Assembly: GCA_951406725.2 (NCBI GenBank)
Contig: OX597822.1
Span: forward strand, 82,336,001-82,400,000
Direction: 5' to 3'
DNA: 64,000 nt
Origin: Octopus vulgaris
Taxonomy: Eukaryota
Shown: one piece after another, positions 1 through 64,000 of the stretch
How the letters are laid out: every line of letters begins with the position of its first letter
How positions within the stretch are numbered: the first letter of the stretch is position 1
The notes under the pieces: model-generated
Databases searched by the model: none
What the model was told of the DNA's origin: nothing
The model's input: the letters and a program-made list of their open reading frames with translations, nothing else
Program-made: the position numbers and the translations under genes

Positions 1-190
1 CAAAGCCTTTCCAGCTGTGACAGTCCTGTCTATTTCTCAGGTATATTGCAGTGGTAAGGACTATATTATCACATGAATATTTCCCTAAAATCCATTGGAT
101 GTAATTTGAGAGGGAGAAACATATAAACAGGCAGAGATCTGGCTGCTATTTCTAGCATGTAGATAATCTTACAGAGCAGTGGAGTTCATT
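1..190 (-). repeat. Degenerate copy of unclassified ~200-bp repeat family F
   Basis: Shares blocks caaagcc-ttccagctgtgac, ggactatattatc, tttgagaggga and tctggctgctatttctagca with the copies at 25.8-29.7 kb. Confidence 0.6.
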
Positions 191-308
191 ATGACCTCTG
201 AGATTCCATATAATAATTTTGTAGTTAAGGTTTGTTCGTAAATAAATTGGTCATACTTCTATAATACATAAAATATTTCAACAATCTTTTTATACAATTC
301 CTAATAAT

Positions 309-751
309 TATTTCTGTTCTAGGCACAAGGCCATGAAAATTTGGGGGGAATGGGGTTAGTCGATTACATCAACCCCAGTGTGTAAATGGTACTTATTTCA
401 TCGACCCCAAAAGGATGAAAAGAAAAGTCGCCCTTGGCTGAATTTGAACTCAGAATGTAAAGACAGACGAAATACTGCTAAGCATTTCGCCTGGCATGCT
501 AACAATTCTGCCAGCTTGCTGCCTTTATAGATATCCTTTTCTATTCTAGGCACAAGGCCTAAAATTTTGGGGGTGGGGGCCAGTCAATTAGATCGACCCT
601 AGTATGCAACTGGTACTTAATTTATCGACCCTGAAAGGATGAAAAGGTAAAGTCAACCTCAGCAGTATTTAAACTCAGAATGTAAAGCCAGACAAAATAC
701 TGCGAAGCATTTTGCCCGGCGGGCTAACAATTCTGTCAGCTCGCTGCCTTA
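309..751 (-). mobile_element. Two tandem tRNA-derived SINE copies (family A) inside one 18-bp TSD
   Basis: Copies at ~311-525 and ~537-750 carry a B-box-like GAGTT(C/T)AAAT and the central gccttt-catcctttcggggtcgat block on the minus strand; tatacaattcctaataat occurs at 291-308 and 752-769. Confidence 0.85.
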
Positions 752-785
752 TATACAATTCCTAATAATATTCCATTATGAAAAT

Positions 786-965
786 GGCAGCAAGTTGGCA
801 GAAACGTTAGCATGCCGTGTGAAATGCTTTGCGGTATTTCATCTGTCTTTATGTTCTCAGTTCAAATTCCACCAAGGTCAACTTTGCCTTTCATCATTTT
901 GGGGGGTCGATAAATTAAGTACCCAAAATTTCAGGCCTTGTACCTAGAGCAGAAAAGAATATTTC
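786..965 (+). mobile_element. SINE family A, internally deleted, head-to-head with the upstream dimer
   Basis: ggcagcaagttggcagaaacgttagc...agttcaaattcc...tcaggccttgtacctagagcagaaaagaat. Confidence 0.8.
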
Positions 966-986
966 ATTATAAAAATATAATAGGAT

Positions 987-1314
987 TTGAAAGATACAAA
1001 AATAATTTATTCTCAAACATCTGACAATCCTAATACAATAGCATGAACAGGATAATCTATCCATATATTACTGAAAAATTCATTACCGGCCAGCCATGAG
1101 ACTCAAACTCATATCTCTCTGATTACATGTCAAGTCTTTTACCTTTGAGCTAAACTGCCCAGTAATGAATTGTTCTGCAATGTTAGGATTTATAAATCTA
1201 GCTTTATAAGACGGTAATGAATTTTTCTGCAAAATATGGATAGTTTATCCTGTTCATGCAATTTTATTAGCATTATCATGCATTTGAGAATAAAATTATT
1301 TCTGTATCTTTCAA
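987..1314. mobile_element. MITE-like element with ~100-bp imperfect inverted repeats around a tRNA-like sequence
   Basis: 987-1088 is the reverse complement of 1212-1314; 1089-1160 on minus reads gggcagtttagctcaaaggtaaaag...tgt...atgagtttgagtctcat (A-box-like, T-arm-like). Confidence 0.6.
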
Positions 1315-2138
1315 TACATCTCCACGCTTCTAAAGCAAACTTTGTTTACTTTCATCGTAAGTTGAATAATAGGATTTTTTAAAACATTAACTGATTATGA
1401 GGGTCTTGTAAAGCAGAAGAGGAACCAAAGGGATCCATAGGTCTAAAATGGTTGGAAAAAATTGTTGTAGAATTTTTTTTGACATTCCTATAGATTAGGA
1501 TCAGAAATTATCTAGTGTCCTAAATGTTGTGATTTCTTCGGATCTGTATGCATAACCAAAGAATACAACACCAGAATAAATATAAGTAAAAATATATGGT
1601 CCTCAGAACTTTGTACAACAAATGAATGATCCTCAATGTGTTTGCAATATTAATAGTCATAGCAACATTTGGGTGTCTCACTTGGACATTACATGAGATT
1701 TGTGTTATTGATCTTAAAATCCTAAAACTACGAACTGATACCTGAAATTTCTACACAAACAGTGAAATTTCTACATAAACAGACTGTCTCTGCTTAAAAT
1801 GAAAACAAGATCGCAGGGGCTTAACATTGAATCAAGCAGCCTTTTAATGTAACTTCATATCCGTCCAACAGCATTTACTAATGATCAGTTATCGAAGTGC
1901 ACCCATTAATCAAGTCTGCCCACATGAGGCAGACAACATCATGAGATTGGAAATGAGCTCCTTGGAAAATATTCAATGATTGATGACCAGTTCTACTGCA
2001 ACAGATCATCAGAAACAAAAAAAGAAACTGCTTTGAAATATCAGAAGGTCAGGCATAGCTGTATTGCCAGAGAGCTTCAAAGTGACAACAACATAGACAG
2101 CCGAAGTAGTCTATCTTGATCTAACAACTAGGACATTA

Positions 2139-2139
2139 G

Positions 2140-2170
<31 letters not shown>

Positions 2171-2451
2171 AAAAATATTCATTTGCAATTCAGGAACATC
2201 CATCCATCCATCCACCCATCCATCCACCCATCCATCCATCTATCCATCCACCCATCCATCCATCCATCCACCCATCCATCTATCCATCCAACCATCTATC
2301 CACCCATCCATCCATCCACCCATCCACCCATCCATCCACCTATCCATCCATCCACCCATCCATCCACTCACCCATCCACCCACCCATCCATCCATCCACC
2401 CATCCATCAACCCATCCATCTATACATCCATCCATCCACCCATCCATCCAT
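2139..2451. repeat. (CT)n followed by (CCAT/CCAC)n microsatellite
   Basis: Direct reading; explains the IHPS-repeat ORF. Confidence 0.95.
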
Positions 2452-2660
2452 TACTTCATGGTTCAACAAAAGATTGATAACAAAAGTACATGTGTCAATT
2501 TGTTCATCCAAACCGTTCAAGGTGGTGCTCCAGCTGGCCGCAATTCAAATGACTGAAACAAATAAGAGATAATAAATAAATACAGTGGAAGCTGCTTATT
2601 ATTGTCATGGTTATTGTTATCAAGCAGTTATTGTTATCAAAGCTGGTGGATCCTAAACAT

Positions 2661-3010
2661 AGGCGCAGGAGTGGCTGTGTGGTAAGAAGCTTGCTTATCA
2701 ACCACATGGTTTCAAGTTCAGTCCCACTGCATGACACCTTGAGCAAGTGTCTTCTACTATAGGCTCGGGCCAACCAAAGCCTTGTGAGTGGATCTGATAG
2801 ACGGAAACTGAAAGAAGCATATCGTATATATACATATGTATGTGTGTCTGCGTTTGTCCCCCCACTATCGCTTGACAACCAATGTTGGCGTGTTAGGCCA
2901 ATAAAATAAGTACTAGGCTTACAAAAAATAAGTCCTGATGTCGATTTGTTTGGCTAAAGGCGGTGCTCCAGCATGGCCACAGTCAAATCACTAAACCAAA
3001 TAAAAGAATA
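2661..3010 (+). mobile_element. tRNA-derived SINE family B (CORE-like ccttgggcaagt block)
   Basis: ggcgcaggagtggctgtgtggtaag...gttcagtccc...ccttgagcaagtgtcttctactatag...ggcggtgctccagcatggcc; matches 40985-41390. Confidence 0.85.
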
Positions 3011-3270
3011 CTCAGAACAGAAGAAACATCTCCTGCTTCAATGCTGTCAGCCAGTCTTCTTATTCAGATGACTCAAGTGACCCTTAATCTGGCCCCAATG
3101 GATTCCTCTGTAGTTTATTAGTTAAGCTGGTATTTATATAATAAGGAGTTAGTATTTATTTTAGTGTACTTATTAAGGAGTAGGTTTTTGAAAATAACAT
3201 TCTCTAAACATTGTACAGTTAAAAGATGCAATTTACTATTGTTGTTCTTGTTATTGTTATTATTATTATT

Positions 3271-3797
3271 GAGTGAGAGAGCAGTGCATTCTATCAAAGC
3301 GACACTGGGGTATAAATATACAAAGCCCAGTATACCCATCATAACTACCTGTCTGATAAGGGTACACCAAGCACATGCATCACAACTATGTGCACGACAT
3401 GGTGATCTCATATCAAGATGAACAGTGCATGACCTTGCAGGTGGGGCCCAATTAGAATTTTCTTCAGGTCGAGTAGCCCATCCTACATGAGAGTCCCTGA
3501 ATAATGGTTGTTTAAGGATGTTGAACAAAATATCTATGTTTCCAGAGGTGAGTTATCCAAACCCCAAAGAATTCCTCTCAACACATGGCTATGAAGCTCC
3601 TCAGTTACTTCTGCTCATTATTAGAGATGCACATATCTTCAGCCACCAAGGGACATGCTCAACTGGTTACGGTCAAGCAAGTGACAAACAAATTTGTGCT
3701 ATTGAACAGAATCTTTGCTGTAGCCCATCTTTTATACCAAGACAAAACAATGTCAGAAGCCATGAGAGTCACTGCCTGGTACTGCATCAAGGCATTT
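3271..3797. repeat. Unclassified ~530-bp element bounded by TTA/TAA arrays
   Basis: Complex sequence, more GC-rich than its flanks, with sharp boundaries to (TTA)n on the left and (TAA)n(TTA)n on the right; single copy here; repeat status inferred. Confidence 0.45.
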
Positions 3798-3818
3798 ATA
3801 ATAATAATAATAATAATA

Positions 3819-3859
<41 letters not shown>

Positions 3860-4210
3860 CATTGTGAAGTAAAAGGTCAAACTAACAGGGAAAATCTAGG
3901 ACAGATAATGTTGCTGCAGAATATTCTACTTTGAGCTGTTAAGACCCCTGGTTGAAAATTTGACAGCCACCAGGAGGCCTTCCTGAACTTAATAAGGTTG
4001 ACCTTTTTTTCTTTTCTTTCTTTTTCATTTCAATGTTTTTTTTTATCTTTCATATAACAGAACAACAGAAAGAATTAGGGTAAGGATAGAAGGAAATACT
4101 GTGTGAAGGAACAATAGTTATCCAATACTATTGTAATTATGAAGTAACACAATCCTTCTTCTCTCTTTCTTGCATGTATATACACATAGATACATGTATA
4201 TATATATATG

Positions 4211-4285
<75 letters not shown>

Positions 4286-4342
4286 AGAAGGTTGAAAAGG
4301 AACACATGAAGGTAGAAAATGCTAAAATAATTTTATACATTT

Positions 4343-4378
4343 CAGTACCGGTTTCGGTCATTGAGACTTTTTCAACTG
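4343..4378 (-). ncRNA. Minimal type I hammerhead ribozyme motif, U3:A8 core variant
   Basis: Minus strand: CAG TTGAAAA aGTC tcaat GACc GAAA CCGG TA CTG (stem I CAG/CTG, palindromic helix III, GUA site). Confidence 0.55.
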
Positions 4379-4556
4379 TAAGTATGGAAAAGAATTAAAT
4401 TTTGGAAAAATTAACAGAAAAGTTTCTTAAAAGAATCTTTGCATAGTATTTAAATAAAAGGGGCATTTTCCTTGTTTCTGCCTGTCCCTGTCTCTCTTGT
4501 TTAAGCCATTTAAAAACACAAAAACTGTTAGATACACTTCAAAATTTAAATTTAAT

Positions 4557-4605
4557 TTGCCAAAACATTTTCGTTGCTTTGAGACTGCAACCTGATTACT
4601 GACAA
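4557..4605 (-). ncRNA. Hammerhead-like motif, G3:C8 core variant (G5A here, probably inactive)
   Basis: Minus strand: TTGTCA GTAATCA gGTTGC agtctcaaa GCAAC GAAA ATGT TT TGGCAA. Confidence 0.45.
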
Positions 4606-5033
4606 TATATATATATATATATGTAAATAATGAAGTTCGAAAATGCTGCTATATTATACAATTTTTAATTTTTATATATACATTATAACATGTTTCAGTT
4701 CCTGAAATGAACCTTATCAAAAAAAGTTATATATAAAAAAAGATAGTTCATGCTATCAATCACAAGAAATTCATTTATAATACACAACGGTGTCAGACAT
4801 CATAAAGTTCATATATATAGTTTGAAGTGAGTTCGTTCATGCTATATGTTTAAAGTGCATGATGCAGCGGTTCACGGTGGTGACATGCATCCAATACAAA
4901 AAACAGATCAAAGCGGCGATATGTAGTCAATACAAAAAACTGATGTTCCTGAAAGAGAGAGGAATTCATTTTTACCTTGAGCAACTGTGGTGTTCGCTGG
5001 ATGATTCTGGCGAATCTTGTGAATTGTTCAGGT

Positions 5034-5298
5034 TTTATAACACTGGTCAGTCCAGCGTAACGTGACGTCATCAACGTTTTGACCAATCGTTTCGTTAGGT
5101 GGCTTGGTCAAGCAGAACGGGACGTCATCAACGTTCTGACCAATCGTGACCTATCGCTGTATTATAACTGCCTCTTGTCTGTATCCTGTTTTGACCAATC
5201 GTTTCGTTAGGTGGCTTAGTCAAGCAGAACGGGACGTCATCAAAATTCTGACCAATCACGACTTATAGCTGTATTAGATCTGCCCCTTGTCTGTACCT
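5034..5298 (-). promoter_or_regulatory. CpG-rich promoter-like array: 2 x ~112-bp direct repeat with CRE and CCAAT boxes plus TATA
   Basis: Units 5076-5187 and 5188-~5298; TGACGTCA at 5063-5070, two more GACGTCA, four GACCAATC; TATAAAA on minus near 5033-5039. Confidence 0.5.
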
Positions 5299-5314
5299 GT
5301 TATATATATATATA

Positions 5315-5505
5315 AATTTAGTGAGAATTTACAAAAAACAAAAGATGAAGACAGGTATGTAAACAAGAAACAGTTGTATTAGTTTAATGCTCGGAAAGTG
5401 AGAAAGTCTTTTACGTTTCGAGCCTATACTCTTTGACAGAAAGGAACACAGAAATAAACAGGGTGAGAAAATAGAAAAGTTTTTGTGGCTAGTGAGCTAT
5501 CATAT
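5315..5505 (-). mobile_element. Short TA-embedded element with hammerhead-like motif (5408-5443)
   Basis: Minus strand: CTTT CTGTCAA aGAG tatagg CTC GAAA CG TA AAAG; second copy at 36575-36810. Confidence 0.6.
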
Positions 5506-5687
5506 AAATATATATAGATGTATTTGCTGACACACACACACACACACATATATATTAAGGTAACAAACTAAGTTTGTCAATTGAATCTCTCTATTAAATT
5601 TATTGTATATAAATCCTTAAAATCCTTAAAAATCCTTTAAAATGTTTTAGTCCGAAGGCCGCGGCCATGCTGGGGCACCACCGCTGA

Positions 5688-5718
<31 letters not shown>

Positions 5719-5848
5719 TGATCAAAATAAAAACATGATGCCAAGGATTCAGCGGTACATATGTTTCGGGCCTTTATTAGACAGATTTATAACAATGCAT
5801 AATGTATGTCTGTGGCCTTCTTCATTGAGAGAAGAGATGGACGCTTCA

Positions 5849-5881
<33 letters not shown>

Positions 5882-5885
<4 letters not shown>

Positions 5886-6095
5886 AATGTGACTGCGTGT
5901 GTACCGTTGGTGATTTTTTTTCCTCCGTCTTCCCTTCTCTGGATCTTTCCTTTTCCTATTTTTCTGACGAAGAGCTCTGCTCGAAACATTAAACCCTCCT
6001 TCTTCCCTTCCTTCCTGAGCTGCCAATAATGCTATATTTGTTCCACGTCCTCGCGTTGTTGTGTTTTCTCTTTGTGTTTTCATGTTTGGATTAAC
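5882..6095 (+). mobile_element. Short TA-embedded element with minimal hammerhead (5960-5994)
   Basis: TTT CTGACGA aGAGC tct GCTC GAAA CA TT AAA; (TA)n on both sides; homologues at 9017-9215, 49247-49457 and ~55575-55745. Confidence 0.7.
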
Positions 6096-6567
6096 TATAT
6101 ATATATATTTATATATGAAACATTAGCACAGCTCTCACTGTCTTTCATGAAAATGTAGCTTTGCCAGAATGTCTCAAAGCTTATTTCTTTTGAAGGAATT
6201 TGAAAATGCAAACTAATGACTTCCATTCTCTTCAAAGTCCTGTCCTTATATTTACAAACTGATAAATGATTTCTTCCGGGCAATTACAGGCTTATTTTGT
6301 TATTATTGATCAGTAGATGTTCTGCTATGGCATTCGATAGAGGGTCAGTGGTGTGTAAATGTGACAATGTACTCAAGGAAAATCAGGACATGAATGAGAA
6401 TCAGCTGGCTGGTCTGTTCCAGAGGACTTTTGGGCTGGGGCCCATAAATAATGGCTCCACTATAGCACTACCATGCCAGAAATCCCTGGCCTAGCAATGC
6501 TACAATGTGCGAGTCGGGGAAATTGTTGGCTCAGGATAAACTCTACAGCTGCCACCTTGTGTTAGAC

Positions 6568-6763
6568 CAGTGCTTTTCAACCTTTTTGCTGGAGCGGAAC
6601 CCCAAGGAAACATTTCACTGGCTCGAGGAACCTGTATGCAATAATTTAATAGTCTTTTGCACACATAACTGCCAATTTTAGCAGTTTTGTAACTTCTTGC
6701 GGAACCCCTGGACTGTACTGGCGGAACCTTAAGGTTCCGCGGAACCCTGGTTGAAAACCACTG
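6568..6763. mobile_element. hAT-type (Charlie-like) MITE
   Basis: TIRs cagtgcttttcaacc / ggttgaaaaccactg; perfect 8-bp TSD tgttagac at 6560-6567 and 6764-6771. Confidence 0.9.
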
Positions 6764-7035
6764 TGTTAGACAAATCCAGCTATTGGCCGATTCCATTGTA
6801 AAGGTCACCCCATGTATTCCTTCAGTCAAGAAGGGCAGGCAGTTTTCCTCTGTCTGATGGATATGGCAAAAGAAGTTGTCTGATGGACAAGACTGAAGTT
6901 TTTTAAAATTCCATTTGAAAAACAAGGTGAGGGTTGAGAGCGATGCGCTGCCTCCCAGTAAATTTGTTGAAAGTGGGGTGTCTTTTGCCATTGTCCTCAG
7001 TGTTTTTCCAGGCCATTGTGATGAATGAAGAAAAA

Positions 7036-7080
<45 letters not shown>

Positions 7081-7151
7081 ATTATTATTATTATTAATAT
7101 TATTATCATTATTATTAGTATTATTATCATCAATAATGATAAAATAAATTA

Positions 7152-7350
7152 AGGTGATGAGCTGGCACAATTGTTAACGTGCTGGGAAAAACGCTAAGCG
7201 GCATTTCATCCGTCTTTACGTCCTGCCAAGGCAGGCTTTGCCTTTCATCCATTTGAAGTTGATAAATTAAGTACCAGTTGAGCACTGGGGTCAATGTAAT
7301 TGATGAGCCCCTCCCCACAAATTTCAGGTCTTGTGCTTATAGTAGAAAAG
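7152..7350 (+). mobile_element. SINE family A
   Basis: gagctggcacaattgttaac...tttgcctttcatcc...aaatttcaggtcttgtgcttatagtagaaaag. Confidence 0.75.
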
Positions 7351-7644
7351 ATTTATTACTATTATCATTACTATTTTTTCCTTGCTACCCCAATTTCTAA
7401 GCCACTGCTAAGGAACAAAAGAAAAGCAGCTAAAGGTGGGGCGGGCATGGGGGCCCAAAGTTTTATTGTGATATTAATAAATCAACATAACAGGGTCCTT
7501 TTGTGTAGCAGAAATTTGATTCTAACTGGCAAATATGTCAAGTAGCTACATACTTAGAGAAACAACTTTTGCATTCATATCACAAGTTTACATGTTACCT
7601 TTTCCTGACTCCCTAACAAAAGAGTTAGCCAGTAAAATGATGAT

Positions 7645-8125
<481 letters not shown>

Positions 8126-8133
8126 AAATAGAT

Positions 8134-8383
8134 ATTTCAGGAAAGGCTTTCTTAGAAAAAAATTATATACTATGTAAAGAAAGTTTGAGAAAAATAGAAT
8201 GACATAAACCTGTTTGGAAGGAAGTTTTTGTATCGTATGTAAACTCTTTCGTTTAAGTTTTTCAAAAGACTAAACAAAAGCGCTTACACACAATCTGCAG
8301 ACTTCCTTCCAAAAGTTCCATGTAATTCTGTTTTTCTAAGATCATCGTTATGTAGTAAATAATTTTTATTTTAAGAAAATCTT
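8134..8383. repeat. Degenerate foldback/MITE-like inverted repeat
   Basis: ...tttcttagaaaaaaattatatacta...tttggaaggaagt pairs imperfectly with acttccttccaaaa...tagtaaataattttt...aagaaa. Confidence 0.5.
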
Positions 8384-8956
8384 ATTGTGACTGTATCAAG
8401 TATTTTTTGCAGTCTTTTAAATATATATATATATATTAATGTGAGTGTAGATGGATATATTATCTGGATGGATACTGTGGTAGCTCTCAGTTATGCTCCA
8501 GGTTATGGCTAACCACATCAATTAGTATTTAACATCTATGACTCCTAAGTGTTGTCACTCATGCTGTAAATTCCTCTGCTGGGTAATTCAGGGTTCACTT
8601 CACTGGATGCTAATATTACCTGGAATGTATATTAGCAATAATTATAAGGATAGAGAGTATCCTTTTATTTTACGATATGTCATATAGCTTATTTTTACGG
8701 TTATGATGAGCTACACATTTCCACTGCATGGAGTATGAGTAATTGCATATGCAACCAGGCATAATTTTCTGTGCAGCTTTGTTCAGGATCTTTTAACCAG
8801 CTTGACTCAAAGTGGAAAACCTTGAATGAAGCTGCACCCAGCTATAGAAACCATGCCACCACAGACAATTGGAGTCCGGACAGCCCCTAGCTGGTCAGCT
8901 CCATGTCAAACCATCCAACCCATGCCAGCATGGAAAGTGGACATCAAACGATGATG

Positions 8957-9016
<60 letters not shown>

Positions 9017-9017
<1 letters not shown>

Positions 9018-9215
9018 GTCAATCCAAACATGAACAAGCAAGAAAAAGCAACAACACAAGGACATGGAATAAGTACAGTGTTATTGGACGTTCAGGAAAG
9101 GAAAGAAAAGAAAGAGGATTTCACATTATGAGCGGAGCTCTTCATCCGAAATATAGAAAAAGTCCAAAGATGGGAAGATGGATAAAGAAAATCACCAACG
9201 ATAAACACACGGTCT
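9017..9215 (-). mobile_element. Degenerate copy of the 5882-6095 hammerhead element
   Basis: Reverse complement retains cggatgaagagctccgctc and the catgtttggatt end. Confidence 0.65.
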
Positions 9216-9317
9216 GTATGTATATTAGTTATAATGAGGATATTCTTATAGGGATATTTATCCAAGGTACACTGGTTTAAGATATTAAATTTTGAAGAGA
9301 TATTTCTTCAAAGATTA

Positions 9318-9733
9318 TATACCCTCCATCAGACACCTACCATATTCTGAGCGCCTTGTTTCCCTGGGCACGGATTCACTGAAGCTCCGGCGTTTGGCGA
9401 CGGACTTGGTAAACACCCACAAAGTTATCAACCACCTCACCAACAACAACACTGAACACCTTTTTGATCTCCATGTGTCTAACACACGTGGACATGCCTA
9501 CAAAGTCAGAAAACAATACAGCTCCCATGACTTTCGGAAACATTTTTTCACGCTCAGAGTTGCTGAAGCATGGAATAAACTGCCTGCGTCAGTTGTTGAC
9601 TGCCATGACACTGCATCTTTTAAGGCCCTCATGCTTTCCGAAATCCGCCGAAACTACACCTGATTATATATACACTTTAGATGAGTTGTAGTGCACCTGA
9701 GCACTGTACACAATTATTATTATTATTATTATT
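9318..9733 (+). mobile_element. 5'-truncated CR1/L2-group LINE, ORF2 C-terminus, 3'UTR and (ATT)n tail
   Basis: YSERL..L...SL..RR...DL...K, NTRGHAYKV, RKHFFTLRVAEAWNKLP motifs in ORF 9292-9663; ATT tail at 9713-9733. Confidence 0.85.
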
Positions 9734-9856
9734 ATCATACAGAATATCATAAGATATCAGATATGGATAATGTCAGATCGTAAGCTCGACACTCTAACCA
9801 CTGAGCCATACACCTTTTCACAATATATTCACAATATATACATATATATATATGTA

Positions 9857-10055
9857 AGGCGAGCTGGCAGAAACATTAGCATGCCGGGTGAAATGCTCAG
9901 TGGTATTTCATCTGTCTTCACATTCTGAGTTCAAATTCCACTGAGATTGACTTTGCTTTTCATCCTTTCAGGGGTCAATAAATTAAGTACCAGATACATA
10001 CTGCAGTCGATCTAATCAAAATTTTGGACCTTGTGCCTACAGTAGAGAAGAATAT
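9857..10055 (+). mobile_element. SINE family A
   Basis: aggcgagctggcagaaacattagc...gagttcaaattcc. Confidence 0.8.
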
Positions 10056-10684
10056 ATATAATGCATGCTTGCATGTATATGTGTTCTTCTTAGACCAAAC
10101 TTCCAAGTCGCTGCCAATAAATTAAATCATATTAGATGTAGGGTTCTGGTGCTGGCAGGAATGATGAAAATGATGACAGATATAAATAAACTGCATTTAC
10201 TTGTGTATAAGTCACATTATTCGATGCTTAATTTTTACTAAAAGAACTGGGATGTGATTTATATATGGGACAAAGCTAAAACTGGGAAAGGAAAAAAAAT
10301 TGAATTATAGAGGAGTAAATATGGTAATTAACAAAACTAGCACCAATGTTTTGCATTAATTATGTCACCTCGTTACTTGGAAAGTCCATTGCATTCAATG
10401 AGGCGGCTGTCTCTGAGCCTGATGTGAACGACTTCTGTTCATGGCCCATTTCTAAGTTGTTTCTTCACAACCTCAGCTGAAATAAGACAGCAAGTTGAAT
10501 GTCAGGCTGAACTTGGCAGAGGTATTGGTTTTGTTTTAGAAGAAAGAATATGGTGAGGTGCCAGCTATATGTATGCATGTGTGTGTGTGTGTGTGAGAGA
10601 GAGGGGGGGGGGTAATAGAAGAAGCATTATATAGCTTAGTGGCAAACTATTTCTGTTTGACAACTTTGTTATTTTCTGGATCGG

Positions 10685-10717
10685 CATCATCATTGTCGTC
10701 ATCGTCATCGTTTTCAC

Positions 10718-10752
<35 letters not shown>

Positions 10753-11250
10753 ACATCATTACTGTCATCATTGTTATCGTCAGCTACGCTGCTGCCACTC
10801 TCACAACCACCACAAACATCACCATCATCATCATTATCGTCGTCATCATCATCATCATCATCCTTATCATCATCATCATCATCATCATCGTCATCCTTAT
10901 CATCATCATCTTCATCATCATTATCATTATCCTCATCATCATCACCATCATTATCATCACTATCATCATCATCACCACTGTCATCATTGTCATTGTCACC
11001 TTTGCCGCCCCCACCACAACCACCACCAATATCAACATCTTCATCATCATCATTGCCATCAACATCATCACTATCATCATTGTCATTGTCATCTTCGCTG
11101 CTGCCACTACCACCACCACCACCACAACCATCATCTTCATCAACATCACTATCATCATCATCACAACTGCCATCATCATCATCATCACCTTTGCTGCTAC
11201 CATCACCACCACCACCACCACCACTACTACTCTCAACATCATCATCATAA
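10685..11250. repeat. (ATC)/(ACC) low-complexity tract
   Basis: Direct reading; explains the Ser-rich and Met-rich ORFs. Confidence 0.9.
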
Positions 11251-11711
11251 CAACATCTGTTTTCACAGATAGGTGTATAAAGTACAAAACTGATATCACT
11301 TCAAGGTGTATAAAGTACAAAACGATGTTATTCTTGCTTCCTATATCACTCATACCCACCATGATGTTGTTTTTTTAGCCCCCACCAACTTAACCCTGAT
11401 CAAGCAAACCTCTAATCAAAGACATTCCAACCATGACCAATCTGTGTTTTTATCTGTTAGGCTCTCCACTATCAAATAGGTCTCTTTTCTTGGTATTTTG
11501 GTTAGCCAAGTGAGATCAGAATTGCTCAATGAAGCCCGGACAGCTCTTCAACTGACCGGCTGACCCCTGTTGTATATGAGATTTTCATTACCATAGAAGG
11601 GTTTCGTACATAACAATCACCATCATCATCATCACCATCGTGAACTAAAACATCACCAGCATTGCCATATGTATACACACAAACACACACACACACACAC
11701 ACTCACATGCG

Positions 11712-11743
<32 letters not shown>

Positions 11744-11909
11744 CCTGCTGACGTGGAAACCTCCTATGGATACCTAGCTCCAGGCTCAGCTGTGAGCTTG
11801 GAACCTAACGCATGACCAGTTATAGTACTTACACAGCATACCTATTGGTTTAGATTACCAGTGAACTAAACCCCTTATATTTTATATATATGTATATATA
11901 TATATATAT

Positions 11910-12133
11910 TTACTCTCTTTTTACTCTTTTACTTGTTTCAGTCATTTGACTGCGGCAATGCTGGAGCACCGCCTTTAGTCGAGGAAATCGACCCCGGGAC
12001 TTATTCTTTTGTAAGCCCAGTACTTATTCTATCGGTCTCTTTTGCCGAACCGCTAAGTGACGGGGACGTGTAAACACACCAGCATCGGTTGTCAAGCAAT
12101 GCTAGGGGGACAAACACAGACGCACAAACACAT

Positions 12134-12184
<51 letters not shown>

Positions 12185-12320
12185 TACGACGGGCTTCTTT
12201 CAGTTTCCGTCTACCAAATCCACTCACAAGACACTTGCCCAAGATGCCACGCAGTGGGACTGAACCCGGAACCATGTGGCTGGTTAGCAAGCTACTTACC
12301 ACACAGCCACTCTTGCGCCT
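11910..12320 (-). mobile_element. SINE family B, young copy with internal TA/TG tract
   Basis: Close reverse complement of 40985-41390, CpG retained, (TAAAAGAG) tail. Confidence 0.9.
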
Positions 12321-13599
12321 ACATATATGATGGGCTTCCTCTCAGTTTCTGTCTATCAGATTATTGAAAAGGTATGGTCAACCTAGTGCTGTTGTAGAAG
12401 ACAGCTAACCGAGGTGCCATGCAGTGTGACTAAGTCTAAAAGCATTTGGTTGCAAAGAGAGTCTCCTAACACTGCAGCTGTGCCTGTCCCATAATGATTA
12501 CATAACTTGTGTTGATGGGGGTCATTCCCCAAAGAGATAAATGCAAAGTCTTCAAGAGTAAGATTTGAATGCAAAACAAAGAAGAGACAAAACCATATTT
12601 TGGTCAGTTGTTGTATCTAAGCATTCAGTTTTAATCAGTAAACTCCAGTATTGACCATAAAAGGCAGGAAATTGGTATAAATACAGCTACAGGTCACTAC
12701 ATTGAATTTGTTACAGTAAATAGTATCCTCTCTTTTGGTCTAGTTCCAAGTTAAATTTGACTTCCATTCTACCAAAGTTAATAACAACAATAAATGAAGA
12801 TTATAACAAAAGTAATGATTTCTTTGAATATTCCATTTTTGTATTTGGTTTGCAAGATACTTGATGTGGTCTCGTGTGTCGAAACAGATTCTGTTGAATC
12901 TTGGGAGGGTGATTACACCAATAATAAATACATGCATTGGTTAATTTCATTTCTTTATTATTCATCAATAGGTCAACTAATCTAAGAGCAGTCAGACCTG
13001 AAGCTGGCCTAGAATTGAGGGGGCATCTCATTGAAGAGGTCATGAATGGTGACAAAAAGACTTTCACAAACATAACTGATTGATGACTAACTGAATGATC
13101 AGTCCAACAATCAACAAATCAAACAAGTCAATTAGTTAATTGATTAAATAGTTAACTACTTCACAAATAAATAATAAAGAAGTGAGATAGAATCAGTGCA
13201 TGTGTTTATTGTTGGCATAATGACCCTCCCGCGATACACCAAAGTGAGTTCATACATAGACACAAAGTCTCAAATTCAAAACAGTCAATTGTATCAATCC
13301 CAGTACTTCACTGATACTTTATTTTCTCAGTTCTGGAAGGACAAAAGACAATGTTGACCAAAGCAGGATTTGAACTCAGAACATAAAGAGCTGAAGCAAA
13401 TACCACAAGACATTTGTTTTGGCTTCTAACAGAGGTGCAGGGCCTCAACATGTGGAGAAAGTAATATCACCTGTTTCATTGCTAATTATTCCATCATCAT
13501 CAGAGTGATGAAAGGCAAAGCTGACATGGTGGGATTTGAAATCAGAACATTAAAATGTGTTAGTGAACACCACAAGGCATTTTGTATGATGTTCTACTG

Positions 13600-13976
13600 C
13601 ATTGGTTTTCAACCAGGATCCATATGGCCCTTGTGGTACCCTTATGGCCCTTGTGGGATCCACATGGCCCTTGTGGGATCCATATCACTCTTGTGGTATC
13701 CATATGACCCTTGTGGGATCCATATGGCCCTTGTGGGATCCATATGGCCCTTGTGGGATCCATTTAAGATTTTCTAGTTAAAATTAATCTGCATTAAATT
13801 CATTACAGTTCTGCCATACACAAAATATTTTGACAATTTTTTAAATAAAATTCCTGATATTTGATTATAAAAATATAATAGAAATTTTTAAACATCGAAT
13901 GGCTGTGAGGGTCCAGCCAAGCAATATAGGAATCAAAGGGTTCTATAAGGGGGAAAAAAATGGTTGAGAACCACTG
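13600..13976. mobile_element. hAT-type MITE containing a 20-bp tandem array
   Basis: TIRs cattggttttcaacc / ggttgagaaccactg; TSD ttctactg / ttccactg; about 7 x gatccatatggcccttgtgg from 13617. Confidence 0.8.
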
Positions 13977-14151
13977 TTCCACTGCTTCTCCTCAATCCAC
14001 TTGTAACAAACAGGAATTTGTGCAATCAACAAAGCCGCCTTCCTTTTCAACAAGTGACTTTGAAACCCAAGCAAGTCAGAATTCATGATTGCTATGTAAG
14101 AATATGAAATTATATAATTAAATGATTAAACCCCCCCACACACGTACACGT

Positions 14152-14184
<33 letters not shown>

Positions 14185-14299
14185 CAAACATGGACACACA
14201 TACGTACACACACAAACACCTGTTATTCTACACCAACATACTAACCTTGACTGAGATAAAAGATTTAATGAGAAGGGCAGGAGAAAGAGAGTTTAGTTG

Positions 14300-14336
<37 letters not shown>

Positions 14337-15562
14337 ACCACTTTTTTATTCTTAGAGATAAAAAATAAAAAGGCAGGCATCTCAAGTTACTAAAAAAAGT
14401 GAAAAGATATAAATAAATAACAAAACAGAAAAACTACAGATAAAACTGAAAGTAGATGCTAATGTGGAGGAGAAGTTGTTTATTTGTGATTACATTGAGG
14501 TAGAGCTTTTTAGATAATAATAACCAGTTGATAACATTAAGCAGAGGATATAACAATTACATCATGTTGCTACTAAAAAGCACTAAGTTTGATAACAATA
14601 ACCATGTGAGTGTAAAGAAAGGCTTCTAGAATATTTTTAGCTTTCATATTATAAACTCTGTAAAGTGTTTGGCATCCAGAAGAGCGTCCAGTCATTGAAA
14701 CCTTGCCAAAGCAGACAATGGATCCTGGCCTTACCAAGCTCCAGCCATACTGTCCAACCCATGCCAGCATGGAAAATGGACGTTAAATGGCAACAATGAT
14801 GATGACGATGACGATGCTGATGAACTACAGTTGGCCACTACTTAGATGTGTTCCCTCCTCTCTCTGATATTTATTGTGTTTTTAACACTGCATGTCCAGA
14901 AGAGATGTTATCTCTGGACAAATACTGCAGTAACTGGCCTATCAACAGTTTTTCTACATTAAGTATGATACATAGATGGCTTATTGTTAAGCTTTTTTAT
15001 AACATGATACTGTAGGGAGATTTGTTTTTCCTGAAATTTGTCATGTGATACTTAAAACCTTGCAGGTGTGTGCCGCTGTTGACTTATGTGTCATAGGTTT
15101 GTCATCACTACACTAAATATAGTGTGTCTGCAAATATAAATAACATGGTAACATTAGTCAGTCTTTACTCATTGATGTGTTTGATCAGGGCTGAGTTGAA
15201 GTTGAACAACAGTAACCCTATTGTAACAATTGTCTTGCAGGAGGCTGAAGGTCACAACTTTGCAGGAAAAGTGTGTAATAAATAATGGCAAACAGCTGTA
15301 ATTTCTAACAATGTGGAAGATCAAATGTTGATAATGTTAGCCAAGTCCAACTTAAGCCACCTTGATTTGTCACTGCACCCATGAAGGACCTAGATCTTCC
15401 CTGATTAGATGAGAAGTTAATGTGGCAACTGGGTGCAGAGATTGCAAAGCAAGTCAACAATGCTAAACTCAAGAGCCTTGATTGAAGCTCTGCCTTGTTT
15501 GTAGGTTTGATGGATGGTCATTGAATCTTTAGGAGATTCATCTGCCACTGCAGACAGGCTTT

Positions 15563-15631
<69 letters not shown>

Positions 15632-16419
15632 TTGGTTTGGCTCAGGTTTGGTTATATTCCTGATGGCTATTATATGGATAACGGGTTACTGCCTGTAACC
15701 TTTGGTATCCACAAGTTTTCAGCAGACTTTCAAGTGCTTAGAACCTTCCTGATAATCCTTGCTCTCCCTAAGAGACAAACTTTGTGTAGGATCTCTACCA
15801 AGCATTCTATTTCAGTCACCTTCAGCCATATGACTATAACTAGGCTTACTGTTCACAACACACCAAGTATTATGTACATAACCTTTACTGTTCACATGCT
15901 CCAAATTCTTCCTTTTTCAAACTTTAAGGGATTGCTTTATATTTTTGCTTCTCTTTCTCTTTCTTTACAATCCTGGAATCAAACGGGCATGATTAGTTGA
16001 TAAGTAAGCAACTTCACTTTTCCTTATTTATAATCATTATATCTGGTCTATTATTTTCTAATTTCTTGACTGTTTGAATAAAGTGCCATGAAATCTTACA
16101 TTTTTCCACCTCCAGTACTCTTTCGACTCAATGATTGTACCATGTGTTTCCAGCTTCTAATCCCCAATATTTGGTGCAGTTTCCAGTGTAAAACTTTTAC
16201 AATTTGGTCGTGTCTCCATATCTTATATTCTTATTGTGCCAAATTGAAGCATTCTTCCACAGTGTGCACCACTGTCACGTTCCAAGTTCCATAGGCTCTA
16301 CATTTTTCTGACACATTCTCTCCATATATATTTTTTCTCAAGTTGTTTGTTTATATTGCTTGATCTTGAGCTGCTACAATCAGGCTCTCTGTTTCTTTAT
16401 TTAATTGCCCCTTTTTTAG

Positions 16420-16420
<1 letters not shown>
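15632..16420 (-). mobile_element. 5'-truncated R4/Dong-clade LINE (restriction-like endonuclease domain), pseudogenised, within a TAA array
   Basis: Minus-strand translation gives KETESLIVAAQDQAI, YKIWRHDQIVKVLHWKL, ENNRPDIMII and CPFDSRIVKKEKEKQKY; (TTA)n on both sides. Confidence 0.8.
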
Positions 16421-16481
<61 letters not shown>

Positions 16482-16482
<1 letters not shown>

Positions 16483-16682
16483 GGCTGCATGCTGGATAAA
16501 ATGCTAAGTGGCATTTCATATGACTTTACATTCTGAATTTAAATTCCACCAAGGTGGACTGTACCTTTCATCCTTTTCAAGTTTGATGAAATAAGTACCA
16601 GTTATGTGCTGGAGTCAATGTAATCGACTAGTCCCCTCCCTGACAAAATTTCAGGCCTTGTACTTATAGTAGAAAGAATTAT
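16482..16682 (+). mobile_element. SINE family A, degenerate
   Basis: aaattccaccaaggtggact...cctttcatcc...aaaatttcaggccttgtacttatagtagaaag. Confidence 0.7.
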
Positions 16683-17114
16683 TACAATCATTATTGTTAT
16701 TATTTATTAATGTTCCCTCTGGGTGTCCGTCCACTCTCCATGCACCAATGGTGAGACCCTAGAATGGCATCACTGGTTTACTCATCAACAGTCAGACTGA
16801 TGTAACTGATGGCACTGGTTCACATGACTACTTGTAAAAGATAATTTTTTTTATGGGCCCTAGTTTTGCAATGACCATTGCAAGAAACCACAGTTTTGAT
16901 TCGCAGACCAGTGGTGCATTGTGTTCTTGACCAAACACATTTCATTTCACTTTGCTTCTGTCCATTCAGCTGTAATGAGTAACCCTGTGAAGGGCTATCT
17001 TCCCATCCAGGGGGAATGTTGTGATCTTGGTTACCAGGTGACTGGCCCTTTGAGTCATGAGGCTCAAGACAGTAATCCCCAGGCATTGATGACAATGATG
17101 AAAACTCAACATAT

Positions 17115-17496
17115 CTGTGTGGTAAGAAGTTCACTTCCCAACCACATGGTTCCAAGTTCAATCCCACTGCCTGGCACCTTTGGCAAGTATTTTCTACTAT
17201 AATCTTGGGCTGACCAAAGCCATCTGAATGAATCTGGTAGAGAGAAAAAAGCCCATAGTGTATATGTGTGTGTGTGTGTGTTTATGTGTCTGAGTTTGTC
17301 CCCCATCACTGCTTGACAACCTTTATTGGTGGGTTTACATCCCTGCAACTTAGCAGCTTGGCAAAAGAGACGAATAGAATAGGTACCAAGCTTAAATAAA
17401 AAGGACTGGGGTTGATTCGGTTGACTAAAAATTCTTCAGTATGGTACCCCCGTTAACCCACAGTCAAATGGGTGAAACAAGTAAAAGATAAAAGAT
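17115..17496 (+). mobile_element. SINE family B, degenerate
   Basis: ctgtgtggtaagaag...ggttccaagttcaatcccact...gaaacaagtaaaagataaaagata. Confidence 0.75.
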
Positions 17497-18609
17497 ATCC
17501 ATTACTCAAGATATGATTCACTAAGGTTCCATAGAATTTAGTGTTGTAAGCAGCAGGAGCACTATATAATTGATGACTGTTTCATTAACTTGCTGAGTTG
17601 AATTTTCACAGAGATAACACAAACTATTTTTTATTTTTATTCAGTTTAAATATAGAGCACCGAAAGCATATCTGCACATTTCATACTGCACTAAGGTGCA
17701 TAATAAAAGGTCAAACTTGAATTTATGAAATCCTCTTAAATACACACACACATTCCCATACTCTCACTCTCTCTCTCTATCTCTCTCTATCTCTCACACA
17801 CACATTCTCTCTCTCCCTCTATCTCACTCCTTCCCTATCTTTTCTTCTTTATTCATCTCTCACACTTTCCTCCCTTGCCTTGATTCTGTCGCCTCTGCTC
17901 TTTGGAATCCTTCTAGAATATCTTTCCAAAGACTGCAACTTTTTTTCAACGTCACAGCATTTATCTCCAAAGCAGTCATTAGCAGGGTTTTGTTTCTTTA
18001 TCAGTTTAGGAATATGCGAATATCAGCTAAACCCTATCGTTTAATCTACTTGTGGGTTAATTCCTAGAAAACAATTGTATATACGTGTATGTGTGTTTGT
18101 GTGTGTGTGCGCATGCGTGACTGGTGTGTGTGTATACAAAATATATATAGAAACGTATATATGTATGTATTTATAGAGCTTTATATGTAAATATATATAT
18201 CCATATATATACACACGCATACACACACATGAGTATATTGCATAAATATTTACACACACACACACACATATATATGTATATATCCATACACCCATACACA
18301 CTTGCATACATACATGCATACATAATATCGACACTAACGACCTCACACACATGCACACACACACGTATGCATGTATTCCCCATCTCTCAACCTTATACTC
18401 TTCCTAGTCCTTTTCATTCACTCCTCTCAATACACTTTATACCTTCAGGGTCCACTGACAAACCTCGTCACCACTATTTTGATCTCTTTCCAGCTCCATC
18501 TGATCACTTCTGCCCTCCCTTATAAATGTGAGTAGCCATGTAACTCCTCTACAGCAAGAAACCTGTTCTGCTCTGGCTGCTTCTTTCATATTTCAACCCT
18601 TCATCTTCT

Positions 18610-18990
18610 CGGGGCACTCCGTCATTTGCGATGATGAGGGTTCCAGTTGATCCGATCAACAGAATAGCATGCTTGTGAAATTAATGTACAAGTGGCTGAG
18701 CACTCCACAGACACATGTACCCTTAATGTAGTCTTCAAGGAGACTTGGAATGATACAGAGTGTGACAAGGCTGGCCCTTCGAAATACAGGTACAACGGAA
18801 ACAGGAAGAAAGAGTGAGAGAAAGCTGTGGTGAAAGCAAACAGCATGGTTTGCCTCCAGCCCCTGCCAGATCCTTGTGGAGCTTTAGGTGTTTTCACTTA
18901 ATAAACACTCATAACACCTGGTCTGGGAATCGAAACGGCGATCCTACGACAGCAAGTCTGCTACCCTAACCACTGGGCCATTGTGCCTCA
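18610..18990 (-). mobile_element. tRNA-derived SINE family E
   Basis: tRNA-like head on minus (gaggcacaatggcccagtggttagg...gtttcgattccc); body shared with 25015-25290 and 47605-48305. Confidence 0.75.
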
Positions 18991-20057
18991 TGTTCATCTT
19001 CTAATGTAAAGCTGACTACTCAGGGTTTGTAATCTTGCAAGCTGCATGGTAACCTCTCTAATGCTGGTGCCATGAAAGTTGCACTCAGTCCACACTGTAA
19101 TGTATTTGGCATTAAGAAGGACATCCAGGCATAGAAACCAAGTGAATGGTTTCTGTGGTTGGATGCACAATGCAGTCCTTGGATGCTTCAGATCCTGTCA
19201 AACCATCCAAACCATGCCAGCATGAAACATGGACATTATATAATGATGATGATGATATATAAATTACTTACTTGTTTATTTAATTCTATTTTACTGTCAG
19301 ATATTTTAAGCCTATTTTAACTGTGCTTTTTAAAAATATTTTATCACCTATATGCTATAACAATATGATGTACATAGCATACATAACTTGAGGTTGTGTG
19401 TGGGTGTGTATGTTTGTGCATGAGCGTGTGTGAAAATAATCCCTGCAAAATTTTGTAAAGTGTCATTGCTTGGTTCCAGTTTTGTATTGTTTGGACTGGG
19501 AAAAATAATATTTTAATTATTGTGTTGTGTGTCATTTAAGCTCAGGTAACTTTTCTTCAACCTCTGACTGCTTCATTCCAGACACATAATAACAATAATA
19601 ATAATAATGATAATAATAATAACAACAACAGCAATAATAATAATAATGCATTATGAAACACCATCCATGGCTCTCTTTACTAACCTCATCTTTTCTAGGC
19701 TTTCAATTAAACACAATATTTTGAATAGTTACTGTTGTTGGTGATGTTTAGCCCAGGGTCATCTCTGATCAAGCATACCTTATTATTAAGGCATTCCTAA
19801 GGCCACAAGCTGGAAGAATTGTTGGAACACTGTACAAAATGTTGCATGGCATTTCACCCATCTTTAGGTTCTGAGTTCAAATTCCACCAAGGTTGACTTC
19901 ACCTCTCATCCTTTCGGGATTGATAAAATAAGTACCAGTTGCATACTGGGGTTCGATGTAATATATTATCCCCCTCCACAAAATATCAGGCTTTGTGCTT
20001 ATCATAGAAAGGATTATTAAAGCATTGTAGCTATGACCATTCCATCTGATAGAGGTA

Positions 20058-20510
20058 CAAGGTCTGATCAAAAAGTATCTGGACAACTTATATCAATTCA
20101 GCATTTAATCTCTACTTTATCCAGTGTTGTTTCCATTGACGGAAGCATTCCTGGACCCCTTTTTTGGGGATAGCAAGCAGCTGCCACATCACATTCCCAT
20201 GTGAGATTTGATTCTTGCCTTGGTTTCAATGTCGCAGCCACAGACCCACAATTTCTCACTTGTTATGTCTGTTTTCAAAATATTTTCATCTTCCTTGACA
20301 CAATCAAGATCCTGCACAGCTGAAGCCCGACCTTCTTTTTAAGATGACCATACTCTACACACCTTACTTCCAAGCACTTCTATAAACAACAGAAGGGGGT
20401 GAGAATATTATAATTTAGGGTGCATACGTGACAGAGTTCAAGGTCCATCTGTGCCAAGGGGCTCCACTGTTACCATAGCAGCAGTCCTGATACTTTTTAA
20501 TCAAACCTCG
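20058..20510 (-). mobile_element. Internally deleted Tc1/mariner element
   Basis: TA-flanked TIRs caaggtctgatcaaaaagtatctggac / gtcctgatactttttaatcaaacctcg; minus strand encodes QECFRQWKQHW, like a mariner C-terminus. Confidence 0.75.
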
Positions 20511-21966
20511 TAAATAAGGAACTAAATTGAGTAGTATGGCCTCCTTTTATTTAAAGAGGTGTGATGTAGTGGTAGGTTGTTTAGCAGCTATTTCTAGAAG
20601 GTCAATTAGTCACATAGGCCCTCCTCGTTAACCTGAATTCTGAGTAAATTTAATTGTTTGCCATTAGGACCATTATGGTGATACCAAGTCTGTTGATATT
20701 GAAGAGTGTTGCAGTTGTCCAATGAACAGAATGACCGATTCATTGTTAGACCATAAATGGTTGAGTATTCCACAAACATATCAATTGTTAATGAGTGGCA
20801 CCTTGGGCAAGTGTCTTCTGTTATAGCTCCGGGCTGACCAAAGCCTTGTGAGTGGATTTGGTTGACAGATAAAGCACCTCAAGGGTGCACTCAGAGGATC
20901 CACTCTGTTACGAACCCCTTGTTTAAGAATGCAGTCTTCCCACCAGCCAAGCACACTGCCTGCCCTTCCTTCCTAGCTTAGCTAAAATGGGAAGATGGGA
21001 TTTGAGAGAGATTAGCTGCTACTTCTAGCAGGTTGATAAACCAAGTAATTGGCTTATCCAGAAAACCAGTAATCCAAAGCATAAACAAATATGGGATACA
21101 CAAACCACATAACTACAATTGCCTTGTGAAGATATAACCCCACCTCCTTTCCTTTCCAACAGGGTATCCCTACATCTACATCAAAACCCCATTCTCTGTC
21201 CCATTATAGGTTTAATCTCACAACTGGCTCAAAGTCACTCCCATCTCAATACTACTTCCCCTCCCACTTAAGGGACTGTTACTTTTTTTTTTTTATCTTA
21301 CAAGGTACTTGGAGACCCTGTTGGCGATGGGGCCATGTAAAAAGTACCCAGTACATTCTGCTGTAAAGTGGTTTGTGTTAGGAAGGGCACCTGGCTGTAG
21401 AAACCATGCCAAAACTATCAGTAGAGCCTGGTACAGCTCCCAGACTCACCAGCTCTTGTCAAACTGTCTAGCCCATGCCAGCAAGGAAGATTGACATTAA
21501 ATGATGATGATGACGACAGTGGTGGCGGTGGGGGGGTGAGGAGGGTGAGGAGGAGGAAAGTTCTCTGTCAGATTTCTTCCCTCTAATTCACACACACACA
21601 CATTCTATGAATCTCTGCTCTGTATTCTCGGAGCTGGTATCTGTCTTTGTTGTTGCTTTTAGATTTCCATCTTATATGAACACAGTCAATGTCTTATCAG
21701 AATCACCACGTCTCAAAGATGGTATTTCTCTTGGAATACATTAGCCATATGTTTTGTTTAAGATTTAAAACAATCAACAATCATGGTGAAGTTTAATAAA
21801 TATAACGTTGACTTCTCCTTCATTAATTTGGCATTTGGAAAATAACAAAACATTCCGACATAGAATTACGAATACTGACTGTTTAAAGTTGGACACTTTA
21901 AAATAGTTTTGTGTGTGATAGAGAAAGCTGGTGGTCTTCAACTAACTGATATCAAAATACTTAACT

Positions 21967-22314
21967 GCCACCACCACCACCACCACCACCACCATCACCA
22001 GCACCATCACCACCAACACCACCACCACTATCACCACAACCATCACTAACACCACCACCATAACTATCACCATTAATACCACCACAACCATCACCAATAC
22101 CACTACCATCATAACTATCACCAGCACCACCACCACCACGACCATCACCAACACCACCACGACCATCACCATCACTACCACCACAACCACCACCACCACA
22201 ACCATCACCAACACCATAATCATCACCACCACCACCACCACCATCATAACCATCACCACCACCACCACCAACACCACCATCACAACCACCACCTCCATCA
22301 TCATCTCCAAGGCA

Positions 22315-22385
<71 letters not shown>
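21967..22385. repeat. (ACC/ATC)n and (AAT)n tracts
   Basis: Direct reading. Confidence 0.95.
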
Positions 22386-22387
<2 letters not shown>

Positions 22388-24748
22388 GGAAGCTAAAATA
22401 GTAACATTATCAATTTGTATAAAGGTTTCATAAAAGCAACAGAAACAAAAGTTAAAACAACAATAAAAACCACTGCAACTGAACAAAAACAAAATGTCAG
22501 TGTTTTTGTTGTTTTTTTTAATTAAAATTGAAGTTTCCCAAACACTGGCAAGCTCTACTCAAAACACTTCACTCTTACTCAACAACCTTGTTCAACACCA
22601 TTTCTTAATAAGAACCGCATAAGGGTTATATAATTCATATGGAGGATGTGGCAGCTTTGAGCTGTTCACAAATATTTTCTTAGCATGCTGTGCGCTGAGT
22701 TATTCAGGATGGAGGGAAAGTTATCGGACACAAACCAACCCGTTCAGGCCATAAAGAGATTAATCTCTTATCTACTTAGCAGAAACAAAAAAAAACAAAC
22801 ACCATTCTTATGGTTCTTTCAGATACAGAAAAACAGGTGCAGGTGAGCAGTGGGGGTTTATTACTCCCTCTTTATAATCACCATAGAAAAAATTTTTGCT
22901 TCTTTAAACCCTGCCCCCACACCACACACATGTTTTTTTGCGCATGCGCATGTACATGCATGTGTGTGTGCGTGGCTTAGTCTGAAGAGCATATACTGCG
23001 CCTGTTATGTTTTTGGAAAGCCTCCAAGATTGATCTGAAGGTGCTTGGTCAAGTGGGTAGAGTGTCGTACTCACGGCTGCAAGATCATGGTTTCAATCCC
23101 CAGACCAGAGGGTGCATTGTGTTCTTGAGCAAAACACTTCATTTCTCTTTGCTTCAGTTCATTCTACAGTGAATGAGTAAACCTGCAATGGACTGGCTTC
23201 CCATCCAGAGGGACTGTTGTGATCTTGATCACTTATTTGCCATGAAAGCTGGTTAACCGGCCCTATCAGCCCTGGAACTTGAGACAATACTTGCTTACAT
23301 ATGGCCAAAGTTTGTTTTGCAAGGTACTTGGTGACCCTGTTAGTGATGGTGCCACATAAAAAGCACTGGTGCTGGGGACCATGTGAAAAACACCCAGTCC
23401 ACTCTGTAAAGTGGTTGGCATTAGGAAGGACATCCAACTGTAGAAACCATGCCAAAATAGACAATGGAGTCTGGTGCAGCTCCCAGGTTTACCATCTCCT
23501 GTGAAACTGTCCAAACCATGCCAGCATGGAAAATAGCTGTTAAATGATGATGATGACAGGATAAAAGAAGGACGATCTGCGTTTCCTCTGCCTGGTAACC
23601 TGGTTTGAATTCTTGCAACAGAGCAGACTTGCAGACTCTACTAAAGGCACCAGAAGACCAAGCTGTAGTGCTAAACAGAGCAGTGGATTAAATCCAACAC
23701 TCAAAAGCACATTCTATCATTGGGCTTCCTTACAGTTTTCATCTCTCCAATTTCACTCACAAGGCTTGGCTCTATCAGGGGCCATGTCTAAAGACATTTG
23801 CCCCCAAAATGCTGCTCACTGTTGCCATACTGTGCAGGACAACATGATTATGAAACAAGACATCTTAACCATTCTGTTACTCCTGGGTTCCCCCACCCCA
23901 CCCCCACCACTACACTAGATTCTCCTTCTTCACTTCTTCCAGAGTTGTTCAAACAATCTTGACATCCTCTCAAAATTAATTGCTGTTATGCAGACCACCA
24001 CCACCATCATCGCTACGACCACTGCTGCCACCAAAACTGTTGCCACCACCACCGCCACCACTCATCTCAACCCTGGCTATCAAACAATAAGGTGTGATAT
24101 CAAGACCTCCTCTTCCTCCTCCTCACGAAACAACCTGCCATAAAGTTACACTCCACTTCTGCCCACCCCCCATCATTATCATCTTGTATATTTCCTGATT
24201 GTGGTTGATAGTGTTAGTGGTGGTGGTGGTAGTGGTGGTGGTGGTGGTGGTGGTGGGAGAAGCGGCTTATGACTAAGGTGTCAACCTGTGAACTCCTCCA
24301 CACTCTTGGAGTAAAGTAAATATGACCAGTGAGGGTCTTTTAGCCAAATCCCATCTTGGAATACTTGGAATCTGTAAGTTCAGGGATGGAGAATATGGGA
24401 ACACGTGCACGAGGAGGTCATGCTTTTCACTAATTGCAACCAGGCCAAGGCCTTGTATTGCTACCAACCACAATAAACCACCAACGCCACCACCACCACC
24501 ACTACCATTTCCACCATTCCATTACCACCATTTCCATCACCACCACCACCACCACCACCACCACCACAATCATTACCACAAACAAATCAAGCTTCTCAAA
24601 AGTCTTGAGCCAACAAGGATGTCTTTTATGCAATTCTTGCTTGACCTATGATGGTGTTGGTGTTGGCGGTTGTGGTGGTGGTGATGTTGGTGTTGGTGTT
24701 GTTGTTGTTGCTGCTGCTGTTGGTGTTGTGCTGTTGCTGCTGCTGCTG

Positions 24749-24780
<32 letters not shown>

Positions 24781-25014
24781 GGTGGTGGTGGTGGTGGTGG
24801 TGGTGGTGGTGGTGGTGGTGGTGGTGTCTTGCTCAAGGACACAACACATCACCAGGAACTGAACTCACGACCATAACGATCCTGAGCCGAATGCCCTAAC
24901 CATTTAGCTACGCACCTTCACATGTGACCATATAGAGCCTCATAGAAGGGTTCTGGGATTTCATATTATTAAAAGCTTGTTTTATTTTATCCCATCATTG
25001 GCAAATTCCTCATG

Positions 25015-25290
25015 TAAAGGTGTGTGGCTTAGTGGTAAAGGCATTCAGCTGACAATTGCAGGGTCATGAGTTCAATACCCAGGGACACATTGAGCCTTTG
25101 AACAAGGGCTAGGGTTAGGGTTAGCTGGCGAAATGAGTTGTAGCTGTAATTCAAAGAACTAACCTTGTTACATTCTGTGTTACGCTGAATTTCCCTGATA
25201 ACTATGTTAAGGGTGTGCATGTCTGTGGAGTACTCAGCCACTTAGATCAACCGGAACCCTTATCGTCGCAACCGATGAAGTGCCAGGTTT
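25015..25290 (+). mobile_element. SINE family E
   Basis: aaggtgtgtggcttagtggtaaagg...gagttcaataccc head; gtctgtggagtactcagccactt body. Confidence 0.7.
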
Positions 25291-26115
25291 TAGACAGGCA
25301 AATTCATCACGACCTCTCAGCCTGTCCAACATCGCCAACCCCACCTCACTTTTCGTTAAGTTAATTAACCTAACCTATATAGGGGTGGGGGGCGGATGTG
25401 TTGATAATAAACTGTTTTTTATGATCTTTTAATGAGATGAAAGCTATTTGCTTAGATTGGACATTTAGTGTTTCCTACAGGTAGAGAAAGATTTCTGGCT
25501 GTACCTCTTAAATGTGAATATGTTATATGTGGCGGTTGATTGTATATGTGTGCATGTGTACATGTGTGTGTATGTATATCTGTGTGTATGTGTGTATGTA
25601 TGTATACTCTATACACATATATACATATACATATGGAATATGTATATATATATATATCATCATCATCATCGTCATCATTTAACAGCCACCCACCCTCTCC
25701 CTATTTCCCATTCAACTTTCTCAGCTACTCTTCCCCACCACCACCACCACCACCATCCTCTGGCCTCTTAAAATTTTACCTTTGTTTTTACTTCCAAATC
25801 ACCTCTTATTGAACAGACTTATGATAAAGGACTCTCCAGCAGTGACCATTTCAACAGTTTGTTTTGCCACTATTACATTATCCAAAATATGATTCTTTTT
25901 CTCTTTTTTTTTTATCTTAATATGTGAATTTGTGAAAGATTTGGCTGCTGTTTCTAGCATTCCCAGAAGCTTTCTTTGAGATTGACTTACAATTTTGTTG
26001 CTGTGATTGTTTAAACCCAGATTATCCCTGATCAAACAAATCCATGAACAAAATTATTCCTACCATGGCCATCCTAACTTTTATTTCAAACATAGTGTAA
26101 CCAGGACTACATTTT

Positions 26116-26535
26116 ACCTTTTACTTGTTTCGGTTATTAGACTGTGGCCATGCTGGGGCACCGCCTTGAAGCGTTTTAGTTGAACAGATCAACTTCGGGA
26201 CTTTTTTGTTAAGTTTGGCATTTATTCTATCAGTCTCTTTTGCTGAACCACTAAGTTACAGGGATGTAATCAAACCAACACTGTCAAGTGGTGGTGGTCA
26301 AACACACACATCAACACACACACTTACACATACACACGCATACACATACACCCACACACACACACATGTATATATGACAGGCTTCTTTCAGTTTCCATTT
26401 ACAAGAATCGCTCACAAGGTTTTGATCGACTCAAGGCTATAGTAGAAGGCACTTTCTCAAAGTGCTACACAGTGATACTAAACCCAGAACCATGTGGTTG
26501 AGAAGCAAGCCCTTTGCCACACAGCCATGCTTGTT
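26116..26535 (-). mobile_element. SINE family B nested in a family F copy
   Basis: The F copy stops at ggactacatt and resumes at tacattaaccagtg after the SINE. Confidence 0.75.
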
Positions 26536-28419
26536 ACATTAACCAGTGTTTCCCATTCTGAACAGAGGTGGAAGTAATTTGAGGGAAATTTGGCTGCTAT
26601 TTCTAACAGGCCAAAGGAAGCAATTCTCTTCTTTTAACCAAGCCCAGTCTCCCAAGAATTACAATGATTATTTTTTTTAAATGCAGTTGAGGGAATTTAG
26701 TTACCATTTCTACTGGGTCAAGCAACCATGTAGAAGCTTTCTCATAAATCAATTTAATTTTGTTGCTGTTGTTTAACCCCAAGTCCACCCTGATCTAACA
26801 CAACTCCAGTGAAAAAGCAATCCAACCATGACAACATCTTTCTTTGAAGAGAGTGACATCAGAATAGCATTTAACCAATGTGTCTACTAAGTGTTTTTTT
26901 TTCTTTGTTTTTGTTCTTTTAAAGCTTATAAGGTGTGATTGAGGGAGATTTAGCTGTTCTTTCTAACAACTCAGTAATCACATGACGATTGTCTTGTCGA
27001 TTCCACTGAGAGCTGATGTCTGTGAGACGGGGGCGGGGAGTGGCAGGAATTTCCATAGAGTGCAGTTTTACTTACACCTTTCTCTTCTCTGTATCAATGC
27101 AGATCTGCTGTGATGCAGTAGGAATTCTCTGCCTACGCACACTGCACAATCTGCTGTGGCAGCAGACACGACGATGCTGCTGGTGTAGCCGGTGATTGTG
27201 GTAGTTGTAACTGTGATGCGATAAGATGGTGATGGTGGTGACGGTTGCTGTTTAGCACCGGGTCTGGCCGGGTTGAGTAGACTTATGATCAAAGGCTTTC
27301 CACTCTTGACTATCCCAGCTTTTAGTATACGAGGAATTACATTGTCTCATGTATCAACATTTTTTTTAGAGACACAGAGATATACTTGAGGGAATTTGAT
27401 TGCTATTTCTAGCAAATCTATTGACCACATAATGATAATGGTGGTGGTGGTGGTGGTGGTGGTGGTGGTAGTAGAGGGGGCGACGACAGCGGTGGCAGTG
27501 GTGGTGGTATATGGCAGTGTTAAATGCAGGTTAGAATCGTGTTGGATGTAGTATCAGATTGTGGTGGGTCAGTGGTGGTAGTAGTGACTGTCATTGTTGT
27601 GTAGCCCCAGGTAAGACTTGATTGAGTAGATCTATGATCAAAGGCCCTCTAGCCATGACAGTCCTGGCTTTTATCTACATAGAGTGAACCAAGGGCAATC
27701 TTATCCAAGGTGTCCTTTTTCTAAGACAATAAAGGTGGGATTTGAGGGAGATTTGACTATCATTTCTAGTAAATTGAGTGACCACATAGAGGCTTCCTCA
27801 TTGGTCACTAGATAGTAATGATGGGGTGATGATGATGGGGGTGGCTGGAATGTGATTATGGTTGTTGTTGTTGTTATTGTTGTTCAGCCCCAGGCAAGCC
27901 ATGATTGAGTAGATTCATATTTCAAATGCATTCAAACCTCATTTCATATTTTCCTCAGGCATTCTAAACCAAATACCATATTCTTCAAAAGTAAGATGTG
28001 ATCTGGGGAAGATTTTGCTACTATATTTAGCAAGATAACTGTTCATGTAGGGGCTAACTTTTTTGGTTTGATGGAGTCGATTGTTATGTTGGCATTGATG
28101 ATGATGATGATGAGTTATCATTGTTGTTTAGCTTCAGGTAAACCCTGATCAAGCATTGTTATGACCAAAGATATTTCTTCCAGTTATGGGCATCCTGCTT
28201 TTATTTTTATTTTTTCCTATTTTATTTTCATATTTATGACCCCTTTCAAAGTTTCCTTCTTCAAGTTGGTAGGGTATAAATATAAAGGCCATATGGTTGC
28301 TATTTCTACCAGTTTGAGTGACCATTTAGAGCAGTTGTGGGCAAACTGCAGTTTGCAGAACTTTCTGAATGGTGCACCTAACCAAAAATTACTTTGAATC
28401 TTTTAAGTAGTGTGGCCAC

Positions 28420-28541
28420 CTGATGATGAACCATGCCCCATGCAGCCTACCTAATGATGAACCATGCCCCATGCAGCCTACATGATGGTGAACCATGCCC
28501 CATGCAGCCTACCTGATGGTGAACCATGCCCCATGTGGCCC
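28420..28541. repeat. 31-bp minisatellite, about 4 units
   Basis: ctgatgatgaaccatgccccatgcagcctac-like units start at 28420, 28451, 28482 and 28513. Confidence 0.9.
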
Positions 28542-30429
28542 ACTTCTTGAACAAGGTTACTGCCTAAGCCTGATGTAGAGACATCCTCATTGGCAGTTTT
28601 AGAGACAGGTGGTGGTGGTAGTGGTGGTGGTGGTGGTGGTGGTGGTGGTGGTGGTGGTGGTGGTGGTGGTGGTGGTGGTGTTGGTGGAAGTAATGTTTAG
28701 CCCCAGGTCAGCTCTGTTCAAATAGACAAATGATTAAAGTAGTCTACCCATGACCAACCTGTCTTATTTTCAGACAATATTCAGGACTACATAATCCAAT
28801 GTGTCCTTCTCTTTTATAAACATTAAGGCACAGTTTGAGGGATAGTTTGGTTGCTATTTCTATCAAGGCAAACAATCACATAATTCTCCCTTTATTAGCG
28901 CAGTTTTATTGTTGTTGTTTCACTTTAAATCAACCCTATCCAGGCAAACCTTTGATCAAAGACATTTCATCTATGACCATCCCATCTTGAGATTACCCAC
29001 AGTTACATTACCTAATGTGTCCATTATCTTTAAGACGGCAGGATGTTATTTGTAGTGGACTTGGCTGTCATTTCTTGCAGGTTGAGCCACTGCACAGGAG
29101 TTCTTTTGTTGTCTCAAGGTTTGTTTTAGTAATGGTGGTGAGGAGTACAATGATGATTATGATGATGATGATGTTTAATGTAATGAGGACAATGACGATG
29201 GTGATGATGATAATGATGAAGATGATGATGTTGATGATGACAATGGTGATGATGGTGATGATAAGGATGAAGATGATGTTGATGATGACAATGGTGATGA
29301 TGGTGATGATAATGATGAAGATGATGATGTTGATGATGACAATGGTGATGATGGTGATGATAATGATGAAGATGATGATGATGATGATGTTGGTGATGAT
29401 GATGTCAATAATGATGGACCATAATGATGATAATGATGATATTTAGTCTCCCCCTCCCTTCACACACACATCTGGTCTTGTCCCACTGACGGCCCCTTGA
29501 CCAAAGACATTTCTGCCCATAAAGGTCACATCTTTTAATATAACGAAATTACATTTTCCAACATAGCCTTCCTGTTTGTTTGGGTTTTTTGGGGGTTTTT
29601 TTTTTTTTGTTTTGGTTTGATTTTTAAGATAGTAAGGCTTGTAATTTGGACATTCGGCTGCCATTACTAGCAGTTTATTCAACCATAAAGAGGTTTGCTA
29701 ATTAACTCAAAAAATGATGAACTATGACAAAAATAATGCTGGTGATGACACTTGTGAAGATGATGACAATGGTGGTGGTGGTGGTGGTGGTGGTGATAGT
29801 GGTTATGGTGATGGCAGTGGTGTTGGTGGCTGTCATAGTGGCGGTGGTGGTGGTGGTGGTGGTGGTGTTGCTTATGATAGCCATAGCAATAATGATATTG
29901 TTGATGATAATGATGGTGAAGTAGATTGATAATGTCGATGATGATCATTGTGATGATGATGTTGATGGTCTCAGTAATGCTGATGATGGTAGTGATGATG
30001 GTGGTGGCGGTGGTGGTGTTGGTAGTGGTAGTGATATTGTTAATGTATCGAAAGCTGTAGAGTAATGGTTAATGATATTATTGGTAAAAGGTGGTGGTGG
30101 TGGTGGTGGGTGGTAGTTGGAGTGGCAGTAGTTACAATAGTGTTGGTTGTAGTAGTAGTAGTAGTAGTAGTAGTGATTATAATGCCACTGCTGATAATGC
30201 TGTTGCTCCTGCTACTGAAGACGGTGATGATGATGCTGAGTTTAGTAGTAGCAGTAGTGGTGGTGGTGGTGGTGGTGGTGGTGGCAGTAAAATAGGAGAA
30301 CTGGAAGGAAGCTTATCAAGGTGACTTTGTTAAACAATCCTACCACATTCCATGGTTGCACATACACACACAAACACACAGACACACACAGAGACACCTG
30401 ATGTGCAGAGGTGGTTAACTAAAAGATAT

Positions 30430-30500
30430 AGTCATGAGTGTGTGTGTGTATGTATATTTACATATATGTATGTATGTATGTATGTATGTGTCTGCGCATG

Positions 30501-30539
<39 letters not shown>

Positions 30540-30721
30540 ATGTATGTATGTATGTATGTATGTATGTATGTGTGTATGCATATATATGTGCACACAAAAG
30601 CAGACACAGACTGAAAACAGACACTAGCTTTCACATATTTATACTCCTACACATAAACACGTGTGTCACATTATACACACCTGTCTACACATACATCATT
30701 AGCATTAGCTTATATACATAC

Positions 30722-30777
<56 letters not shown>

Positions 30778-30891
30778 TCTATATATTTATATATATATGT
30801 CTATATAAATATATGTGTATGTATGAATGTATTTATGTATACATGTGTATGTGTATGTATATATATACACACACACATATATACTCGTGTG

Positions 30892-30929
<38 letters not shown>

Positions 30930-30939
30930 TATCTATATA

Positions 30940-30975
<36 letters not shown>

Positions 30976-31059
30976 CACACATACATACATATATATGTGT
31001 GTGTGTGTATATATATATGGGCATTCATATAGTTATAATATTACTACATATATATATAT

Positions 31060-31109
<50 letters not shown>

Positions 31110-31121
31110 ATATATATATAT

Positions 31122-31157
<36 letters not shown>

Positions 31158-31260
31158 GGATATGTACATATACATACATATATATTTATGTGTGTGTATA
31201 TATATATATATATATACATACACACTCACACACATACACGTGCTTACACACCCACATACA
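30430..31260. repeat. Long compound TA/TG/TATG microsatellite field
   Basis: Direct reading. Confidence 0.95.
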
Positions 31261-31794
31261 CAATCAATAAAGCATGTCAGGTTGTGGATTCACAAATTAT
31301 GGACATTCCCTGTTAGCATCAGCCATGTTCATCAGAGCCTGACAAAAGGTGGCAATATGAGAATGGTTGCCAGTGAGCAGATGGTAAGGGAAAACTCCTG
31401 CACTGGTAGAGCCCTGTGTGAAATATAACATACATCCAGATCTATCTACACACACACACACACACACACACAAGCATACACATAAATACACATGCATATA
31501 TATAGTTTCATGATGTATTACGATTATATTTATCATTCATATGTATAGATGCAAATATATATATAATATACATACACACACACACACAAATGTGTATATA
31601 TCATCATCACCATCCCCATCATCATCAACATCATTCAACACCCACTTTTCTGTGCTTATATGGATCAAACAGAATTTGTTGAGGCAGACTTTCTACAGCT
31701 GCATGCCTTTCCTGTCACCAACCCTCATCTGTATCGAAGCAAGGCAATAGTTCACATGTATGACGGTGAGGCTTGTTTACAACCATCACATGAT

Positions 31795-32126
31795 CATTAT
31801 TTATATTACTTACATTATTTACATTTGACGATATTTGTCCTCATCTTTTTTTTGTTGTTAACACGTTTCGGCTGATATACCTTCCAGCCTTCATCAGGTG
31901 TCCTGGGGAAATTTCGAACCTGGGTTCTCATTCCTAAGGTATTTTTCGATGTATTTTTCAATACCTCAGGAATGAAAACCCAGGTTCAAAATTTCCCCAA
32001 GACACCTGATGAAGGCTGGAGGGTATATCAGCCGAAACATTATGTTAACAACAAACAGGATGAGGACAAATATCCCTCAAATGTAAAATAATGTACATAA
32101 TTCCTCATCTCTTAAATATAGAACTG
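31795..32126. mobile_element. Penelope-like inverted pseudo-LTR insertion with a hammerhead in each arm and an 11-bp TSD
   Basis: Arms ~31811-31943 and 31960-32095; catcacatgat duplicated at 31784-31794 and 32127-32137. Confidence 0.8.
32001..32046 (+). ncRNA. Minimal type I hammerhead ribozyme motif (mirror copy on minus at 31858-31902)
   Basis: GACAC CTGATGA aGGCTG gagggtatat CAGCC GAAA CA TT ATGTT; the mirror keeps GAAACG. Confidence 0.7.
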
Positions 32127-32153
32127 CATCACATGATGTCAAAACAAGAGTAT

Positions 32154-32210
<57 letters not shown>

Positions 32211-32522
32211 TATACAGTCAACTTCAGTGAGTTTCCGTCTACCAAATCCACTCACAAGACTTTGCTTGGACCCGAACCATAGTGGAATACTCTTGTCCTA
32301 GGGGCTGTGAAGTTGAACTGAACCGAAGACCACATGTTTGGGAAGCAAGCTTGTTAACCACACAGCCACACCCACCCAAACCCTCTAAATGTGTGCGCAT
32401 GCATGCGTGCATCTGTGCGTGTGTTTGTGTGTGTGTATACACACACACTCACCTCACATGTATGTATGTATGTATATATATATATATATAGATATAGATA
32501 TATATATATATATATATATATA

Positions 32523-32569
<47 letters not shown>

Positions 32570-32773
32570 TGAAATTCCAGAAATAAAACGTTTAGAATTT
32601 CTCCTTGATTCAAAAAAAAACTATAGTTGTGCAGTCAGAACTTAGAAAGCAAATGTCTTGGTTAAATTTGGGTTGGCATCAAGGAGAAGATGATGATAAT
32701 GATGATGGCACTATATAAATAAATATACATCATAAATATTAATTATCAATTATATATATATTAATTTTTAAAT

Positions 32774-32809
<36 letters not shown>

Positions 32810-33119
32810 ATATTTCGGAATGGTCATATTGCCAGTTTAGCCAATAAAAAAATCTTGCACAACAAATATTTAAACGTATATATATATATATATATATATA
32901 AATTGAAATGTACAGAAATTATGTATCTATTACAGCCAGTCTTACCCACTCTATTGGCAAATATACGAGTACATATTTTTTTATGACTTATATGCATGTA
33001 TGTATGTCATTATTCAGTTTGTTTCAAGATTTCTTGCCAATAGAAAAGGAACTGGTTTCTGATCTAGATCCAAGGTTCCTTCTTTGGAATTTCAACATCA
33101 ACAACAGAGTATTTTTGTT

Positions 33120-33150
<31 letters not shown>

Positions 33151-33404
33151 ATGTATGTATGTATGTATGTATGTATGCATGTATGTATGCATGTTTGTAT
33201 AATGGTATTCTTTGATGCAAAACACTTTACCAGAATTTTTCAATTAGGCATCTTGTATCCTATAGTCTGTTACATCATCAAAGCAAGGGCAATCTAGGTT
33301 TTTAGAGAAAAAAGTTGCATAACGTCAGAATAAAGATAAAACCAAAAGTTAATATTTTGGAATCTTTTCACATGTGTTTCTAGCAATTACGCAAAATAAT
33401 TCTT

Positions 33405-33950
33405 ACATGGTAACATCCTCATCAACACAAAGAATTCCCCATAGGCAACTGGTCTTAAACTCCCATTATAGCCTAGATCATAGGTTCTCAAAGTTGGTGC
33501 TACTGCCCCATGCCCCACTGTGGGTGTTGTAATGGTCCAGGCAGGCGGTAGAGAAAAAGGAGACATTGGGAGGAAGGCAGTGGATTAGGGGAGGCTATGA
33601 ATTTATTATATTATTATAGTATTGTATACAAATTATATGATATTATATCAAATATCAAACGATTCATAGTATATATATATTAGTAAAATATAAAATATTT
33701 ATACATAAATATAGGGGTGGGGTGCTGAGGCTATTATGTGGCCATGAGAGGGGTGGTGGGCCAAAATATTTGAGAACCTCTGGCCTAGAGGACATCAATG
33801 AATAGAAGGGCCCTGATAACTGAACCTTGGTGAACTCCTACCTGTACATTAAACTCATTACTGACCCTGCTGACAGCATGCCTGTACATCACTTTTATGG
33901 TTCTTAGAAGTCATTTGTCTACTCCTAGGTTTGGAAGTCAAAGATATTGC
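33405..33950 (-). pseudogene. RTE-clade LINE reverse transcriptase fragment interrupted by a MITE
   Basis: Minus strand: LGVDK*LLRTIKVMY..NEFNVQVGVHQGSVIRALLFIDVL, continuing past the MITE as FKTSCLWGILCVDE (degenerate WELLYADD). Confidence 0.75.
33479..33782. mobile_element. hAT-type MITE
   Basis: TIRs cataggttctcaaa / tttgagaacctctg; TSD gcctagat / gcctagag. Confidence 0.8.
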
Positions 33951-34084
33951 AGATTATGTGGGAGTGCTGAAAAGTTCCTGGCTTTAAGGGTATAATGAAA
34001 GGCCTGGGTAGGGATCTGACTTTCCGAGTTCTTTTACAAAACTGAAGGATCCTTGTAATAAGTGTGGGAAACTGAGTGGGCAAT

Positions 34085-34750
34085 ATCATCATCATCCTCA
34101 TCATCATCATCGTGTAACGTCCGTTTCCCATGCCGGCATGGGTTTGACGATTCGACTGGGGTCTGGGAAGCCAGAAGGCTACACCAGGCCCCAATCTGAT
34201 CGGGCAATGTTTCTACAGCTGGATGCCCTTCCTACTGCCAACCACTCCGAGAGTGTAGTGGGTGCTTTTTACGTGCCATGGCACAGGGGCCAGGGGAGCT
34301 GGCATCAACCACGATCGGATGGTGCTTTTTACATGCCACTGGCACAGAAGCCAGTCAAAGGGGCACTGGCATCAGCCATGTTTGGATGGTGCTTTTTACG
34401 TGCCACTAGTACAAGGGCCAGTCAGGCGGTTCTGGCAACGACCCTGCTCAAAAGGTGTTTTTTACATGCTACCTGCATGCAAGCCAGTCCTGTGGCACTG
34501 GCAACAACCATGCTTGAAAGATGTTTTACATATGCCACCAGCACATGTGCCAATAAGGCGACATTCGCAGCGATCATGCTCAAATGGTACTTTTTATGTG
34601 CCACCAGCATGGAAGCCAATCCGTGGCCCTGGCAACGGTCACGCTTGGATGTGCTTTTAATGTTCCACTGGTACAAGTGCCAATCAGTCAGTACAATCAT
34701 CGGCCATGTCAGCAATTTTGATTTTGATTTCACTTGCCTCAATAGGTCTA
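34085..34750 (-). mobile_element. RTE LINE 3'UTR or RTE-tailed retroposon (family C) with an internal ~55-bp minisatellite and (GAT)n tail
   Basis: tttctacagctggatgcccttcct block plus repeated ggtgctttttacgtgcca units; the same UTR follows RTE coding remnants at 52200, 54712 and 63320. Confidence 0.8.
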
Positions 34751-34752
34751 AT

Positions 34753-34816
<64 letters not shown>

Positions 34817-35578
34817 ACTAGTTTTACTAAACAGTTTATATAAAGTGTATACTTAATATACACTCACCTGTTTAGAGTTAATCTATTTATTCAATCTATT
34901 TCTAGAACTACCATTATTTAGAATCTATCCTTTTCTTTTTCTTCTTCCATGTTGTTTCAAAACATTCTTTACTTTCCAATGTTTCTCTTTCTTTTTTTAA
35001 TACATATTGATCAAATATATTGTAGATATCATCTCCATATTTCAATTTGGTTTTAATTTAGAAATTCTAATACTTGAATAATAAATATTCTTATTTCACA
35101 AATTCTTTTGACCTCCACATTAATCTTCTTCTTCTTCTTCTTCTTCTTCTTCTTCTTCTTCTTCTTCTTCTTCTTCTTCTTCTTCTTCTTCTTCTTCTTC
35201 TTCTTCTTCTTCTTCTCCTCCTCCTCCTCCCCCTCCTCCTTTTCTTTCTGCCCATTATTTCTGTTCTCTTCCTTTTCTCTCTCTCTCTCCCTCCTTCTCC
35301 CCCTCTCTCTCCCCCTTTCCCATGCATATCTACAGTGTCTTTTTCCCTCCTCTTCTTCCCCTTCCCTTATCACCCACTTATCTTTTCCACTTTTAGTATT
35401 TTTTTTAACTTTTTCTAAAACTCATCCAATAAGATACATTTTCCCCAACTTTTCTGGGTAGATTTATCCAATCAAAATTCACTTTGGTTTTTTAAATAAG
35501 TTCCATGCCTGTCTTTAATTATCTTCTTAATGCCTGTCAGTCTGTTTCTGTCTTTCAGCCTGAGTGTTGCTGTGTGTA

Positions 35579-35645
<67 letters not shown>

Positions 35646-36008
35646 TTACACAGACACACAGTTAGACAGACAGACAGACAGGCAGACAGGCAGATAGATA
35701 TCGAGCTACTGTTAGTTTCATGCTGTGGAAACAATAATCTGACAAACTTGTAAAGCATGTCTTGTGTTTCCAAGCAATGTTTCAGATGCAAAGATATGAT
35801 GGAATTCCACAGTTTCCATCCACCATATTCACTCACTAGGCATTGGTCAGCTGAAGGCTTTAGTAAAAGTCACATGCTCGAGGTGGCACACTGTGGGACT
35901 GAACCTCAACATCAAGCCACATGGCTGCAACACAAGCTTCTTAACCACACAGCCACACCTATGCCTATATACATACAAACACACACACAAACACAACAGA
36001 CATTAAAA

Positions 36009-36041
<33 letters not shown>

Positions 36042-36088
36042 ATATTATATGAAGTGTACAGTACTATATATCCATTACAGCTGATCTT

Positions 36089-36165
36089 ACTGATAGGTTT
36101 CGCACTGGGGGTTCAACGGGATGTTAAGTAACACCCTGATTATGTAAACCTGTACTCTTCAGAGT
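36089..36165 (-). ncRNA. Hammerhead motif with extended stem II
   Basis: Minus strand: ACT CTGAAGA GTAC [long insert with gggtgtta/taacatcc hairpin] GTGC GAAA CCTA TC AGT. Confidence 0.5.
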
Positions 36166-36469
36166 TGGTAGTTATGGAAGTAAATATGGCAACTGGTCTC
36201 TATTGTTGGAGATCTACCTATGCCATTGACAAATATATGAGTGCATATTTTTCTGAGATTTAGATTCTTAGACAATATACATATATATATACGCCCTTCC
36301 TGATGCCAACTCATGGAGTAGTTGGCGTTAGGAAGGGCATCCAGCTGTAGAAACGCTGCCAGATCAGACTGGAGCCTGGTGCAGCCTCCTGGCTTCCCAG
36401 ACCCTGGTCAAACCATCCAACCTGTGCTAGCACAGAAAACAGACGTTAAATGATAATGATGATTTATAT

Positions 36470-36527
<58 letters not shown>

Positions 36528-36574
36528 GAATATATGTATGTATATATATATATGTATGTATATACATATATATA

Positions 36575-36807
36575 GGGAGAGTTTACGAAAAAAACAAAAG
36601 ATGAAGACAGGTGGTGTACAAAACAAACAGATGTATTAGTATAATGCTCAGGAATAGAAAAAGTCTTTTACATTTCGAGCCTACGCTCTTCTACAGAAAG
36701 GGACACAGAAAAAACAAGGAGAGAAAAAAATGTGTCTAGTGGCTAACGATCTATCATGGCGACTGCCAGCCAGAAGAGTCACACACGAGAGGTAAGAAGA
36801 CTGGGAG

Positions 36808-36810
<3 letters not shown>
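36575..36810 (-). mobile_element. Second copy of the 5315-5505 TA-embedded element; hammerhead-like motif at 36665-36700
   Basis: Minus strand: CTTT CTGTAGA aGAGC gtag GCTC GAAA TG TA AAAG; (TA)n on both sides. Confidence 0.65.
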
Positions 36811-36839
<29 letters not shown>

Positions 36840-37107
36840 AGTTTAAAAAATGTATAATAAATGCACAAACGGATGGAAAACAGACACAGAATGGTAAGCT
36901 GAAAAAGTGTGTGTGTGTTTTATGTATGTATGTATGTATGTATGTATATATGCATAGAATGAATGGACAATCATGATCCCAAATTGAATTTCCTCAGATC
37001 TACGACTCTCAGATATGAGATGTTTATGCAAGGTGGATAATTTTGTTTTTCAATTTCTTTTCCATATTGTTTTAGCATACCAAAACAAAACATACAACAA
37101 AATCCAA

Positions 37108-37152
<45 letters not shown>

Positions 37153-37408
37153 TGCCTATTTCTGTATTACATTTATGTTTTACATTTAAAACTTGTTTCT
37201 GGGGGTGAAAATCTTAGCGATGTTTAGAAATTCTTCCATATTCACCTCATATTTTTTGTTGTTGCTGTTGTTGTTGTTACTGTTTGTTTTGTTATTTATT
37301 AATATTTTTCTTGTTATATTTTATGGATTGCTTTTACAGATGTTGCTTTTTATTTTGTTTTGTTTTGTTGTTTCCCTTCAATTTTCTGGATATTTTTATA
37401 TTTATTAC

Positions 37409-37457
<49 letters not shown>

Positions 37458-38188
37458 CTTCTTCTTCTTCTTCTTCTTCTTCTTCTTCTTCTTCTTCTTC
37501 TTCTTCTTCTTCTTTTTCTTCTTCTTCTTCTTACTGCCAAAGGTTTCTTACCATTGCAGTTGTTGCTGCTGCTTCATTTTCCGCTGCAGTAATTGTTGTT
37601 GGTGGTGTTGGTGATGTTATGTTGTTGTCTTTTGCTTACAAACATCCAGTCACAATTCTTCTTCCAACCGCCCCGCCTCCCACCGCCCCTCCTCCCTCCT
37701 CAATAATGTTGTATTTGTTGTTGTTGTTGCTTCCTTGGTGTGATTGTTGCCAATATTGTTGTTGTTTTAACCTGTGGTTAGCGTTACAGTTATTTCTTAA
37801 CCATCATCATCATTGTCATCCTCGTTTAACATCTGTTTTCCATGCTGTCATGGGTTGGATAGTTTGACCAGAGATGGCCAGTCAGTCGGCTGCACCAGGT
37901 GCTTCAAATGTCTGTTTTGTCATGCTTCCTATGGCTGGATGCCCTTCCTAATGCCAACCACTACAGATTATACTTCTCACATGGCAGTAGCACATTTTAT
38001 GTGAGACCCATTTGAGTGCTTTATACATGGCACCAGCACAGGTGCTCTTTATGTGACACCAGCATTGGTGTTAGGTGCTTTTTATGTAGTGCCACCATGG
38101 GTGTTTCATACAAGGCACCAGCACAAGTGCTTTACATGTGACATCAACATGGGTGCTTTTTACATCATACCAGCATGGCTGCTTTATA

Positions 38189-39487
38189 CGAGGCGTGTCC
38201 ATTAAAGATTTTCCCCTAACCCACTTCTGGTTATTGCAGGAAACTGAACTTTTACCAGCATAATCATACATGTCTCTACATGTCACATTGTAAGTTACAG
38301 CTTTCCACTAGTATTCGTTTGTCTTTTACAGCTACTGAAGTGGACTAAGGTGTTATAGTGGAGGCAGTTGAATGTAAATCAGTGATCAGGTTCTTATACT
38401 TGAAAGGGTGTACATCAAAAGAGACTTTTGATGTGATGAAAGAAGTTTATGGTGACGATGCATCATCATACAACATAGTCAAACATTGGCATCACCAGTT
38501 CAAATGTGGTCGGACACTGGTGGAAATGGCTCCTATTCCTGGACAAAACATTCCGTCCTTGATGACGACACAATCCAAAAAGTGGAAGCTGCCATTTCAG
38601 AGGATCGCCGCATAACTATTTGGTAACTAGCCCAAGAAGTAAAGATAAATGTAGGGTCCATGGAAAAATCATTCACGACCATTTGCACATCTGGAAGTTG
38701 TCCATACAATGGATTCCCCAGATTCTTGCACTTTTTCAGAAGCAGGAACGAATCAGATGCTCCCAGTCTATTTTGGCAATGTGCCAAGAAAACAAGGAGG
38801 ACTTTTTTAGCAGACTTATCTCACAGGATGAAACATGGGTCCATCACTTTGATTCTGAGACTAAAGTCCAGTCAAAGCAATGGAAGCATGATAATTCACC
38901 ACTTTGAAAGAAGGCTTGTGTCCAATCCTCAGCAGGCATGGTGATGCTCACAGTCTTTTGGGACCAGCATGGAGCAGTGATGATGGATTTTCTGGCAAAG
39001 GGCCCCACAGTTAATGGGGCATATTATACTTCTCTGCTGCAGAAATTGCGAGACACTATCAAAGCGGATAGTCGTGGCATGCTGACCAAAGGAGTTATCC
39101 TCCTCCTAAACAATGCCCCGGTTCACAATGCACATATTGTCCAGATGAAAGCACACTCCTGTGGCCATGAAATCTTTCCTCTCAATAAAATCCCTTACTC
39201 TTGTGACCTCTTACCGTTTGACTTCCACCTCTTTCCAACCATAAAGTCTTTTTTGAAGAGGAAGCACTTTATAGCTGATGATGAACTTATTTCTGAGGTA
39301 AAATCTTGGCTCCAGACACAATTTATTGACTTCCACAGACGAGGTTTTCACAGCTGCATAAAGCGATGGGAGAGGTGTGTCACCATTGGTGGTGGCCATG
39401 GATAGAAGGACTAATAACTATGCCAAGTTTCATTTATCCCAATCTTTGGGGAGTGGTTCCAGGGAAATCTTTAATGAACGTCCCTCG
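38189..39487 (+). mobile_element. Full-length defective mariner transposon (~1.3 kb)
   Basis: TIRs cgaggcgtgtccattaaagatt / aatctttaatgaacgtccctcg; left TA; inserted into a family C minisatellite unit (gctttata|...|atacatggcac). Confidence 0.92.
38358..39405 (+). pseudogene. Mariner DD34D transposase, frameshifted and with stops
   Basis: ORF pieces 38358-38615, 38620-38907 and 38938-39405 give WIPQIL, QDETWVHHFDSETK, VMLTVFWD, NNAPVH, PYSCDLLPFDFHLF and RWERCV. Confidence 0.9.
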
Positions 39488-39889
39488 ATACATGGCACAA
39501 AGTATTTATTAGTATTGTTGTTGTTATTGTAAATGTTGGCCATCAAGTTTCAATGCTAAGAACTTTTACAAATATTGTCAGAGAAGTAGGAGGTTATTTT
39601 AAATTCTTCCTTTTGCTGCTGCTGTTGTTGTTGTTGTTGCAGCAATCATAGTTGGTATTGTTGCTATTGTTGTTACTGCAGCATTGTTCAATATTCAACT
39701 ACTACCATCATTGACCTTACCATCTGTGGGCAACACAAAATACTTGTCTAAAAATATTACCTAACAATTGTAAGAACCGAATGATGGACGGCAGCCTTCT
39801 GCGCAATCAATGGCCACTTGTGATTGAAATGTTTTCAATTATGTTTAAATAAGATTCTTCTTCTTGTTGTCATTGTCGTCATGGTATTG

Positions 39890-40215
<326 letters not shown>

Positions 40216-40984
40216 TCATTATGTTGAGTGTTGTTGTTGATGTTGCTATGGTGTTTGTGGTTGTTGTTGCTGTTGTTGTTGTTGTTAAGGATCAAACAAT
40301 TTAGAATGTGGAAAACATACAAAAACAGCCCCTCCTCCCGTACTCTACCATAACCACCACCACAACCACCACAAACACCATCGCCAAAAAAGTAAATATA
40401 TAAATAAACTTACACCCACATTTTATTAGTTCTCCAGAGATTAAAGTCTGGCCATCAATCTTGCATAATCATCAGCATCAACATCACCACCATCATCATC
40501 ATCATTGGCATTATCATCACTATCATCATCATCATCCTTATCATCACCTTCACTAACACCATTAACATCATCATCATCTTTTCTACATTTCTATGCTTGA
40601 AGAGAATTTGATGACACTTCTTCTTCTTCAGTTAATATTGTACAGTTGGATGCCCTCACACCCTCAATGCCAACCCTTATTTGTTAAGTAAATTATTTCA
40701 TTCGACATCTTTATATTCTCAATCATTCAGCTGCCAAACTTTTTCCAGATTTTTATGCAATATAAACATCTTCACCATTGCACAAATAATGCCAGTGTGA
40801 AGATTTGTGGAAATAAACACATTCGCAAACGCACACACACACACATCCACATGCACAAGGGAGCTAGGTCTGGATTAGATGCTGTGTGTTGCATCAGTTC
40901 GATTTCCTCAAATTCTTGGAGTTTATTCTGGGTTGATGAATGGAATGAGAAAATTACTATTTTTAAATCTCACAACATGAGGAG

Positions 40985-41390
40985 TGGCAGGAGTGGCTGT
41001 GTGGTAAGTAGCTTGCTTACCAACCACATGATTCCAGGTTCAGTCCCACTGCGTGGCATCTTGGGCAAGTGCCTTCTACTATAGCCTCGGGCCGACCAAA
41101 CCCTTGTGAGTGGATTTGGTAAGCAGAAACTGAAAGAAGCCCGTCGTATATATGTATATATATATATGTGTATTTATGTTTGTGTGTCTGTGTTTGTCCC
41201 CCTAGCATTGCTTGGCAACCGATTCTGGTGTGTTTACGTCGCCGTCACTTAGTGGTTCGGCAAAAGAGACCAATAGAATAAGTACTGGGCTTACAAAGAA
41301 TAAGTCCCGGAGTCGATTTGTTCGACTAAAGGTGGTACTCCAGCATGGCTGCAGTCAAATGACTGAAACAAGTAAAAGAGTAAAAGAGTA
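40985..41390 (+). mobile_element. SINE family B, full length
   Basis: tRNA-like head, ttgggcaagt core, internal TA/TG tract, gtaaaagagtaaaagagta tail. Confidence 0.9.
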
Positions 41391-41411
41391 TGAGATATTC
41401 AGCAACAGTAC

Positions 41412-41855
41412 TTTGTAGTAAAGATTGTTTGCCAACATAACATGGCAGTCCTGGTTTAGGACAAATGTTGCTGTAATTTAACCCTAGGAGATATCATCTC
41501 CAGCTGACTATACGACATGATCTGTGTCCTTACATTTTTTTAATAATTTTCTAATTTATAAATCAGTGACTAGTTGTCACTGTGAAAACTATATATTTCG
41601 AACGGGAATTTGGTAGCGCCACCTCTAGCTGAACAATTATTCTGTGCTGATGAAGGGGAAATAACCCAGAAATCACGATACACAGATATTGTTTTGAGCT
41701 GAGTGGGGGTGTTAGATTCCCTTGTTCAAAAACATAAGGACACAGATCGTGTTGTATAGCCAGCTGGAGACAATGTCTCCTGGGGATAAATTACAGCAAC
41801 ATTCGTCCTAAACCAGGACTGCCATGTTATGTTGGCAAACAATCTTTACTACGAA
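41412..41855 (+). mobile_element. Element with ~130-bp inverted arms enclosing a hammerhead
   Basis: 41412-~41540 is the reverse complement of ~41725-41855. Confidence 0.8.
41641..41686 (+). ncRNA. Type I hammerhead ribozyme motif
   Basis: TCTGTG CTGATGA aGGG gaaataa CCC a GAAA TCACGA TA CACAGA; stem I extendable by aacaat/attgtt. Confidence 0.7.
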
Positions 41856-42400
41856 TGGAATGAGGTTTTGTGTTATCTTGCTGTGGATGATCTTGGTTTC
41901 AGTTAAACAATACAGGGTATTTTTGCTGCACAATGGCAAAGACCCTCTCCAGTGGTTCAGCATACAAGTTGGCATCAATGGGTCAACTGTCTGAAAGAAA
42001 CCCGACATGAATTAACCCCTCGTAATTGCACCAGATGCTGATCATCACCTTGTGTTCAAAACACCCATGCTTGGTGACAGGTTCCACAATGTGGCCCTTG
42101 CTTAACCACTGCTTATGCATGTTAGGATTACAGAAAAATATCTCCTTCGGATTTTTACTACTTCTGATCCATGTCTCACGTCCTGCACTCATGATGCTTC
42201 ATCAACCAAGAAGAAGCTTCAGTGAAGGAGTTCTTCACCTTCAAGGACCATAACTGGTCTTCATGTGGGATCAAAGACCTGCAAGAAAGGTTGCTTCAGA
42301 CAGTGCAACATGATGGCCTCTACTATGAATGCTAGACTGCTTTTGTTGTAAATTGATGAATAAAGCAAATAAGTTACCAAAATATTGCAAAACTTTTCAC
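41856..42400 (-). pseudogene. Degenerate mariner transposase remnant, second family
   Basis: Minus strand: KQWLSKG, EHKVMISIWCNYEGLIH, KYPVL and QQDNTKPH. Confidence 0.7.
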
Positions 42401-44765
42401 TCAACGCAGTAGTTTGGTTTGAGCTGATATGGGGTAAAGTAGACTCCAAGTCTGCGCCAATAACTTCTATACTTCTCTTGTAATATGCACATATGGCATG
42501 TTTTGCTGCACTGGTTTTTGATAAAAAGAAGCTATTCCTGTATCCATAGACCTACCCATCCACCCTCTCATGAAAGACAATGCAAAGAATGAAGATACTC
42601 TATTCTGATTCCATTTAATTCCTGCCAGAATGGAATAACATTGTAAAACCAATGATAAAACAGAATGTTCTGAATTTTGCTTTGTGTAATAATTTTGGTT
42701 CCTTTATGTCTGTCAACCTGTTATTCTATTTGTCTGTGAAGCAGCAGATAAAAAGTATTGGAACATTTCATAAAATATACAATAAACATATTTGTGTCTT
42801 TCATTTCCTTCTTGGTACAATGCATAGGCACAACAGTGGGTGAAGAGAACTTTACCGTTTTAAACCCTTTGTTAGAATGTTTCTGTTAAAAATAAATTGT
42901 TTGGGTTTCAATTGATTTTGAAAAAAAGAAAGAATTGAATAAAACAACTTTGTCGTTATTAACCTGATGTTTGGAACAATATATATTAGCACAAAATTTG
43001 GGTGGCAAGTTTTAATTTCAATGATTTTAAAGGACAAAGTTTGTATCATAGAACCCAGGGCAGTCCCAGGCAGGTTGGAGTTACAAGGATTAAACCAAGC
43101 TTTACAAAACAAACAAATGCATAAATAATGACCTCGCCTGTGCTTGTGCCACATAAAAAGCACAAAGTCCACTCTGCTGAGTGGTTGGTTTTAGGAAGAG
43201 AATCCAGCTGTAAAAATCCTACCAAAACAGTCACAGAAGTCTGGTGCAGACTTCTGCTTGGCCAGCTCTTGTGAAACCATCTCACTGATGCTAGCATGGA
43301 AGGTGGACATTAAACGACGATAATGATGATGGTGGTGGTGATGGTGATGGTGATGGTAATGGTGATGGTGATGATGAAGAAATGATTAAGTAAATAAAGG
43401 AAAATCAAAGTCTGCAGTCAACAACTCAGAAAATTCTTTAGATTTGTAACTTTCTCTCCTTCCCTCTCTCTCTTTCTCTGAGTTAAGCCCTTTATCTCCT
43501 CAGCTGCAAGACACTGATTTCTGTCCCTTTATCACACACCGGAGGGAAGTGAGACCCAAATGGTTGAAGGGATGTAAATTTAGTCAACCAACAAAAAATT
43601 TGTTTGGTGAATCTTGGTCAGTTTTTACCTGTTTGGCTTTTTACCTGCAGTGAAATTACCTTTAGGAGTTAAAATCTGTCACAAATATATGTGACCAAAA
43701 GTTCATTTGTTTTGCTTCACTGCTTTGCACTACTAATTATGTAGTGAAAGTGATTGTTTCTGATTTAAGCACAAGGCCAGCAATTTTAAGGGGAATGACT
43801 TGATATCATTGCCACCAATATTTGGATAGTAATTTTATGCTATCGACCCTGGTGGGGAATAAAAGGCAAAGTAGGCATAAGCAGGATTTGAACTCAGACC
43901 TTAAAGAACTGAAAGAAATACCCTAAGGCATTCTATCCAATGCCCAAATGATTCTGAATGATGATGATGATGATGGAGTGGAAGATGAGGAGGAGGGGGG
44001 GGATTTATTTGCCAGAGGAGCATCAGATAACGGTGACATTACAAAGAGGGTTTACAATTTGTGTGAAGGTTTGACATAAAAGAGGAGGGTTAAGATAGGG
44101 AAAGCAGAATGAAATGAGTCAAAAGTCTGCATAACTAGACAAAGTATGTGATCACATGAATGATGCAGGGGAGCCTCCAAGTAGGGGCCAATCAAGGAAT
44201 CCCACAAATCCAGGATCAGCCTTACTACCAAAGGCATGAACCCTCAACCAACTGTTGCCCTCCAATCTCCAATCTCCAAGCACATGCAAACCATTTCATC
44301 CAAACCATTTCTGCCACAGTTTTCACAAATTCACTGGAGGGGAGCACTTCTGTAAATAACAATAATAATAAGGGCTTCTTATTAGGGACAATCTCAGAAA
44401 CACTTAAGGGAGGGGGTTATTTGGTATCGTAGAGACTAGTTCTTCGACTAATATTTTATACTATTGACTCCGAAAGGATGGAAAGCAAATGTGATCTTAG
44501 CAGGAATTGAACTCAAAGCTTAACTGTAATTAACTACAGCAAAATCAAATGAAAGCAATATTTCCAATGCATTGGACTGCATTGAACTAAAATACATAAA
44601 TACTGTAGGTGCCGTGTGAGGTGATGCAAAATAAGACAGTGCAGTGCAGTGCAACACAAATGTGCATTGCATTAATAGATTGTTGTAGTACAACGTTAGA
44701 ACATAACAATGGTTTTAGTTATTCTTTTTTTTTTTTCACGTTGATGAGAGAAGAGAAAGATATAC

Positions 44766-44796
<31 letters not shown>

Positions 44797-45106
44797 AATG
44801 CTTCTAATGAGGTCAACACCAATGGTGGTGTTGCATGAATGTACAAAGTTTTCTACACTAAACTCTTCTCCCTCACACACTCTCTCATTCTCATCATCAT
44901 CCTCTATGAATATACATAGATGTGTGTGTGTGTGTGTGTGTGCGTCTGTGTGTGTGTCTGTGTGTATACATATATATATATATGTATATATGTATGTATA
45001 CATGTGCATATATATATACACACATATGCATGTATACATGTGTATCTGTCTGTGTGTACACATATATATATATATAATATATATATACGTATATATGTAT
45101 ACATAC

Positions 45107-45148
<42 letters not shown>

Positions 45149-45326
45149 TACATATGCATGTATACATGTGTGTATGCATGTGTGTGTGTGAGTGTAACAT
45201 ATATATAAATATATGTGCACACGTGTTGGTGTCTTGCACGAATGTTTGCAGGCTGGAGTGTAGTGGAGGACATGCAAGTGTGTATGTGATGCATGTTTGT
45301 ATGTGTGTGTGAGTGTGTGTGTGTGT

Positions 45327-45385
<59 letters not shown>

Positions 45386-46190
45386 GAGAAGCTGAGAAGA
45401 AGCAAGCAAGTGGGAAGTTGGGCCAAGTTTGTCAAGGTGCGGGAGATGCCCTGCCTTTCCTCTTGACTGGAAAATCAATATTATTGATCAAGACTCAACA
45501 ATTCAGAAAGATAGACAAATAGAAAAGCAGACTTTCTTTTGTCTCCTCCTCATCATCATCATTTTTCTTCGTCTTGCTCTAATAATAATAATAATAATAA
45601 TAATAACAGTGATGATGATGGTGGTGGTGGTGGTGGTGGTGGTGGTGGTGGTTGTGGTGGTGGTGGTGGTGGTGGTGGTGGTGGTGGTTGTGATGATGAT
45701 AATGATGATGATGATGATGATGATAATAATGGTGTTGATGATGGTGATGGTGTGTAATGATGGTAGTGTTGGTGGTGATGATGATGGTAGGGGTGGTGGC
45801 GATGGTGATGGTGGTGGTGGTCGTCATCGTCGTCGTGGAGATGGTGATAGTGGTGGTGGTGGTTGTAGTGGTGGAGATGATGATGATGATGATGGTGATG
45901 ATTTCGTATTATTGTTATTAGAATTAGTGTTGTTTGCCGTTTCATTCCCAAATCTTGTAAATACACAATTAATAAGAGTGTAAGTAGAAGAAAGATTAAT
46001 TTAAAGAAGAATACAAGAAGACAACCACACACATTCAGATACAATCACACACACACAGGCAAATAGACAGATATGCACGAACACACACTTACAGACATAG
46101 AGATAAACACACACAAAACACAAAGGATATCAAAGTTGATTTCTCAATCTTTATACAAGTTCATCCTATTCCCATTCCTTCATGTCCCTC

Positions 46191-46223
<33 letters not shown>

Positions 46224-47364
46224 TCTTTGCTGCACCTTGGACACATGTCTTTCACTCTAGCCCTGAGCTGACCAATGGGAAGCTCGATGTGGACAGAGTG
46301 TCTTCTCTCAGCATCTCATGATGATTGTAAACGAGGGTCACGTTCCAAGGGAAAATGTCTTTTTTCCTTTGGTAACAAGTAAGGGTTGATGACAGGAAGG
46401 GCATCCAGCCATAAAAATCATCTGCCTCGGCAAATCCCGTCTGCCCTTTGTGGGCATGGAAAAGTGGGCTCTGAAATGATGATGGTGGTGGTGGTGGTGG
46501 TGGTGGTGGTGGTGGTGGTGGTGGTGGTGGTGGTGGTGGTGGTGGTGGTGGTGATAATGTTGCTATTGTTTATGATGATGATGAGGAGGAGGAGGAGGAG
46601 GAGGAGGAGAAGGAGGAAGATGGTGATGCTGATGACTGTTAACTAGTGTATAATGTCTTTCAAAAATTACAAACATGCTGCTCTCCCCATTATTGCTAAC
46701 TTTAAAAGTTGCACGCCACGTGTATTACACAGCATCAAAAGATGCTGAGATTCCTAACTTCATGTACAAATGATGTGGAGGCTTTGTTCTTAAAGGCTTC
46801 AATATTCTAAGGTTGCCTCCACTAATACAACTCGAGATATTAAGAGCCCTTCACCCTTAAATCATTTAATCACTTCTTGAATGGTTCAATTTCTTTGATT
46901 GGTGAGTTACCTGCCCTGCCTTTGGGTAATTTATCAATCTGTCACTAGGGGTGTTTGTGTTGTTGTTGGGTTGGTTTGTGGTGGTGACTGTCGTTGTTGA
47001 ATGAAAATAAGTTTCTTGGGCTGCAAGGAAGAAAGAACTGAACAACACACATCAACATTTCACAGAAGATTTTATTATCACACATAAAAACAAACTGCGT
47101 TGGCCTTTAATTGATAACAACAGCTGGGAGCAAGACACTGCTTGTTCAAGAAAACGTGATCTTGCCACTACTTCAAACTGACTGATCCATTAATAGACCA
47201 ATCAGATGAAACTATGGTGATTTGCTCATGATGTCTAACTGCATTACCAGGGATTTAGCTTCAAATCCCTGCTACAACCCATTACATGCCTTATTCTGAG
47301 AATTATTCTGAGTCCATGAATTTGTCCAAATCCACAAGTTTCCTACAAGTTTCCTCAAATACTG

Positions 47365-47560
47365 TCATGCCAGTGGCATGTAAAAGCACCCACTACACTC
47401 TTGGAGTGGTTGGCATTAGGAAGGGCATCCAGCTGTAGAAACTTTGCCAGATCAGATTGAGCCTGGTCCAGCCTTCTGGCTCACCAGTCCTCAGTCAAAC
47501 CGTCCAACCCATGCCAGCATGGAAAGCAGACGTTAAACGATGATGATGATGATGATGATG
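47365..47560 (+). mobile_element. Family C (RTE 3' end) short copy with (GAT)n tail
   Basis: ggttggcattaggaagggcatccagctgtagaaac...gacgttaaacgatgatgat; further copies near 8.9, 14.7, 19.1, 21.4, 23.4, 36.4, 37.9, 43.2, 53.5, 54.0 and 60.3 kb. Confidence 0.85.
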
Positions 47561-47604
47561 ATTGTTGGTTCACATAAAATACTGTAAAAAAGCAAACTAG
47601 CTTT

Positions 47605-47922
47605 CTGTTGGTTACAATGATGGGGGTTCTAGTTGATGTGATCAATGGAACAACCTATTCGTGAAATTAACGCATAAGTGGATGAGCACTCCACAGACAT
47701 TACACAATGTAGTTCTCATGAAGATTCAGTGTGACATTGGACGTGACAAGGCTGGCCCCCTTTGAATTACAGGTACTACTCATTTTTATCAGTTGAGTGA
47801 ACTGGAGCAATGTGGAATAAAGTGTCTTGCTCAAGAACACAATACACCACTGGGTATTGAACTCACGACCTTACAATCGTGAGCTGAACAGCCAAACCAC
47901 TAAGTCTCACACACACACACGC

Positions 47923-48002
<80 letters not shown>

Positions 48003-48305
48003 CCACTGTGTTGGTTATGACGACACATATCCAGTTAATCCACTCAATAGAACAGCCTGCTCATGAAATTAATGTGCAAATGGCTGAGTATTCCACAGAC
48101 ATGCATACCCTCAAAGCAGCTTGACACGAAATGTGACAAAGCTGGCCCTTTGTAATTACAGGTACAATCCATTGTTGCTGGCTGAGTGGACTGGAGCAAT
48201 GTGAAATAAAGTGTCTTGCTTAAGGACACAACACACTGCTGGGTATTGAACTCACAACATTATGATTGTGAGCCAAACACCCAAACCACTTGGCCACACA
48301 GCTCC
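47605..48305 (-). mobile_element. Two tandem SINE family E-related copies separated by (CA)n
   Basis: Both contain gtgaaattaa..ccacagaca..gtgacaa.gctggccc..actggagcaatgtg.aataaagtgtcttgct..gggtattgaactcac. Confidence 0.75.
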
Positions 48306-48967
48306 ACAGAGAATGTACTGCAAGCCATTTTCTCTGGCACTCTACCATCTCGGTCACTCACTTGCCCTTCCATCCACTTTTAGGTTTCCTATTGCTTAAC
48401 CTTATGGAATCCTGTCTATTCTTATCTCCATTGCAGAAGTTCATTGGCACCAGTTTCTTCTTACCACAAAGTGAAAGAGATGGAGGTGGTGGAGGGGGGT
48501 AGGGCAGGGTGGCGGAGAGGGGGGACAAGGATTAGAGAAAACTTCAACAACTCATATTTGATGGAAGATGGGGATGGTGGTGGAGGTGGTTGTTGATGTC
48601 TGGTGGGGGGGAGTAGGAGGAGATGTTATCAGTGCTTAACCCCAAGTCAACCAATCCTGTTTAATGGAGACCCATGATCAAAAGCATTCCATTCATGACC
48701 ACCCTATCTTGTTTTTTCATTTATGCAAGGAACCCAACCAGGATCACGGTATTTGATGTGTTCCTTTCCTTCGTAAGATTGTGAAGATGTGATTTAAGGG
48801 TGATTTAGTTGCTATTTCTAATTGGTCACCTGACCATGTAGAGTTTCCATCATTGGCACATGGTGGTGGTGGTTGTGGTTGGGCGAATAGTAACTGATGA
48901 TGTTGTAGTTGTTTTTTGTTGTTGTGATGGTGTTGGTGGTGGTTGTCTTTCATCTTTTTCTTCTTCA

Positions 48968-49195
48968 TTTGTTTAAGTCATAAGACTGCGGCCATGCTGG
49001 AGCACCGCCTTGAAGGAATTTTAATCAAATGAATCAATCCCAGTGTTTATTTTGTTCTAAGCCTGGTACTTATTTTATCACTCTCTTTTGCCTAACTGCT
49101 AGATTACAGAGATGTAAACACACCAATACCAGTTGCCAAGCAGGGGGAGGACAAGCACACACACATATATTTTTTATATATACATATATACACAC

Positions 49196-49232
<37 letters not shown>

Positions 49233-49453
49233 TTCATCATCATCATTTCAAAATGTGACCGCGTGTGTACCGTTGGCGATTTTTTTTCCTCTGTCTTCCC
49301 TTCTCTGGATCTTTCCTTGTCCTATGTTTCCGACGAAGAGCTCCGCTCGAAACGTCAAACCCTCCTTCTTTCCTTCTTTCCTGAGCATCCAATAATACTA
49401 TATTTGTTCCACATCCTGCGTTGTTGTGTTTTTTTGTGCTTTCATGTTTTGAT

Positions 49454-49497
<44 letters not shown>

Positions 49498-49625
49498 GCT
49501 TCTTTCAGATGTACAAGGCTTTGGTCAACCTGTGTTTGTAGCAGAAGACACTTGCCCAAGGTGCCACATAGTGGGACTGACCCTGGAACCATATGGCTGG
49601 GAAACAAACTTCTTACCACCTAGCC
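48968..49625 (-). mobile_element. SINE family B with a hammerhead element nested in its internal TA tract
   Basis: SINE 3' part at 48968-49165 and 5' part at 49490-49625; insert at 49247-49457. Confidence 0.8.
49326..49360 (+). ncRNA. Minimal hammerhead motif (U4C in this copy)
   Basis: GTTT CCGACGA aGAGC tcc GCTC GAAA CG TC AAAC; GUC site. Confidence 0.65.
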
Positions 49626-50274
49626 ATCCCAGTGGTGGTGGTGGTTGTGGTGGTGGTGGTGATGGTTGTGTGGACAGCCTTGGTTGTTTCTATATCTTCA
49701 TACCTCTGTTGTTGTTGTTGTTGTTGTTGTTAAATTTGTAAGGAACTTGGCAGGAACAATGGTGGGGGTTGGGTGGGGGTCGGGGGCTGAAGCAGAGTAA
49801 TTGCTAATAACTCTTGTTGTTGCTGTTGTTGTTGATGTACTTTACTGAGATAGTTGCCAACTTTATTTCTTGTTGAAAATAATGTTGTTGTTGATTTTAA
49901 CGCGTTGTTGTTGACCTCATTTTTTTATGCAGCTGTTGTTGTTGTTGTTGTTTTCGACCTACTTCTTTCTGATGATGTTGATGTTGTTGTTATTGTATTT
50001 TTCGCTGATGTTGTTGTTTTGTTGTACTACTTACTGCTGATAATGTTGACTATGAACTACTTGATGTTAATGATGATGATGATGATGATGATGGTGATGA
50101 ATATGTTGATGGTGGTTGTGGTGGTGGTGACGGTGGTTGTGGTGGCGGTGACCCAATTCTTATCATAGTTGTTGTTGACTTAATCAATGATAGTTATGAT
50201 GGTGGTGGTGGTGGTGGTAGTAATTATGATGATTTATAACCTATCATCGCTGCTGCTGCTGCAGATGTTGTTGT

Positions 50275-50309
<35 letters not shown>

Positions 50310-50314
50310 ATAAC

Positions 50315-50348
<34 letters not shown>

Positions 50349-51311
50349 GTGAAAGTGTTATCAATACTCTTACGTTTTTTTTTCTCTGCTGCATCCATTT
50401 TTTTTTCTACTCTATTTCATGCTGCTCCAGCTGGACTTGTTGCTTATTTGTTTGTGGTGATGGTGGACATGTAGTGTTGTTGGTTTACCAATGTTGCTGA
50501 TGTTGTTGTTGCTGTTGTTGTTTAGCCATAGGTCACCCCTGGTCCAGCAGATTTATAATGATAAAAAAAAAAAGCACAGGATACCCAGGAGCTCTATTAT
50601 TCAATCATCATCACCATTATCACTATCATCATCACCACCACCACCAACACCATGTCTTCTCAAGTAAGCAAATCACCACAACTCCTGGCCCCTTGTCATT
50701 TCCTCAGTGAGGCCCAGGCATGAGTTGAGAGAGGCTTGACTGCTCTTTCTACCAGATTGAGTAACCACAAGAAGTTTCCTTGGTTCAATGTTCTTAGTGT
50801 TAAACCCCAAGACAACTTCTAAGCTTTTTTTTTATTACATATCCTTCACTTTAGGCACCATATATCTTAAAGTACATTATAAAATGTATCCTTCTCATTT
50901 CAAGGTATTAGAGTGTAATACCGGGTGATTTGGTTACTACTTCTAGTGTGTCAGACGACCACATCAGAGCTCTCTTGCTGGAATTGTTTAAGAAATGATA
51001 AGAAGCCTGCAGAATGACATATTATGTACAAATGTCTTTTACTTAACAAATATTTTCAGTGAAATACTGCCAAAGAAAATATCAAAGAGTTAAGAATTGG
51101 TATCTTCCTTTTGCTACCATTTCTCTGTGAAGTACGAACAGGATATGTCAACCAAATGACTTTGTCTTGGTATATTTCCAATTTCTAACTATTCGTCTGT
51201 GAATTAGGATTAAAGTTTGTCAGCCAGGTAGACAGTGATTTATTTTATTCATTTATGTTTTTTTTTTCTTGCTGCAAGCTCTTAATTTTCATTTCTGACA
51301 TCAAAGTAGAA

Positions 51312-51480
51312 TACAAGGGAGTATCAAAAGGTTCTTGGACTAGTTCTGGAGCGTGCCAACAGATGGCAGCACACGGTTGCATGCGCAGTGAGAGCTAGCA
51401 GCGAGCTTCATGAGGCAGGGTGGTGCTGAGTGACGTTGCCGTGTTTACTTCGCAAGTTGTGAAGTTTGTGTTTTCGTGAT
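51312..51480 (+). mobile_element. Solo mariner-like terminal fragment
   Basis: tacaagggagtatcaaaaggttcttggact resembles a TA-flanked mariner TIR; no partner TIR found. Confidence 0.45.
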
Positions 51481-51572
51481 AATAAAATGTGTATGTTGTA
51501 ATCTGTGGTTTTGTCACAGACAGGAATAAAAAGCCAAAGGGAAATTTTACATTAAACTTGGGAAGCCACATC

Positions 51573-51608
<36 letters not shown>

Positions 51609-52199
51609 TAAATAAATAGATAGATGTCTTCTACTATAGCTCTAGGCTGACTAACCCTTGTGAGTGGATTTTGTAGACAGAAACTGAAAGAAGCCCATCA
51701 TATATATATATATGTGTGTATGTATTATGTATGTATGTATGTATGTATGTATATCGGTGCTGTGTCTGGGGAGAGTCATTCCCTTTTTGTGCCTTATTAT
51801 TTAACACACTCACCGGTAAAATTTCCACTCATTTACTTATTTATTTTTCTAAAATTTTCATTGTATCTTGAAGCCTCTTCAATAGTTGTTGACTCTATCT
51901 GTTATCCGAGCTGTGTTCTTTTTGTTTGTTTGTATGCATGTGTGTGGGTCAGTGTGTGTGTGTGTGTGTGTGTGTGCATACACATGTATGTATGTATGCA
52001 TGTATGTATGTATGTGAGTGTGTTAGATTATGAGTCACTAAATGAAAATGACTCTCCCCAGACACAACAGATTATGCTTCAACACACAAACTCACATAAA
52101 GAATCTTGCAAACCAAATCCCAAAACGAAATATGTATGTGTGTGTGTGTGTTTATATATACATATGTATTTATATATGTGTGTGTGTGTGCCACTCCCA

Positions 52200-52775
52200 A
52201 ACAGTGGAAGGAATCTGGGTAGAGGGAGGCACAGGAAGACATGACCTTCAAACGTTACACTTCACAGAGGCAATGACAAAAAACCAAGACCTCTGGAGGT
52301 ATGCTGTGACTGAGAAGACCTGGCAAATAAAGTGAGTTCACAGCTGTAACCTACACCAGTGTCGCATAACCAGCCCACTCAAAAGTACCTTGGATCGTAG
52401 GGCGACATGCTGTGCTTGAGGAGACTTATTGAGTCAAGTACATCAAAATCAAAATCAAATAGAAATTGTTGTTGTGATCCCCATGCTGGTGGCACGTAAA
52501 AAACACCATCCAATGCCAGTGCCGCCTTGACTGGCTTCCATGCCAGTGGCACCTGAAAAACACCAACTGATCGTGGTTGTTGCCAGCCACCTCTGGCCCC
52601 TGTGCCAGTGGCACGTAAAAAACACCCACTATACTCTCAGAGTGGTTGGCATTAGGAAGGGCATCCAGCAGTAGAAATGCTGTCAGATCAGACTGGAGCC
52701 TGGTGCAGCCTCCTGGCATTCTAGTCAAACCATCCAACCCATGGACGTTAAACAATGATGATGTTGATGATGATG
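52200..52775 (+). mobile_element. 5'-truncated RTE LINE (ORF end plus family C UTR)
   Basis: GRGRHRKT and DLQTLHFTEAMTKNQDLWRYAVTEKT, then the UTR and a GAT tail. Confidence 0.8.
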
Positions 52776-52800
52776 ATATATATATATTTACACATATTTA

Positions 52801-52859
<59 letters not shown>

Positions 52860-53431
52860 AACATGATTACATAATATAGACATAAGTATGCCAACTTACA
52901 AATATGTATATGTACAAATAGATATACAAAAGCCCATCTACACACGCACACACGTGCACACACAAAACAATGCAATGCTCACACAAACATGACATAAAGG
53001 TAGTTCACCTGTCAAATTTGACAATATTAGAATCTAGGTTTATAACTTTTATCTTTAATGTTTTCATCTCTTAACAGCCTCTCTATCTCTCTTTGTTTCT
53101 CTCTCCCTCACACACACACGTGCACACACACATACACACACACACACACACAGGCATATAAATGCACACATTCTTACACACATTCTTAACAATTTGCAGT
53201 ACAGTCACCTTCATAAAATCTCTCCTCTGTTTCATCCCCATCATCTCTCACATCTCTTCACATCTCTTGCAACCTCTTCCTGACTTCCCACATCTGTACT
53301 ATTCTCTAATCCTGTTATATAATCTTACTAACTTCATGCGCACATACACACACGCATACACATGCACATGCCCACCTACACACCCACTCATGCATTTATG
53401 TATATGAGAGTTTGTATGTCTATATATATAT

Positions 53432-53479
<48 letters not shown>

Positions 53480-54198
53480 GTCGTCGTCGTTGTCTAATGT
53501 CTGCTTTCCATGCTGGCATGGGTTGGACGGTTTGACCGAGGACTGGCAAGCCAGGAGTTTGCACCAGGCTCCAGTCTGATCTGGCAAGGTTTCTACAACT
53601 GGATGCCCTTCTTAACACCAACCACTCTGAGAGTGTAGTAGGTGCTTTCTATGTGCCACCAGCATGGGGGCCATTCAGGCAGCACTGCCATCAGCCATGC
53701 TCGAATGATACATTTTATGTGCCACCAGCATGGGTGGCACATAACAGGTCATCTGACCTGTTATGGCCATCTCTTATTTGTTTAAAGGTACACTGTATTT
53801 TTGATATGAATAATAAATTGTCTATTGACTAATTTTTTTCTTCTCGCTAAACCACTGGTAGCAAAGAATTTTTCTAAAATTTTTTTGCTACCCTAAGACT
53901 TATTAATTAATTATATATATATATATGTGTGTGTGTTTGTGTGCCAGTGGCACGTAAAAAGCACCATCCGATCGTGGCCGTTTGCCAGCCTCGTCTGGCA
54001 CGTAAAAAGCACCCACTACACTCACGGAGTGGTTGGTGTTAGGAAGGGCATCCAGCCATAGAAACATTGCCTGATCAGACTGGGACTGGTGCAGCCTTCT
54101 GGTTTTCCAGACCCCAGTTGAACCATCCAACCCATGCTAGCATGGAAAGCGGATGCTAAACGATGATGATGATATATATATATATTATATATATACAC

Positions 54199-54420
54199 AC
54201 TGGCAGAAACGTTAGTGCGCCAGACGAAATGCTTAGCGGTATTTTGTCTGTCGTTACGTTCTGAGTTCAAATTCCGCCGGGGTCGACTTTGGCTTTCATC
54301 CTCTCGGGGTCGATAAATAAAGTACCAGTTTCGCACTGGGTCGATATAATCGACTTAATCCCTTTGTCTGTCCTTGTTTGTCCCCTCTATGTTTAGCCCC
54401 TTGTGGGCAATAAAGAAATA
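54199..54420 (+). mobile_element. SINE family A variant with a different 3' end
   Basis: Family A head and core, then ttgtctgtccttgtttgtcccctct...ccttgtgggcaataaagaaa; same variant as 60699-60933. Confidence 0.85.
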
Positions 54421-54427
54421 TATATAT

Positions 54428-54466
<39 letters not shown>

Positions 54467-54629
54467 CAAAATTAGAGAATGGAGAAACATACTTAAATCA
54501 ATAAAACATCAACTATCCGATTAATCTTGTTGGGTACCTATCTGGCAGTATATTGGATATATATTATCCCATGGTGGGTTGAATTTTCAACCCTATCTCA
54601 TTTTATATATATATATACATATACATACA

Positions 54630-54660
<31 letters not shown>

Positions 54661-54711
54661 TACGCTTACATCTGTTTCTGATATGCATTTTTGATGTGTT
54701 CTTTATATATG

Positions 54712-55282
54712 AGGCATAAGATGTAATGTGCAAGAGGGCAGACTTTGCAGGTATGGTTATGTGATACATATGGATGAGGACAACTGCATCAGAGGTGCTG
54801 ATTTCTAATTGTGGAGAGAATGTGTGGAAAGGGAAGACCCAGGAAGACATGGGATGAGGTGGTGAGAAAGGATCCTTAAACGTTGGGCCTCACTGAGGGA
54901 ATGGCAGGGGGCCAAAACTACTGGGCGTTTGCTGTGCCTGAGATGACATCTCAAGCTAAGTAATACCATAGCTGTCCTTGCATATGGACTCACCCTCTGT
55001 ATCCTTCTTCAACTGGGTGATCCTAATCTTCTGGGCTTGTAGGTACTGGTGCCACATAAAATGCACCTGTGCCAGTACTTCATAGGAAGCACCCATGCTT
55101 GTGTCGTGTAAAAGCACCCAGTACAATCTGTAAAGTGGTTGGCATTAGGAAGGGCATCCAGTCATAGAAATCATGCCAAAATTTCCAAGCAGCTCTTCCA
55201 CTGACCAGCTTCTGTCAAACCATCAACCCTATGACAGCATGGAAAATGGATGTTAAATGATGATGATGATGATGATGATGAT
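54712..55282 (+). mobile_element. 5'-truncated RTE LINE
   Basis: VQEGRLCRYGYVIHMDEDNCI and GRPRKTWDEVVRKD, followed by family C UTR and a (GAT)n tail. Confidence 0.8.
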
Positions 55283-55493
55283 ATATGAAATAAATTCAAT
55301 GTAGTTAGCCAGTAGTTTCGACTAAGGACGAATTAAATTAAGCTTGTGTGTGTGAAAGTGAAGCCTTACAGCAGGGACATAGGAGATGACAGGCATGGGG
55401 AGGAATATAGATGTTGCACGGATGGTAGTCGAACCAAGAAAGAAAGGTCATACTTGGCCGAACACTGGTCATGTGGAGAGAGAGGGGAGAGGT

Positions 55494-55529
<36 letters not shown>

Positions 55530-57189
55530 CCACACATTATGCATACATGATACATATATATATATATATTAATGTAACTACACATGTCCCGTTGACGATT
55601 TCTTTTCTTTCTTTGGACTTTTCCCTTTCTCCTTTCTCTGAGCATCAAATTTATACATTTCTTGTGCATGTCCGCACATTCATTTTTGTCTGTTTTTTTC
55701 TTTTTTTTTTTCGTTCATTTGAATTGTTTGCTTGTTATGAGTGACTATTATGTGTGTGTGTGTGTGTAACTTTGGTAGAATTGTGAAAGTATATGATAGT
55801 AAATGATATCATGTAATGTCTATTTGGATATTTGATATGGCTCTCTGCACCTTGATTTCAAATTCCACCAGGGCTGACTTTGTATGTTCATCGTTTTGAG
55901 ATCAAGAAGTAATAAAAGACCATAAGAATATCAGACAAGATGTTTTACAATGTCTGCGTCTGTTCTGTTTTTGTCTATTCTCACTTCAAATTCTCTCGCT
56001 TTAATGGTGACCCATCAATAGTGATAACATTGCAAAACATTGGCATCAAGTCTATTGTAGTTAAAATAAAAAGAAAGAAATGACCGCACAGGAAACCCCA
56101 GAGAGGTCAGAAAACTAATATCACATTCATGAGAACCCTGTGCATCTAGAACAAGGATGTGCCCTTGGGTAGGCAAGGTAGACAGTGCCTACCTCGAATA
56201 AAATAGATCAATAGTAACATTTTCCTTTTAAGCCAAAATAAGCATCTAATTTAATAAAATTATGAGGGTTAGTCTGTTTGCTATGCATAAAATGCAAAAT
56301 ATTTTACTTTTTTGTAGATTAGGCACAATTCGCCCGTCTTTCAATCTCAGTATTAAAGCTATGCACAGTACTGCTGTAGTACACATGCTGTGTACATTCC
56401 TACAACAACGTTTTCTTTACGCATTATAAAGGCAGAAGTATATATGCCTCCAACTCAGTTTGCAGCCTGAAAGACGACCCTAGTTTCCAGCTCAGAATTT
56501 CTGGAACCACTGCTGACACTGGCTTACAGTTCTTGTCCGATCCACATATACTACAATAATATCCCTCATACTTTTCGTTGCCTTGTTGCCCTTATTGAGC
56601 TCATAAAGCAAAATATACCAAATATGCTCCTTTGGTATGTAGCTTTGAAAAAATAACTGTTAAAATCGAACTACTCTTCAAAATAGCCCTAGGAATAAGG
56701 ACACAGTAAAATTACTACCTGCTTTCATAGCAAGTTGATGCAGGTAGTTTATCCTATCCCCCTCCAACTTTTAGGTCACGCAATTGAAAAAATAATTATT
56801 TATGAGATGACCCAATATATATATGTGTGTGTGTGTACGCACAGACATACACATACATAAACACACATATATATAGCCACACAAAGATCAAAGCATTCAA
56901 TTAGCATTTTCATCTGCAGCCAGCGTATATTTATTATGGAATGTCTTGATTAGGATTTTGGACTACACAGGATATGGCTCCAGCCTCCCATATTTACCAT
57001 TCTAATGATAACATGGAATTCACTGAAGCGCACATAGCTTCTATAATGAAGAAGCTTGAAGAACTTTCTCAGAAACACGTTAAGCCACTGCGATGGTGTC
57101 TACGAATCTTTTGCACATTTGATTGTTTAATTTTGATTTTGATTTCTAAGCACATTAATTACCAATCTGTAATATTAATTATGTTTATC

Positions 57190-57237
57190 ATATTTTCTTT
57201 ATAGTCATCATGTTTTTCTTTTCTTTTTTAGGTAAGT
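57190..57237 (+). other. Candidate recursive splice site or 27-nt microexon
   Basis: tattttctttatAG (57204) then tcatcatgtttttcttttcttttttAG (57231) directly followed by GTAAGT (57232-57237), in non-repetitive AT-rich sequence. Confidence 0.4.
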
Positions 57238-57512
57238 ACAAATTGGTTTATTTTGAAATATTTAACATGAAATTTAATTTTGCAAGAATTTTTGGTAAGT
57301 ATTCAATTTATTGAACTTAAATTTTCAACAGATTCCTGACTTTTAAGAGTGTTTTATTGCAACTATGTGTTTCTGCCAAGATTTATGGATTTAGTATGTA
57401 TTGTGTGTGTTTGTATGGAATATAACTGCTATCAGTTCCCATCTCTATGTCCATGTATATATATATATGTAAATACGTGTATGAAATTAAATGTTTGTAT
57501 ATAACTATGTAG

Positions 57513-57550
<38 letters not shown>

Positions 57551-57618
57551 ATATACATATATGTATCTAAATACATTCTGACATATAACTAAATCTTTGC
57601 GTGTGTGTATGTATGTAT

Positions 57619-57695
<77 letters not shown>

Positions 57696-58135
57696 CATGC
57701 GTGCTTATTTGTGTAAAACTTTTTATTTATTTTGTGGTACAAAAAAACATAGAGCTGAATGATCAATACACCCTTTCTTTTCACTCTCTTGATGTATAAC
57801 AGCCAACCTAGATAGTTGTTTGAACAAAACTGTGATCCTATTTACTTAACAAATAGAAAAAACATACATTATATACATAAATGAATAAATAACAACATGT
57901 AAATATGTGTCAATTCACTTCAGCAGTTTCCAACGTATTTTTAATTAATTAATTAATGGAGACATTACATCATTAGAAAAAAAACGTTTTCATCAGGTGA
58001 ATACATGAACCACAACATTAAAAAATATTAAAAACCCCAACAGGATGTGCATCTTCGTGATTTTATTACCTTTACTGGTCATAGAAACTTATGTAGCAAA
58101 CAAAAATTTCAAGTTACATATGTGTGTGTGTGTAT

Positions 58136-58173
<38 letters not shown>

Positions 58174-58348
58174 TAAATATTAGGGAATAAATCCAAATTT
58201 ACAGGGAAAAAAATCAGATTTAGGATTAAATCCAATTTTATAGTAAAATATTATAAAATATTATTAGAGACAAAACCACTATTTTGCAAAACAAACAAGG
58301 AAAGACTTAATCAATACATAAAATTTTAATAAATAGTCAAAAAAACCG

Positions 58349-58391
58349 CCACTACAATTGTTTCTTGTCTTGATCGACAATCTTCAGGTGG
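58349..58391 (-). ncRNA. Identical hammerhead motif on the minus strand (left arm of the palindrome)
   Basis: Exact reverse complement of 58438-58480. Confidence 0.85.
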
Positions 58392-58437
58392 ACTTCCAAT
58401 AAGTCAGTTTCAAATTTGAAACTGACTTATTGGAAGT

Positions 58438-58480
58438 CCACCTGAAGATTGTCGATCAAGACAAGAAACAATTGTAGTGG
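58438..58480 (+). ncRNA. Intact minimal type I hammerhead ribozyme motif
   Basis: CCAC CTGAAGA TTGTC gatcaa GACAA GAAA CAATTG TA GTGG; predicted cleavage after GUA at 58476. Confidence 0.85.
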
Positions 58481-59729
58481 CGGTTTTTTTGACTATTTAT
58501 TAAAATTTTATGTATTGATTAAGTCTTTCCTTGTTTGTTTTGCAAAATAGTGGTTTTGTCTCTAATAATATTTTATATATATATACATACATAGAGAGAA
58601 TATAAAGAAAGTCAGAAGGTATGATTTATTTCACCAGTTGATCTCCATAGGATAACAGCTGTTCCATAGCCAACACTATGCAAAAATAATTTAGTTTAAT
58701 GTATAATAAATTATTTTACATGTCTGCCCTAGTGTGTATGCTATAAATTGCATAGTATAAATCAATGTAGATATAGAAGGCTAGCTCATCAGATCAACAG
58801 GATATCACATCAATTTTTCAGCTCCATTATTCACAATAACTATTTTATCTATAACTTTAATACACTGGACATACAATTCATACAAACACTTGTGTTACTT
58901 TTGGTGAACAAATAGTTTCTCTAACTCAAACCTTTCAAATGGATTATTGCAGCAAACGTATTTAAAAAATGTTAAAAGAGATACTCTGGAGTTATAAGTT
59001 TGAATTTTCTGAGGGTCTATGGCTATCTTTTTTTTATTTTAATTTTCTTTTTAACATGGCTGTGTGGTATGAAACTTCCTTCCCAACCACATGGCTTTGA
59101 ATTCAATCCCATTGTGTGACACCTTGGGCAAGTGTCTTCTCCTATAGCCTCAGGCCGACCAAAACCTTGTGAGTGGATTTGGTAGATGGAAACTGAAAGA
59201 AGCCTATTGTGACTGGGAAGCAAACTTCTTACCATACAGCCATGCTTGCACCCACAGGGGCTACATAACTCTTGGTTTCATACTATATACTTTGGATTTC
59301 TGATTTTTAAATGTTTGTTCAGATTTGGAATGGATTCTGTGAAATGGTCATAGAAGAGGCAATAGCCATTTTCTCTAAAGTATGTCAGAAAAGAAAACAG
59401 ATAATTTTTTCTAAGCTAAGGGGAAAATATTCTTAGTAGAAAGGCAATAACTCAAAAACCAGGCCGCAAAATTATGTCACCTGGAATGATAAATGATTTA
59501 AAAGTTTGTAAGATCAGAATGAAGAAAAGACATGTGGACAGATTGATGGACTGATCGACGGACAGAGAAGAGGGGAAGAGAGATAAGAGGGGAAAAGATA
59601 AAGAAGAATAGAAAGAGAAAGGGAATGAAGGAGTACACAGAGGTCAGACAGAAATGAGAGACAGGTATAGAGGGAGTGGCTTAGAGCAGTACCTAAGGAT
59701 GTATTACCTTTCATGTATAATATGCCAGT

Positions 59730-60070
59730 TGCTCATGTAGAGATAAAATACATGCCACCTCAGCAGTGACTGCAACAAGGAAACTGTTTTGTATGAAGCA
59801 GAAGACTGGTTCAAAGAGCTATCTGAGACTACATTGGCATGACAGAGGGACCATTCAAAATACACATGCACTACCTCTTTTAAGAGTTGTTATCATCATC
59901 ATCATCACTTAATGTCTGTCCTCCATGCTGGTGTATGGATTAGACAGTTCAACAAGGGTTGGCAAGTCAGAAAACCACACAAACCCTGCTGTCTGCTTAA
60001 TGAATGAAAAGTCACAATATTAGCCAAATAGATATAACTTTTGAAAGAGGAAGACAAAAGATATCAATCT
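59730..60070 (+). pseudogene. Penelope-like element GIY-YIG endonuclease remnant, interrupted by a family C fragment
   Basis: Frameshifted translation CSCRDK / CHLSSDCNKETVLYEA / YIGMTEGPFK / TILAK*I*LLK matches the PLE pattern CxCRxKxxCPLxGxC..VVYxA..YIGxTExxFK..TxLSKYIWxLK. Confidence 0.7.
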
Positions 60071-60698
60071 GAGAAGAATTTGGCTGCTATTTCTAACAAG
60101 TACCTAATGTACAGGCTCCCTTGCTGTCTTGTTATTGTGACTTTTAAGGTATTGAACTGGCAGAATGGTTAGCACATCAGACAAATGCTTTGTGGCATTT
60201 CTTCCAGCTTTTTACATTCCAAGTTCAAATGCTGCCAAGGATAACTTTGTCTTTCATCCCTTCAAAGTCATCATAATCACCATCATCATCATTTAATGCC
60301 TGTTTTCCATGATAGCATGGCTGGATGGTCTGACAGCAGCTGACAAACCAAAGAGCTGCACAAGGTTCCACTTGTCTTATTTTTGCTTGGTTTCTACAGC
60401 TGGATGCTCTTCGTAATGCCAACCACTTTACAGAGTGGCACTGGGTGCTTTTTATGTGGCACTAGCACAGGTGTTTTCTATGTGGCTCCAGCACAGGAGT
60501 TTGTTATGTAGTGCCTGAGATCAATAACATAAAGTGCATTTGAATCCCAGGGTCAATATAATTGATTTAACTCCTTCCCTAAAGTTGCTGGCCTTGTCTA
60601 CCAAAATTAGAAAGAATTATCACAGCCATTGCAGATGGTGGCGTGTATGTTGATGGAGGATCCACAGATCTGTGGTGTTGATGGTATTGGTTGTATCA

Positions 60699-60933
60699 AA
60701 AAGGGGACGAGCTGGCAGAATTATTAGCACACCGGGCGAAATGCTTAGCAGTATTTTGTCTGCCGTTACATTCTGAGTTCAAATTCCGCCGAGGTCGACT
60801 TTGCCTTTCATCCTTTCGGGGTCGATTAAATAAGTACCAGTTACGCACTGGGGTCAATGTAATTGACTTGATCCATTTGTCTGTCCTTGTTTGTCCCCTC
60901 TGTGTTTAGCCCCTTGTGGGTAGTAAAGAAAAA
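60699..60933 (+). mobile_element. Young SINE family A variant with a 16-bp TSD
   Basis: ggtattggttgtatca at 60683-60698 and 60934-60949; CpG-rich. Confidence 0.9.
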
Positions 60934-61374
60934 GGTATTGGTTGTATCAGGGATATCAGTAGAGATGGTGTGGGGATATCATTTGATAGCAGGTGAGTGT
61001 TGAATTAGTGATGGCTGTAGTGGTGGTGGTAGTGTTGATGTTGGTGGTTAGTGATAGTAGTCTCACTGGAGTTAGCTAACAAGTTTTTAGCACTTCAGGC
61101 TTCATCTCCAAGTCCCTCCGTCCCCCCACCACCACCACTGCCACCACACCCAACGATGCATGTTAGGTGATATGCAATAGATGCAAAAGAAGTAAACTGC
61201 ATTTCAGTTGCAGCAGAGACTGAAACTGCATCAATTAGAAATCACAAACTGCACATCTTGTGCACTGCTTGCAATCAATGAAAATGGTAACAACAACAGC
61301 TGGAACAACAACAATTACAACAGCAGTTCTTTGCAGGAAACCTGGATTAGACATATAAACTATAACAGCAAATA

Positions 61375-61377
61375 CTA

Positions 61378-61431
<54 letters not shown>

Positions 61432-61655
61432 GCTACTACTACTACTACTAGCTACTACTGATACTACTACTACTACCACCACCACCACCACTACTACTAC
61501 AACTACTATTACTAGCTACTACTGCAACTACTACTACAACTACTACTGCTGCTACTACTACCACTGCTGCTGCTACTACCACTGCTGCTGCTACTACTGC
61601 TACTGCTGCTACAACACGTGATGTTACTACCACTACAATCCACATTACTACTACT
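61375..61655. repeat. (TAC)/(TGC)/(CAC) trinucleotide tract
   Basis: Direct reading. Confidence 0.95.
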
Positions 61656-62140
61656 ATAACTGAATAAAAAGGTATCAACCATAGGTTACAGTAACAAGAT
61701 GTGAATGAACACACACACACACACACACAAAATATGTATTTTTGTTCATTTTTCAATGACTACACACGTGTGTGTGTGTGTGTGTGTGTAAGTATATAAA
61801 TATCTCCAAGGGTCGTCTGTTCAGAGGAAGATGTTTTAGATCTCATAGAATAAAAAGTGCTAAAACAGAAGGCCATCGTTGGATGAAAGAGAACACTTTT
61901 TTAAATAGTCATCTGTGTATTATATTCAATGTATATACACTTTTGATAATTCAATTACTGCATTATTTGTCCTGTGTTAGGGAGGTGTTAGGGATGTGCT
62001 GTGTTAAATGCACGATAAATATTGGACAGACATGAAAAATCACCCCTAACAGCAACTAGAGAAAACACCAAATGCATTTTGGCCTTTTGAGAGCTTTTCA
62101 ATGAAGTTTACTCGCAGACAAGAAGTCATCACCATTTTAA

Positions 62141-62356
62141 TCCTTTAGCATTCAGATTACTCTGTCAAATGTATTGTTTATTTATTTGCATTGTTTTGAA
62201 TTAATCATGTATTATCTCAAAGCTTTGAGATTTCAATGATGTGATTGTTTTATTTTTTGAATAACATTGTAGGGTAGGTGTGAGAGGCAAGACCTGGCCA
62301 ATTTAAACCTGAATAGAATATTTGAGCCTGATTTGGCTGGTTTAAATGGTAAAGGG
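62141..62356. mobile_element. TTAA-flanked piggyBac-type MITE
   Basis: TTAA-tcctttagcatt...aatggtaaaggg-TTAA. Confidence 0.65.
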
Positions 62357-62519
62357 TTAATAAGATGTGTCAAAATCTAAGTATGACTCAGCCAATAGTG
62401 TTTCCAAGAAGAGGATGGAGTACTAGGGATGCTGTTGAAGTGATAGGGTCTAACCTTGAAATGATGAGAGAAATAACTGTGAAGAACACAGAATGGGGTC
62501 AGGGACAGATTCAAAATAA

Positions 62520-62690
62520 TAGGCATGGCTATGGGATAAGAGATTTGCTTCCCAATCACATGGTTCCAGGTTCAGTCCCACTGTGTGACATCTTGGTCAG
62601 CTTGAGGCTATATTACTTTAGCCTCAAGTTGACCAAAGCCTTGTGAGTGGATTTTGTAGATAGAAACTGAAAGCCCATTGTATATATTTA
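62520..62690 (+). mobile_element. SINE family B 5' half
   Basis: ggttccaggttcagtcccactg...gaccaaagccttgtgagtggatt. Confidence 0.7.
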
Positions 62691-62699
62691 GTGTCATCG

Positions 62700-63325
62700 T
62701 TATCATCATCATTTAACATCCGTTATCCATGCTGGCATGGGTTTAGATGGTTCGACAAGGGCTGGCAAGCTGGAAGGCTGCACCAGACTCCAGTCTGTTT
62801 TGACATGATTTCTATGGCTGGATGCCCTTCCTAACACCAACAACTGTGAGAGAGCAGTGGATGCTTTTATGTTCCACCAGCATGGGTTCCATTTGCGTTA
62901 CACTGGTTGGCCATCACTGTGGTTCTACTCAGCTTGATGGGTCTTCTTTTCAAGCACAACATAATGCCAAAGGCCTTCGTCATTGCCTCCATGAGACCCA
63001 ACATTCAAAAAGAGCTTTACCTGTGCCACCAGCATCAGTCACTTTGCATCTGTGAGGCCCAATGCTCAAAAGGTGCTTTTTAGATTCCACTAACACGAGT
63101 GCCTGTTACATGACACCAGCATCAGCCATGCCTACAATTTCACTTGGCTTGACGCGTCTTCTCAAGCACTGCATATCGCCAAAGATCTCAGTCACTAGTC
63201 ATTGCCTCTGTGAGGCCCAAAGTTCGAATATCATGCTTCACCACCTTGTCCCATGTCTTCCTGGGTCTACCTCTACCACAGGTTCACTCCACAGTTAAAG
63301 ATCGGCACTTCTTTACACAGTTGTC
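62700..63325 (-). mobile_element. 5'-truncated RTE LINE
   Basis: Minus strand: GRGRPRKTWDKVVKHD..LGLTEAMTSD, then family C UTR and tail. Confidence 0.8.
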
Positions 63326-63327
63326 CT

Positions 63328-63535
63328 TAATGGTCAGCTTAATGGTAGCTTAATGCTTTTTGTCTATGAAATTTACTCATAGGCTTTGGCCAGCTTAATA
63401 GTAGCTTAATGGTCAGCTTAATAGTAGTTTAAAGGTTTTGTCTACAAAATTTACTTATAGGCTTTGATCAGCTTAATTATCAGCTTAATGTGTTTTGTCT
63501 ACAAAATTTACCCACAGGCTTTGGTCAGCTTAATG
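63328..63535. repeat. Irregular minisatellite derived from the SINE B central domain
   Basis: 3 x ttgtcta.aaaatttac.ca.aggctttg.tcagcttaat with extra agcttaat units. Confidence 0.7.
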
Positions 63536-63544
63536 GCAGCATCT

Positions 63545-64000
63545 GTTCATTTGTCAGTGTTGATGATGTCCAAGCTTTACACATGGGAGAAAAAGACAGG
63601 GCACAGTGAGTTTGGTTGTACCTGACCAGTGTAATGCATGCAATGGTCAAGCATTGGTAGTCTGTTGGGAAAGCAAGGAGTTGGCTATGAACTTGCTTAG
63701 TTTGTGTTTTCTTTGTGTCCCTGCAATCCTGTTCTGTTTGTAGGAGTTAGCACCTCTGTTGGCACAGCTTCACCAGGTGAGACTGTCTTGTACATGTATA
63801 TCCCAGGTGTCAGCACTGATCTCAGAGCTCCTCGGTGAGGCTTTGAGGGCTTCCTTAAAATGTCTTTTCTGTCCACCTTGCATGTGCTTGCTGTCCACCA
63901 GTTCACTGTAAAACAGTCACTCTGGGACACGCATATCAAACATCAAAACCAGGTGGGCTTCTCACCTGACTTGCGCTCTCCTCAAGCAGTGTGTAAATGA
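63545..64000 (-). pseudogene. RTE-BovB-type LINE ORF C-terminal remnant
   Basis: Minus strand: LFYSELVDSKHMQGGQKRHFKEALKAS..ISADTWDIHVQDSLTW*S..RGANSYKQNRI. Confidence 0.75.

Follow-up and report, generated by a model that had tools for sequence, protein, structure and literature searches.

Minimal hammerhead ribozymes occur in thousands in Penelope-like elements (PLEs) and show low activity as dimers (Cervera and de la Pena, 2014; PMC4209133). Insertion into (TA)n has been described for the Hydra and Naiad PLEs, and a linker hypothesis has been put forward for Neptune, a clade with a CCHH-type endonuclease (EN) and a CX2-5CxxC linker that also occurs in Nematis (Craig et al., 2021; PMC8557442). 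In the anole Poseidon element PAc, two internal starts of reverse transcription bound an optional tail; its hammerhead cleaves only with protein, hammerhead mutants still insert in vitro, and the C3G/G8C exchange gives partial rescue (Frangieh et al., 2024; PMC11167929). Natural hammerheads with U3-A8 and with A6C are known (PMC3088659), and a G3-C8 variant is mentioned in a test of G17-modified ribozymes (PMC3884650). Non-LTR retrozymes are units of 150-450 nt with a type I hammerhead, for which an origin from PLE pseudo-LTRs has been proposed (PMC7229834; bioRxiv 10.64898/2026.07.22.740005). Minimal PLE hammerheads, U3-A8 cores and TA targeting are already published.

The locus described here lies in a microsatellite-dense stretch of 64,000 nucleotides (the window) of the Octopus vulgaris genome, which comprises 2.8 Gb in 227 contigs; no host gene was recognised in the window's list of open reading frames. 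A sequence-only reading had claimed six hammerhead-like motifs in less than 2 kb. All six are present where it had placed them, motifs 1 to 5 on the minus strand and motif 6 on the plus strand; motif 3 spans 4681-4726(-), within which the ~4687-4720 given before runs from U17 to U3. We conclude, with high confidence, that the motifs mark the 3' ends of six families (F1 to F6), five of them protein-coding PLEs and the sixth likely one, which probably inserted successively into one TA-rich tract, and that their hammerheads are predicted weak ribozymes assisted by dimerisation or by protein. PLE ends that are truncated and share a TA target are a known kind of feature. Every segment belongs to a dispersed repeat family, with 924-3460 first-look candidates per family in searches of the octopus's own genome, counts which are lower bounds. 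The family majorities, built from the 25-30 best matches to each window copy and possibly reflecting a subfamily, all carry a complete motif, that of F3 being weak in stem I. The window copies differ by 0-9% from their own family majority, and this unequal divergence makes successive arrivals likely. Two earlier descriptions did not survive: the segments are not all unrelated, F4 and F6 being related families, and they are not the low-complexity DNA as which standard annotation was expected to dismiss them. A published repeat annotation of an octopus includes recently active Penelope-like families, and the available part of its text has no match for 'hammerhead' (PMC13282606).

The connection to Penelope-like pseudo-LTRs that had been drawn from the motifs is borne out for F1, F3, F4, F5 and F6, which continue upstream into coding sequence for a reverse transcriptase (RT) followed by a C-terminal GIY-YIG endonuclease, the arrangement of EN+ PLEs; this arrangement was not found for F2. 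F1, F3, F4 and F6 share with the Neptune/Nematis clade this domain order, a CxxC inside the EN and microsatellite insertion, and all four have the CX2-5CxxC linker and CCHH-type EN of Neptune; clade names are assigned here from motifs rather than a reference tree, and the four are to be read as Neptune or Nematis. F1 (4286-4503, minus strand) is a Neptune-type 3' end made of the pseudo-LTR and most of an optional tail (4286-4308). It is 93.5% identical to the family majority, and a query that also contained F2 returned at least 3460 first-look candidates. Longer copies (loci L040/L189, L050 and L052) continue into an RT-EN 46-64% identical to the F3 protein, with PLE coding identity given by tblastn colinearity and motifs, including a CX4CxxC linker. 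F3 (4622-5302, minus strand, 680 bp) sits between a (TA)n tract at its 3' end (4606-4621) and another at 5301-5313, and is what 5' truncation has left of the 3' UTR, together with the pseudo-LTR, of a Neptune-type element that is young; it contains a 112-bp tandem repeat at 5076-5301. The window copy is 99.7% identical to the family majority (at least 1206 candidates) and 98.4% identical over 700 bp to locus L181, where a 650-aa frame matches Pfam GIY-YIG above the cut-off (E 1.9e-5) and RVT_1 just under it (E 1.7e-6). The F3 protein has a DKG motif and a CX4CxxC linker, and differs from the clade in its long N-terminal region ahead of the RT. A full-length copy, L307, has the order pseudo-LTR (1557-1839), coding sequence, pseudo-LTR (6183-6465).

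F4 (5321-5503, minus strand), with the tract at 5301-5313 as its 3' flank, is the 3' end of an older Neptune-type PLE and is 90.8% identical to its family majority (at least 3011 candidates). An F4 EN query gave 13,744 candidates, and an F4-like end is present in 23 of the best 30 loci; the coding link comes from tblastn colinearity and motifs, with DKG and a CX4CxxC linker. L292 is a full-length F4 copy with two pseudo-LTRs, as are present also in the F4 relatives L291, L294 and L300. Pseudo-LTRs from partial tandems are thus present in F3, F4 and the F4 relatives, and were not seen in F1, F2, F5 and F6. F6 (5881-6095, plus strand), which ends at a (TA)-rich tract (6096-6117), corresponds to the last 215 nt of a Neptune-type element, one related to F4, is 96.3% identical to its majority and has at least 2703 candidates, the short form predominating among genomic copies. 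Upstream of F6 in locus L011 lies DNA that is repetitive in its own right (1298 candidates); followed further, across a CA-rich UTR, it reaches an EN in 4/4 extended loci. In the long forms L347-L350 the EN lies 0.8-1.7 kb upstream, with an RT thumb in L347 and L348; tblastn colinearity and motifs, with a CX4CxxC linker, again provide the coding link, and the ~1.6-kb CA-rich 3' UTR sets F6 apart from the Neptune/Nematis clade. The idea that F6 is a pure mini-element was dropped when the DNA upstream in L011 led to these EN-bearing copies; open reading frames close to F6 in L008 and L028 are separate neighbours.

F5 (5714-5824, minus strand) is the 3' end of a Hydra-type PLE that is very young, with a (TA)n tract at its 3' end (5689-5715). 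It adjoins an inverted piece (5825-5854, plus strand) that is the upstream part of the same pseudo-LTR, a 5' inversion whose type of junction is also found in L137-L142, and a further (TA)n tract (5853-5881) separates it from F6. Over its 111 bp the window copy matches many others at 100% identity, and it is 100% identical to the family majority (at least 924 candidates). The protein translated from L186 has DKT, a CxCX5C linker and no CxxC in the EN, all shared, like the hammerhead and (TA)n insertion, with the Hydra clade (PMC8557442); its RT and EN are assigned by these motifs, a Pfam search having given no match. Hydra elements tend to be shorter than 3 kb (PMC8557442), whereas F5 has a ~2 kb microsatellite-rich 3' UTR and exceeds 4.5 kb in L186, which runs from an ORF piece at 4061 to a pseudo-LTR end near 8650. 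An initial placement of F5 in Nematis was dropped against the definition of the Hydra clade. An optional 3' tail, which together with inverted 5'-truncated copies is a PLE feature present here, was found in 7/23 recognised ends of F1, 5/23 of F3, 12/24 of F5 and 6/13 of F2; in F4 it is seen at the junction of pseudo-LTR and body, and none was seen in F6. Like that of PAc (PMC11167929), this tail would mark two RT starts.

The minimal type I hammerheads with palindromic helix III that had been recognised in the window are found in the family majorities. All six have a Watson-Crick pair at 3-8, GAAA and UH, and stems I and II are fully paired in F1, F2, F4, F5 and F6; the F3 majority has 4/6 pairs in stem I, with two U.U mismatches. 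Helix III is fully self-complementary over 4-8 nt in all six, and therefore would be compatible with dimer cleavage. The 3-8 pair is C3-G8 in F4, F5 and F6, U3-A8 in F1 (U3 in 27/28 and A8 in 28/28 matched copies) and F3 (both in 25/25 copies), and G3-C8 in F2 (both in 22/22). Motif 1 (4343-4378, minus strand) has the U3-A8 core UUGAAAA of its family, palindrome CCGG and A17, and an A.C at pair 10.1-11.1 that is A-U in the majority. Motif 2 (4557-4605, minus strand) belongs to a family with the G3-C8 core GUGAACA, an extra G before stem II, palindrome AUAU and U17; the window copy carries G5A and is likely dead. Motif 3 (U3-A8 core UUGAUAA, palindrome CAUG, U17) is the same as its family majority. 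The family core of motif 4 (5408-5443, minus strand) is CUGUCGA (C3-G8, U6), with an extra A and palindrome CG, and G8A breaks the 3-8 pair of the window copy. In motif 5 (5752-5825, minus strand; family core CUGAAGA, stem II of ~50 nt, 6-nt palindrome), the inversion has removed C3 together with the 5' arm of stem I. Motif 6 (5960-5994, plus strand) has the canonical CUGACGA core, an extra A and U17; its palindrome is changed from CG to CA, leaving a dimer helix III with 2/4 pairs. Damaging changes are present in four of the six (2, 4, 5 and 6), and core boxes are intact in motifs 1, 3 and 6 only. The copies in the window have most likely become inert, and the cluster itself, a graveyard of truncated copies, has little biological importance.

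The looseness of the NUGANNA-type core that had been proposed is largely genuine, reflecting covariation of positions 3 and 8 between families, and partly an effect of decay in single copies. When positions 3 and 8 were left free, a descriptor found 21 matches in 664 kb (60 stretches plus the window; the matches are not independent, with several per family), of which 17 are Watson-Crick at 3-8 (10 C-G and 7 U-A, with 4 in other states); ten shuffles of the 664 kb gave 4.5 matches each, 1.4 of them Watson-Crick. Extrapolated from the 17 in 664 kb, the genome would hold ~70,000 descriptor-passing motifs, in dozens of families. Descriptor matches in 1.83 Mb fall into 26 clusters with varied stems and palindromes, 13 of them singletons and some of these likely chance. 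The octopus families share with the described minimal PLE hammerheads a short helix I, palindromic helix III, U3-A8, many families per genome, an extra nucleotide between 9 and 10.1 (F2, F4, F5 and F6), and mostly single truncated copies with head-to-head pairs on opposite strands; the long stem II of F5 differs, and the G3-C8 of F2 and the U6 of F4 do not appear in the available part of that study's text (PMC4209133).

These motifs are predicted to be weak ribozymes at best, and the poor stem I of F3, a young family that seems to have been active recently, together with U6 in F4 at the conserved A6 suggests that selection on cleavage may be weak. A possible if doubtful alternative goes further: the hammerhead folds would not cleave in vivo, and would persist because they bind protein or help the PLE RNA to fold, or simply as passengers. 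The weak stem I of F3 and the U6 of F4 point this way, as do U3 with A17 in F1 and the low activity in vitro (PMC4209133); in the anole element no reads end at the site, and insertion proceeds in vitro without cleavage (PMC11167929). Yet the three compensatory states of the 3-8 pair (C3-G8, U3-A8 and G3-C8) agree with the tertiary contact that the active fold requires, and in the anole PLE the hammerhead is cleaved when protein is present (PMC11167929). Palindromes that vary in sequence and length over the 26 clusters also argue for cleavage, with the reservation that half of these clusters are singletons and the descriptor itself requires a palindrome. Depth steps seen in X3 and X5 near the predicted cut site of the F5 pseudo-LTR are inconsistent across eight assembled-contig runs (7 guessed to be RNA, 1 unlabelled), and ends are not visible in the contigs. 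Work by Lunse and colleagues from 2017 reportedly deals with PLE hammerhead dimers and variants, and may already list G3-C8 or U6.

The sequence-only reading had taken the segments for non-autonomous mini-elements. This fails for five of the six, which are 3' ends of coding PLE families, and only F2 stays a candidate. F2 (4502-4608, minus strand) derives from a ~200-nt element whose 5' end is fixed; the window piece lacks the 3' part, adjoins F1 and is 91.7% identical to its majority. The search with the window piece gave at least 2006 first-look candidates, and a further F2 search 15,101. The family has a ~60-nt tail, head-to-head pairs are common, and a 31-codon frame opens inside the repeat and continues through the tail, as in PAc (PMC11167929). 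No long form or coding parent was found in 42 loci (25 + 17), among which sixteen were chosen by open frames (twelve with the longest of 150 scored, four others of more than 90 aa) and one was an array; the frames translated as possible coding parents are microsatellite read-through, and a PLE ORF beside F2 in L363 belongs to a neighbour. The array, L357 (426 bp), has flanking repeat DNA in every unit and a broken stem I. A family of three loci has a stem II like that of F2, a kinship judged by eye, with a U3-A8 core. F2 is likely tied to PLEs as the sixth family and may be a non-autonomous element.

For the set as a whole we consider it unlikely that the pieces are SINE- or retrozyme-like non-autonomous mini-elements, copied as short, perhaps circular, RNAs with PLE proteins acting in trans. 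Such a reading would accommodate F2, with its fixed ends, its high candidate number and no long form among the loci read; the predominant 215-nt form of F6, beyond whose 5' boundary conserved sequence was seen by eye in 0/26 unselected copies; and 11 head-to-tail F6 junctions, with a trimer (period 219 bp) among these cases. Against it stand the long coding forms of F1, F3, F4, F5 and F6, and F6 junction letters that vary by locus, unlike those of a fixed circle. The 11 junctions, counted genome-wide by exact pattern, also compare with ~13 F6 copies per 550 kb. Fixed 5' ends would also be expected if RT started within the first pseudo-LTR of a complete transcript and ran to the RNA 5' end, as the anole work suggests (PMC11167929), and the motifs are of minimal PLE type, not of canonical retrozyme type (PMC7229834). 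Retrozymes have tandem arrays, canonical hammerheads and circular RNAs (PMC7229834; bioRxiv 10.64898/2026.07.22.740005), whereas the octopus families are dispersed, minimal-type and mostly linked to coding elements. Nor do the copies, which are mostly single or head-to-head, support a retrozyme reading.

The proposed preference for TA is well supported for five families, which mostly end in (TA)n (70-96%, vs 6% in a random control). A TA run of at least 8 nt is present no further than 30 nt from the 3' end in 27/29 recognised ends of F6, 22/23 of F3, 16/22 of F4, 17/24 of F5 and 16/23 of F1, and the link is weakest in F2 (3/13); ends that were not recognised are left out of these counts (1, 2, 3, 1, 7 and 12, in the same order). 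The segments had also been described as mostly separated by TA; F1 and F2 adjoin directly with no TA in between. The piling of several families into one microsatellite stretch is likewise supported. The six families together have 24 copies in 550 kb of unselected DNA, and 34 copies of other families lie close to an anchor vs 16.7 expected, a ~2x enrichment, with three families at one locus in 0/154 anchored loci. With all motif clusters as probes, the 550 kb yielded 53 copies, and no 1.81-kb interval of the 55 control stretches had more than two families. By a Poisson estimate, the genome would contain 0.3 clusters of six members at 1x, 9 at 2x and 57 at 3x enrichment. The hotspot is real and rare, and is compatible with retargeting combined with the choice of this window; TA targeting explains six families only as a tail of the distribution. 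That the locus is instead a special landing pad, selected or defined by chromatin, is very unlikely. The low family density of the control stretches and the range of insertions from ~9% to 0% divergence speak for it; set against this, the window was chosen from a 2.8-Gb genome in which some nine such clusters are expected at the measured enrichment, the 50 kb flanking the cluster contain one copy of the six families, and four of the six motifs are damaged.

Three of the six window motifs (1, 2 and 4) are picked up by a descriptor for type I hammerheads, which asks for both stems (I and II), the core, GAAA, a palindrome and UH; motifs 3 and 5 are missed because stem I fails, and motif 6 because the palindrome fails. 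The shuffled controls called for by the earlier reading support an excess. With up to three core mismatches there are 3 matches, and none of 500 dinucleotide shuffles gave as many (mean 0.22); with up to two, 2 matches compare with a shuffle mean of 0.054 and were equalled in 1/500 dinucleotide shuffles; with up to four, 3 matches were equalled in 9/500, all of these tests being run on a region chosen for its motifs. Membership in repeat families whose majorities carry complete motifs is stronger proof than these statistics. That a loose motif simply matched AT-rich low-complexity DNA by chance, a view for which the strict descriptor's three of six and the nine equalling shuffles might be cited, can be dismissed with near certainty, since the family alignments place each motif within a repeat family, inside PLE pseudo-LTRs, with a majority that restores the fold. 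The window has 268 Rfam matches; the 150 of them that were listed include no hammerhead family and consist of microsatellite-driven matches of miRNA type and a few weak others.

The preferred reading, of truncated PLE ends in a shared target, suggests how the cluster might have formed. By analogy with PLE biochemistry, the element endonuclease would nick (TA)n, and RT would start at an internal RNA site, where either the pseudo-LTR or the tail ends, and would usually halt early, or at the RNA 5' end, leaving a piece of 100-700 bp. Since the motif is no more than ~35-140 nt away from the 3' end, such a piece would always include the hammerhead, and every insertion would leave flanking TA, so that the target would persist and clusters would grow. 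At the body/tail junction of F1, of F3 and of the F4 clan there is an (AT)n tract of 6-10 nt, present in 12/16 pattern matches for F1 (three of the remaining ones look like chance), 9/10 for F3 and 6/6 for the F4 clan, some loci being counted twice; F5 and F2 have no (AT)n tract there. This junction is part of the transcript in full-length copies. The tract, which would lie exactly at the first RT start, might pair in the RNA with the nicked (TA)n primer, a difference from PAc, which starts at an RNA site non-homologous to its target (PMC11167929); instead, it may be a relic of the target in which the master tandem formed. We found neither an (AT)n tract at a PLE RT start nor microhomology priming of PLEs in the literature, and the available text on these clades has no match for 'microhomology' (PMC8557442).

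What interest remains in the locus attaches to two features, the G3-C8 core of F2 and the (AT)n run where RT would begin. Our tentative joint proposal, which we hold to be the less probable outcome, is that F2 is a truly non-autonomous ~200-nt element with a natural G3-C8, mobilised by PLEs and accompanied in the genome by a related U3-A8 family, and also that Neptune-type (TA)n targeting proceeds by homology-assisted priming. If so, F2 would carry in many thousands of copies a core otherwise met only as a laboratory rescue mutant. A natural G3-C8 PLE family was not found in the literature searched, and Lunse et al. (2017) or the supplements of PMC4209133 or PMC8557442 may list one, or the U6 variant. 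The (AT)n tract would let microsatellite targeting be apportioned to the linker zinc finger, to pairing of RNA and primer, or to both. The three 3-8 states, the young F3 and F5 and the full-length copies L307 and L292 form a test set on why PLEs keep hammerheads, in which the natural cores (C-G, U-A and G-C) could each be assayed together with the RT protein of the same family. The cluster also contains a fragment of a dispersed repeat (5606-5688), unclassified and outside the six families, directly beside the (TA)n tract at 5689-5715.

The least damaged hammerheads of the whole window belong to a family other than F1–F6, the six dispersed hammerhead-bearing repeat families. They form a head-to-head pair at 58349–58391 (minus strand) and 58438–58480 (plus strand), in which the motif is perfectly canonical, with the core CUGAAGA and the palindrome CAAUUG, and the same pair is held by a second locus of this genome (L242). 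An inverted pair from another hammerhead-bearing family (31819–31907 and 31996–32086; core CUGAUGA) forms a hairpin scored by Rfam as MIR9486. The ends of Penelope-like elements also recur across the window: an old F6-like copy (9018–9214, minus), a relative of F4 (36577–36774, minus), an F6 copy carrying U4C (49247–49456, plus) and, at 51805–51886, a decayed member of the family with the U3-A8 core pair, whose stem II is like that of F2.

The nearest case found to a retrozyme-like array is a head-to-tail F6 trimer (L312/L313; G000:C2:134627267-134627515) whose units repeat every 219 bp and meet at identical junctions. A tandem array at L357 (G000:C27:32596600-32599700) contains eight 426-bp units, each comprising one F2 copy, with stem I broken, and flanking repeat DNA; this looks like later satellite amplification. 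Within the window, F1 is abutted directly by an F2 copy that lacks its 3' part, and a few letters are common to both at the junction (4498–4508). The direct join may reflect a template switch, a target deletion or a later deletion.

The 3' UTR of F3 contains a 112-bp tandem repeat (window 5076–5301; L181 7500–7800), located ~450 bp upstream of the pseudo-LTR end. Inside it are words resembling CCAAT and TGACGTCA, which have the look of promoter elements. By eye, ATTC stands at or near the start of many short F4, F6 and F5 copies (L112–L134, L010–L012, L153), possibly marking a common transcription start.

Further Hydra-type ORFs with the CxCX5C linker are found at L019, L059 and L332. Several motif clusters combine a long stem II with 6-nt palindromes and may be members of such Hydra-type families. 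At L196 842–2573, some 4 kb away from an F4 element, a 577-aa frame encodes C2H2 zinc fingers and a polyglutamine tract. In the window, a 165-aa frame (38908–39405, plus) looks like part of a mariner-type transposase.

What the first reader, a model, noticed from the sequence alone, without database searches (positions are those of the whole stretch)
4343..4720. Compensatory variation of the hammerhead 3:8 core pair (U3:A8 twice, G3:C8 once)
Seen: cores TTGAAAA, TTGATAA and GTAATCA in place of CTGANGA, and each keeps positions 3 and 8 complementary. Established: C3:G8 is a tertiary Watson-Crick pair and compensatory swaps can retain activity. Inference: covariation in three unrelated elements suggests selection on folding rather than random decay. 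Strict CUGANGA searches would miss these families.
Basis: partly seen in the sequence, partly recalled or inferred. Interest (0 to 1): 0.7.

Follow-up and report, generated by a model that had tools for sequence, protein, structure and literature searches.

The report
Swapped-core hammerheads in Penelope-like elements
Three neighbouring jumping-gene fragments each carry a predicted self-cutting hammerhead RNA whose paired core letters differ from the textbook pair as a fixed family trait, and this genome's element families use all four possible Watson-Crick pairs there, which likely reflects selection on the fold; cutting itself is untested.

Summary
The three minus-strand motifs are minimal type I hammerheads in three high-copy repeats. 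With positions 3 and 8 left free, the variant pair is the family state: U3:A8 in 94 of 100 listed copies (E1) and 98 of 100 (E2), G3:C8 in 95 of 100 (E3); C3:G8 in none. E1 and E2 are terminal repeats (pLTRs) of related Neptune-type Penelope-like elements in one well-supported clade, so their U3:A8 is probably one inherited change, not two. E3 is a ~215-bp element with no ORF found; the window copy has decayed (G5A). A further family fixes A3:U8 (99 of 100), so all four Watson-Crick pairs occur. U3:A8 is published, including in Penelope-like elements; I found no natural G3:C8 or A3:U8 family in print, but could not read Lünse 2017. This scan noted G3:C8 and U3:A8 families in this genome before. 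Against routine cutting: 1 of 46 E3 copies starts at the predicted cut, and a sister family spread with A13C.

The parts
4343..4378 (-). E1 minimal type I hammerhead, U3:A8; core 4375-4369; predicted cut between 4346 and 4345 (GUA)
   Evidence: coordinates; family state; dimer fold
4290..4503 (-). E1: 3' part of the pLTR of a Neptune-type Penelope-like family (5'-truncated here; ends approximate)
   Evidence: 4678 first-look candidates, matches over 4503-4309; RT/GIY-YIG ORF remnants upstream of other copies L010, L013, L020, L022, L029, L030
4557..4605 (-). E3 minimal type I hammerhead, G3:C8, extra G between 9 and 10.1; core 4599-4593; this copy has G5A; predicted cut between 4563 and 4562 (UUU)
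4504..4605 (-). E3: fragment of a ~215-bp element with fixed 5' end, 5' inversions and a variable 3' tail; joins E1 at about 4503-4500; no ORF found
   Evidence: (3432 exact matches to a 32-mer)
4681..4724 (-). E2 minimal type I hammerhead, U3:A8; core 4720-4714; predicted cut between 4687 and 4686 (GUU); matches the family majority
4621..5302 (-). E2: solo ~680-bp pLTR of a young Neptune-type Penelope-like family, flanked by TA repeats
   Evidence: copies 95-100% identical; pLTR-ORF-pLTR in L097, L098; RVT_1 and GIY-YIG matches
4606..4620 (.). (TA)n tract between E2 and E3, the likely shared insertion target that explains the clustering
   Evidence: sequence; TA flanks in most copies; link to Neptune targeting is a published hypothesis

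Best explanation
The three motifs are minimal type I hammerhead folds in the terminal repeats of three Penelope-like element families whose 3:8 pair is fixed as U:A, U:A and G:C, and they likely fold as dimers and would cut slowly, probably with help from the element's protein. Shown: family states, link of E1 and E2 to RT plus GIY-YIG ORFs, shared ancestry of E1 and E2, an A3:U8 family, palindromic stem III. Established: position 8 acts through its 2'-OH and must pair with position 3; the C3G/G8C double mutant partly restores cutting, also in a Penelope-like element. Inferred: lineages that break the pair are lost over time, so only Watson-Crick states are fixed; at least three pair changes occurred (to U:A, A:U, G:C). 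Inferred: most insertions are copied from uncut RNA, so cutting would serve a rarer step such as trimming tandem read-through transcripts. The three motifs sit together because the elements likely share a (TA)n target, not because they work as a unit.
For: Family states with 3 and 8 free, first 100 rows listed of 482, 2148, 537 and 230 matches: 94 U:A, 95 G:C, 98 U:A, 99 A:U; no C:G. 12 of 12 multi-locus families in 1.62 Mb are Watson-Crick: C:G 5, U:A 5, G:C 1, A:U 1; the reversed control gave 5 hits and no family. Of 17 non-Watson-Crick hits, 7 are lone decayed copies of Watson-Crick families, 7 have at most one other copy, and 3 lie in other repeats. U3:A8 persists across lineages whose proteins are only about 55-65% identical, while stems and loops change. 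A U3:A8 family (L123, L265-L293) shares E3's stem II, extra G and palindrome, with weak similarity downstream (42 of 2000 shuffles reach the score). Predicted dimers of E1 pair the palindromes. Literature: PMC11167929 (double mutant partly rescues; ribozyme needs protein), PMC4209133 (dimers, low activity).
Against: No cleavage data. Only 1 of 46 E3 copies begins at the predicted cut; 30 begin 41-61 nt upstream, 13 begin 34 nt upstream (one rearranged form) and 2 begin 6-18 nt upstream. A U3:A8 sister family of E1 with 2022 matches has C at position 13 in 96 of 100 listed rows and A in none, so a near-invariant core letter was lost without stopping spread. In PMC11167929, ribozyme-dead mutants did not affect insertion in vitro and no RNA reads ended at the cut. 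Copies within a family share one ancestor, so the high percentages show the founder state, not selection. U3:A8 needs only two transitions toward A/T in an AT-rich genome. E3 has no linked ORF in 98 loci searched, so its class rests on architecture. Six of the 12 families were over-sampled by my own searches.
Confidence: 0.62

Rival explanations
1. The fold, including the 3:8 pair, is kept as a structural element (protein binding, template folding or RNA stability), and cutting is weak or dispensable in these lineages.
For: A13C fixed in a 2022-match family; copies start upstream of the cut; ribozyme mutants do not affect insertion in vitro; published minimal hammerheads cut poorly.
Against: The 3:8 pair belongs to the active conformation (established knowledge), and G5, A6, G12, A14, A15.1:U16.1 and a non-G at 17 are kept in the representatives of the 12 families shown, which suits catalysis better than binding alone.
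Confidence: 0.27
2. The states are founder accidents: each family descends from one master, U3:A8 arose by AT-biased drift, and the pairing of G3:C8 and A3:U8 is coincidence.
For: E1 and E2 are not independent; only about three independent changes are known; I followed up candidates that already looked paired.
Against: G:C and A:U each need two transversions from either C:G or U:A; three of three changed states being Watson-Crick has a rough chance of (3/15)^3 = 0.008 if states were random; no convincing unpaired family turned up.
Confidence: 0.09
3. The three motifs are decayed copies of canonical CUGANGA hammerheads, or chance look-alikes.
For: The window copies show damage (G5A in E3, 10.1:11.1 mismatch in E1); Rfam listed no hammerhead among the 150 of 165 matches shown.
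Against: No C3:G8 row among 100, 100, 100 and 72 listed rows; Rfam also missed the canonical pair at 58387/58442.
Confidence: 0.02

Closest known systems
U3-A8 minimal hammerheads of Cercyon Penelope-like elements in Schistosoma mansoni (Cervera and de la Pena 2014, PMC4209133; read parts 1-2 of 4 of the text, part 2 of 3 of the supplement and search passages of part 1)
   Same: Type I, in pLTRs, palindromic stem III, U3:A8; the supplement lists the same cores UUGAUAA and UUGAAAA; an extra nucleotide between 9 and 10.1 as in E3; U17 triplets are common.
   Different: Neptune-type elements here (CX4CxxC plus CCHH), short stems, mostly no extra nucleotide in E1/E2. The rows I saw hold C3:G8, U3:A8 and one U3:G8, but no G3:C8 or A3:U8.
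Natural U3-A8 hammerheads (Perreault et al. 2011, PMC3088659; passages read)
   Same: C3:G8 covaries to U3:A8 in nature.
   Different: Only U3:A8 is named in the passages read; those ribozymes are not minimal dimeric pLTR forms.
PAc Poseidon element hammerhead of Anolis (Frangieh et al. 2024, PMC11167929; part 1 of 4 and passages read)
   Same: pLTR hammerhead of a Penelope-like element; engineered C3G/G8C partly restores cutting; uncut RNA is the main template; 3' tail signature like E3's.
   Different: There G3:C8 is a laboratory mutant; here it is the natural state of more than 2000 copies. Different clade.
Animal non-LTR retrozymes (PMC7229834, search listing only; bioRxiv 10.64898/2026.07.22.740005, listing and passages)
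   Same: Short non-autonomous hammerhead-bearing repeats derived from Penelope-like elements, as E3 may be.
   Different: E3 is mostly dispersed with 5' inversions, tandem in only one locus seen, and has a minimal rather than canonical type I fold.

Membership tests
Minimal type I hammerhead ribozyme | Core U4 G5 A6, A9, G12 A13 A14, A15.1:U16.1, H17 | tested here: met
   Family majorities of E1, E2, E3; not met by the window's E3 copy (G5A)
Minimal type I hammerhead ribozyme | Canonical C3:G8 letters | tested here: not met
   U3:A8 or G3:C8 instead; U3:A8 is an accepted natural variant
Minimal type I hammerhead ribozyme | Watson-Crick pair between 3 and 8 | tested here: met
   94, 98 and 95 of 100 listed rows
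Minimal type I hammerhead ribozyme | Stems I and II and a palindromic stem III that allows a dimer | tested here: met
   stem I of E2 is weak and its free-energy fold is not hammerhead-shaped
Minimal type I hammerhead ribozyme | Site-specific self-cleavage | not testable with these tools
   Only contigs were available; copy starts do not mark the cut
Penelope-like element, Neptune-type (E1, E2) | ORF with RT and C-terminal GIY-YIG next to the pLTR | tested here: met
   E2: (RVT_1 just under its cut-off, GIY-YIG over); E1: broken ORFs in 6 of 29 other loci
Penelope-like element, Neptune-type (E1, E2) | CX2-5CxxC linker and CCHH motif | tested here: met
   CX4CxxC and CCHH in the translations; definition from PMC8557442. 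Nematis shares the linker
Penelope-like element, Neptune-type (E1, E2) | Placement among reference Neptune RTs in a tree | not tested
   My trees hold only this genome's proteins
Penelope-like element (E3) | Linked RT/GIY-YIG ORF | tested here: not met
   No match beyond one 24-residue fragment in 98 loci of E3 and its look-alike family; a rare full-length copy is not excluded
Penelope-like element (E3) | 5' inverted copies, one-sided 3' tail, microsatellite targets | tested here: met
   signature described in PMC8557442

The most novel reading that the evidence does not exclude
One animal genome's Penelope-like elements have fixed all four Watson-Crick pairs at hammerhead 3:8, with G3:C8 and A3:U8 as active natural ribozymes not yet described, plus a spreading A13C core. 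The pair identity would tune how slowly a protein-assisted ribozyme cuts, and CUGANGA-based searches would undercount hammerheads in animal retroelements.
Probability: 0.4. Interest if true: 0.6.

Novelty: new variant of a known kind. Interest (0 to 1): 0.42.

Why it matters
The 3:8 pair has been swapped mostly in the laboratory. A set of natural, high-copy families with C:G, U:A, G:C and A:U in one genome is a ready-made series for asking what the pair identity costs, and whether Penelope-like elements need cutting at all, which is an open question. It also affects annotation: in the evenly spaced 800-kb sample, 6 of 16 descriptor hits had a swapped Watson-Crick pair.

Tried and rejected
Rfam scan: no hammerhead among the 150 of 165 matches shown; uninformative, since canonical copies in the window were also missed. 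RNA evidence: no RNA holder listed; contigs of four runs from other organisms hold these repeats with no listed change at positions 3 or 8 of E1 and E2 where covered, a weak hint that cannot show cutting. Copy starts as a mark of cleavage: negative for E3; not tested without bias for E1 or E2. Search for E3's autonomous partner: none. L092 first looked like E1's ORF but has its own pLTR. The first tree held a chimeric L211 row and was rebuilt; the L167 row there still combines two pieces and its place is unsure. The C3:G8 label on L187 rests on one decayed copy. The candidate filter had an offset error and its hammerhead lists were not used. Papers not held: Lünse et al. 2017 (PMC5785218) and Przybilski and Hammann 2007 (PMC1986816); I saw only their citations. 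Print searches for natural G3:C8 or A3:U8 found none; supplements of Perreault 2011 and parts 1 and 3 of the Cervera supplement were not read in full and may bear on novelty.

Full report
Observation. The window lies in a 2.8-Gb genome, called octopus-like in earlier notes of this scan (not checked by me). On the minus strand the three 7-mers start at 4375 (E1), 4720 (E2) and 4599 (E3). Each is followed by a hairpin, GAAA, a short palindrome and a stem I partner, the layout of a minimal type I hammerhead. Predicted cuts fall at 4346/4345, 4687/4686 and 4563/4562. A descriptor with positions 3 and 8 free gave 16 hits in 800 kb of evenly spaced stretches and 0 in the reversed DNA: C:G 8, U:A 4, G:C 2, unpaired 2.

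Family states. Each motif sits in its own repeat. Pattern searches left 3 and 8 free; the tool lists the first 100 rows. E1: 482 matches; 94 U:A, 4 G:A, 1 U:G, 1 U:C. E2: 537 matches; 98 U:A, 1 U:G, 1 U:U. E3: 2148 matches; 95 G:C, 3 G:U, 1 C:C, 1 U:C, and G5 in 97. Among all 72 E3 copies with U7, like the window's, 59 are G:C and 3 have A5. No row had C3:G8. The patterns fix the flanks, so a canonical subfamily with other flanks would be missed; the looser scan showed no C3:G8 copy in these three clusters.

What the repeats are. E2 (about 4621-5302) is a solo pLTR of a young family; other copies follow an ORF with RT and GIY-YIG matches, and L097 and L098 show pLTR-ORF-pLTR with a 4.7-kb period. 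The protein has the CX4CxxC linker and CCHH motif that PMC8557442 assigns to Neptune and Nematis. E1 follows broken ORFs of the same type in 6 of 29 other loci, about 55-65% identical to E2's in the main stretches. E3 is about 215 bp with a fixed 5' end some 20 nt before the core, frequent 5' inversions and a one-sided tail; no ORF was found in 98 loci. All three favour TA repeats, which likely explains why they are stacked here.

Independence. In a tree of 20 endonuclease-region proteins from this genome, E1, E2 and two further U3:A8 lineages form one clade (96/99), and their pLTRs share a motif after the ribozyme (1 of 2000 shuffles). U3:A8 in E1 and E2 is thus probably inherited. The same survey turned up a family with A3:U8: 230 matches at up to one mismatch, 99 of 100 listed rows A:U, with a related copy whose stem I differs by a compensatory pair. 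Across 1.62 Mb of fetched DNA, 12 of 12 families seen in two or more loci were Watson-Crick (C:G 5, U:A 5, G:C 1, A:U 1), against 5 control hits and no control family; six of these were enriched by my own searches. The 17 unpaired hits were decayed members of paired families (7), had at most one other copy (7), or lay in other repeats (3: one in a microsatellite, two with weak stems that I did not follow). A U3:A8 family resembling E3 in stem II, extra G and palindrome may be its sister (42 of 2000 shuffles). At least three changes of the pair, all to Watson-Crick states and two needing double transversions, are the real evidence for selection.

Mechanism. By established knowledge position 8 works through its 2'-OH and is held by pairing with position 3; a review passage gives a 10^5-fold loss for G8C and partial rescue by C3G (PMC8495972). 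In a Penelope-like element the same double mutant partly restored cutting, the ribozyme needed the element's protein, dead mutants still inserted in vitro, and no RNA reads ended at the cut (PMC11167929). Minimal hammerheads cut weakly and only as dimers (PMC4209133). My data fit this: predicted E1 dimers pair through the palindrome, and only 1 of 46 E3 copies, chosen by a sequence downstream of the cut, begins at the cut. I therefore infer a slow, dimer- and protein-dependent ribozyme acting on a minority of transcripts (0.62). The main rival is a fold kept for structure with little cutting (0.27); a sister family of E1 with 2022 matches and C13 in 96 of 100 rows supports it.

Novelty. U3:A8 is known in nature and in Penelope-like elements, about 1,300 hits in S. 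mansoni, with the same two cores as E1 and E2. Seven searches found no natural G3:C8 or A3:U8 family, but the large survey by Lünse et al. was not available and may hold them. Earlier notes of this scan report a G3:C8 family and a U3:A8 family in this genome and both swaps in a phage; these are unchecked notes. Verdict: a new variant of a known kind, interest 0.42.

Noticed in passing
L204 and L214-L223 (G000:C4:868553 and others): Neptune-type family whose pLTR hammerhead has A3:U8 and a two-pair stem II; 230 matches, 99 of 100 listed rows A:U.
   Followed up: yes
L199, L205 (pattern search): U3:A8 family with 2022 matches in which A13 of the GAAA block is C in 96 of 100 listed rows and U in 4; a fixed change at a near-invariant core position.
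   Followed up: partly
L123:1708-1845; L265-L293: Short element with U3:A8, an extra G after position 9 and a stem II like E3's; frequent 5' inversions; no ORF found; possible sister of E3.
   Followed up: partly
window 58350-58480: Head-to-head inverted pair of canonical C3:G8 minimal hammerheads (cores at 58387 minus and 58442 plus), typical of a Penelope-like 5' inversion.
   Followed up: no
window 41640-41690: A single canonical CUGAUGA hammerhead-like motif on the plus strand.
   Followed up: no
G000, GIY-YIG search: Many copies share a 781-residue open frame; the two translated (L190, L195) belong to the E2 lineage, which suggests recent activity. L097 also has a 479-residue upstream frame, either a separate ORF or a frameshifted N-terminus.
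   Followed up: no
L232, L252, L260, L099, L101, L138 and others: One rearranged inverted E3 pair recurs with near-identical flanks at many sites (13 of 46 copies), so it was amplified as cargo of a larger repeat.
   Followed up: no
window 4356 in runs X18 and X20: Loose ends from other organisms show G at 10.1 of the E1 stem II where this genome mostly has A, a possible G:C to A:U change at 10.1:11.1.
   Followed up: no
L201 (G000:C30:5221180): A GIY-YIG match unlike the retroelement ones, probably an exon of a host nuclease gene (identity not tested).
   Followed up: no

What the first reader, a model, noticed from the sequence alone, without database searches (positions are those of the whole stretch)
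31784..32137. Complete 332-bp insertion: inverted hammerhead arms with an 11-bp TSD
Seen: arms of ~135 bp with a 16-bp spacer, each carrying CTGATGA-GGCTG/CAGCC-GAAA pointing outward, bounded by an exact catcacatgat duplication that splits an older repeat. Inference: the foldback was inserted as one unit at a staggered cut. It looks like a MITE but is probably a Penelope-type retro-insertion made of an inverted pseudo-LTR pair with no ORF.
Basis: partly seen in the sequence, partly recalled or inferred. Interest (0 to 1): 0.75.

Follow-up and report, generated by a model that had tools for sequence, protein, structure and literature searches.

The report
Palindromic Penelope retroelement stump, octopus
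This is a short, decayed, mirror-image remnant left by one jump of a Penelope-type retroelement in an octopus-like genome; the layout is already described for these elements, so it is a clear example rather than a new kind of thing.

Summary
A 332-bp insert (31795-32126) lies between exact 11-bp repeats and splits an older dispersed repeat. It holds two ~87%-identical inverted arms, each with an outward-facing minimal type I hammerhead.

Contigs from four runs of four organisms show a high-copy family with two 3' ends: one exactly at 32125/32126, next to the duplication, and one about 33 nt earlier. The right arm carries that 33-nt 'tail' and the left arm lacks it. Centres of other inverted pairs fall at many different positions. 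The 'spacer' is 9 nt of left arm plus 7 nt of copied filler.

This is the published Penelope-like element (PLE) layout: inverted pseudo-LTRs, a one-sided 30-40-bp tail and a short duplication. It is not a MITE. Each arm has family sequence the other lacks, which favours two separate priming events at one double cut, joined in the middle (inferred). The family majority core matches the published minimal hammerhead; both arms here are mutated and probably dead.

Not shown: the parent RT-endonuclease gene, duplication lengths of other copies, and cleavage. The scan noted the same layout before in a shark.

The parts
31784..31794 (.). Left copy of the 11-bp target-site duplication
   Evidence: Exact repeat, only two copies in the window
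31795..31952 (-). Left arm: 5'-truncated pseudo-LTR copy ending at the family's short 3' end; ends in three 9-nt units (31795-31821, the middle one degenerate); extends 9 nt (31944-31952) into the so-called spacer
   Evidence: Alignment. 155-342 contigs per run match to 31952 and go on into (TAT)n; 124-181 contigs per run (laid on the right arm) show the short end after two 9-nt units
31860..31901 (-). Minimal type I hammerhead, left; 3-nt deletion at the cleavage site/stem I, probably inactive
   Evidence: Core at 31897-31891; other copies carry 3 more letters behind 31862. Inactivity is inferred
31953..31959 (.). Centre filler: with 31951-31952 an exact direct copy of 31939-31947, a templated junction insertion
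   Evidence: other copies diverge after 31952
31960..32093 (+). Right arm: 5'-truncated pseudo-LTR copy
32002..32046 (+). Minimal type I hammerhead, right (core 32006-32012, stem II 32014-32033, GAAA 32034-32037); G-to-A changes at 32039 and 32042 break the palindromic centre and stem I, probably inactive
   Evidence: G is the majority letter at 32039 (72-84% of summed depth) and 32042 (96-99%) in 4 of 4 runs; no cleavage-site/stem I match for this copy. Inactivity is inferred
32094..32126 (+). 33-nt one-sided 'tail', ending at the family's long 3' end
   Evidence: 434-629 contigs per run leave the reference into unlike flanks at 32125/32126. An Octopus bimaculoides predicted peptide reads arm and tail in one piece (P0002)
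32127..32137 (.). Right copy of the 11-bp target-site duplication
31626..31794 (+). Left part of the older dispersed repeat that was the target
   Evidence: 66% identity to 46484-46319, plus 11 shorter matches to its core elsewhere in the window
32127..32153 (+). Right part of the older repeat, running into (CA)n
   Evidence: Contigs that join left-flank sequence to 32127/32128 with 20-22 letters on the short side; moderate support

Best explanation
A single, heavily 5'-truncated insertion of an endonuclease-type Penelope-like retroelement. The PLE protein cut both strands of the target 11 nt apart. Each free 3' end primed reverse transcription of the hammerhead-bearing pseudo-LTR RNA: the left from the short internal start site, the right from the start site 33 nt further on, which gives the one-sided tail. 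Both cDNAs stopped after about 160-170 nt, near an (AAT)n tract in the template, and were joined head-to-head by end-joining with a 7-nt templated filler. Gap filling gave the 11-bp duplication. The hammerhead is a passenger of the pseudo-LTR; both copies have since decayed. Shown: anatomy, two family ends, variable centres, family core. Inferred: double priming, end-joining, inactivity, and an age of very roughly 10 million years.
For: Long 3' end coincides to the base with the duplication (427/510/351/449 contigs at 32126, 107/119/83/105 at 32125) and a second end lies about 33 nt earlier (124/181/126/170 contigs), in 4 of 4 runs. Centre joints of other inverted copies lie at many different positions, 1-3 contigs each (15 of 272 joints shown). 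Each arm holds family sequence absent from the other: 31944-31952 on the left, the tail on the right. Published PLE layout: inverted pLTRs, 31-bp tail on one pLTR, 8-10-bp TSDs (PMC3846280; PMC8557442 Fig. 2 legend). Purified PLE protein cuts and extends both strands from two start sites that delimit the tail (PMC11167929). The family motif fits the published minimal-hammerhead consensus. In 3 of 8 metagenome loci with the same core, an RT plus GIY-YIG reading frame ends about 300 nt upstream.
Against: No parent ORF for this family was found: no PLE protein match in the window, none among 26 peptide hits, and contigs break in the (TAT)n tract. The metagenome loci share only the core that I searched for, not the arm. 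TSDs of other copies could not be seen and no listed contig spans this locus. The left end has a third 9-nt unit that I did not see in the family's loose-end consensus. Many rows were hidden. PMC3846280 prefers self-priming on an antisense template for inverted junctions.
Confidence: 0.85

Rival explanations
1. Same PLE family, but the second arm came from fold-back (self-priming) of one cDNA or of an antisense template rather than from a second primer. This rival concerns the mechanism only; the identity as a PLE stump is unchanged.
For: Self-priming is the reading offered for palindromic junctions in PMC3846280. A nearly perfect, spacer-free hammerhead palindrome lies at 58248-58582.
Against: Neither arm here contains all of the other, so one cannot be a plain copy of the other unless 9 nt were lost later at the centre. 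Fold-back does not explain why the short arm stops at the family's recurrent short end.
Confidence: 0.2
2. A PLE-derived non-autonomous element whose master copy is itself the palindrome and moves as a fixed unit.
For: Complete unit with TSD and no ORF. Non-autonomous PLE derivatives are reported (bioRxiv 10.64898/2026.07.22.740005; PMC8557442).
Against: No recurrent centre among the joints shown; other copies leave this centre at 31952. An RNA of the unit would be one -198 kcal/mol hairpin that buries the hammerhead. No second copy in the window.
Confidence: 0.07
3. A MITE or foldback derivative of a DNA transposon (Mutator-like elements have long inverted repeats and 9-11-bp TSDs; recalled, not tested).
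For: Long inverted repeats, no ORF, 11-bp TSD.
Against: The inverted repeat stops 10 nt short of the left end and 25 nt short of the right end. The family has two alternative ends and variable centres, and carries a hammerhead core of the kind found in PLE repeats.
Confidence: 0.03

Closest known systems
Endonuclease-containing Penelope-like elements with inverted pLTRs and tail (Arkhipova et al. 2013, PMC3846280; Craig et al. 2021, PMC8557442)
   Same: Head-to-head inverted pLTRs, 30-40-bp tail at one end only (33 here), short TSD (8-10 bp there, 11 here), strong 5' truncation.
   Different: Nothing of the ORF is left and no parent was identified, so the clade (Penelope/Poseidon, Neptune, Nematis) is open.
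Minimal type I hammerheads of metazoan PLEs (Cervera and de la Pena 2014, PMC4209133)
   Same: Extra base after A9, G10.1-C11.1, palindromic centre and 4-5-bp helix I in the family majority. The paper already notes pairs 100-700 bp apart on opposite strands in Schistosoma.
   Different: Both copies here are mutated in the 3' half; helix II is 5-6 bp rather than 7-8; I found no paper on this octopus family.
PAc Poseidon element of Anolis (Frangione et al. 2024, PMC11167929)
   Same: Two start sites that delimit a tail; both target strands cut and extended; hammerhead in the pLTR.
   Different: Shown in vitro for a lizard element; joining of two cDNAs into a palindrome was not shown in the text I read.
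Animal non-LTR retrozymes (bioRxiv 10.64898/2026.07.22.740005)
   Same: Short, non-coding, type I hammerhead, PLE-derived.
   Different: Retrozymes are head-to-tail tandem arrays; this is a head-to-head pair with one hammerhead per strand.
MITEs
   Same: Short, non-coding, long inverted repeats, TSD.
   Different: Asymmetric ends, two alternative ends, variable centre.

Membership tests
Penelope-like element insertion (EN+) | Inverted 5'-truncated pLTR copies joined head-to-head | tested here: met
   Arms and outward cores; variable centres in other copies
Penelope-like element insertion (EN+) | 30-40-bp tail at one end only | tested here: met
   33 nt at 32094-32126; two family ends in 4 of 4 runs
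Penelope-like element insertion (EN+) | Hammerhead motif in the pLTR | tested here: met
   consensus
Penelope-like element insertion (EN+) | Short TSD at this insertion | tested here: met
   11 bp, abutting the family end
Penelope-like element insertion (EN+) | TSD length varies between copies | not testable with these tools
   No genome held; short contigs show one end at a time; no family copy in collection scans
Penelope-like element insertion (EN+) | Parent ORF with RT and GIY-YIG endonuclease linked to this pLTR | tested here: inconclusive
   Not found for this family; found beside the same core motif in other organisms' loci
Minimal type I hammerhead | CUGANGA and GAAA boxes, extra base after A9, G10.1-C11.1, helix II | tested here: met
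   Both arms. N7 varies in the family at 32010 and 31893; G12 also varies, 9-13%, at a CpG; 73 rows were hidden
Minimal type I hammerhead | Palindromic centre, NUH site and helix I intact in this copy | tested here: not met
   Right arm has A at 32039 and 32042; left arm lacks 3 nt. Met by the family majority
Minimal type I hammerhead | Self-cleavage (as dimer or protein-assisted) | not testable with these tools
   Needs a bench assay
MITE | Inverted repeats reach both termini; fixed ends | tested here: not met
   10 nt and 25 nt lie outside the repeat; two alternative ends
MITE | Uniform internal structure across copies | tested here: not met
   Centre joints differ, 1-3 contigs each, in the 15 of 272 joints shown
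Non-LTR retrozyme | Head-to-tail tandem units with two or more same-strand hammerheads | tested here: not met
   One core per strand; criterion

The most novel reading that the evidence does not exclude
The template is not the end of a full-length PLE but a short (~180-nt) SINE-like parasite of PLEs, bounded by an (AAT)n tract and the tail. It is very abundant in octopuses, and its double-primed insertion builds new 300-bp hairpins across the genome: a ready source of double-stranded RNA in animals known for heavy A-to-I editing (recalled). Its thousands of junctions would also be a natural record for testing double priming against fold-back.
Probability: 0.25. Interest if true: 0.55.

Novelty: new member of a known kind. 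Interest (0 to 1): 0.27.

Why it matters
It is a compact, well-bounded example of how PLEs make inverted structures, a step the papers I read still call unresolved. The reciprocal asymmetry of the arms is a simple genome-wide test of double priming against fold-back. Such stumps are easily mis-annotated as MITEs or microRNA hairpins. The layout itself is in print, and PLEs cover 6.83% of the Octopus vulgaris genome (supplement of PMC13282606), so one decayed copy is ordinary.

Tried and rejected
No whole genome is held for the window, so no genome-wide copy count was possible. Rfam: no hammerhead family among the 150 of 165 matches shown; the locus hit only a microRNA hairpin model below its gathering score (57.6 against 100 bits), rejected. 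Single arms do not fold into a hammerhead by minimum energy (z -0.1 to -1.6), as expected for minimal motifs. The exact family pattern found nothing in viral or metagenome contigs; a looser pattern gave 8 loci with no similarity to the arm at E<0.01. My early idea that the spacer encodes the parent ORF's C-terminus was dropped: it is partly filler, and the family goes on into (TAT)n. The frame running through the hammerhead matched only short or repetitive predicted peptides and no RT domain; the four long hits with Pfam matches are unrelated and were set aside. No RNA holder was listed, which says nothing about expression. No listed contig spans the locus, so presence or absence at the orthologous site in other organisms is unknown. 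Solved-structure search of the L004 frame gave nothing significant; Pfam gave only a sub-threshold RT hit for L004 and none for L005. Earlier findings by place, sequence and genome were empty. Lunse et al. (PMC5785218) is not held. Paper searches listed no description of this octopus family; Repbase and Dfam could not be searched.

Full report
Observation. The 11-mer CATCACATGAT occurs exactly twice in the window, at 31784-31794 and 32127-32137, with 332 bp between. A comparable exact repeat arose in 13 of 4327 non-simple window pairs. Inside are inverted arms at 31805-31943 and 31960-32101, identical at 126 of 144 columns, folding at -198.1 kcal/mol, z -24.3. Hammerhead cores start at 32006 (+) and 31897 (-) and point outward. 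A core with a stem II of 5 bp or more occurs 4 times in the window against a mean of 0.125 in 200 shuffles. The left flank resembles a dispersed repeat (66% to 46484-46319). Contigs join left-flank positions to 32127/32128 (31694 and 31749 in all 4 runs, 31726 in 2), so the target repeat is split. The exact empty-site joint was not among the 15 of 272 joints shown, and the one window copy aligns poorly beyond the site.

Host. No genome is held. The two named protein hits to the arm's translation are Octopus bimaculoides predictions at 81-84% identity, so the family is in Octopus. The species of the window was not determined.

Family anatomy. I laid 31600-32156 on contigs of four runs from four coded organisms, chosen from 24 listed; 21,730-36,454 contigs were laid per run, including those on the host repeat. 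(a) Long 3' end: 427, 510, 351 and 449 contigs leave into unlike flanks after 32126, and 107, 119, 83 and 105 after 32125. The family therefore ends where the duplication begins. (b) Short 3' end: 124, 181, 126 and 170 contigs leave after 32087, continue through two 9-nt units and then diverge. The stretch between the ends, 32094-32126, is 33 nt. The left arm ends in such units (three here) and lacks the tail. Predicted peptides agree: P0002 reads through the tail, while P0006 and P0026 diverge after two units. (c) Upstream: 302, 342, 248 and 155 contigs match the left arm to 31952 and go on into (TAT)n, so 31944-31952 is family sequence. 31951-31959 is an exact direct copy of 31939-31947, making 31953-31959 a templated filler. 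(d) Centres of other inverted copies fall at many places (for example 31917/32004, 31935/31999, 31942/31992, 31947/32009, 31950/32092), each in 1-3 contigs per run. Depth there is not a copy number, and 257 joints, 73 letter rows and 2020 loose-end rows were hidden.

Hammerhead. The majority letters are G at 32039 (72-84%) and 32042 (96-99%), and other copies have 3 more letters behind 31862. It fits the minimal-hammerhead features of PMC4209133: extra base after A9, G10.1-C11.1, palindromic centre, 4-5-bp helix I. The free position N7 varies in both arms; G12 also varies by 9-13% at a CpG. The window's right core has lost the palindromic centre and a helix I pair, and the left has lost 3 nt at the cleavage site, so both are probably dead (inference). 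The two cores lie on opposite strands and a transcript would bury either in the long hairpin, so no cis dimer is possible. Rfam listed no hammerhead among the 150 of 165 matches shown.

Link to PLEs. No parent ORF was found for this family. A looser pattern gave 8 metagenome loci. In L004, L005 and L008 a long reading frame ends about 300 nt upstream of the motif, and L001 holds pieces of it. Its relatives are mostly 700-1100-residue proteins carrying PF00078 and often PF01541, which I recall as RT and GIY-YIG (PF00078 named). L005 and L008 are one family from one contig. These loci share only the searched core with the window, so they show that this motif type sits in PLE ends, not that this family has an autonomous parent.

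Mechanism. Each arm reads, from the outside in, as a cDNA primed at one end of an 11-nt staggered cut. PMC11167929 (main text read whole) shows a PLE protein cutting and extending both target strands from two internal start sites that delimit the tail, with hammerhead cleavage not required. Here the left arm used the short site and the right the long one. Each arm holds family sequence the other lacks, so neither is a plain copy of the other; two primings and an end-joined centre fit best. Fold-back, preferred in PMC3846280, needs a later loss at the centre. Arm divergence of 7-8% means about 4% per arm, very roughly 10 million years at the scale used in PMC13282606; CpG decay and gene conversion make this loose.

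Comparison with what is known. Inverted pLTRs, a 31-bp one-sided tail and 8-10-bp TSDs are described in PMC3846280 and summarised in PMC8557442 and PMC8969392. Opposite-strand minimal hammerheads 100-700 bp apart are noted in PMC4209133. It works like, and on every structural feature I could test is, a truncated EN+ PLE insertion; the ORF link is inconclusive. It fails the MITE and retrozyme tests.

What I saw of each paper. PMC4209133: parts 1-2 of 4 and passages of supplement file 2 (file 1 not searched; it may hold mollusc examples). PMC8557442: passages and section 6. PMC11167929: passages and section 3. PMC3846280: passages and section 11. PMC13282606: part 1 of 3 and supplement passages. 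bioRxiv 10.64898/2026.07.22.740005: part 1 of 5, supplements not seen. PMC6765202 and PMC8969392: passages. Lunse et al.: nothing, not held. Five searches listed no paper on this octopus family; repeat databases were not searchable.

Verdict. Interest 0.27.

Noticed in passing
window 58248-58582: A second hammerhead palindrome of unrelated sequence: arms 99.4% identical, no spacer, cores intact with a longer palindromic helix III; the left arm seems to run about 85 nt further, into (AT)n. Looks like a young PLE stump of another family.
   Followed up: partly
window ~5964 (+), ~49330 (+), ~9130 (-): Three copies, judged by eye, of a third repeat family with a minimal hammerhead in various states of decay.
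   Followed up: partly
window 41412-41855: Inverted 128-bp arms (91%) around a 188-bp middle that holds a degenerate hammerhead-like motif at 41647; no flanking direct repeat found.
   Followed up: no
window 977-1377: Inverted 102-bp arms (987-1088, 1212-1314) with a 12-bp direct repeat at 977 and 1366; possibly another foldback insertion.
   Followed up: no
window 8148-8378: Older near-perfect palindrome (74%) without spacer and without a hammerhead core.
   Followed up: no
window 38566-39405 and 9289-9663: Reading frames that look by eye like mariner-type transposase pieces and the end of a LINE reverse transcriptase; labels recalled, not searched.
   Followed up: no
proteins P0003-P0005, P0011, P0013-P0016: Predicted peptides with tandem repeats of about 40-45 residues related to the arm's translation; they suggest head-to-tail, retrozyme-like arrays of a sister hammerhead family.
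   Followed up: no
protein P0001: An Octopus bimaculoides dystrobrevin-beta isoform model begins with a piece of this repeat family: exonisation or a gene-model artefact.
   Followed up: no
L001-L002, L004-L005, L008: PLE-type elements in which the hammerhead is followed by a separate long, Gln/Pro-ending reading frame not recognised as RT; several near-identical copies suggest recent activity.
   Followed up: no

Follow-up and report, generated by a model that had tools for sequence, protein, structure and literature searches.

Insertions of Penelope-like elements are described as 5′-truncated, often with an inverted 5′-truncated copy at the 5′-end and an extension of 30–40 bp on one side (PMC8557442), and those of rotifers as carrying target-site duplications of 8–10 bp (PMC3846280). 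A purified Penelope-like enzyme of the anole nicks and extends both strands in vitro; it starts at two internal sites of its RNA, the spacing of which equals the tail, and hammerhead cleavage is not needed (PMC11167929). The other systems close to the locus reported here are the non-LTR retrozymes of animals, with units of 350–390 bp in mussel and 330/350 bp in axolotl (PMC7229834). In the available text of the sources, Penelope-like elements have been proposed to move animal retrozymes on the grounds that the two co-occur and are alike in sequence, and a review states that such repeats show no motif indicating their mover (PMC7761336). Within a 64,000-nucleotide stretch of the Octopus vulgaris genome (contig OX597822.1, positions 82,336,001–82,400,000; hereafter the window, to which all coordinates refer), a locus was analyzed that we interpret, with a probability of about 0.8, as an old insertion that is decaying neutrally and was placed by a Penelope-like enzyme, its cargo being a non-coding tandem unit of 354 bp with a hammerhead.

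The insertion is flanked by an exact 12-bp target-site duplication, the left copy at 40938–40949 and the right copy at 41853–41864 (both + strand). This 12-mer is the longest exact repeat between 40500–41420 and the right junction, it occurs only twice in the window, and the chance of a 12-bp duplication is approximately 4e-6 for a 10 × 10 choice of ends. On the minus strand, the part of a mariner transposase remnant that precedes the insertion lies at 41853–42147, where residues 155–253 of protein P0011 align at 42147–41851 (E = 2e-20) and the Pfam family Transposase_1 matches (E = 7e-7), and the part that follows it lies at 40859–40937, where residues 255–279 of P0011 align at 40933–40859 with 48% identity (E = 0.016). 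Proteins P0002 and P0014 agree at this left piece (E = 0.023 and 0.55, respectively), which is reached by three of the 10 proteins tried. Judged by these alignments, the two flanks are a single mariner transposase remnant, colinear across the insertion site. A comparison of this continuity with a distant mariner within the window was not significant (2000 of 2000 controls reached the score); the two short target pieces gave no match in the PDB, and the target had no relative in metagenome contigs. The target remnant is itself internally inverted (40859–42329), with residues 155–279 of P0011 on the minus strand and residues 277–342 on the plus strand at 42138–42329.

A first-pass annotation of the window had described a foldback at 41412–41855 with inverted arms of 130 bp. 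Such arms are present as two 128-nt segments, 41412–41539 and 41728–41855, which are 91% complementary and lie 188 nt apart, and 41412–41855 folds with z = −27.6, none of 100 shuffled sequences being equally stable. The boundaries were misplaced: the left arm runs on through 41391–41415 and then, past an inserted repeat, through 40950–40981, and the two arms are unequal. The element is larger than 41412–41855, its left arm being split by a later SINE-like insertion and ending at 40950. The inserted repeat (40982–41389, + strand) is 408 bp long, is flanked by a 5-bp duplication (40977–40981 and 41390–41394) and has 13 other alignments of at least 60 bp in the window, which cover 40987–41387; we take it to be a putative SINE, the usual reading of such a repeat rather than the outcome of a library comparison. 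Of the 128 arm positions, 12 differ, 11 of them by transitions, and seven of the 12 break pairing in a plus-strand RNA. These differences and the splitting of one arm by the SINE are ordinary decay. Without the SINE, the original insertion comprises 490 bp, in which an inverted copy of 177 bp meets a direct copy of 309 bp head to head near 41540–41543. The direct copy (41544–41852, + strand) represents 309 of the 354 bp of the unit, has a G+C content of 39% and shows no long reading frame in six-frame translation, and the inner part of the inverted copy (41416–41539, − strand), which mirrors 41728–41851, is a 5′-truncated copy of the 3′ part of the unit. The 177 bp of the inverted arm equal half of the 354-bp unit, which may be chance, the inner end being uncertain by approximately 4 bp.

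The extent of the unit was established with public reads. Twenty of the 24 public runs listed contain all or part of the sequence, and six organism labels among them reach a word share of at least 0.43; two low-share rows labelled insect metagenome were left aside. Raw RNA runs (X23 and X24) and DNA contig sets (X1 and X9; 7608 and 5629 contigs aligned) were aligned to the 361 bases at 41540–41900, and the results below refer to the best 40 of 119 letter rows, the best 15 of 79 joints and the best 24 of 694 loose ends. Family read depth starts at 41544 and ends at 41848–41852; in all four runs, it climbs approximately tenfold toward 41850 and drops sharply after 41851, and loose ends cluster at 41848–41852. 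This is the pattern of 5′-truncated retro-copies with a common 3′-end. Set against the depth of the single-copy flank (69), summed depth gives bounds of ~900 to 28,000 copies at the 3′-end and of 80 to 2,500 copies at the hammerhead, both loose bounds rather than measurements. A head-to-tail joint from 41850 to 41544 is carried by 74 reads with 36 different starts in X23, by 46 reads with 28 starts in X24 and by one contig of X1, and a spacer preceding 41544 is carried by 19 contigs of X9 as loose ends; therefore, the family is a head-to-tail unit. These junction reads are compatible with circles and multimers alike. An array of two whole hammerhead units was not seen, the reads being too short and no listed contig spanning the stretch, and no second copy of the 354-bp unit occurs in the 64-kb window. 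The right flank of the locus has zero coverage in X23, X24 and X9, which bear the same species label, and their species may lack the locus. A search of metagenome contigs with the arm motif gave 0 matches; one viral contig matching a 19-nt degenerate arm pattern was taken as chance.

The left arm contains the sequence that connects one unit to the next. Its segment 41390–41415 (− strand), which is missing from the right arm, is the first half of the spacer: 41391–41415 is the reverse complement of the loose-end consensus found behind 41850/41852 in both DNA and RNA runs, with 0 mismatches and no equal among 100 shuffles. Its outer end, 40950–40981 (− strand), comprises the second half of the 47-bp spacer together with 7 nt from the start of the next unit; 40975–40957, read on the minus strand, equals without mismatch the last 19 nt of the X9 loose-end consensus before 41544, is the only match in the window to those 19 nt at three or fewer mismatches, and precedes the opening bases of the unit. 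Summing the pieces present in the window yields 27 + 20 = 47 bp for the spacer and 307 + 47 = 354 bp for the unit. The inverted copy alone thus carries 52 extra bp at its outer end, which cross the head-to-tail junction of the 354-bp unit. The segment 40945–40956 matches the unit start (41544–41555) at 11 of 12 nt, five of which fall inside the 12-bp duplication. Near the unit start, a TATA-like hexamer, a 7-bp hairpin (z = −4.2) and an initiator-like pentamer occur at 41557–41584; these motifs loosely resemble the pseudo-LTR promoter described in rotifers (PMC3846280), their spacing being short here.

The four features of a Penelope-type insertion that were examined are all found at this locus, namely 5′ truncation, a variable inverted copy, a one-sided extension and a target-site duplication, and the proposal of the first-pass annotation that a Penelope-type terminal unit (pseudo-LTR) is accompanied upstream by its own inverted 3′ part is borne out by the window anatomy. 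The likeness extends to published endonuclease-bearing Penelope-like insertions, which share the 5′ truncation, the head-to-head inverted copy, the extension at one end, the duplication and a hammerhead in the terminal unit. In contrast to those described, the present copy has no reading frame, and its extension enters the next unit rather than an ORF; furthermore, the extension is 52 bp rather than the published 30–40 bp (PMC8557442) and the duplication is 12 bp rather than the 8–10 bp of the rotifer cases (PMC3846280), both of which count against the assignment. The unit resembles non-LTR retrozymes in being non-coding, in its length of 354 bp (reported range approximately 150–400 bp), in its G+C content below 45% and in carrying a type I hammerhead, and it resembles animal retrozymes in particular in its 6-bp stem I, its 2-bp helix III, the palindromic loop of the family and the head-to-tail junction in both DNA and RNA. 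Its membership among the retrozymes is likely on these sequence characters. Animal retrozymes are described, in the available parts of the sources, as tandems and monomers, whereas the present copy is dispersed, inverted and flanked by a duplication (PMC7229834; bioRxiv 10.64898/2026.07.22.740005).

We propose that a Penelope-like endonuclease would have nicked both strands of the mariner remnant 12 bp apart, and that the two resulting 3′-ends would have served as primers for reverse transcription from separate internal sites of the 354-nt unit RNA, one at 41850–41852 and the other 7–9 nt inside the following unit, with microhomology over a few bases. The enzyme would have acted in trans on the unit RNA, and the two cDNAs would have stopped at different points before being joined. 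Since the unit junction is traversed by one copy and the cut site, without a break, by the other, the template would have been either a re-ligated circle or a multimer that had not been cut. The ribozyme sits in the loop because the inverted copy stopped before reaching the hammerhead; its position would thus be a by-product of unequal truncation. Among the best 15 of 79 joints, all eight opposite-strand joints differ from one another, each being carried by one contig of single-copy depth (71–83; flank, 69). The hammerhead lies in the loop in four of the seven that come from X1, one of which may be the present locus, and in these four, the direct copy begins upstream of the hammerhead and the inverted one ends downstream of it; the ribozyme-in-loop shape recurs because the direct and inverted copies are truncated unequally. 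The mobilizing element itself was sought in 150 open frames of the window, of which 146 came from a list of 158 candidates and four were added; none of them matches a reverse transcriptase or GIY-YIG family in Pfam. With no long frame in the unit and no such Pfam match in these 150 frames, the unit is not an autonomous Penelope-like element.

The type I hammerhead motif lies at 41641–41686 (+ strand), with a predicted cut after 41680. Its core is complete, consisting of CUGAUGA at 41647–41653, GAAA at 41669–41672 and UA at 41679–41680; stem I comprises 6 bp (41641–41646/41681–41686) and helix III comprises 2 bp. A descriptor scan finds one such motif in the window, compared with a mean of 0.05 in 100 Markov-randomized windows, five of which contained one. 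The motif had been described in the first-pass annotation as well formed, with a near-palindromic helix III, but it is not fully so. Helix II comprises 3 bp and has no Watson–Crick pair next to G12 (10.1–11.1), position 41668 being A, and Rfam is silent, giving no hammerhead match at the gathering score or at E values up to 10 (three matches at E 7–8 are chance). In the family, the letter at 41668 is G in 30–31% of DNA depth and is never C among the best 40 of 119 letter rows, and the unpaired helix II base looks common to the whole family. The axolotl hammerhead HHR_Amex2 has a mismatch at the same place (PMC7229834). At 41675, G accounts for 60% (X1) and 84% (X9) of the DNA depth of the family and makes loop III a perfect palindrome; with this letter, the self-duplex of the loop III 8-mer has an energy of −10.1 kcal/mol, compared with −0.5 kcal/mol with the letter of the window, and the palindrome for dimer folding is broken in the present copy. 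Hammerheads of animals with a short helix III are described as cutting poorly as monomers and better as dimers (PMC4209133; PMC6765202), and the axolotl retrozyme hammerhead with a helix II base mismatch is described as cutting 22% in 1 h as a monomer (PMC7229834). By analogy with the latter, the present copy may have low cleavage activity. A core that is not conserved among copies had been named beforehand as a finding that would speak against the proposal; as far as visible, the core is conserved, since both X1 and X9 retain the 5′ core in their loose-end consensuses and the two core positions that appear among the best 40 of 119 letter rows change in less than 1% of DNA depth.

These two positions behave differently in RNA, where core-breaking letters reach 48–58% of reads at 41650 (A6 to C) and 35–38% at 41680 (A17 to G), compared with less than 1% of DNA depth. 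This excess of dead cores could reflect a few highly expressed diverged loci or the survival of uncut transcripts. A-to-G or T-to-C changes occur at 54 and 47 places in the two RNA runs and at 10 and 9 places in the two DNA sets, compared with 34 and 35 places in RNA and 26 and 25 in DNA for C-to-T or G-to-A changes. This excess of editing-type changes (Fisher p = 0.0006 to 0.004) suggests, but does not prove, that double-stranded RNA of the family undergoes A-to-I editing: the DNA and the RNA come from different individuals, and other types of RNA-only change indicate that the reads are dominated by a few diverged loci. Self-folding repeats and a Penelope element of a lizard are known to be edited in this way (PMC5625713), and foldbacks of this kind are a plausible source of the double-stranded RNA that is edited in transcripts of this animal.

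The first-pass annotation proposed that the hairpin functions as a device: a hammerhead that remains free to fold would open the loop and yield a long double-stranded RNA with a defined cut. The intact core positions and cut triplet speak for this proposal, as do the 22% cleavage of the mismatched axolotl hammerhead (PMC7229834) and the editing-like excess, by which hairpins of the family are transcribed somewhere. The middle between the arms, which had been called unique, is part of the repeat unit and is predicted to fold not as an open loop but as a rod, an extended stem I with the hammerhead at its tip (41600–41727, + strand); 41590–41727 folds with z = −5.1 (0 of 200 shuffles). In the model, 40 further pairs join both sides of the cut site, an alternative rod buries the core (8.2 kcal/mol) and the active fold is predicted at approximately 2e-6. 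With its core buried in this way and its palindrome broken, the ribozyme is not predicted to be free, and a cut would merely nick a rod held together by the 40 pairs, which leaves the double-stranded RNA with a defined cut unsupported. Folding energy was rejected as proof of decay, since family variants also misfold in the model. No pile-up of RNA ends occurs at the cut site, or at any other place, in X23 or X24, which are fragmented cDNA libraries with no strand bias and ill-suited to this question, and no loose end falls at 41679–41682 among the best 24 of 694. DNA depth rises approximately fourfold across 41670–41695, as many copies starting at the cut site would produce, but clipping in a variable region can explain the step as well. 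The 12 differences between the arms (seven unpaired in the plus-strand RNA), the SINE that splits one arm and the absence of flank reads from both RNA runs, whose species may lack the locus, also speak against a device, which we hold to be very improbable; A-to-I editing rather than self-cleavage is the likely fate of the hairpin in a host transcript, and the locus itself looks like dead genomic debris.

Two rival origins were also weighed. The locus had been called MITE-like, and it resembles MITEs, which are non-autonomous DNA transposons, in being a short, non-coding foldback with many copies (PMC8969392). A true MITE with a captured hammerhead is nevertheless scarcely credible: in contrast to the fixed equal terminal repeats and constant short duplication of MITEs (PMC8969392), the arms differ in length by 52 bp, the present duplication is 12 bp, the eight opposite-strand joints (best 15 of 79) are all different, family depth has the 3′ bias of retro-copies, and the sequence of the arms comes from inside a head-to-tail unit. 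The other rival regards the unit as the pseudo-LTR of an autonomous Penelope-like element, with the head-to-tail junction representing a partial tandem and no self-standing retrozyme family. Retrozymes and pseudo-LTRs are reported to be homologous in Xenopus (bioRxiv 10.64898/2026.07.22.740005), an extra base after A9, which is present here, is described as typical of Penelope hammerheads (PMC4209133), and no full multimer was seen in the reads or contigs; beyond the 3′-end, however, both the window and the main loose-end consensus continue with the spacer and, after it, the beginning of the same unit, without an open frame, and the 6-bp stem I and 2-bp helix III have the canonical sizes of the retrozyme type (PMC4209133). 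We regard this rival as distinctly improbable and prefer a Penelope-type insertion of a retrozyme-like unit.

Within the preferred Penelope-type origin, a more specific possibility is that a Penelope-like enzyme reverse-transcribed a circular retrozyme RNA and that the insertion is the record of this event. In that case, the inverted copy would start 7–9 nt into the unit, and the direct copy would begin 52 nt upstream of that point, cross the intact hammerhead site and end at unit position 1, the start of the other cDNA; both copies together would amount to one 354-nt turn plus 7–9 nt. One further X1 joint also starts at 41544. We consider this circular template unlikely; if it were to hold family-wide, the start sites and the circular template could be read from the insertion ends, which would provide direct genomic proof of how animal retrozymes are mobilized.

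No description of this family, or of an inverted animal retrozyme copy flanked by a duplication, was found in the open literature, and the family may be listed in Repbase, Dfam or subscription papers; the available parts of bioRxiv 10.64898/2026.07.22.740005, the review PMC7761336 and the octopus repeat annotation PMC13282606 contain neither. The locus joins a retrozyme-sized unit to a whole Penelope integration footprint in a readable target, which supports the view that Penelope-like elements mobilize such repeats, and the family has enough members for a test of this view by counting ends. The surrounding window is rich in microsatellites, SINE-like repeats and mariner remnants, further examples of the last being located at 38349–39405 and 56495–56659 (Pfam HTH_48 and Transposase_1). 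Four other structures of interest occur in it. A 99% perfect palindrome of unrelated sequence at 58248–58582 contains two hammerhead cores head to head (58387, − strand; 58442, + strand) and looks like a young Penelope-type inversion, and an older head-to-head foldback with 84% arms at 31805–32101 belongs to another unrelated family and contains minimal hammerhead cores at 31897 (− strand) and 32006 (+ strand). The head-to-head hammerhead foldback is commonplace in this window because two unrelated families share the shape within 64 kb. A decayed foldback with 72% arms lies at 987–1314, in which the descriptor scan found no hammerhead core, and a lone minimal hammerhead core with a 4-bp helix II lies in a pyrimidine-rich repeat at 5964–5986.

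Follow-up and report, generated by a model that had tools for sequence, protein, structure and literature searches.

A perfect palindrome of 326 bp, carrying a hammerhead ribozyme motif on each strand, interrupts a (TA)n tract in the genome of Octopus vulgaris, and it raises the question of what process could have set two copies of one sequence so exactly against each other. The locus lies in a 64,000-nucleotide stretch of contig OX597822.1 that was analysed as a whole and is referred to here as the window. Taken singly, the locus is ordinary for its family; it is the family that bears on an open mechanistic question, the formation of inverted repeats and the keeping of introns by Penelope-like elements (PLEs), both called unresolved in PMC3846280 and PMC8557442. 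PLEs are the sister group of telomerase, and the hundreds of near-identical products found here allow models of their mechanism to be separated.

Results and Discussion

Structure of the palindrome locus

The arms (58252-58414 and 58415-58577) measure 163 nt each and are 100% complementary with a spacer of 0, and (TA)n lies on both sides of the insertion, exactly as the original prediction from the sequence had described. Also borne out was its statement that the left arm runs about 84 bp past the palindrome, the extension being 84 nt long (Table 1). The last ATA of the short arm is shared with the target. Among the loci sampled around complete long arms, the left flank was TA-rich in 30 of 30.

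Chimeric reads typically show perfect palindromes. Fold-back during assembly or library preparation is nonetheless very unlikely, because the flanks are unmirrored, the tail is one-sided and over 100 loci repeat the layout while differing in their centres and showing arms that diverge. The exact 48-bp centre of the window's palindrome was itself found at 16 loci, in different places on 11 contigs, so that the palindrome is not unique and its earlier reading as a genuine insertion stands.

Table 1. Features of the insertion and of its flanks, in positions of the window
Feature	Position	Strand	Remark
(TA)n target, left flank	58138..58167	.	3' end is the putative primer of the long arm
Long (putatively distal-primed) arm	58168..58416	-	Apparent copy of spliced sense RNA; runs from exon 1 as far as the distal start site
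84-nt tail between distal and proximal start sites	58168..58251	-	End positions cluster at two sites
Predicted 13-bp stem-loop within the tail	58210..58239	-	Candidate protein-binding element
Minimal type I hammerhead motif, long arm	58349..58391	-
Exon 1/exon 2 splice junction, long arm	58400..58401	-	1,845-nt GT-AG intron absent
Self-complementary AATT common to both arms	58413..58416	.	Apparent microhomology join; same centre at 16 loci
Short (putatively proximal-primed) arm	58413..58577	+	Apparent second copy of spliced RNA, ends at the proximal start site
Exon 1/exon 2 splice junction, short arm	58428..58429	+
Minimal type I hammerhead motif, short arm	58438..58480	+	Predicted cut after 58476
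(TA)n target, right flank	58575..58585	.	Bottom-strand 3' end is the putative primer of the short arm

A young family and its parent element

The 247-nt long arm has 1,116 candidate matches in the genome, of which the 40 that were scored are 98-100% identical, and the ribozyme 40-mer has 499 exact occurrences. Over 245-246 nt the long arm is matched without a difference by six other copies, in agreement with the recent insertion originally proposed. Long copies were reached via widely spaced inverted matches, and at 7 of 20 loci they contained open frames that are 838-841 codons long and share one start. The finding of a parent with such intact frames supports the PLE origin that had been suggested for the palindrome, as well as the suggestion that the family may be active; judged from these frames, it probably is.

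The 840-aa ORF displays reverse transcriptase (YRDD) and GIY-YIG-type endonuclease (VVY...YIG) motifs, together with RIKWK at position 41, DKT at 128, CTCRDKSNC at 691, CYLC at 797 and CRH at 826. CTCRDKSNC corresponds to a CxCX5C linker, CYLC to CxxC and CRH to CxH, and a CCHH motif is, by eye, absent. A Pfam search gave no significant match to the ORF, and the assignment to EN+ PLEs therefore rests on the motifs and on 40 homologues, the named ones of which are in Argonauta and Octopus. The Hydra clade is defined by an RWK motif, DKT, the CxCX5C linker, CxxC and CxH on either side of a conserved E/N, and a (TA)n target (PMC8557442); by its motifs and its (TA)n target the octopus parent would belong there. 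Layout is likewise that of EN+ PLEs, with a partial-tandem pseudo-LTR (the tandem at one locus gives a unit of 6,327 bp), an inverted 5'-truncated copy and a one-sided tail. As far as its sequence tells, the palindrome is a routine product of this young Hydra-clade PLE and derives from the 5' region (pseudo-LTR), the distal start site lying about 54 nt upstream of the first ATG of the ORF in full copies.

One parental ORF (L097) has an Asn-rich insert (31% N) at residues of about 480-700, between reverse transcriptase and endonuclease; Asn-rich ORF inserts are described in bdelloid PLEs (PMC3846280). The insertion at another locus is adjoined by a separate GIY-YIG-like frame (L088, 5111-5500), which belongs to a different type of PLE. 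Older relatives of 81-90% identity (L047, L052, L053), having other sequence at the position of exon 1, form short head-to-head palindromes too, which makes it likely that this process was already at work in earlier subfamilies.

Two fixed ends and concordant arms

A non-random sample of loci, 30 of them chosen for a complete long arm, 25 for a G followed by exon 1 and most others by position on contigs C1-C5, yielded 301 arms; 18 arms of less than 88% identity were dropped, which left 121 head-to-head pairs. In these the outer ends are fixed within a few bases and the centres vary, some 30 different short ones being present. A distal end was combined with a proximal one, at sites 84 nt apart, in 113 of the 121 pairs; two further pairs were distal with distal (one of them a mis-pairing of two separate insertions), one was proximal with proximal, and five had odd ends or ends continuing into the ORF. 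The ratio of 113 in 116 departs from one half with a p of 6e-30. Spliced pairs follow the rule in 88 of 92 cases, and unspliced pairs, which reach 9 kb, in 24 of 27. The segment between the two sites corresponds to the tail of the PLE literature (PMC8557442, PMC11167929). Its predicted stem-loop has a folding z of -4.39 in a chosen 41-mer, compared with only -1.31 for the whole 95-nt tail region.

The two arms of a pair agree closely in what they copy. Splice form was concordant in all 85 fully classed pairs (52 with the main junction, 7 with one shifted by four bases, 26 unspliced). In the 93 pairs with complete arms, 48 recurrent variants were present in both arms and 13 in one, against a mean of 7.6 and a maximum of 18 shared variants after shuffling; the three commonest variants agreed between arms in 44 of 45 cases. 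Private variants were shared by the arms in 10 instances and unshared in 40, and 51 pairs had no substitution between arms. Reach towards the 5' end was not significantly biased to either arm (86 pairs: short arm further in 29, long arm in 38, equal in 19; p 0.33). Unpaired spliced arms comprised 11 proximal and 11 distal ones, or 9 and 9 without four that carry small inverted remnants.

An array was met at G000:C9:50396400-50399650 (L258-L269), where the head-to-head arms repeat a 250-bp unit in tandem (about 3 and 9.6 times); the unit spans both start sites and the ORF start and is devoid of the ribozyme, and the outer ends are again proximal and distal. The arrangement suggests that both primers copied a small circular RNA by a rolling-circle process, or else copied a multimer.

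At the opposite end of the arms, 36 of 41 spliced arms with complete exon 1 terminate at the same initiator-like A, and the other five run further upstream, which counts against a fully fixed 5' boundary. The genomic base preceding that A is C, whereas the arms (n=36) have G there in 21 cases, A in 10, T in 4 and C in 1; the pattern used skipped arms with a G six bases upstream. The excess of G would fit a capped start, if weakly, because many of the 21 G bases could derive from the opposite arm.

The missing intron

In full copies, 1,845 nt with a GTAAGT start and a pyrimidine-rich AG end separate the 23-nt exon 1 from the sequence preceding the ribozyme. In both arms of the window's palindrome exon 1 is joined precisely (Table 1), and across the genome spliced junctions outnumber unspliced acceptors by 419 to 294 (arms, counted by exact patterns). 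Intron retention, which is typical of EN+ PLEs although not universal among them, is thus not seen in the window's copy or at these 419 junctions. The second junction class retains four extra bases, up to the next GT, and this +4 form was found in 13 of 20 spliced arms of the lineage having GA-mutated copies of exon 1, compared with 8 of 125 of the other lineage (Fisher p 9e-9); lineages with an intact donor yield unspliced, main and +4 forms. The four commonest haplotypes are present in spliced and unspliced pairs alike, and the intron has thus been lost repeatedly. Arms of spliced form require a sense RNA as their template, and on the evidence of the genomic copies that template was spliced sense RNA.

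Seven spliced arms with the main junction carry a haplotype first seen only with GA-mutated donors. The simple notion that the lineage had lost its donor was dropped, three of its members (L278, L279, L282) keeping an intact GT donor. Some intact-GT copies of the lineage hold a second, GA-type copy of exon 1 inside the intron; in L279, L280 and L281 this second exon-1/donor copy, with GA in place of GT, lies about 1.2 kb downstream. Intron length differs between lineages.

Copies that run through the distal site into the ORF's beginning were unspliced in 18 cases, truncated before the acceptor in 6 and spliced in none (n=24 non-array copies; the ORF-continuing pattern gave 36 matches), and among the 173 spliced arms of the main sample none went on into the ORF. 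Upstream extent was checked in six spliced copies and came to about 300 nt at most. Spliced mRNA would accordingly give rise to short copies only, dead ends lacking the ORF and an intact promoter, and the ORF would travel on unspliced or read-through RNA.

The hammerhead motif in its RNA context

The core pattern matches once per arm, at 58442-58476 on the plus strand and 58353-58387 on the minus strand, and has 4 matches in the 64-kb window versus 0.28 expected. The motif comprises the CUGANGA and GAAA cores, stems I and II, a short palindromic helix III and an NUH. All the helices named in the original prediction are present; its description of the motif as fully canonical is slightly too strong, because the stem II pair closing next to the core is U-A in place of the G10.1-C11.1 pair that Cervera and de la Pena describe as highly conserved (PMC4209133). 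Rfam returned no hammerhead match, only weak miRNA-hairpin matches to the palindrome and to microsatellites, and in free folding the ribozyme was not the best structure, with a probability of 0.018 even in the isolated 43-mer.

It had been supposed that read-through from either side yields the same RNA, able to fold as ribozyme or as duplex. The sameness holds over the 326 bp and only there. The proposed switch disagrees with the predicted energies, -271 to -275 kcal/mol for the duplex (163-bp hairpin) against -5.4 kcal/mol for the hammerhead, and with the order of synthesis, the antisense arm being made first from either side. According to the prediction, any transcript reading through the locus would keep the ribozyme buried, which makes it a passenger here.

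The hammerhead was uncut in the RNA that was copied into the arms, and the intron acceptor sits 9 nt upstream of stem I (compare PMC4209133 for a hammerhead in the pseudo-LTR just behind a 5' UTR intron). Truncation points (n=23) did not cluster at the predicted ribozyme cut site. One full-ORF-side copy (L242, G000:C1:218253583) has its 5' end at that site, a single hint of possible cleavage in vivo.

A second and older inverted hammerhead pair, with an arm identity of 84%, is located at 31805-32100 of the window and belongs to a separate family (2,089 candidates). Its relatives, inspected by eye (L207-L235), show a tRNA-like head with A-/B-box-like motifs, an (AAT)n stretch and the ribozyme, and L219, L221, L223, L224, L233 and L234 are inverted head to head. 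ARAGORN detected no tRNA in 6 of 6 loci of this family, and a literature search found no paper on it; it may represent a SINE mobilised by a PLE.

Proposed mechanism and alternatives

The strict pairing of ends and the matching splice form point to one RNA primed twice, and the insertion is probably best understood as two head-to-head, intron-less copies of a PLE 5' end obtained in this way. To proceed, the PLE protein would nick both strands of the (TA)n tract, and both 3' ends would prime on one spliced sense RNA, one of them at the proximal site and the other at the distal site 84 nt downstream. Both cDNAs would then pass the uncut hammerhead and the splice junction towards the cap, with the trailing cDNA displacing the leading one, until the cDNA 3' ends anneal at a short microhomology (here AATT) and repair fills in. 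The zero-spacer centre, and with it the perfect palindrome, would be due to the self-complementarity of the AATT join. We infer the copying of the cap, the single RNA molecule, the strand displacement and the order of events from the finished products. The anole PLE studied in vitro cleaves both target strands and extends them, begins synthesis at two internal sites between which the tail lies, and uses or even prefers uncut RNA (PMC11167929). Its start site is no different between strands, and that result alone therefore leaves the strict pairing of distal with proximal ends unexplained. Counter to a single template stand the 13 recurrent variants confined to one arm, and counter to a strict rule the three pairs with like ends, one of which is the mis-pairing noted above.

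The original prediction had instead invoked a hairpin intermediate, and related self-priming has been proposed in PMC3846280. In its present form, a distal-primed cDNA would reach the 5' end of the spliced RNA, snap back and copy itself; the endonuclease would nick the copy at the proximal site, and later deletions at the centre would vary the join. Arm concordance and distal-proximal pairing would thereby be accounted for together, as would the ten private variants common to both arms; many centres could form small loops, and Craig et al. attribute the tail to endonuclease resolution (PMC8557442). The tail boundaries observed in vitro are, however, starts of reverse transcription (PMC11167929), and the window's centre is loopless. 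Moreover, 29 of 86 short arms hold RNA sequence missing from the long arm, the latter sometimes cut by more than 100 nt, and solo proximal arms match solo distal arms in frequency, so that frequent later deletion would have to be assumed for outreaching and solo short arms alike. The version with an antisense template (PMC3846280) makes intron-less copies impossible. A simple fold-back hairpin thus fits worse than double priming and is considered unlikely, although deletions that struck the centre once the insertion was in place could remove the traces of a hairpin intermediate.

If a protein dimer held two sister RNAs transcribed at one source locus, with each subunit geometrically fixed to one start site, the RNAs would share their haplotype and strand displacement would be unnecessary; a dimer is predicted for the anole PLE protein (PMC11167929). 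Arms that never differ in splice form (85/85) are difficult to reconcile with such an arrangement, given that intact-donor lineages produce three forms, and we think it quite unlikely. Amplification of a non-autonomous palindromic, intron-less master copy as a unit could explain one exact centre at 16 loci and the 98-100% identity of the 40 copies scored. It is highly improbable in view of the roughly 30 different short centres, the differing target junctions of same-centre copies, the haplotypes that occur in unspliced copies too, the three junction forms and the distal-proximal layout kept by long unspliced copies.

As a broader proposal, which we advance tentatively and with somewhat more doubt than belief, PLE integration may involve obligate double priming, the two nicked target strands priming one RNA at two fixed sites, that creates the inverted repeat and the one-sided tail together, with intron retention acting as a product filter. 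Spliced mRNA would on this view give ORF-less palindromes and nothing else, since the 5' intron comes immediately before the start sites. If this were true, intron retention in PLEs would reflect a filter on propagating products and not be the sign of an antisense template, and ORF-bearing copies would stem from unspliced or read-through RNA.

Relation to known systems

Inverted pseudo-LTRs, one-sided tails, junction palindromes and opposite-strand hammerheads have been described already (PMC3846280, PMC8557442, PMC4209133). The closest relatives appear to be PLEs of the Hydra clade, including Hydra-1_Obim of Octopus bimaculoides (Craig et al. 2021, PMC8557442), which are alike in the RWK-like motif, DKT, CxCX5C, the C-terminal GIY-YIG-type endonuclease with CxxC and CxH near the end, the hammerhead and the (TA)n target. 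Hydra elements are described there as smaller than 3 kb, whereas the octopus unit has 6.3 kb and a 1.8-kb 5' intron, and the tail is 30-40 nt as opposed to 84 nt in the octopus family; Hydra-1_Obim is listed at 2,507 bp with no pLTR. The PLEs with inverted pseudo-LTRs (Arkhipova et al. 2013, PMC3846280; Schostak et al. 2008, PMC2377424) resemble the octopus family in head-to-head layout, microhomology join, one-arm tail, TCACT-like initiator, 5' UTR intron and Asn-rich ORF insert. Their palindromes were attributed to self-priming from an antisense template, a model that would explain intron retention (PMC3846280); in the octopus family, by contrast, spliced arms outnumber unspliced ones, and a sense template is needed.

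Minimal hammerheads on opposite strands, 100-700 bp apart, are mentioned for Schistosoma in one sentence and without mechanism in the available text of Cervera and de la Pena (2014, PMC4209133); the signature is the same, and so are motif class and palindromic helix III. Non-LTR retrozymes (10.64898/2026.07.22.740005) are similarly short, non-coding, hammerhead-bearing and derived from PLE pseudo-LTRs, but they are head-to-tail tandem arrays of units each with a hammerhead, whereas the palindrome is an inverted pair of spliced 5' ends; the sole tandem array found, that of 250-bp units, has no hammerhead.

A literature search returned no report of abundant spliced PLE copies, of paired start-site use or of twin priming in PLEs, with the proviso that Arkhipova 2003/2006 and Evgen'ev and Arkhipova 2005 may mention such copies. 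Through this family an animal germline receives long palindromes, perfect or nearly so, that may be fragile sites and, if read through, sources of dsRNA.

There is a mechanistic analogy to the twin priming of L1, in which both 3' ends of the target prime one RNA and the cDNAs join by microhomology to give an inversion. The internal site is variable in L1 and the two cDNAs cover mostly different parts of the RNA; in the octopus PLE the second site is constant, and one and the same 5' part is represented in both cDNAs. The Anolis Poseidon PLE named PAc (Frangieh et al. 2024, PMC11167929) is alike in the two internal start sites bounding the tail, the AT-rich target, the cutting and extension of both strands and the dispensability of hammerhead cleavage. 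Pairing of the sites within an insertion and spliced copies are not reported for PAc in the available text, and the octopus family differs from it in that its start sites precede the first ATG and have 2-5 nt in common with the target.
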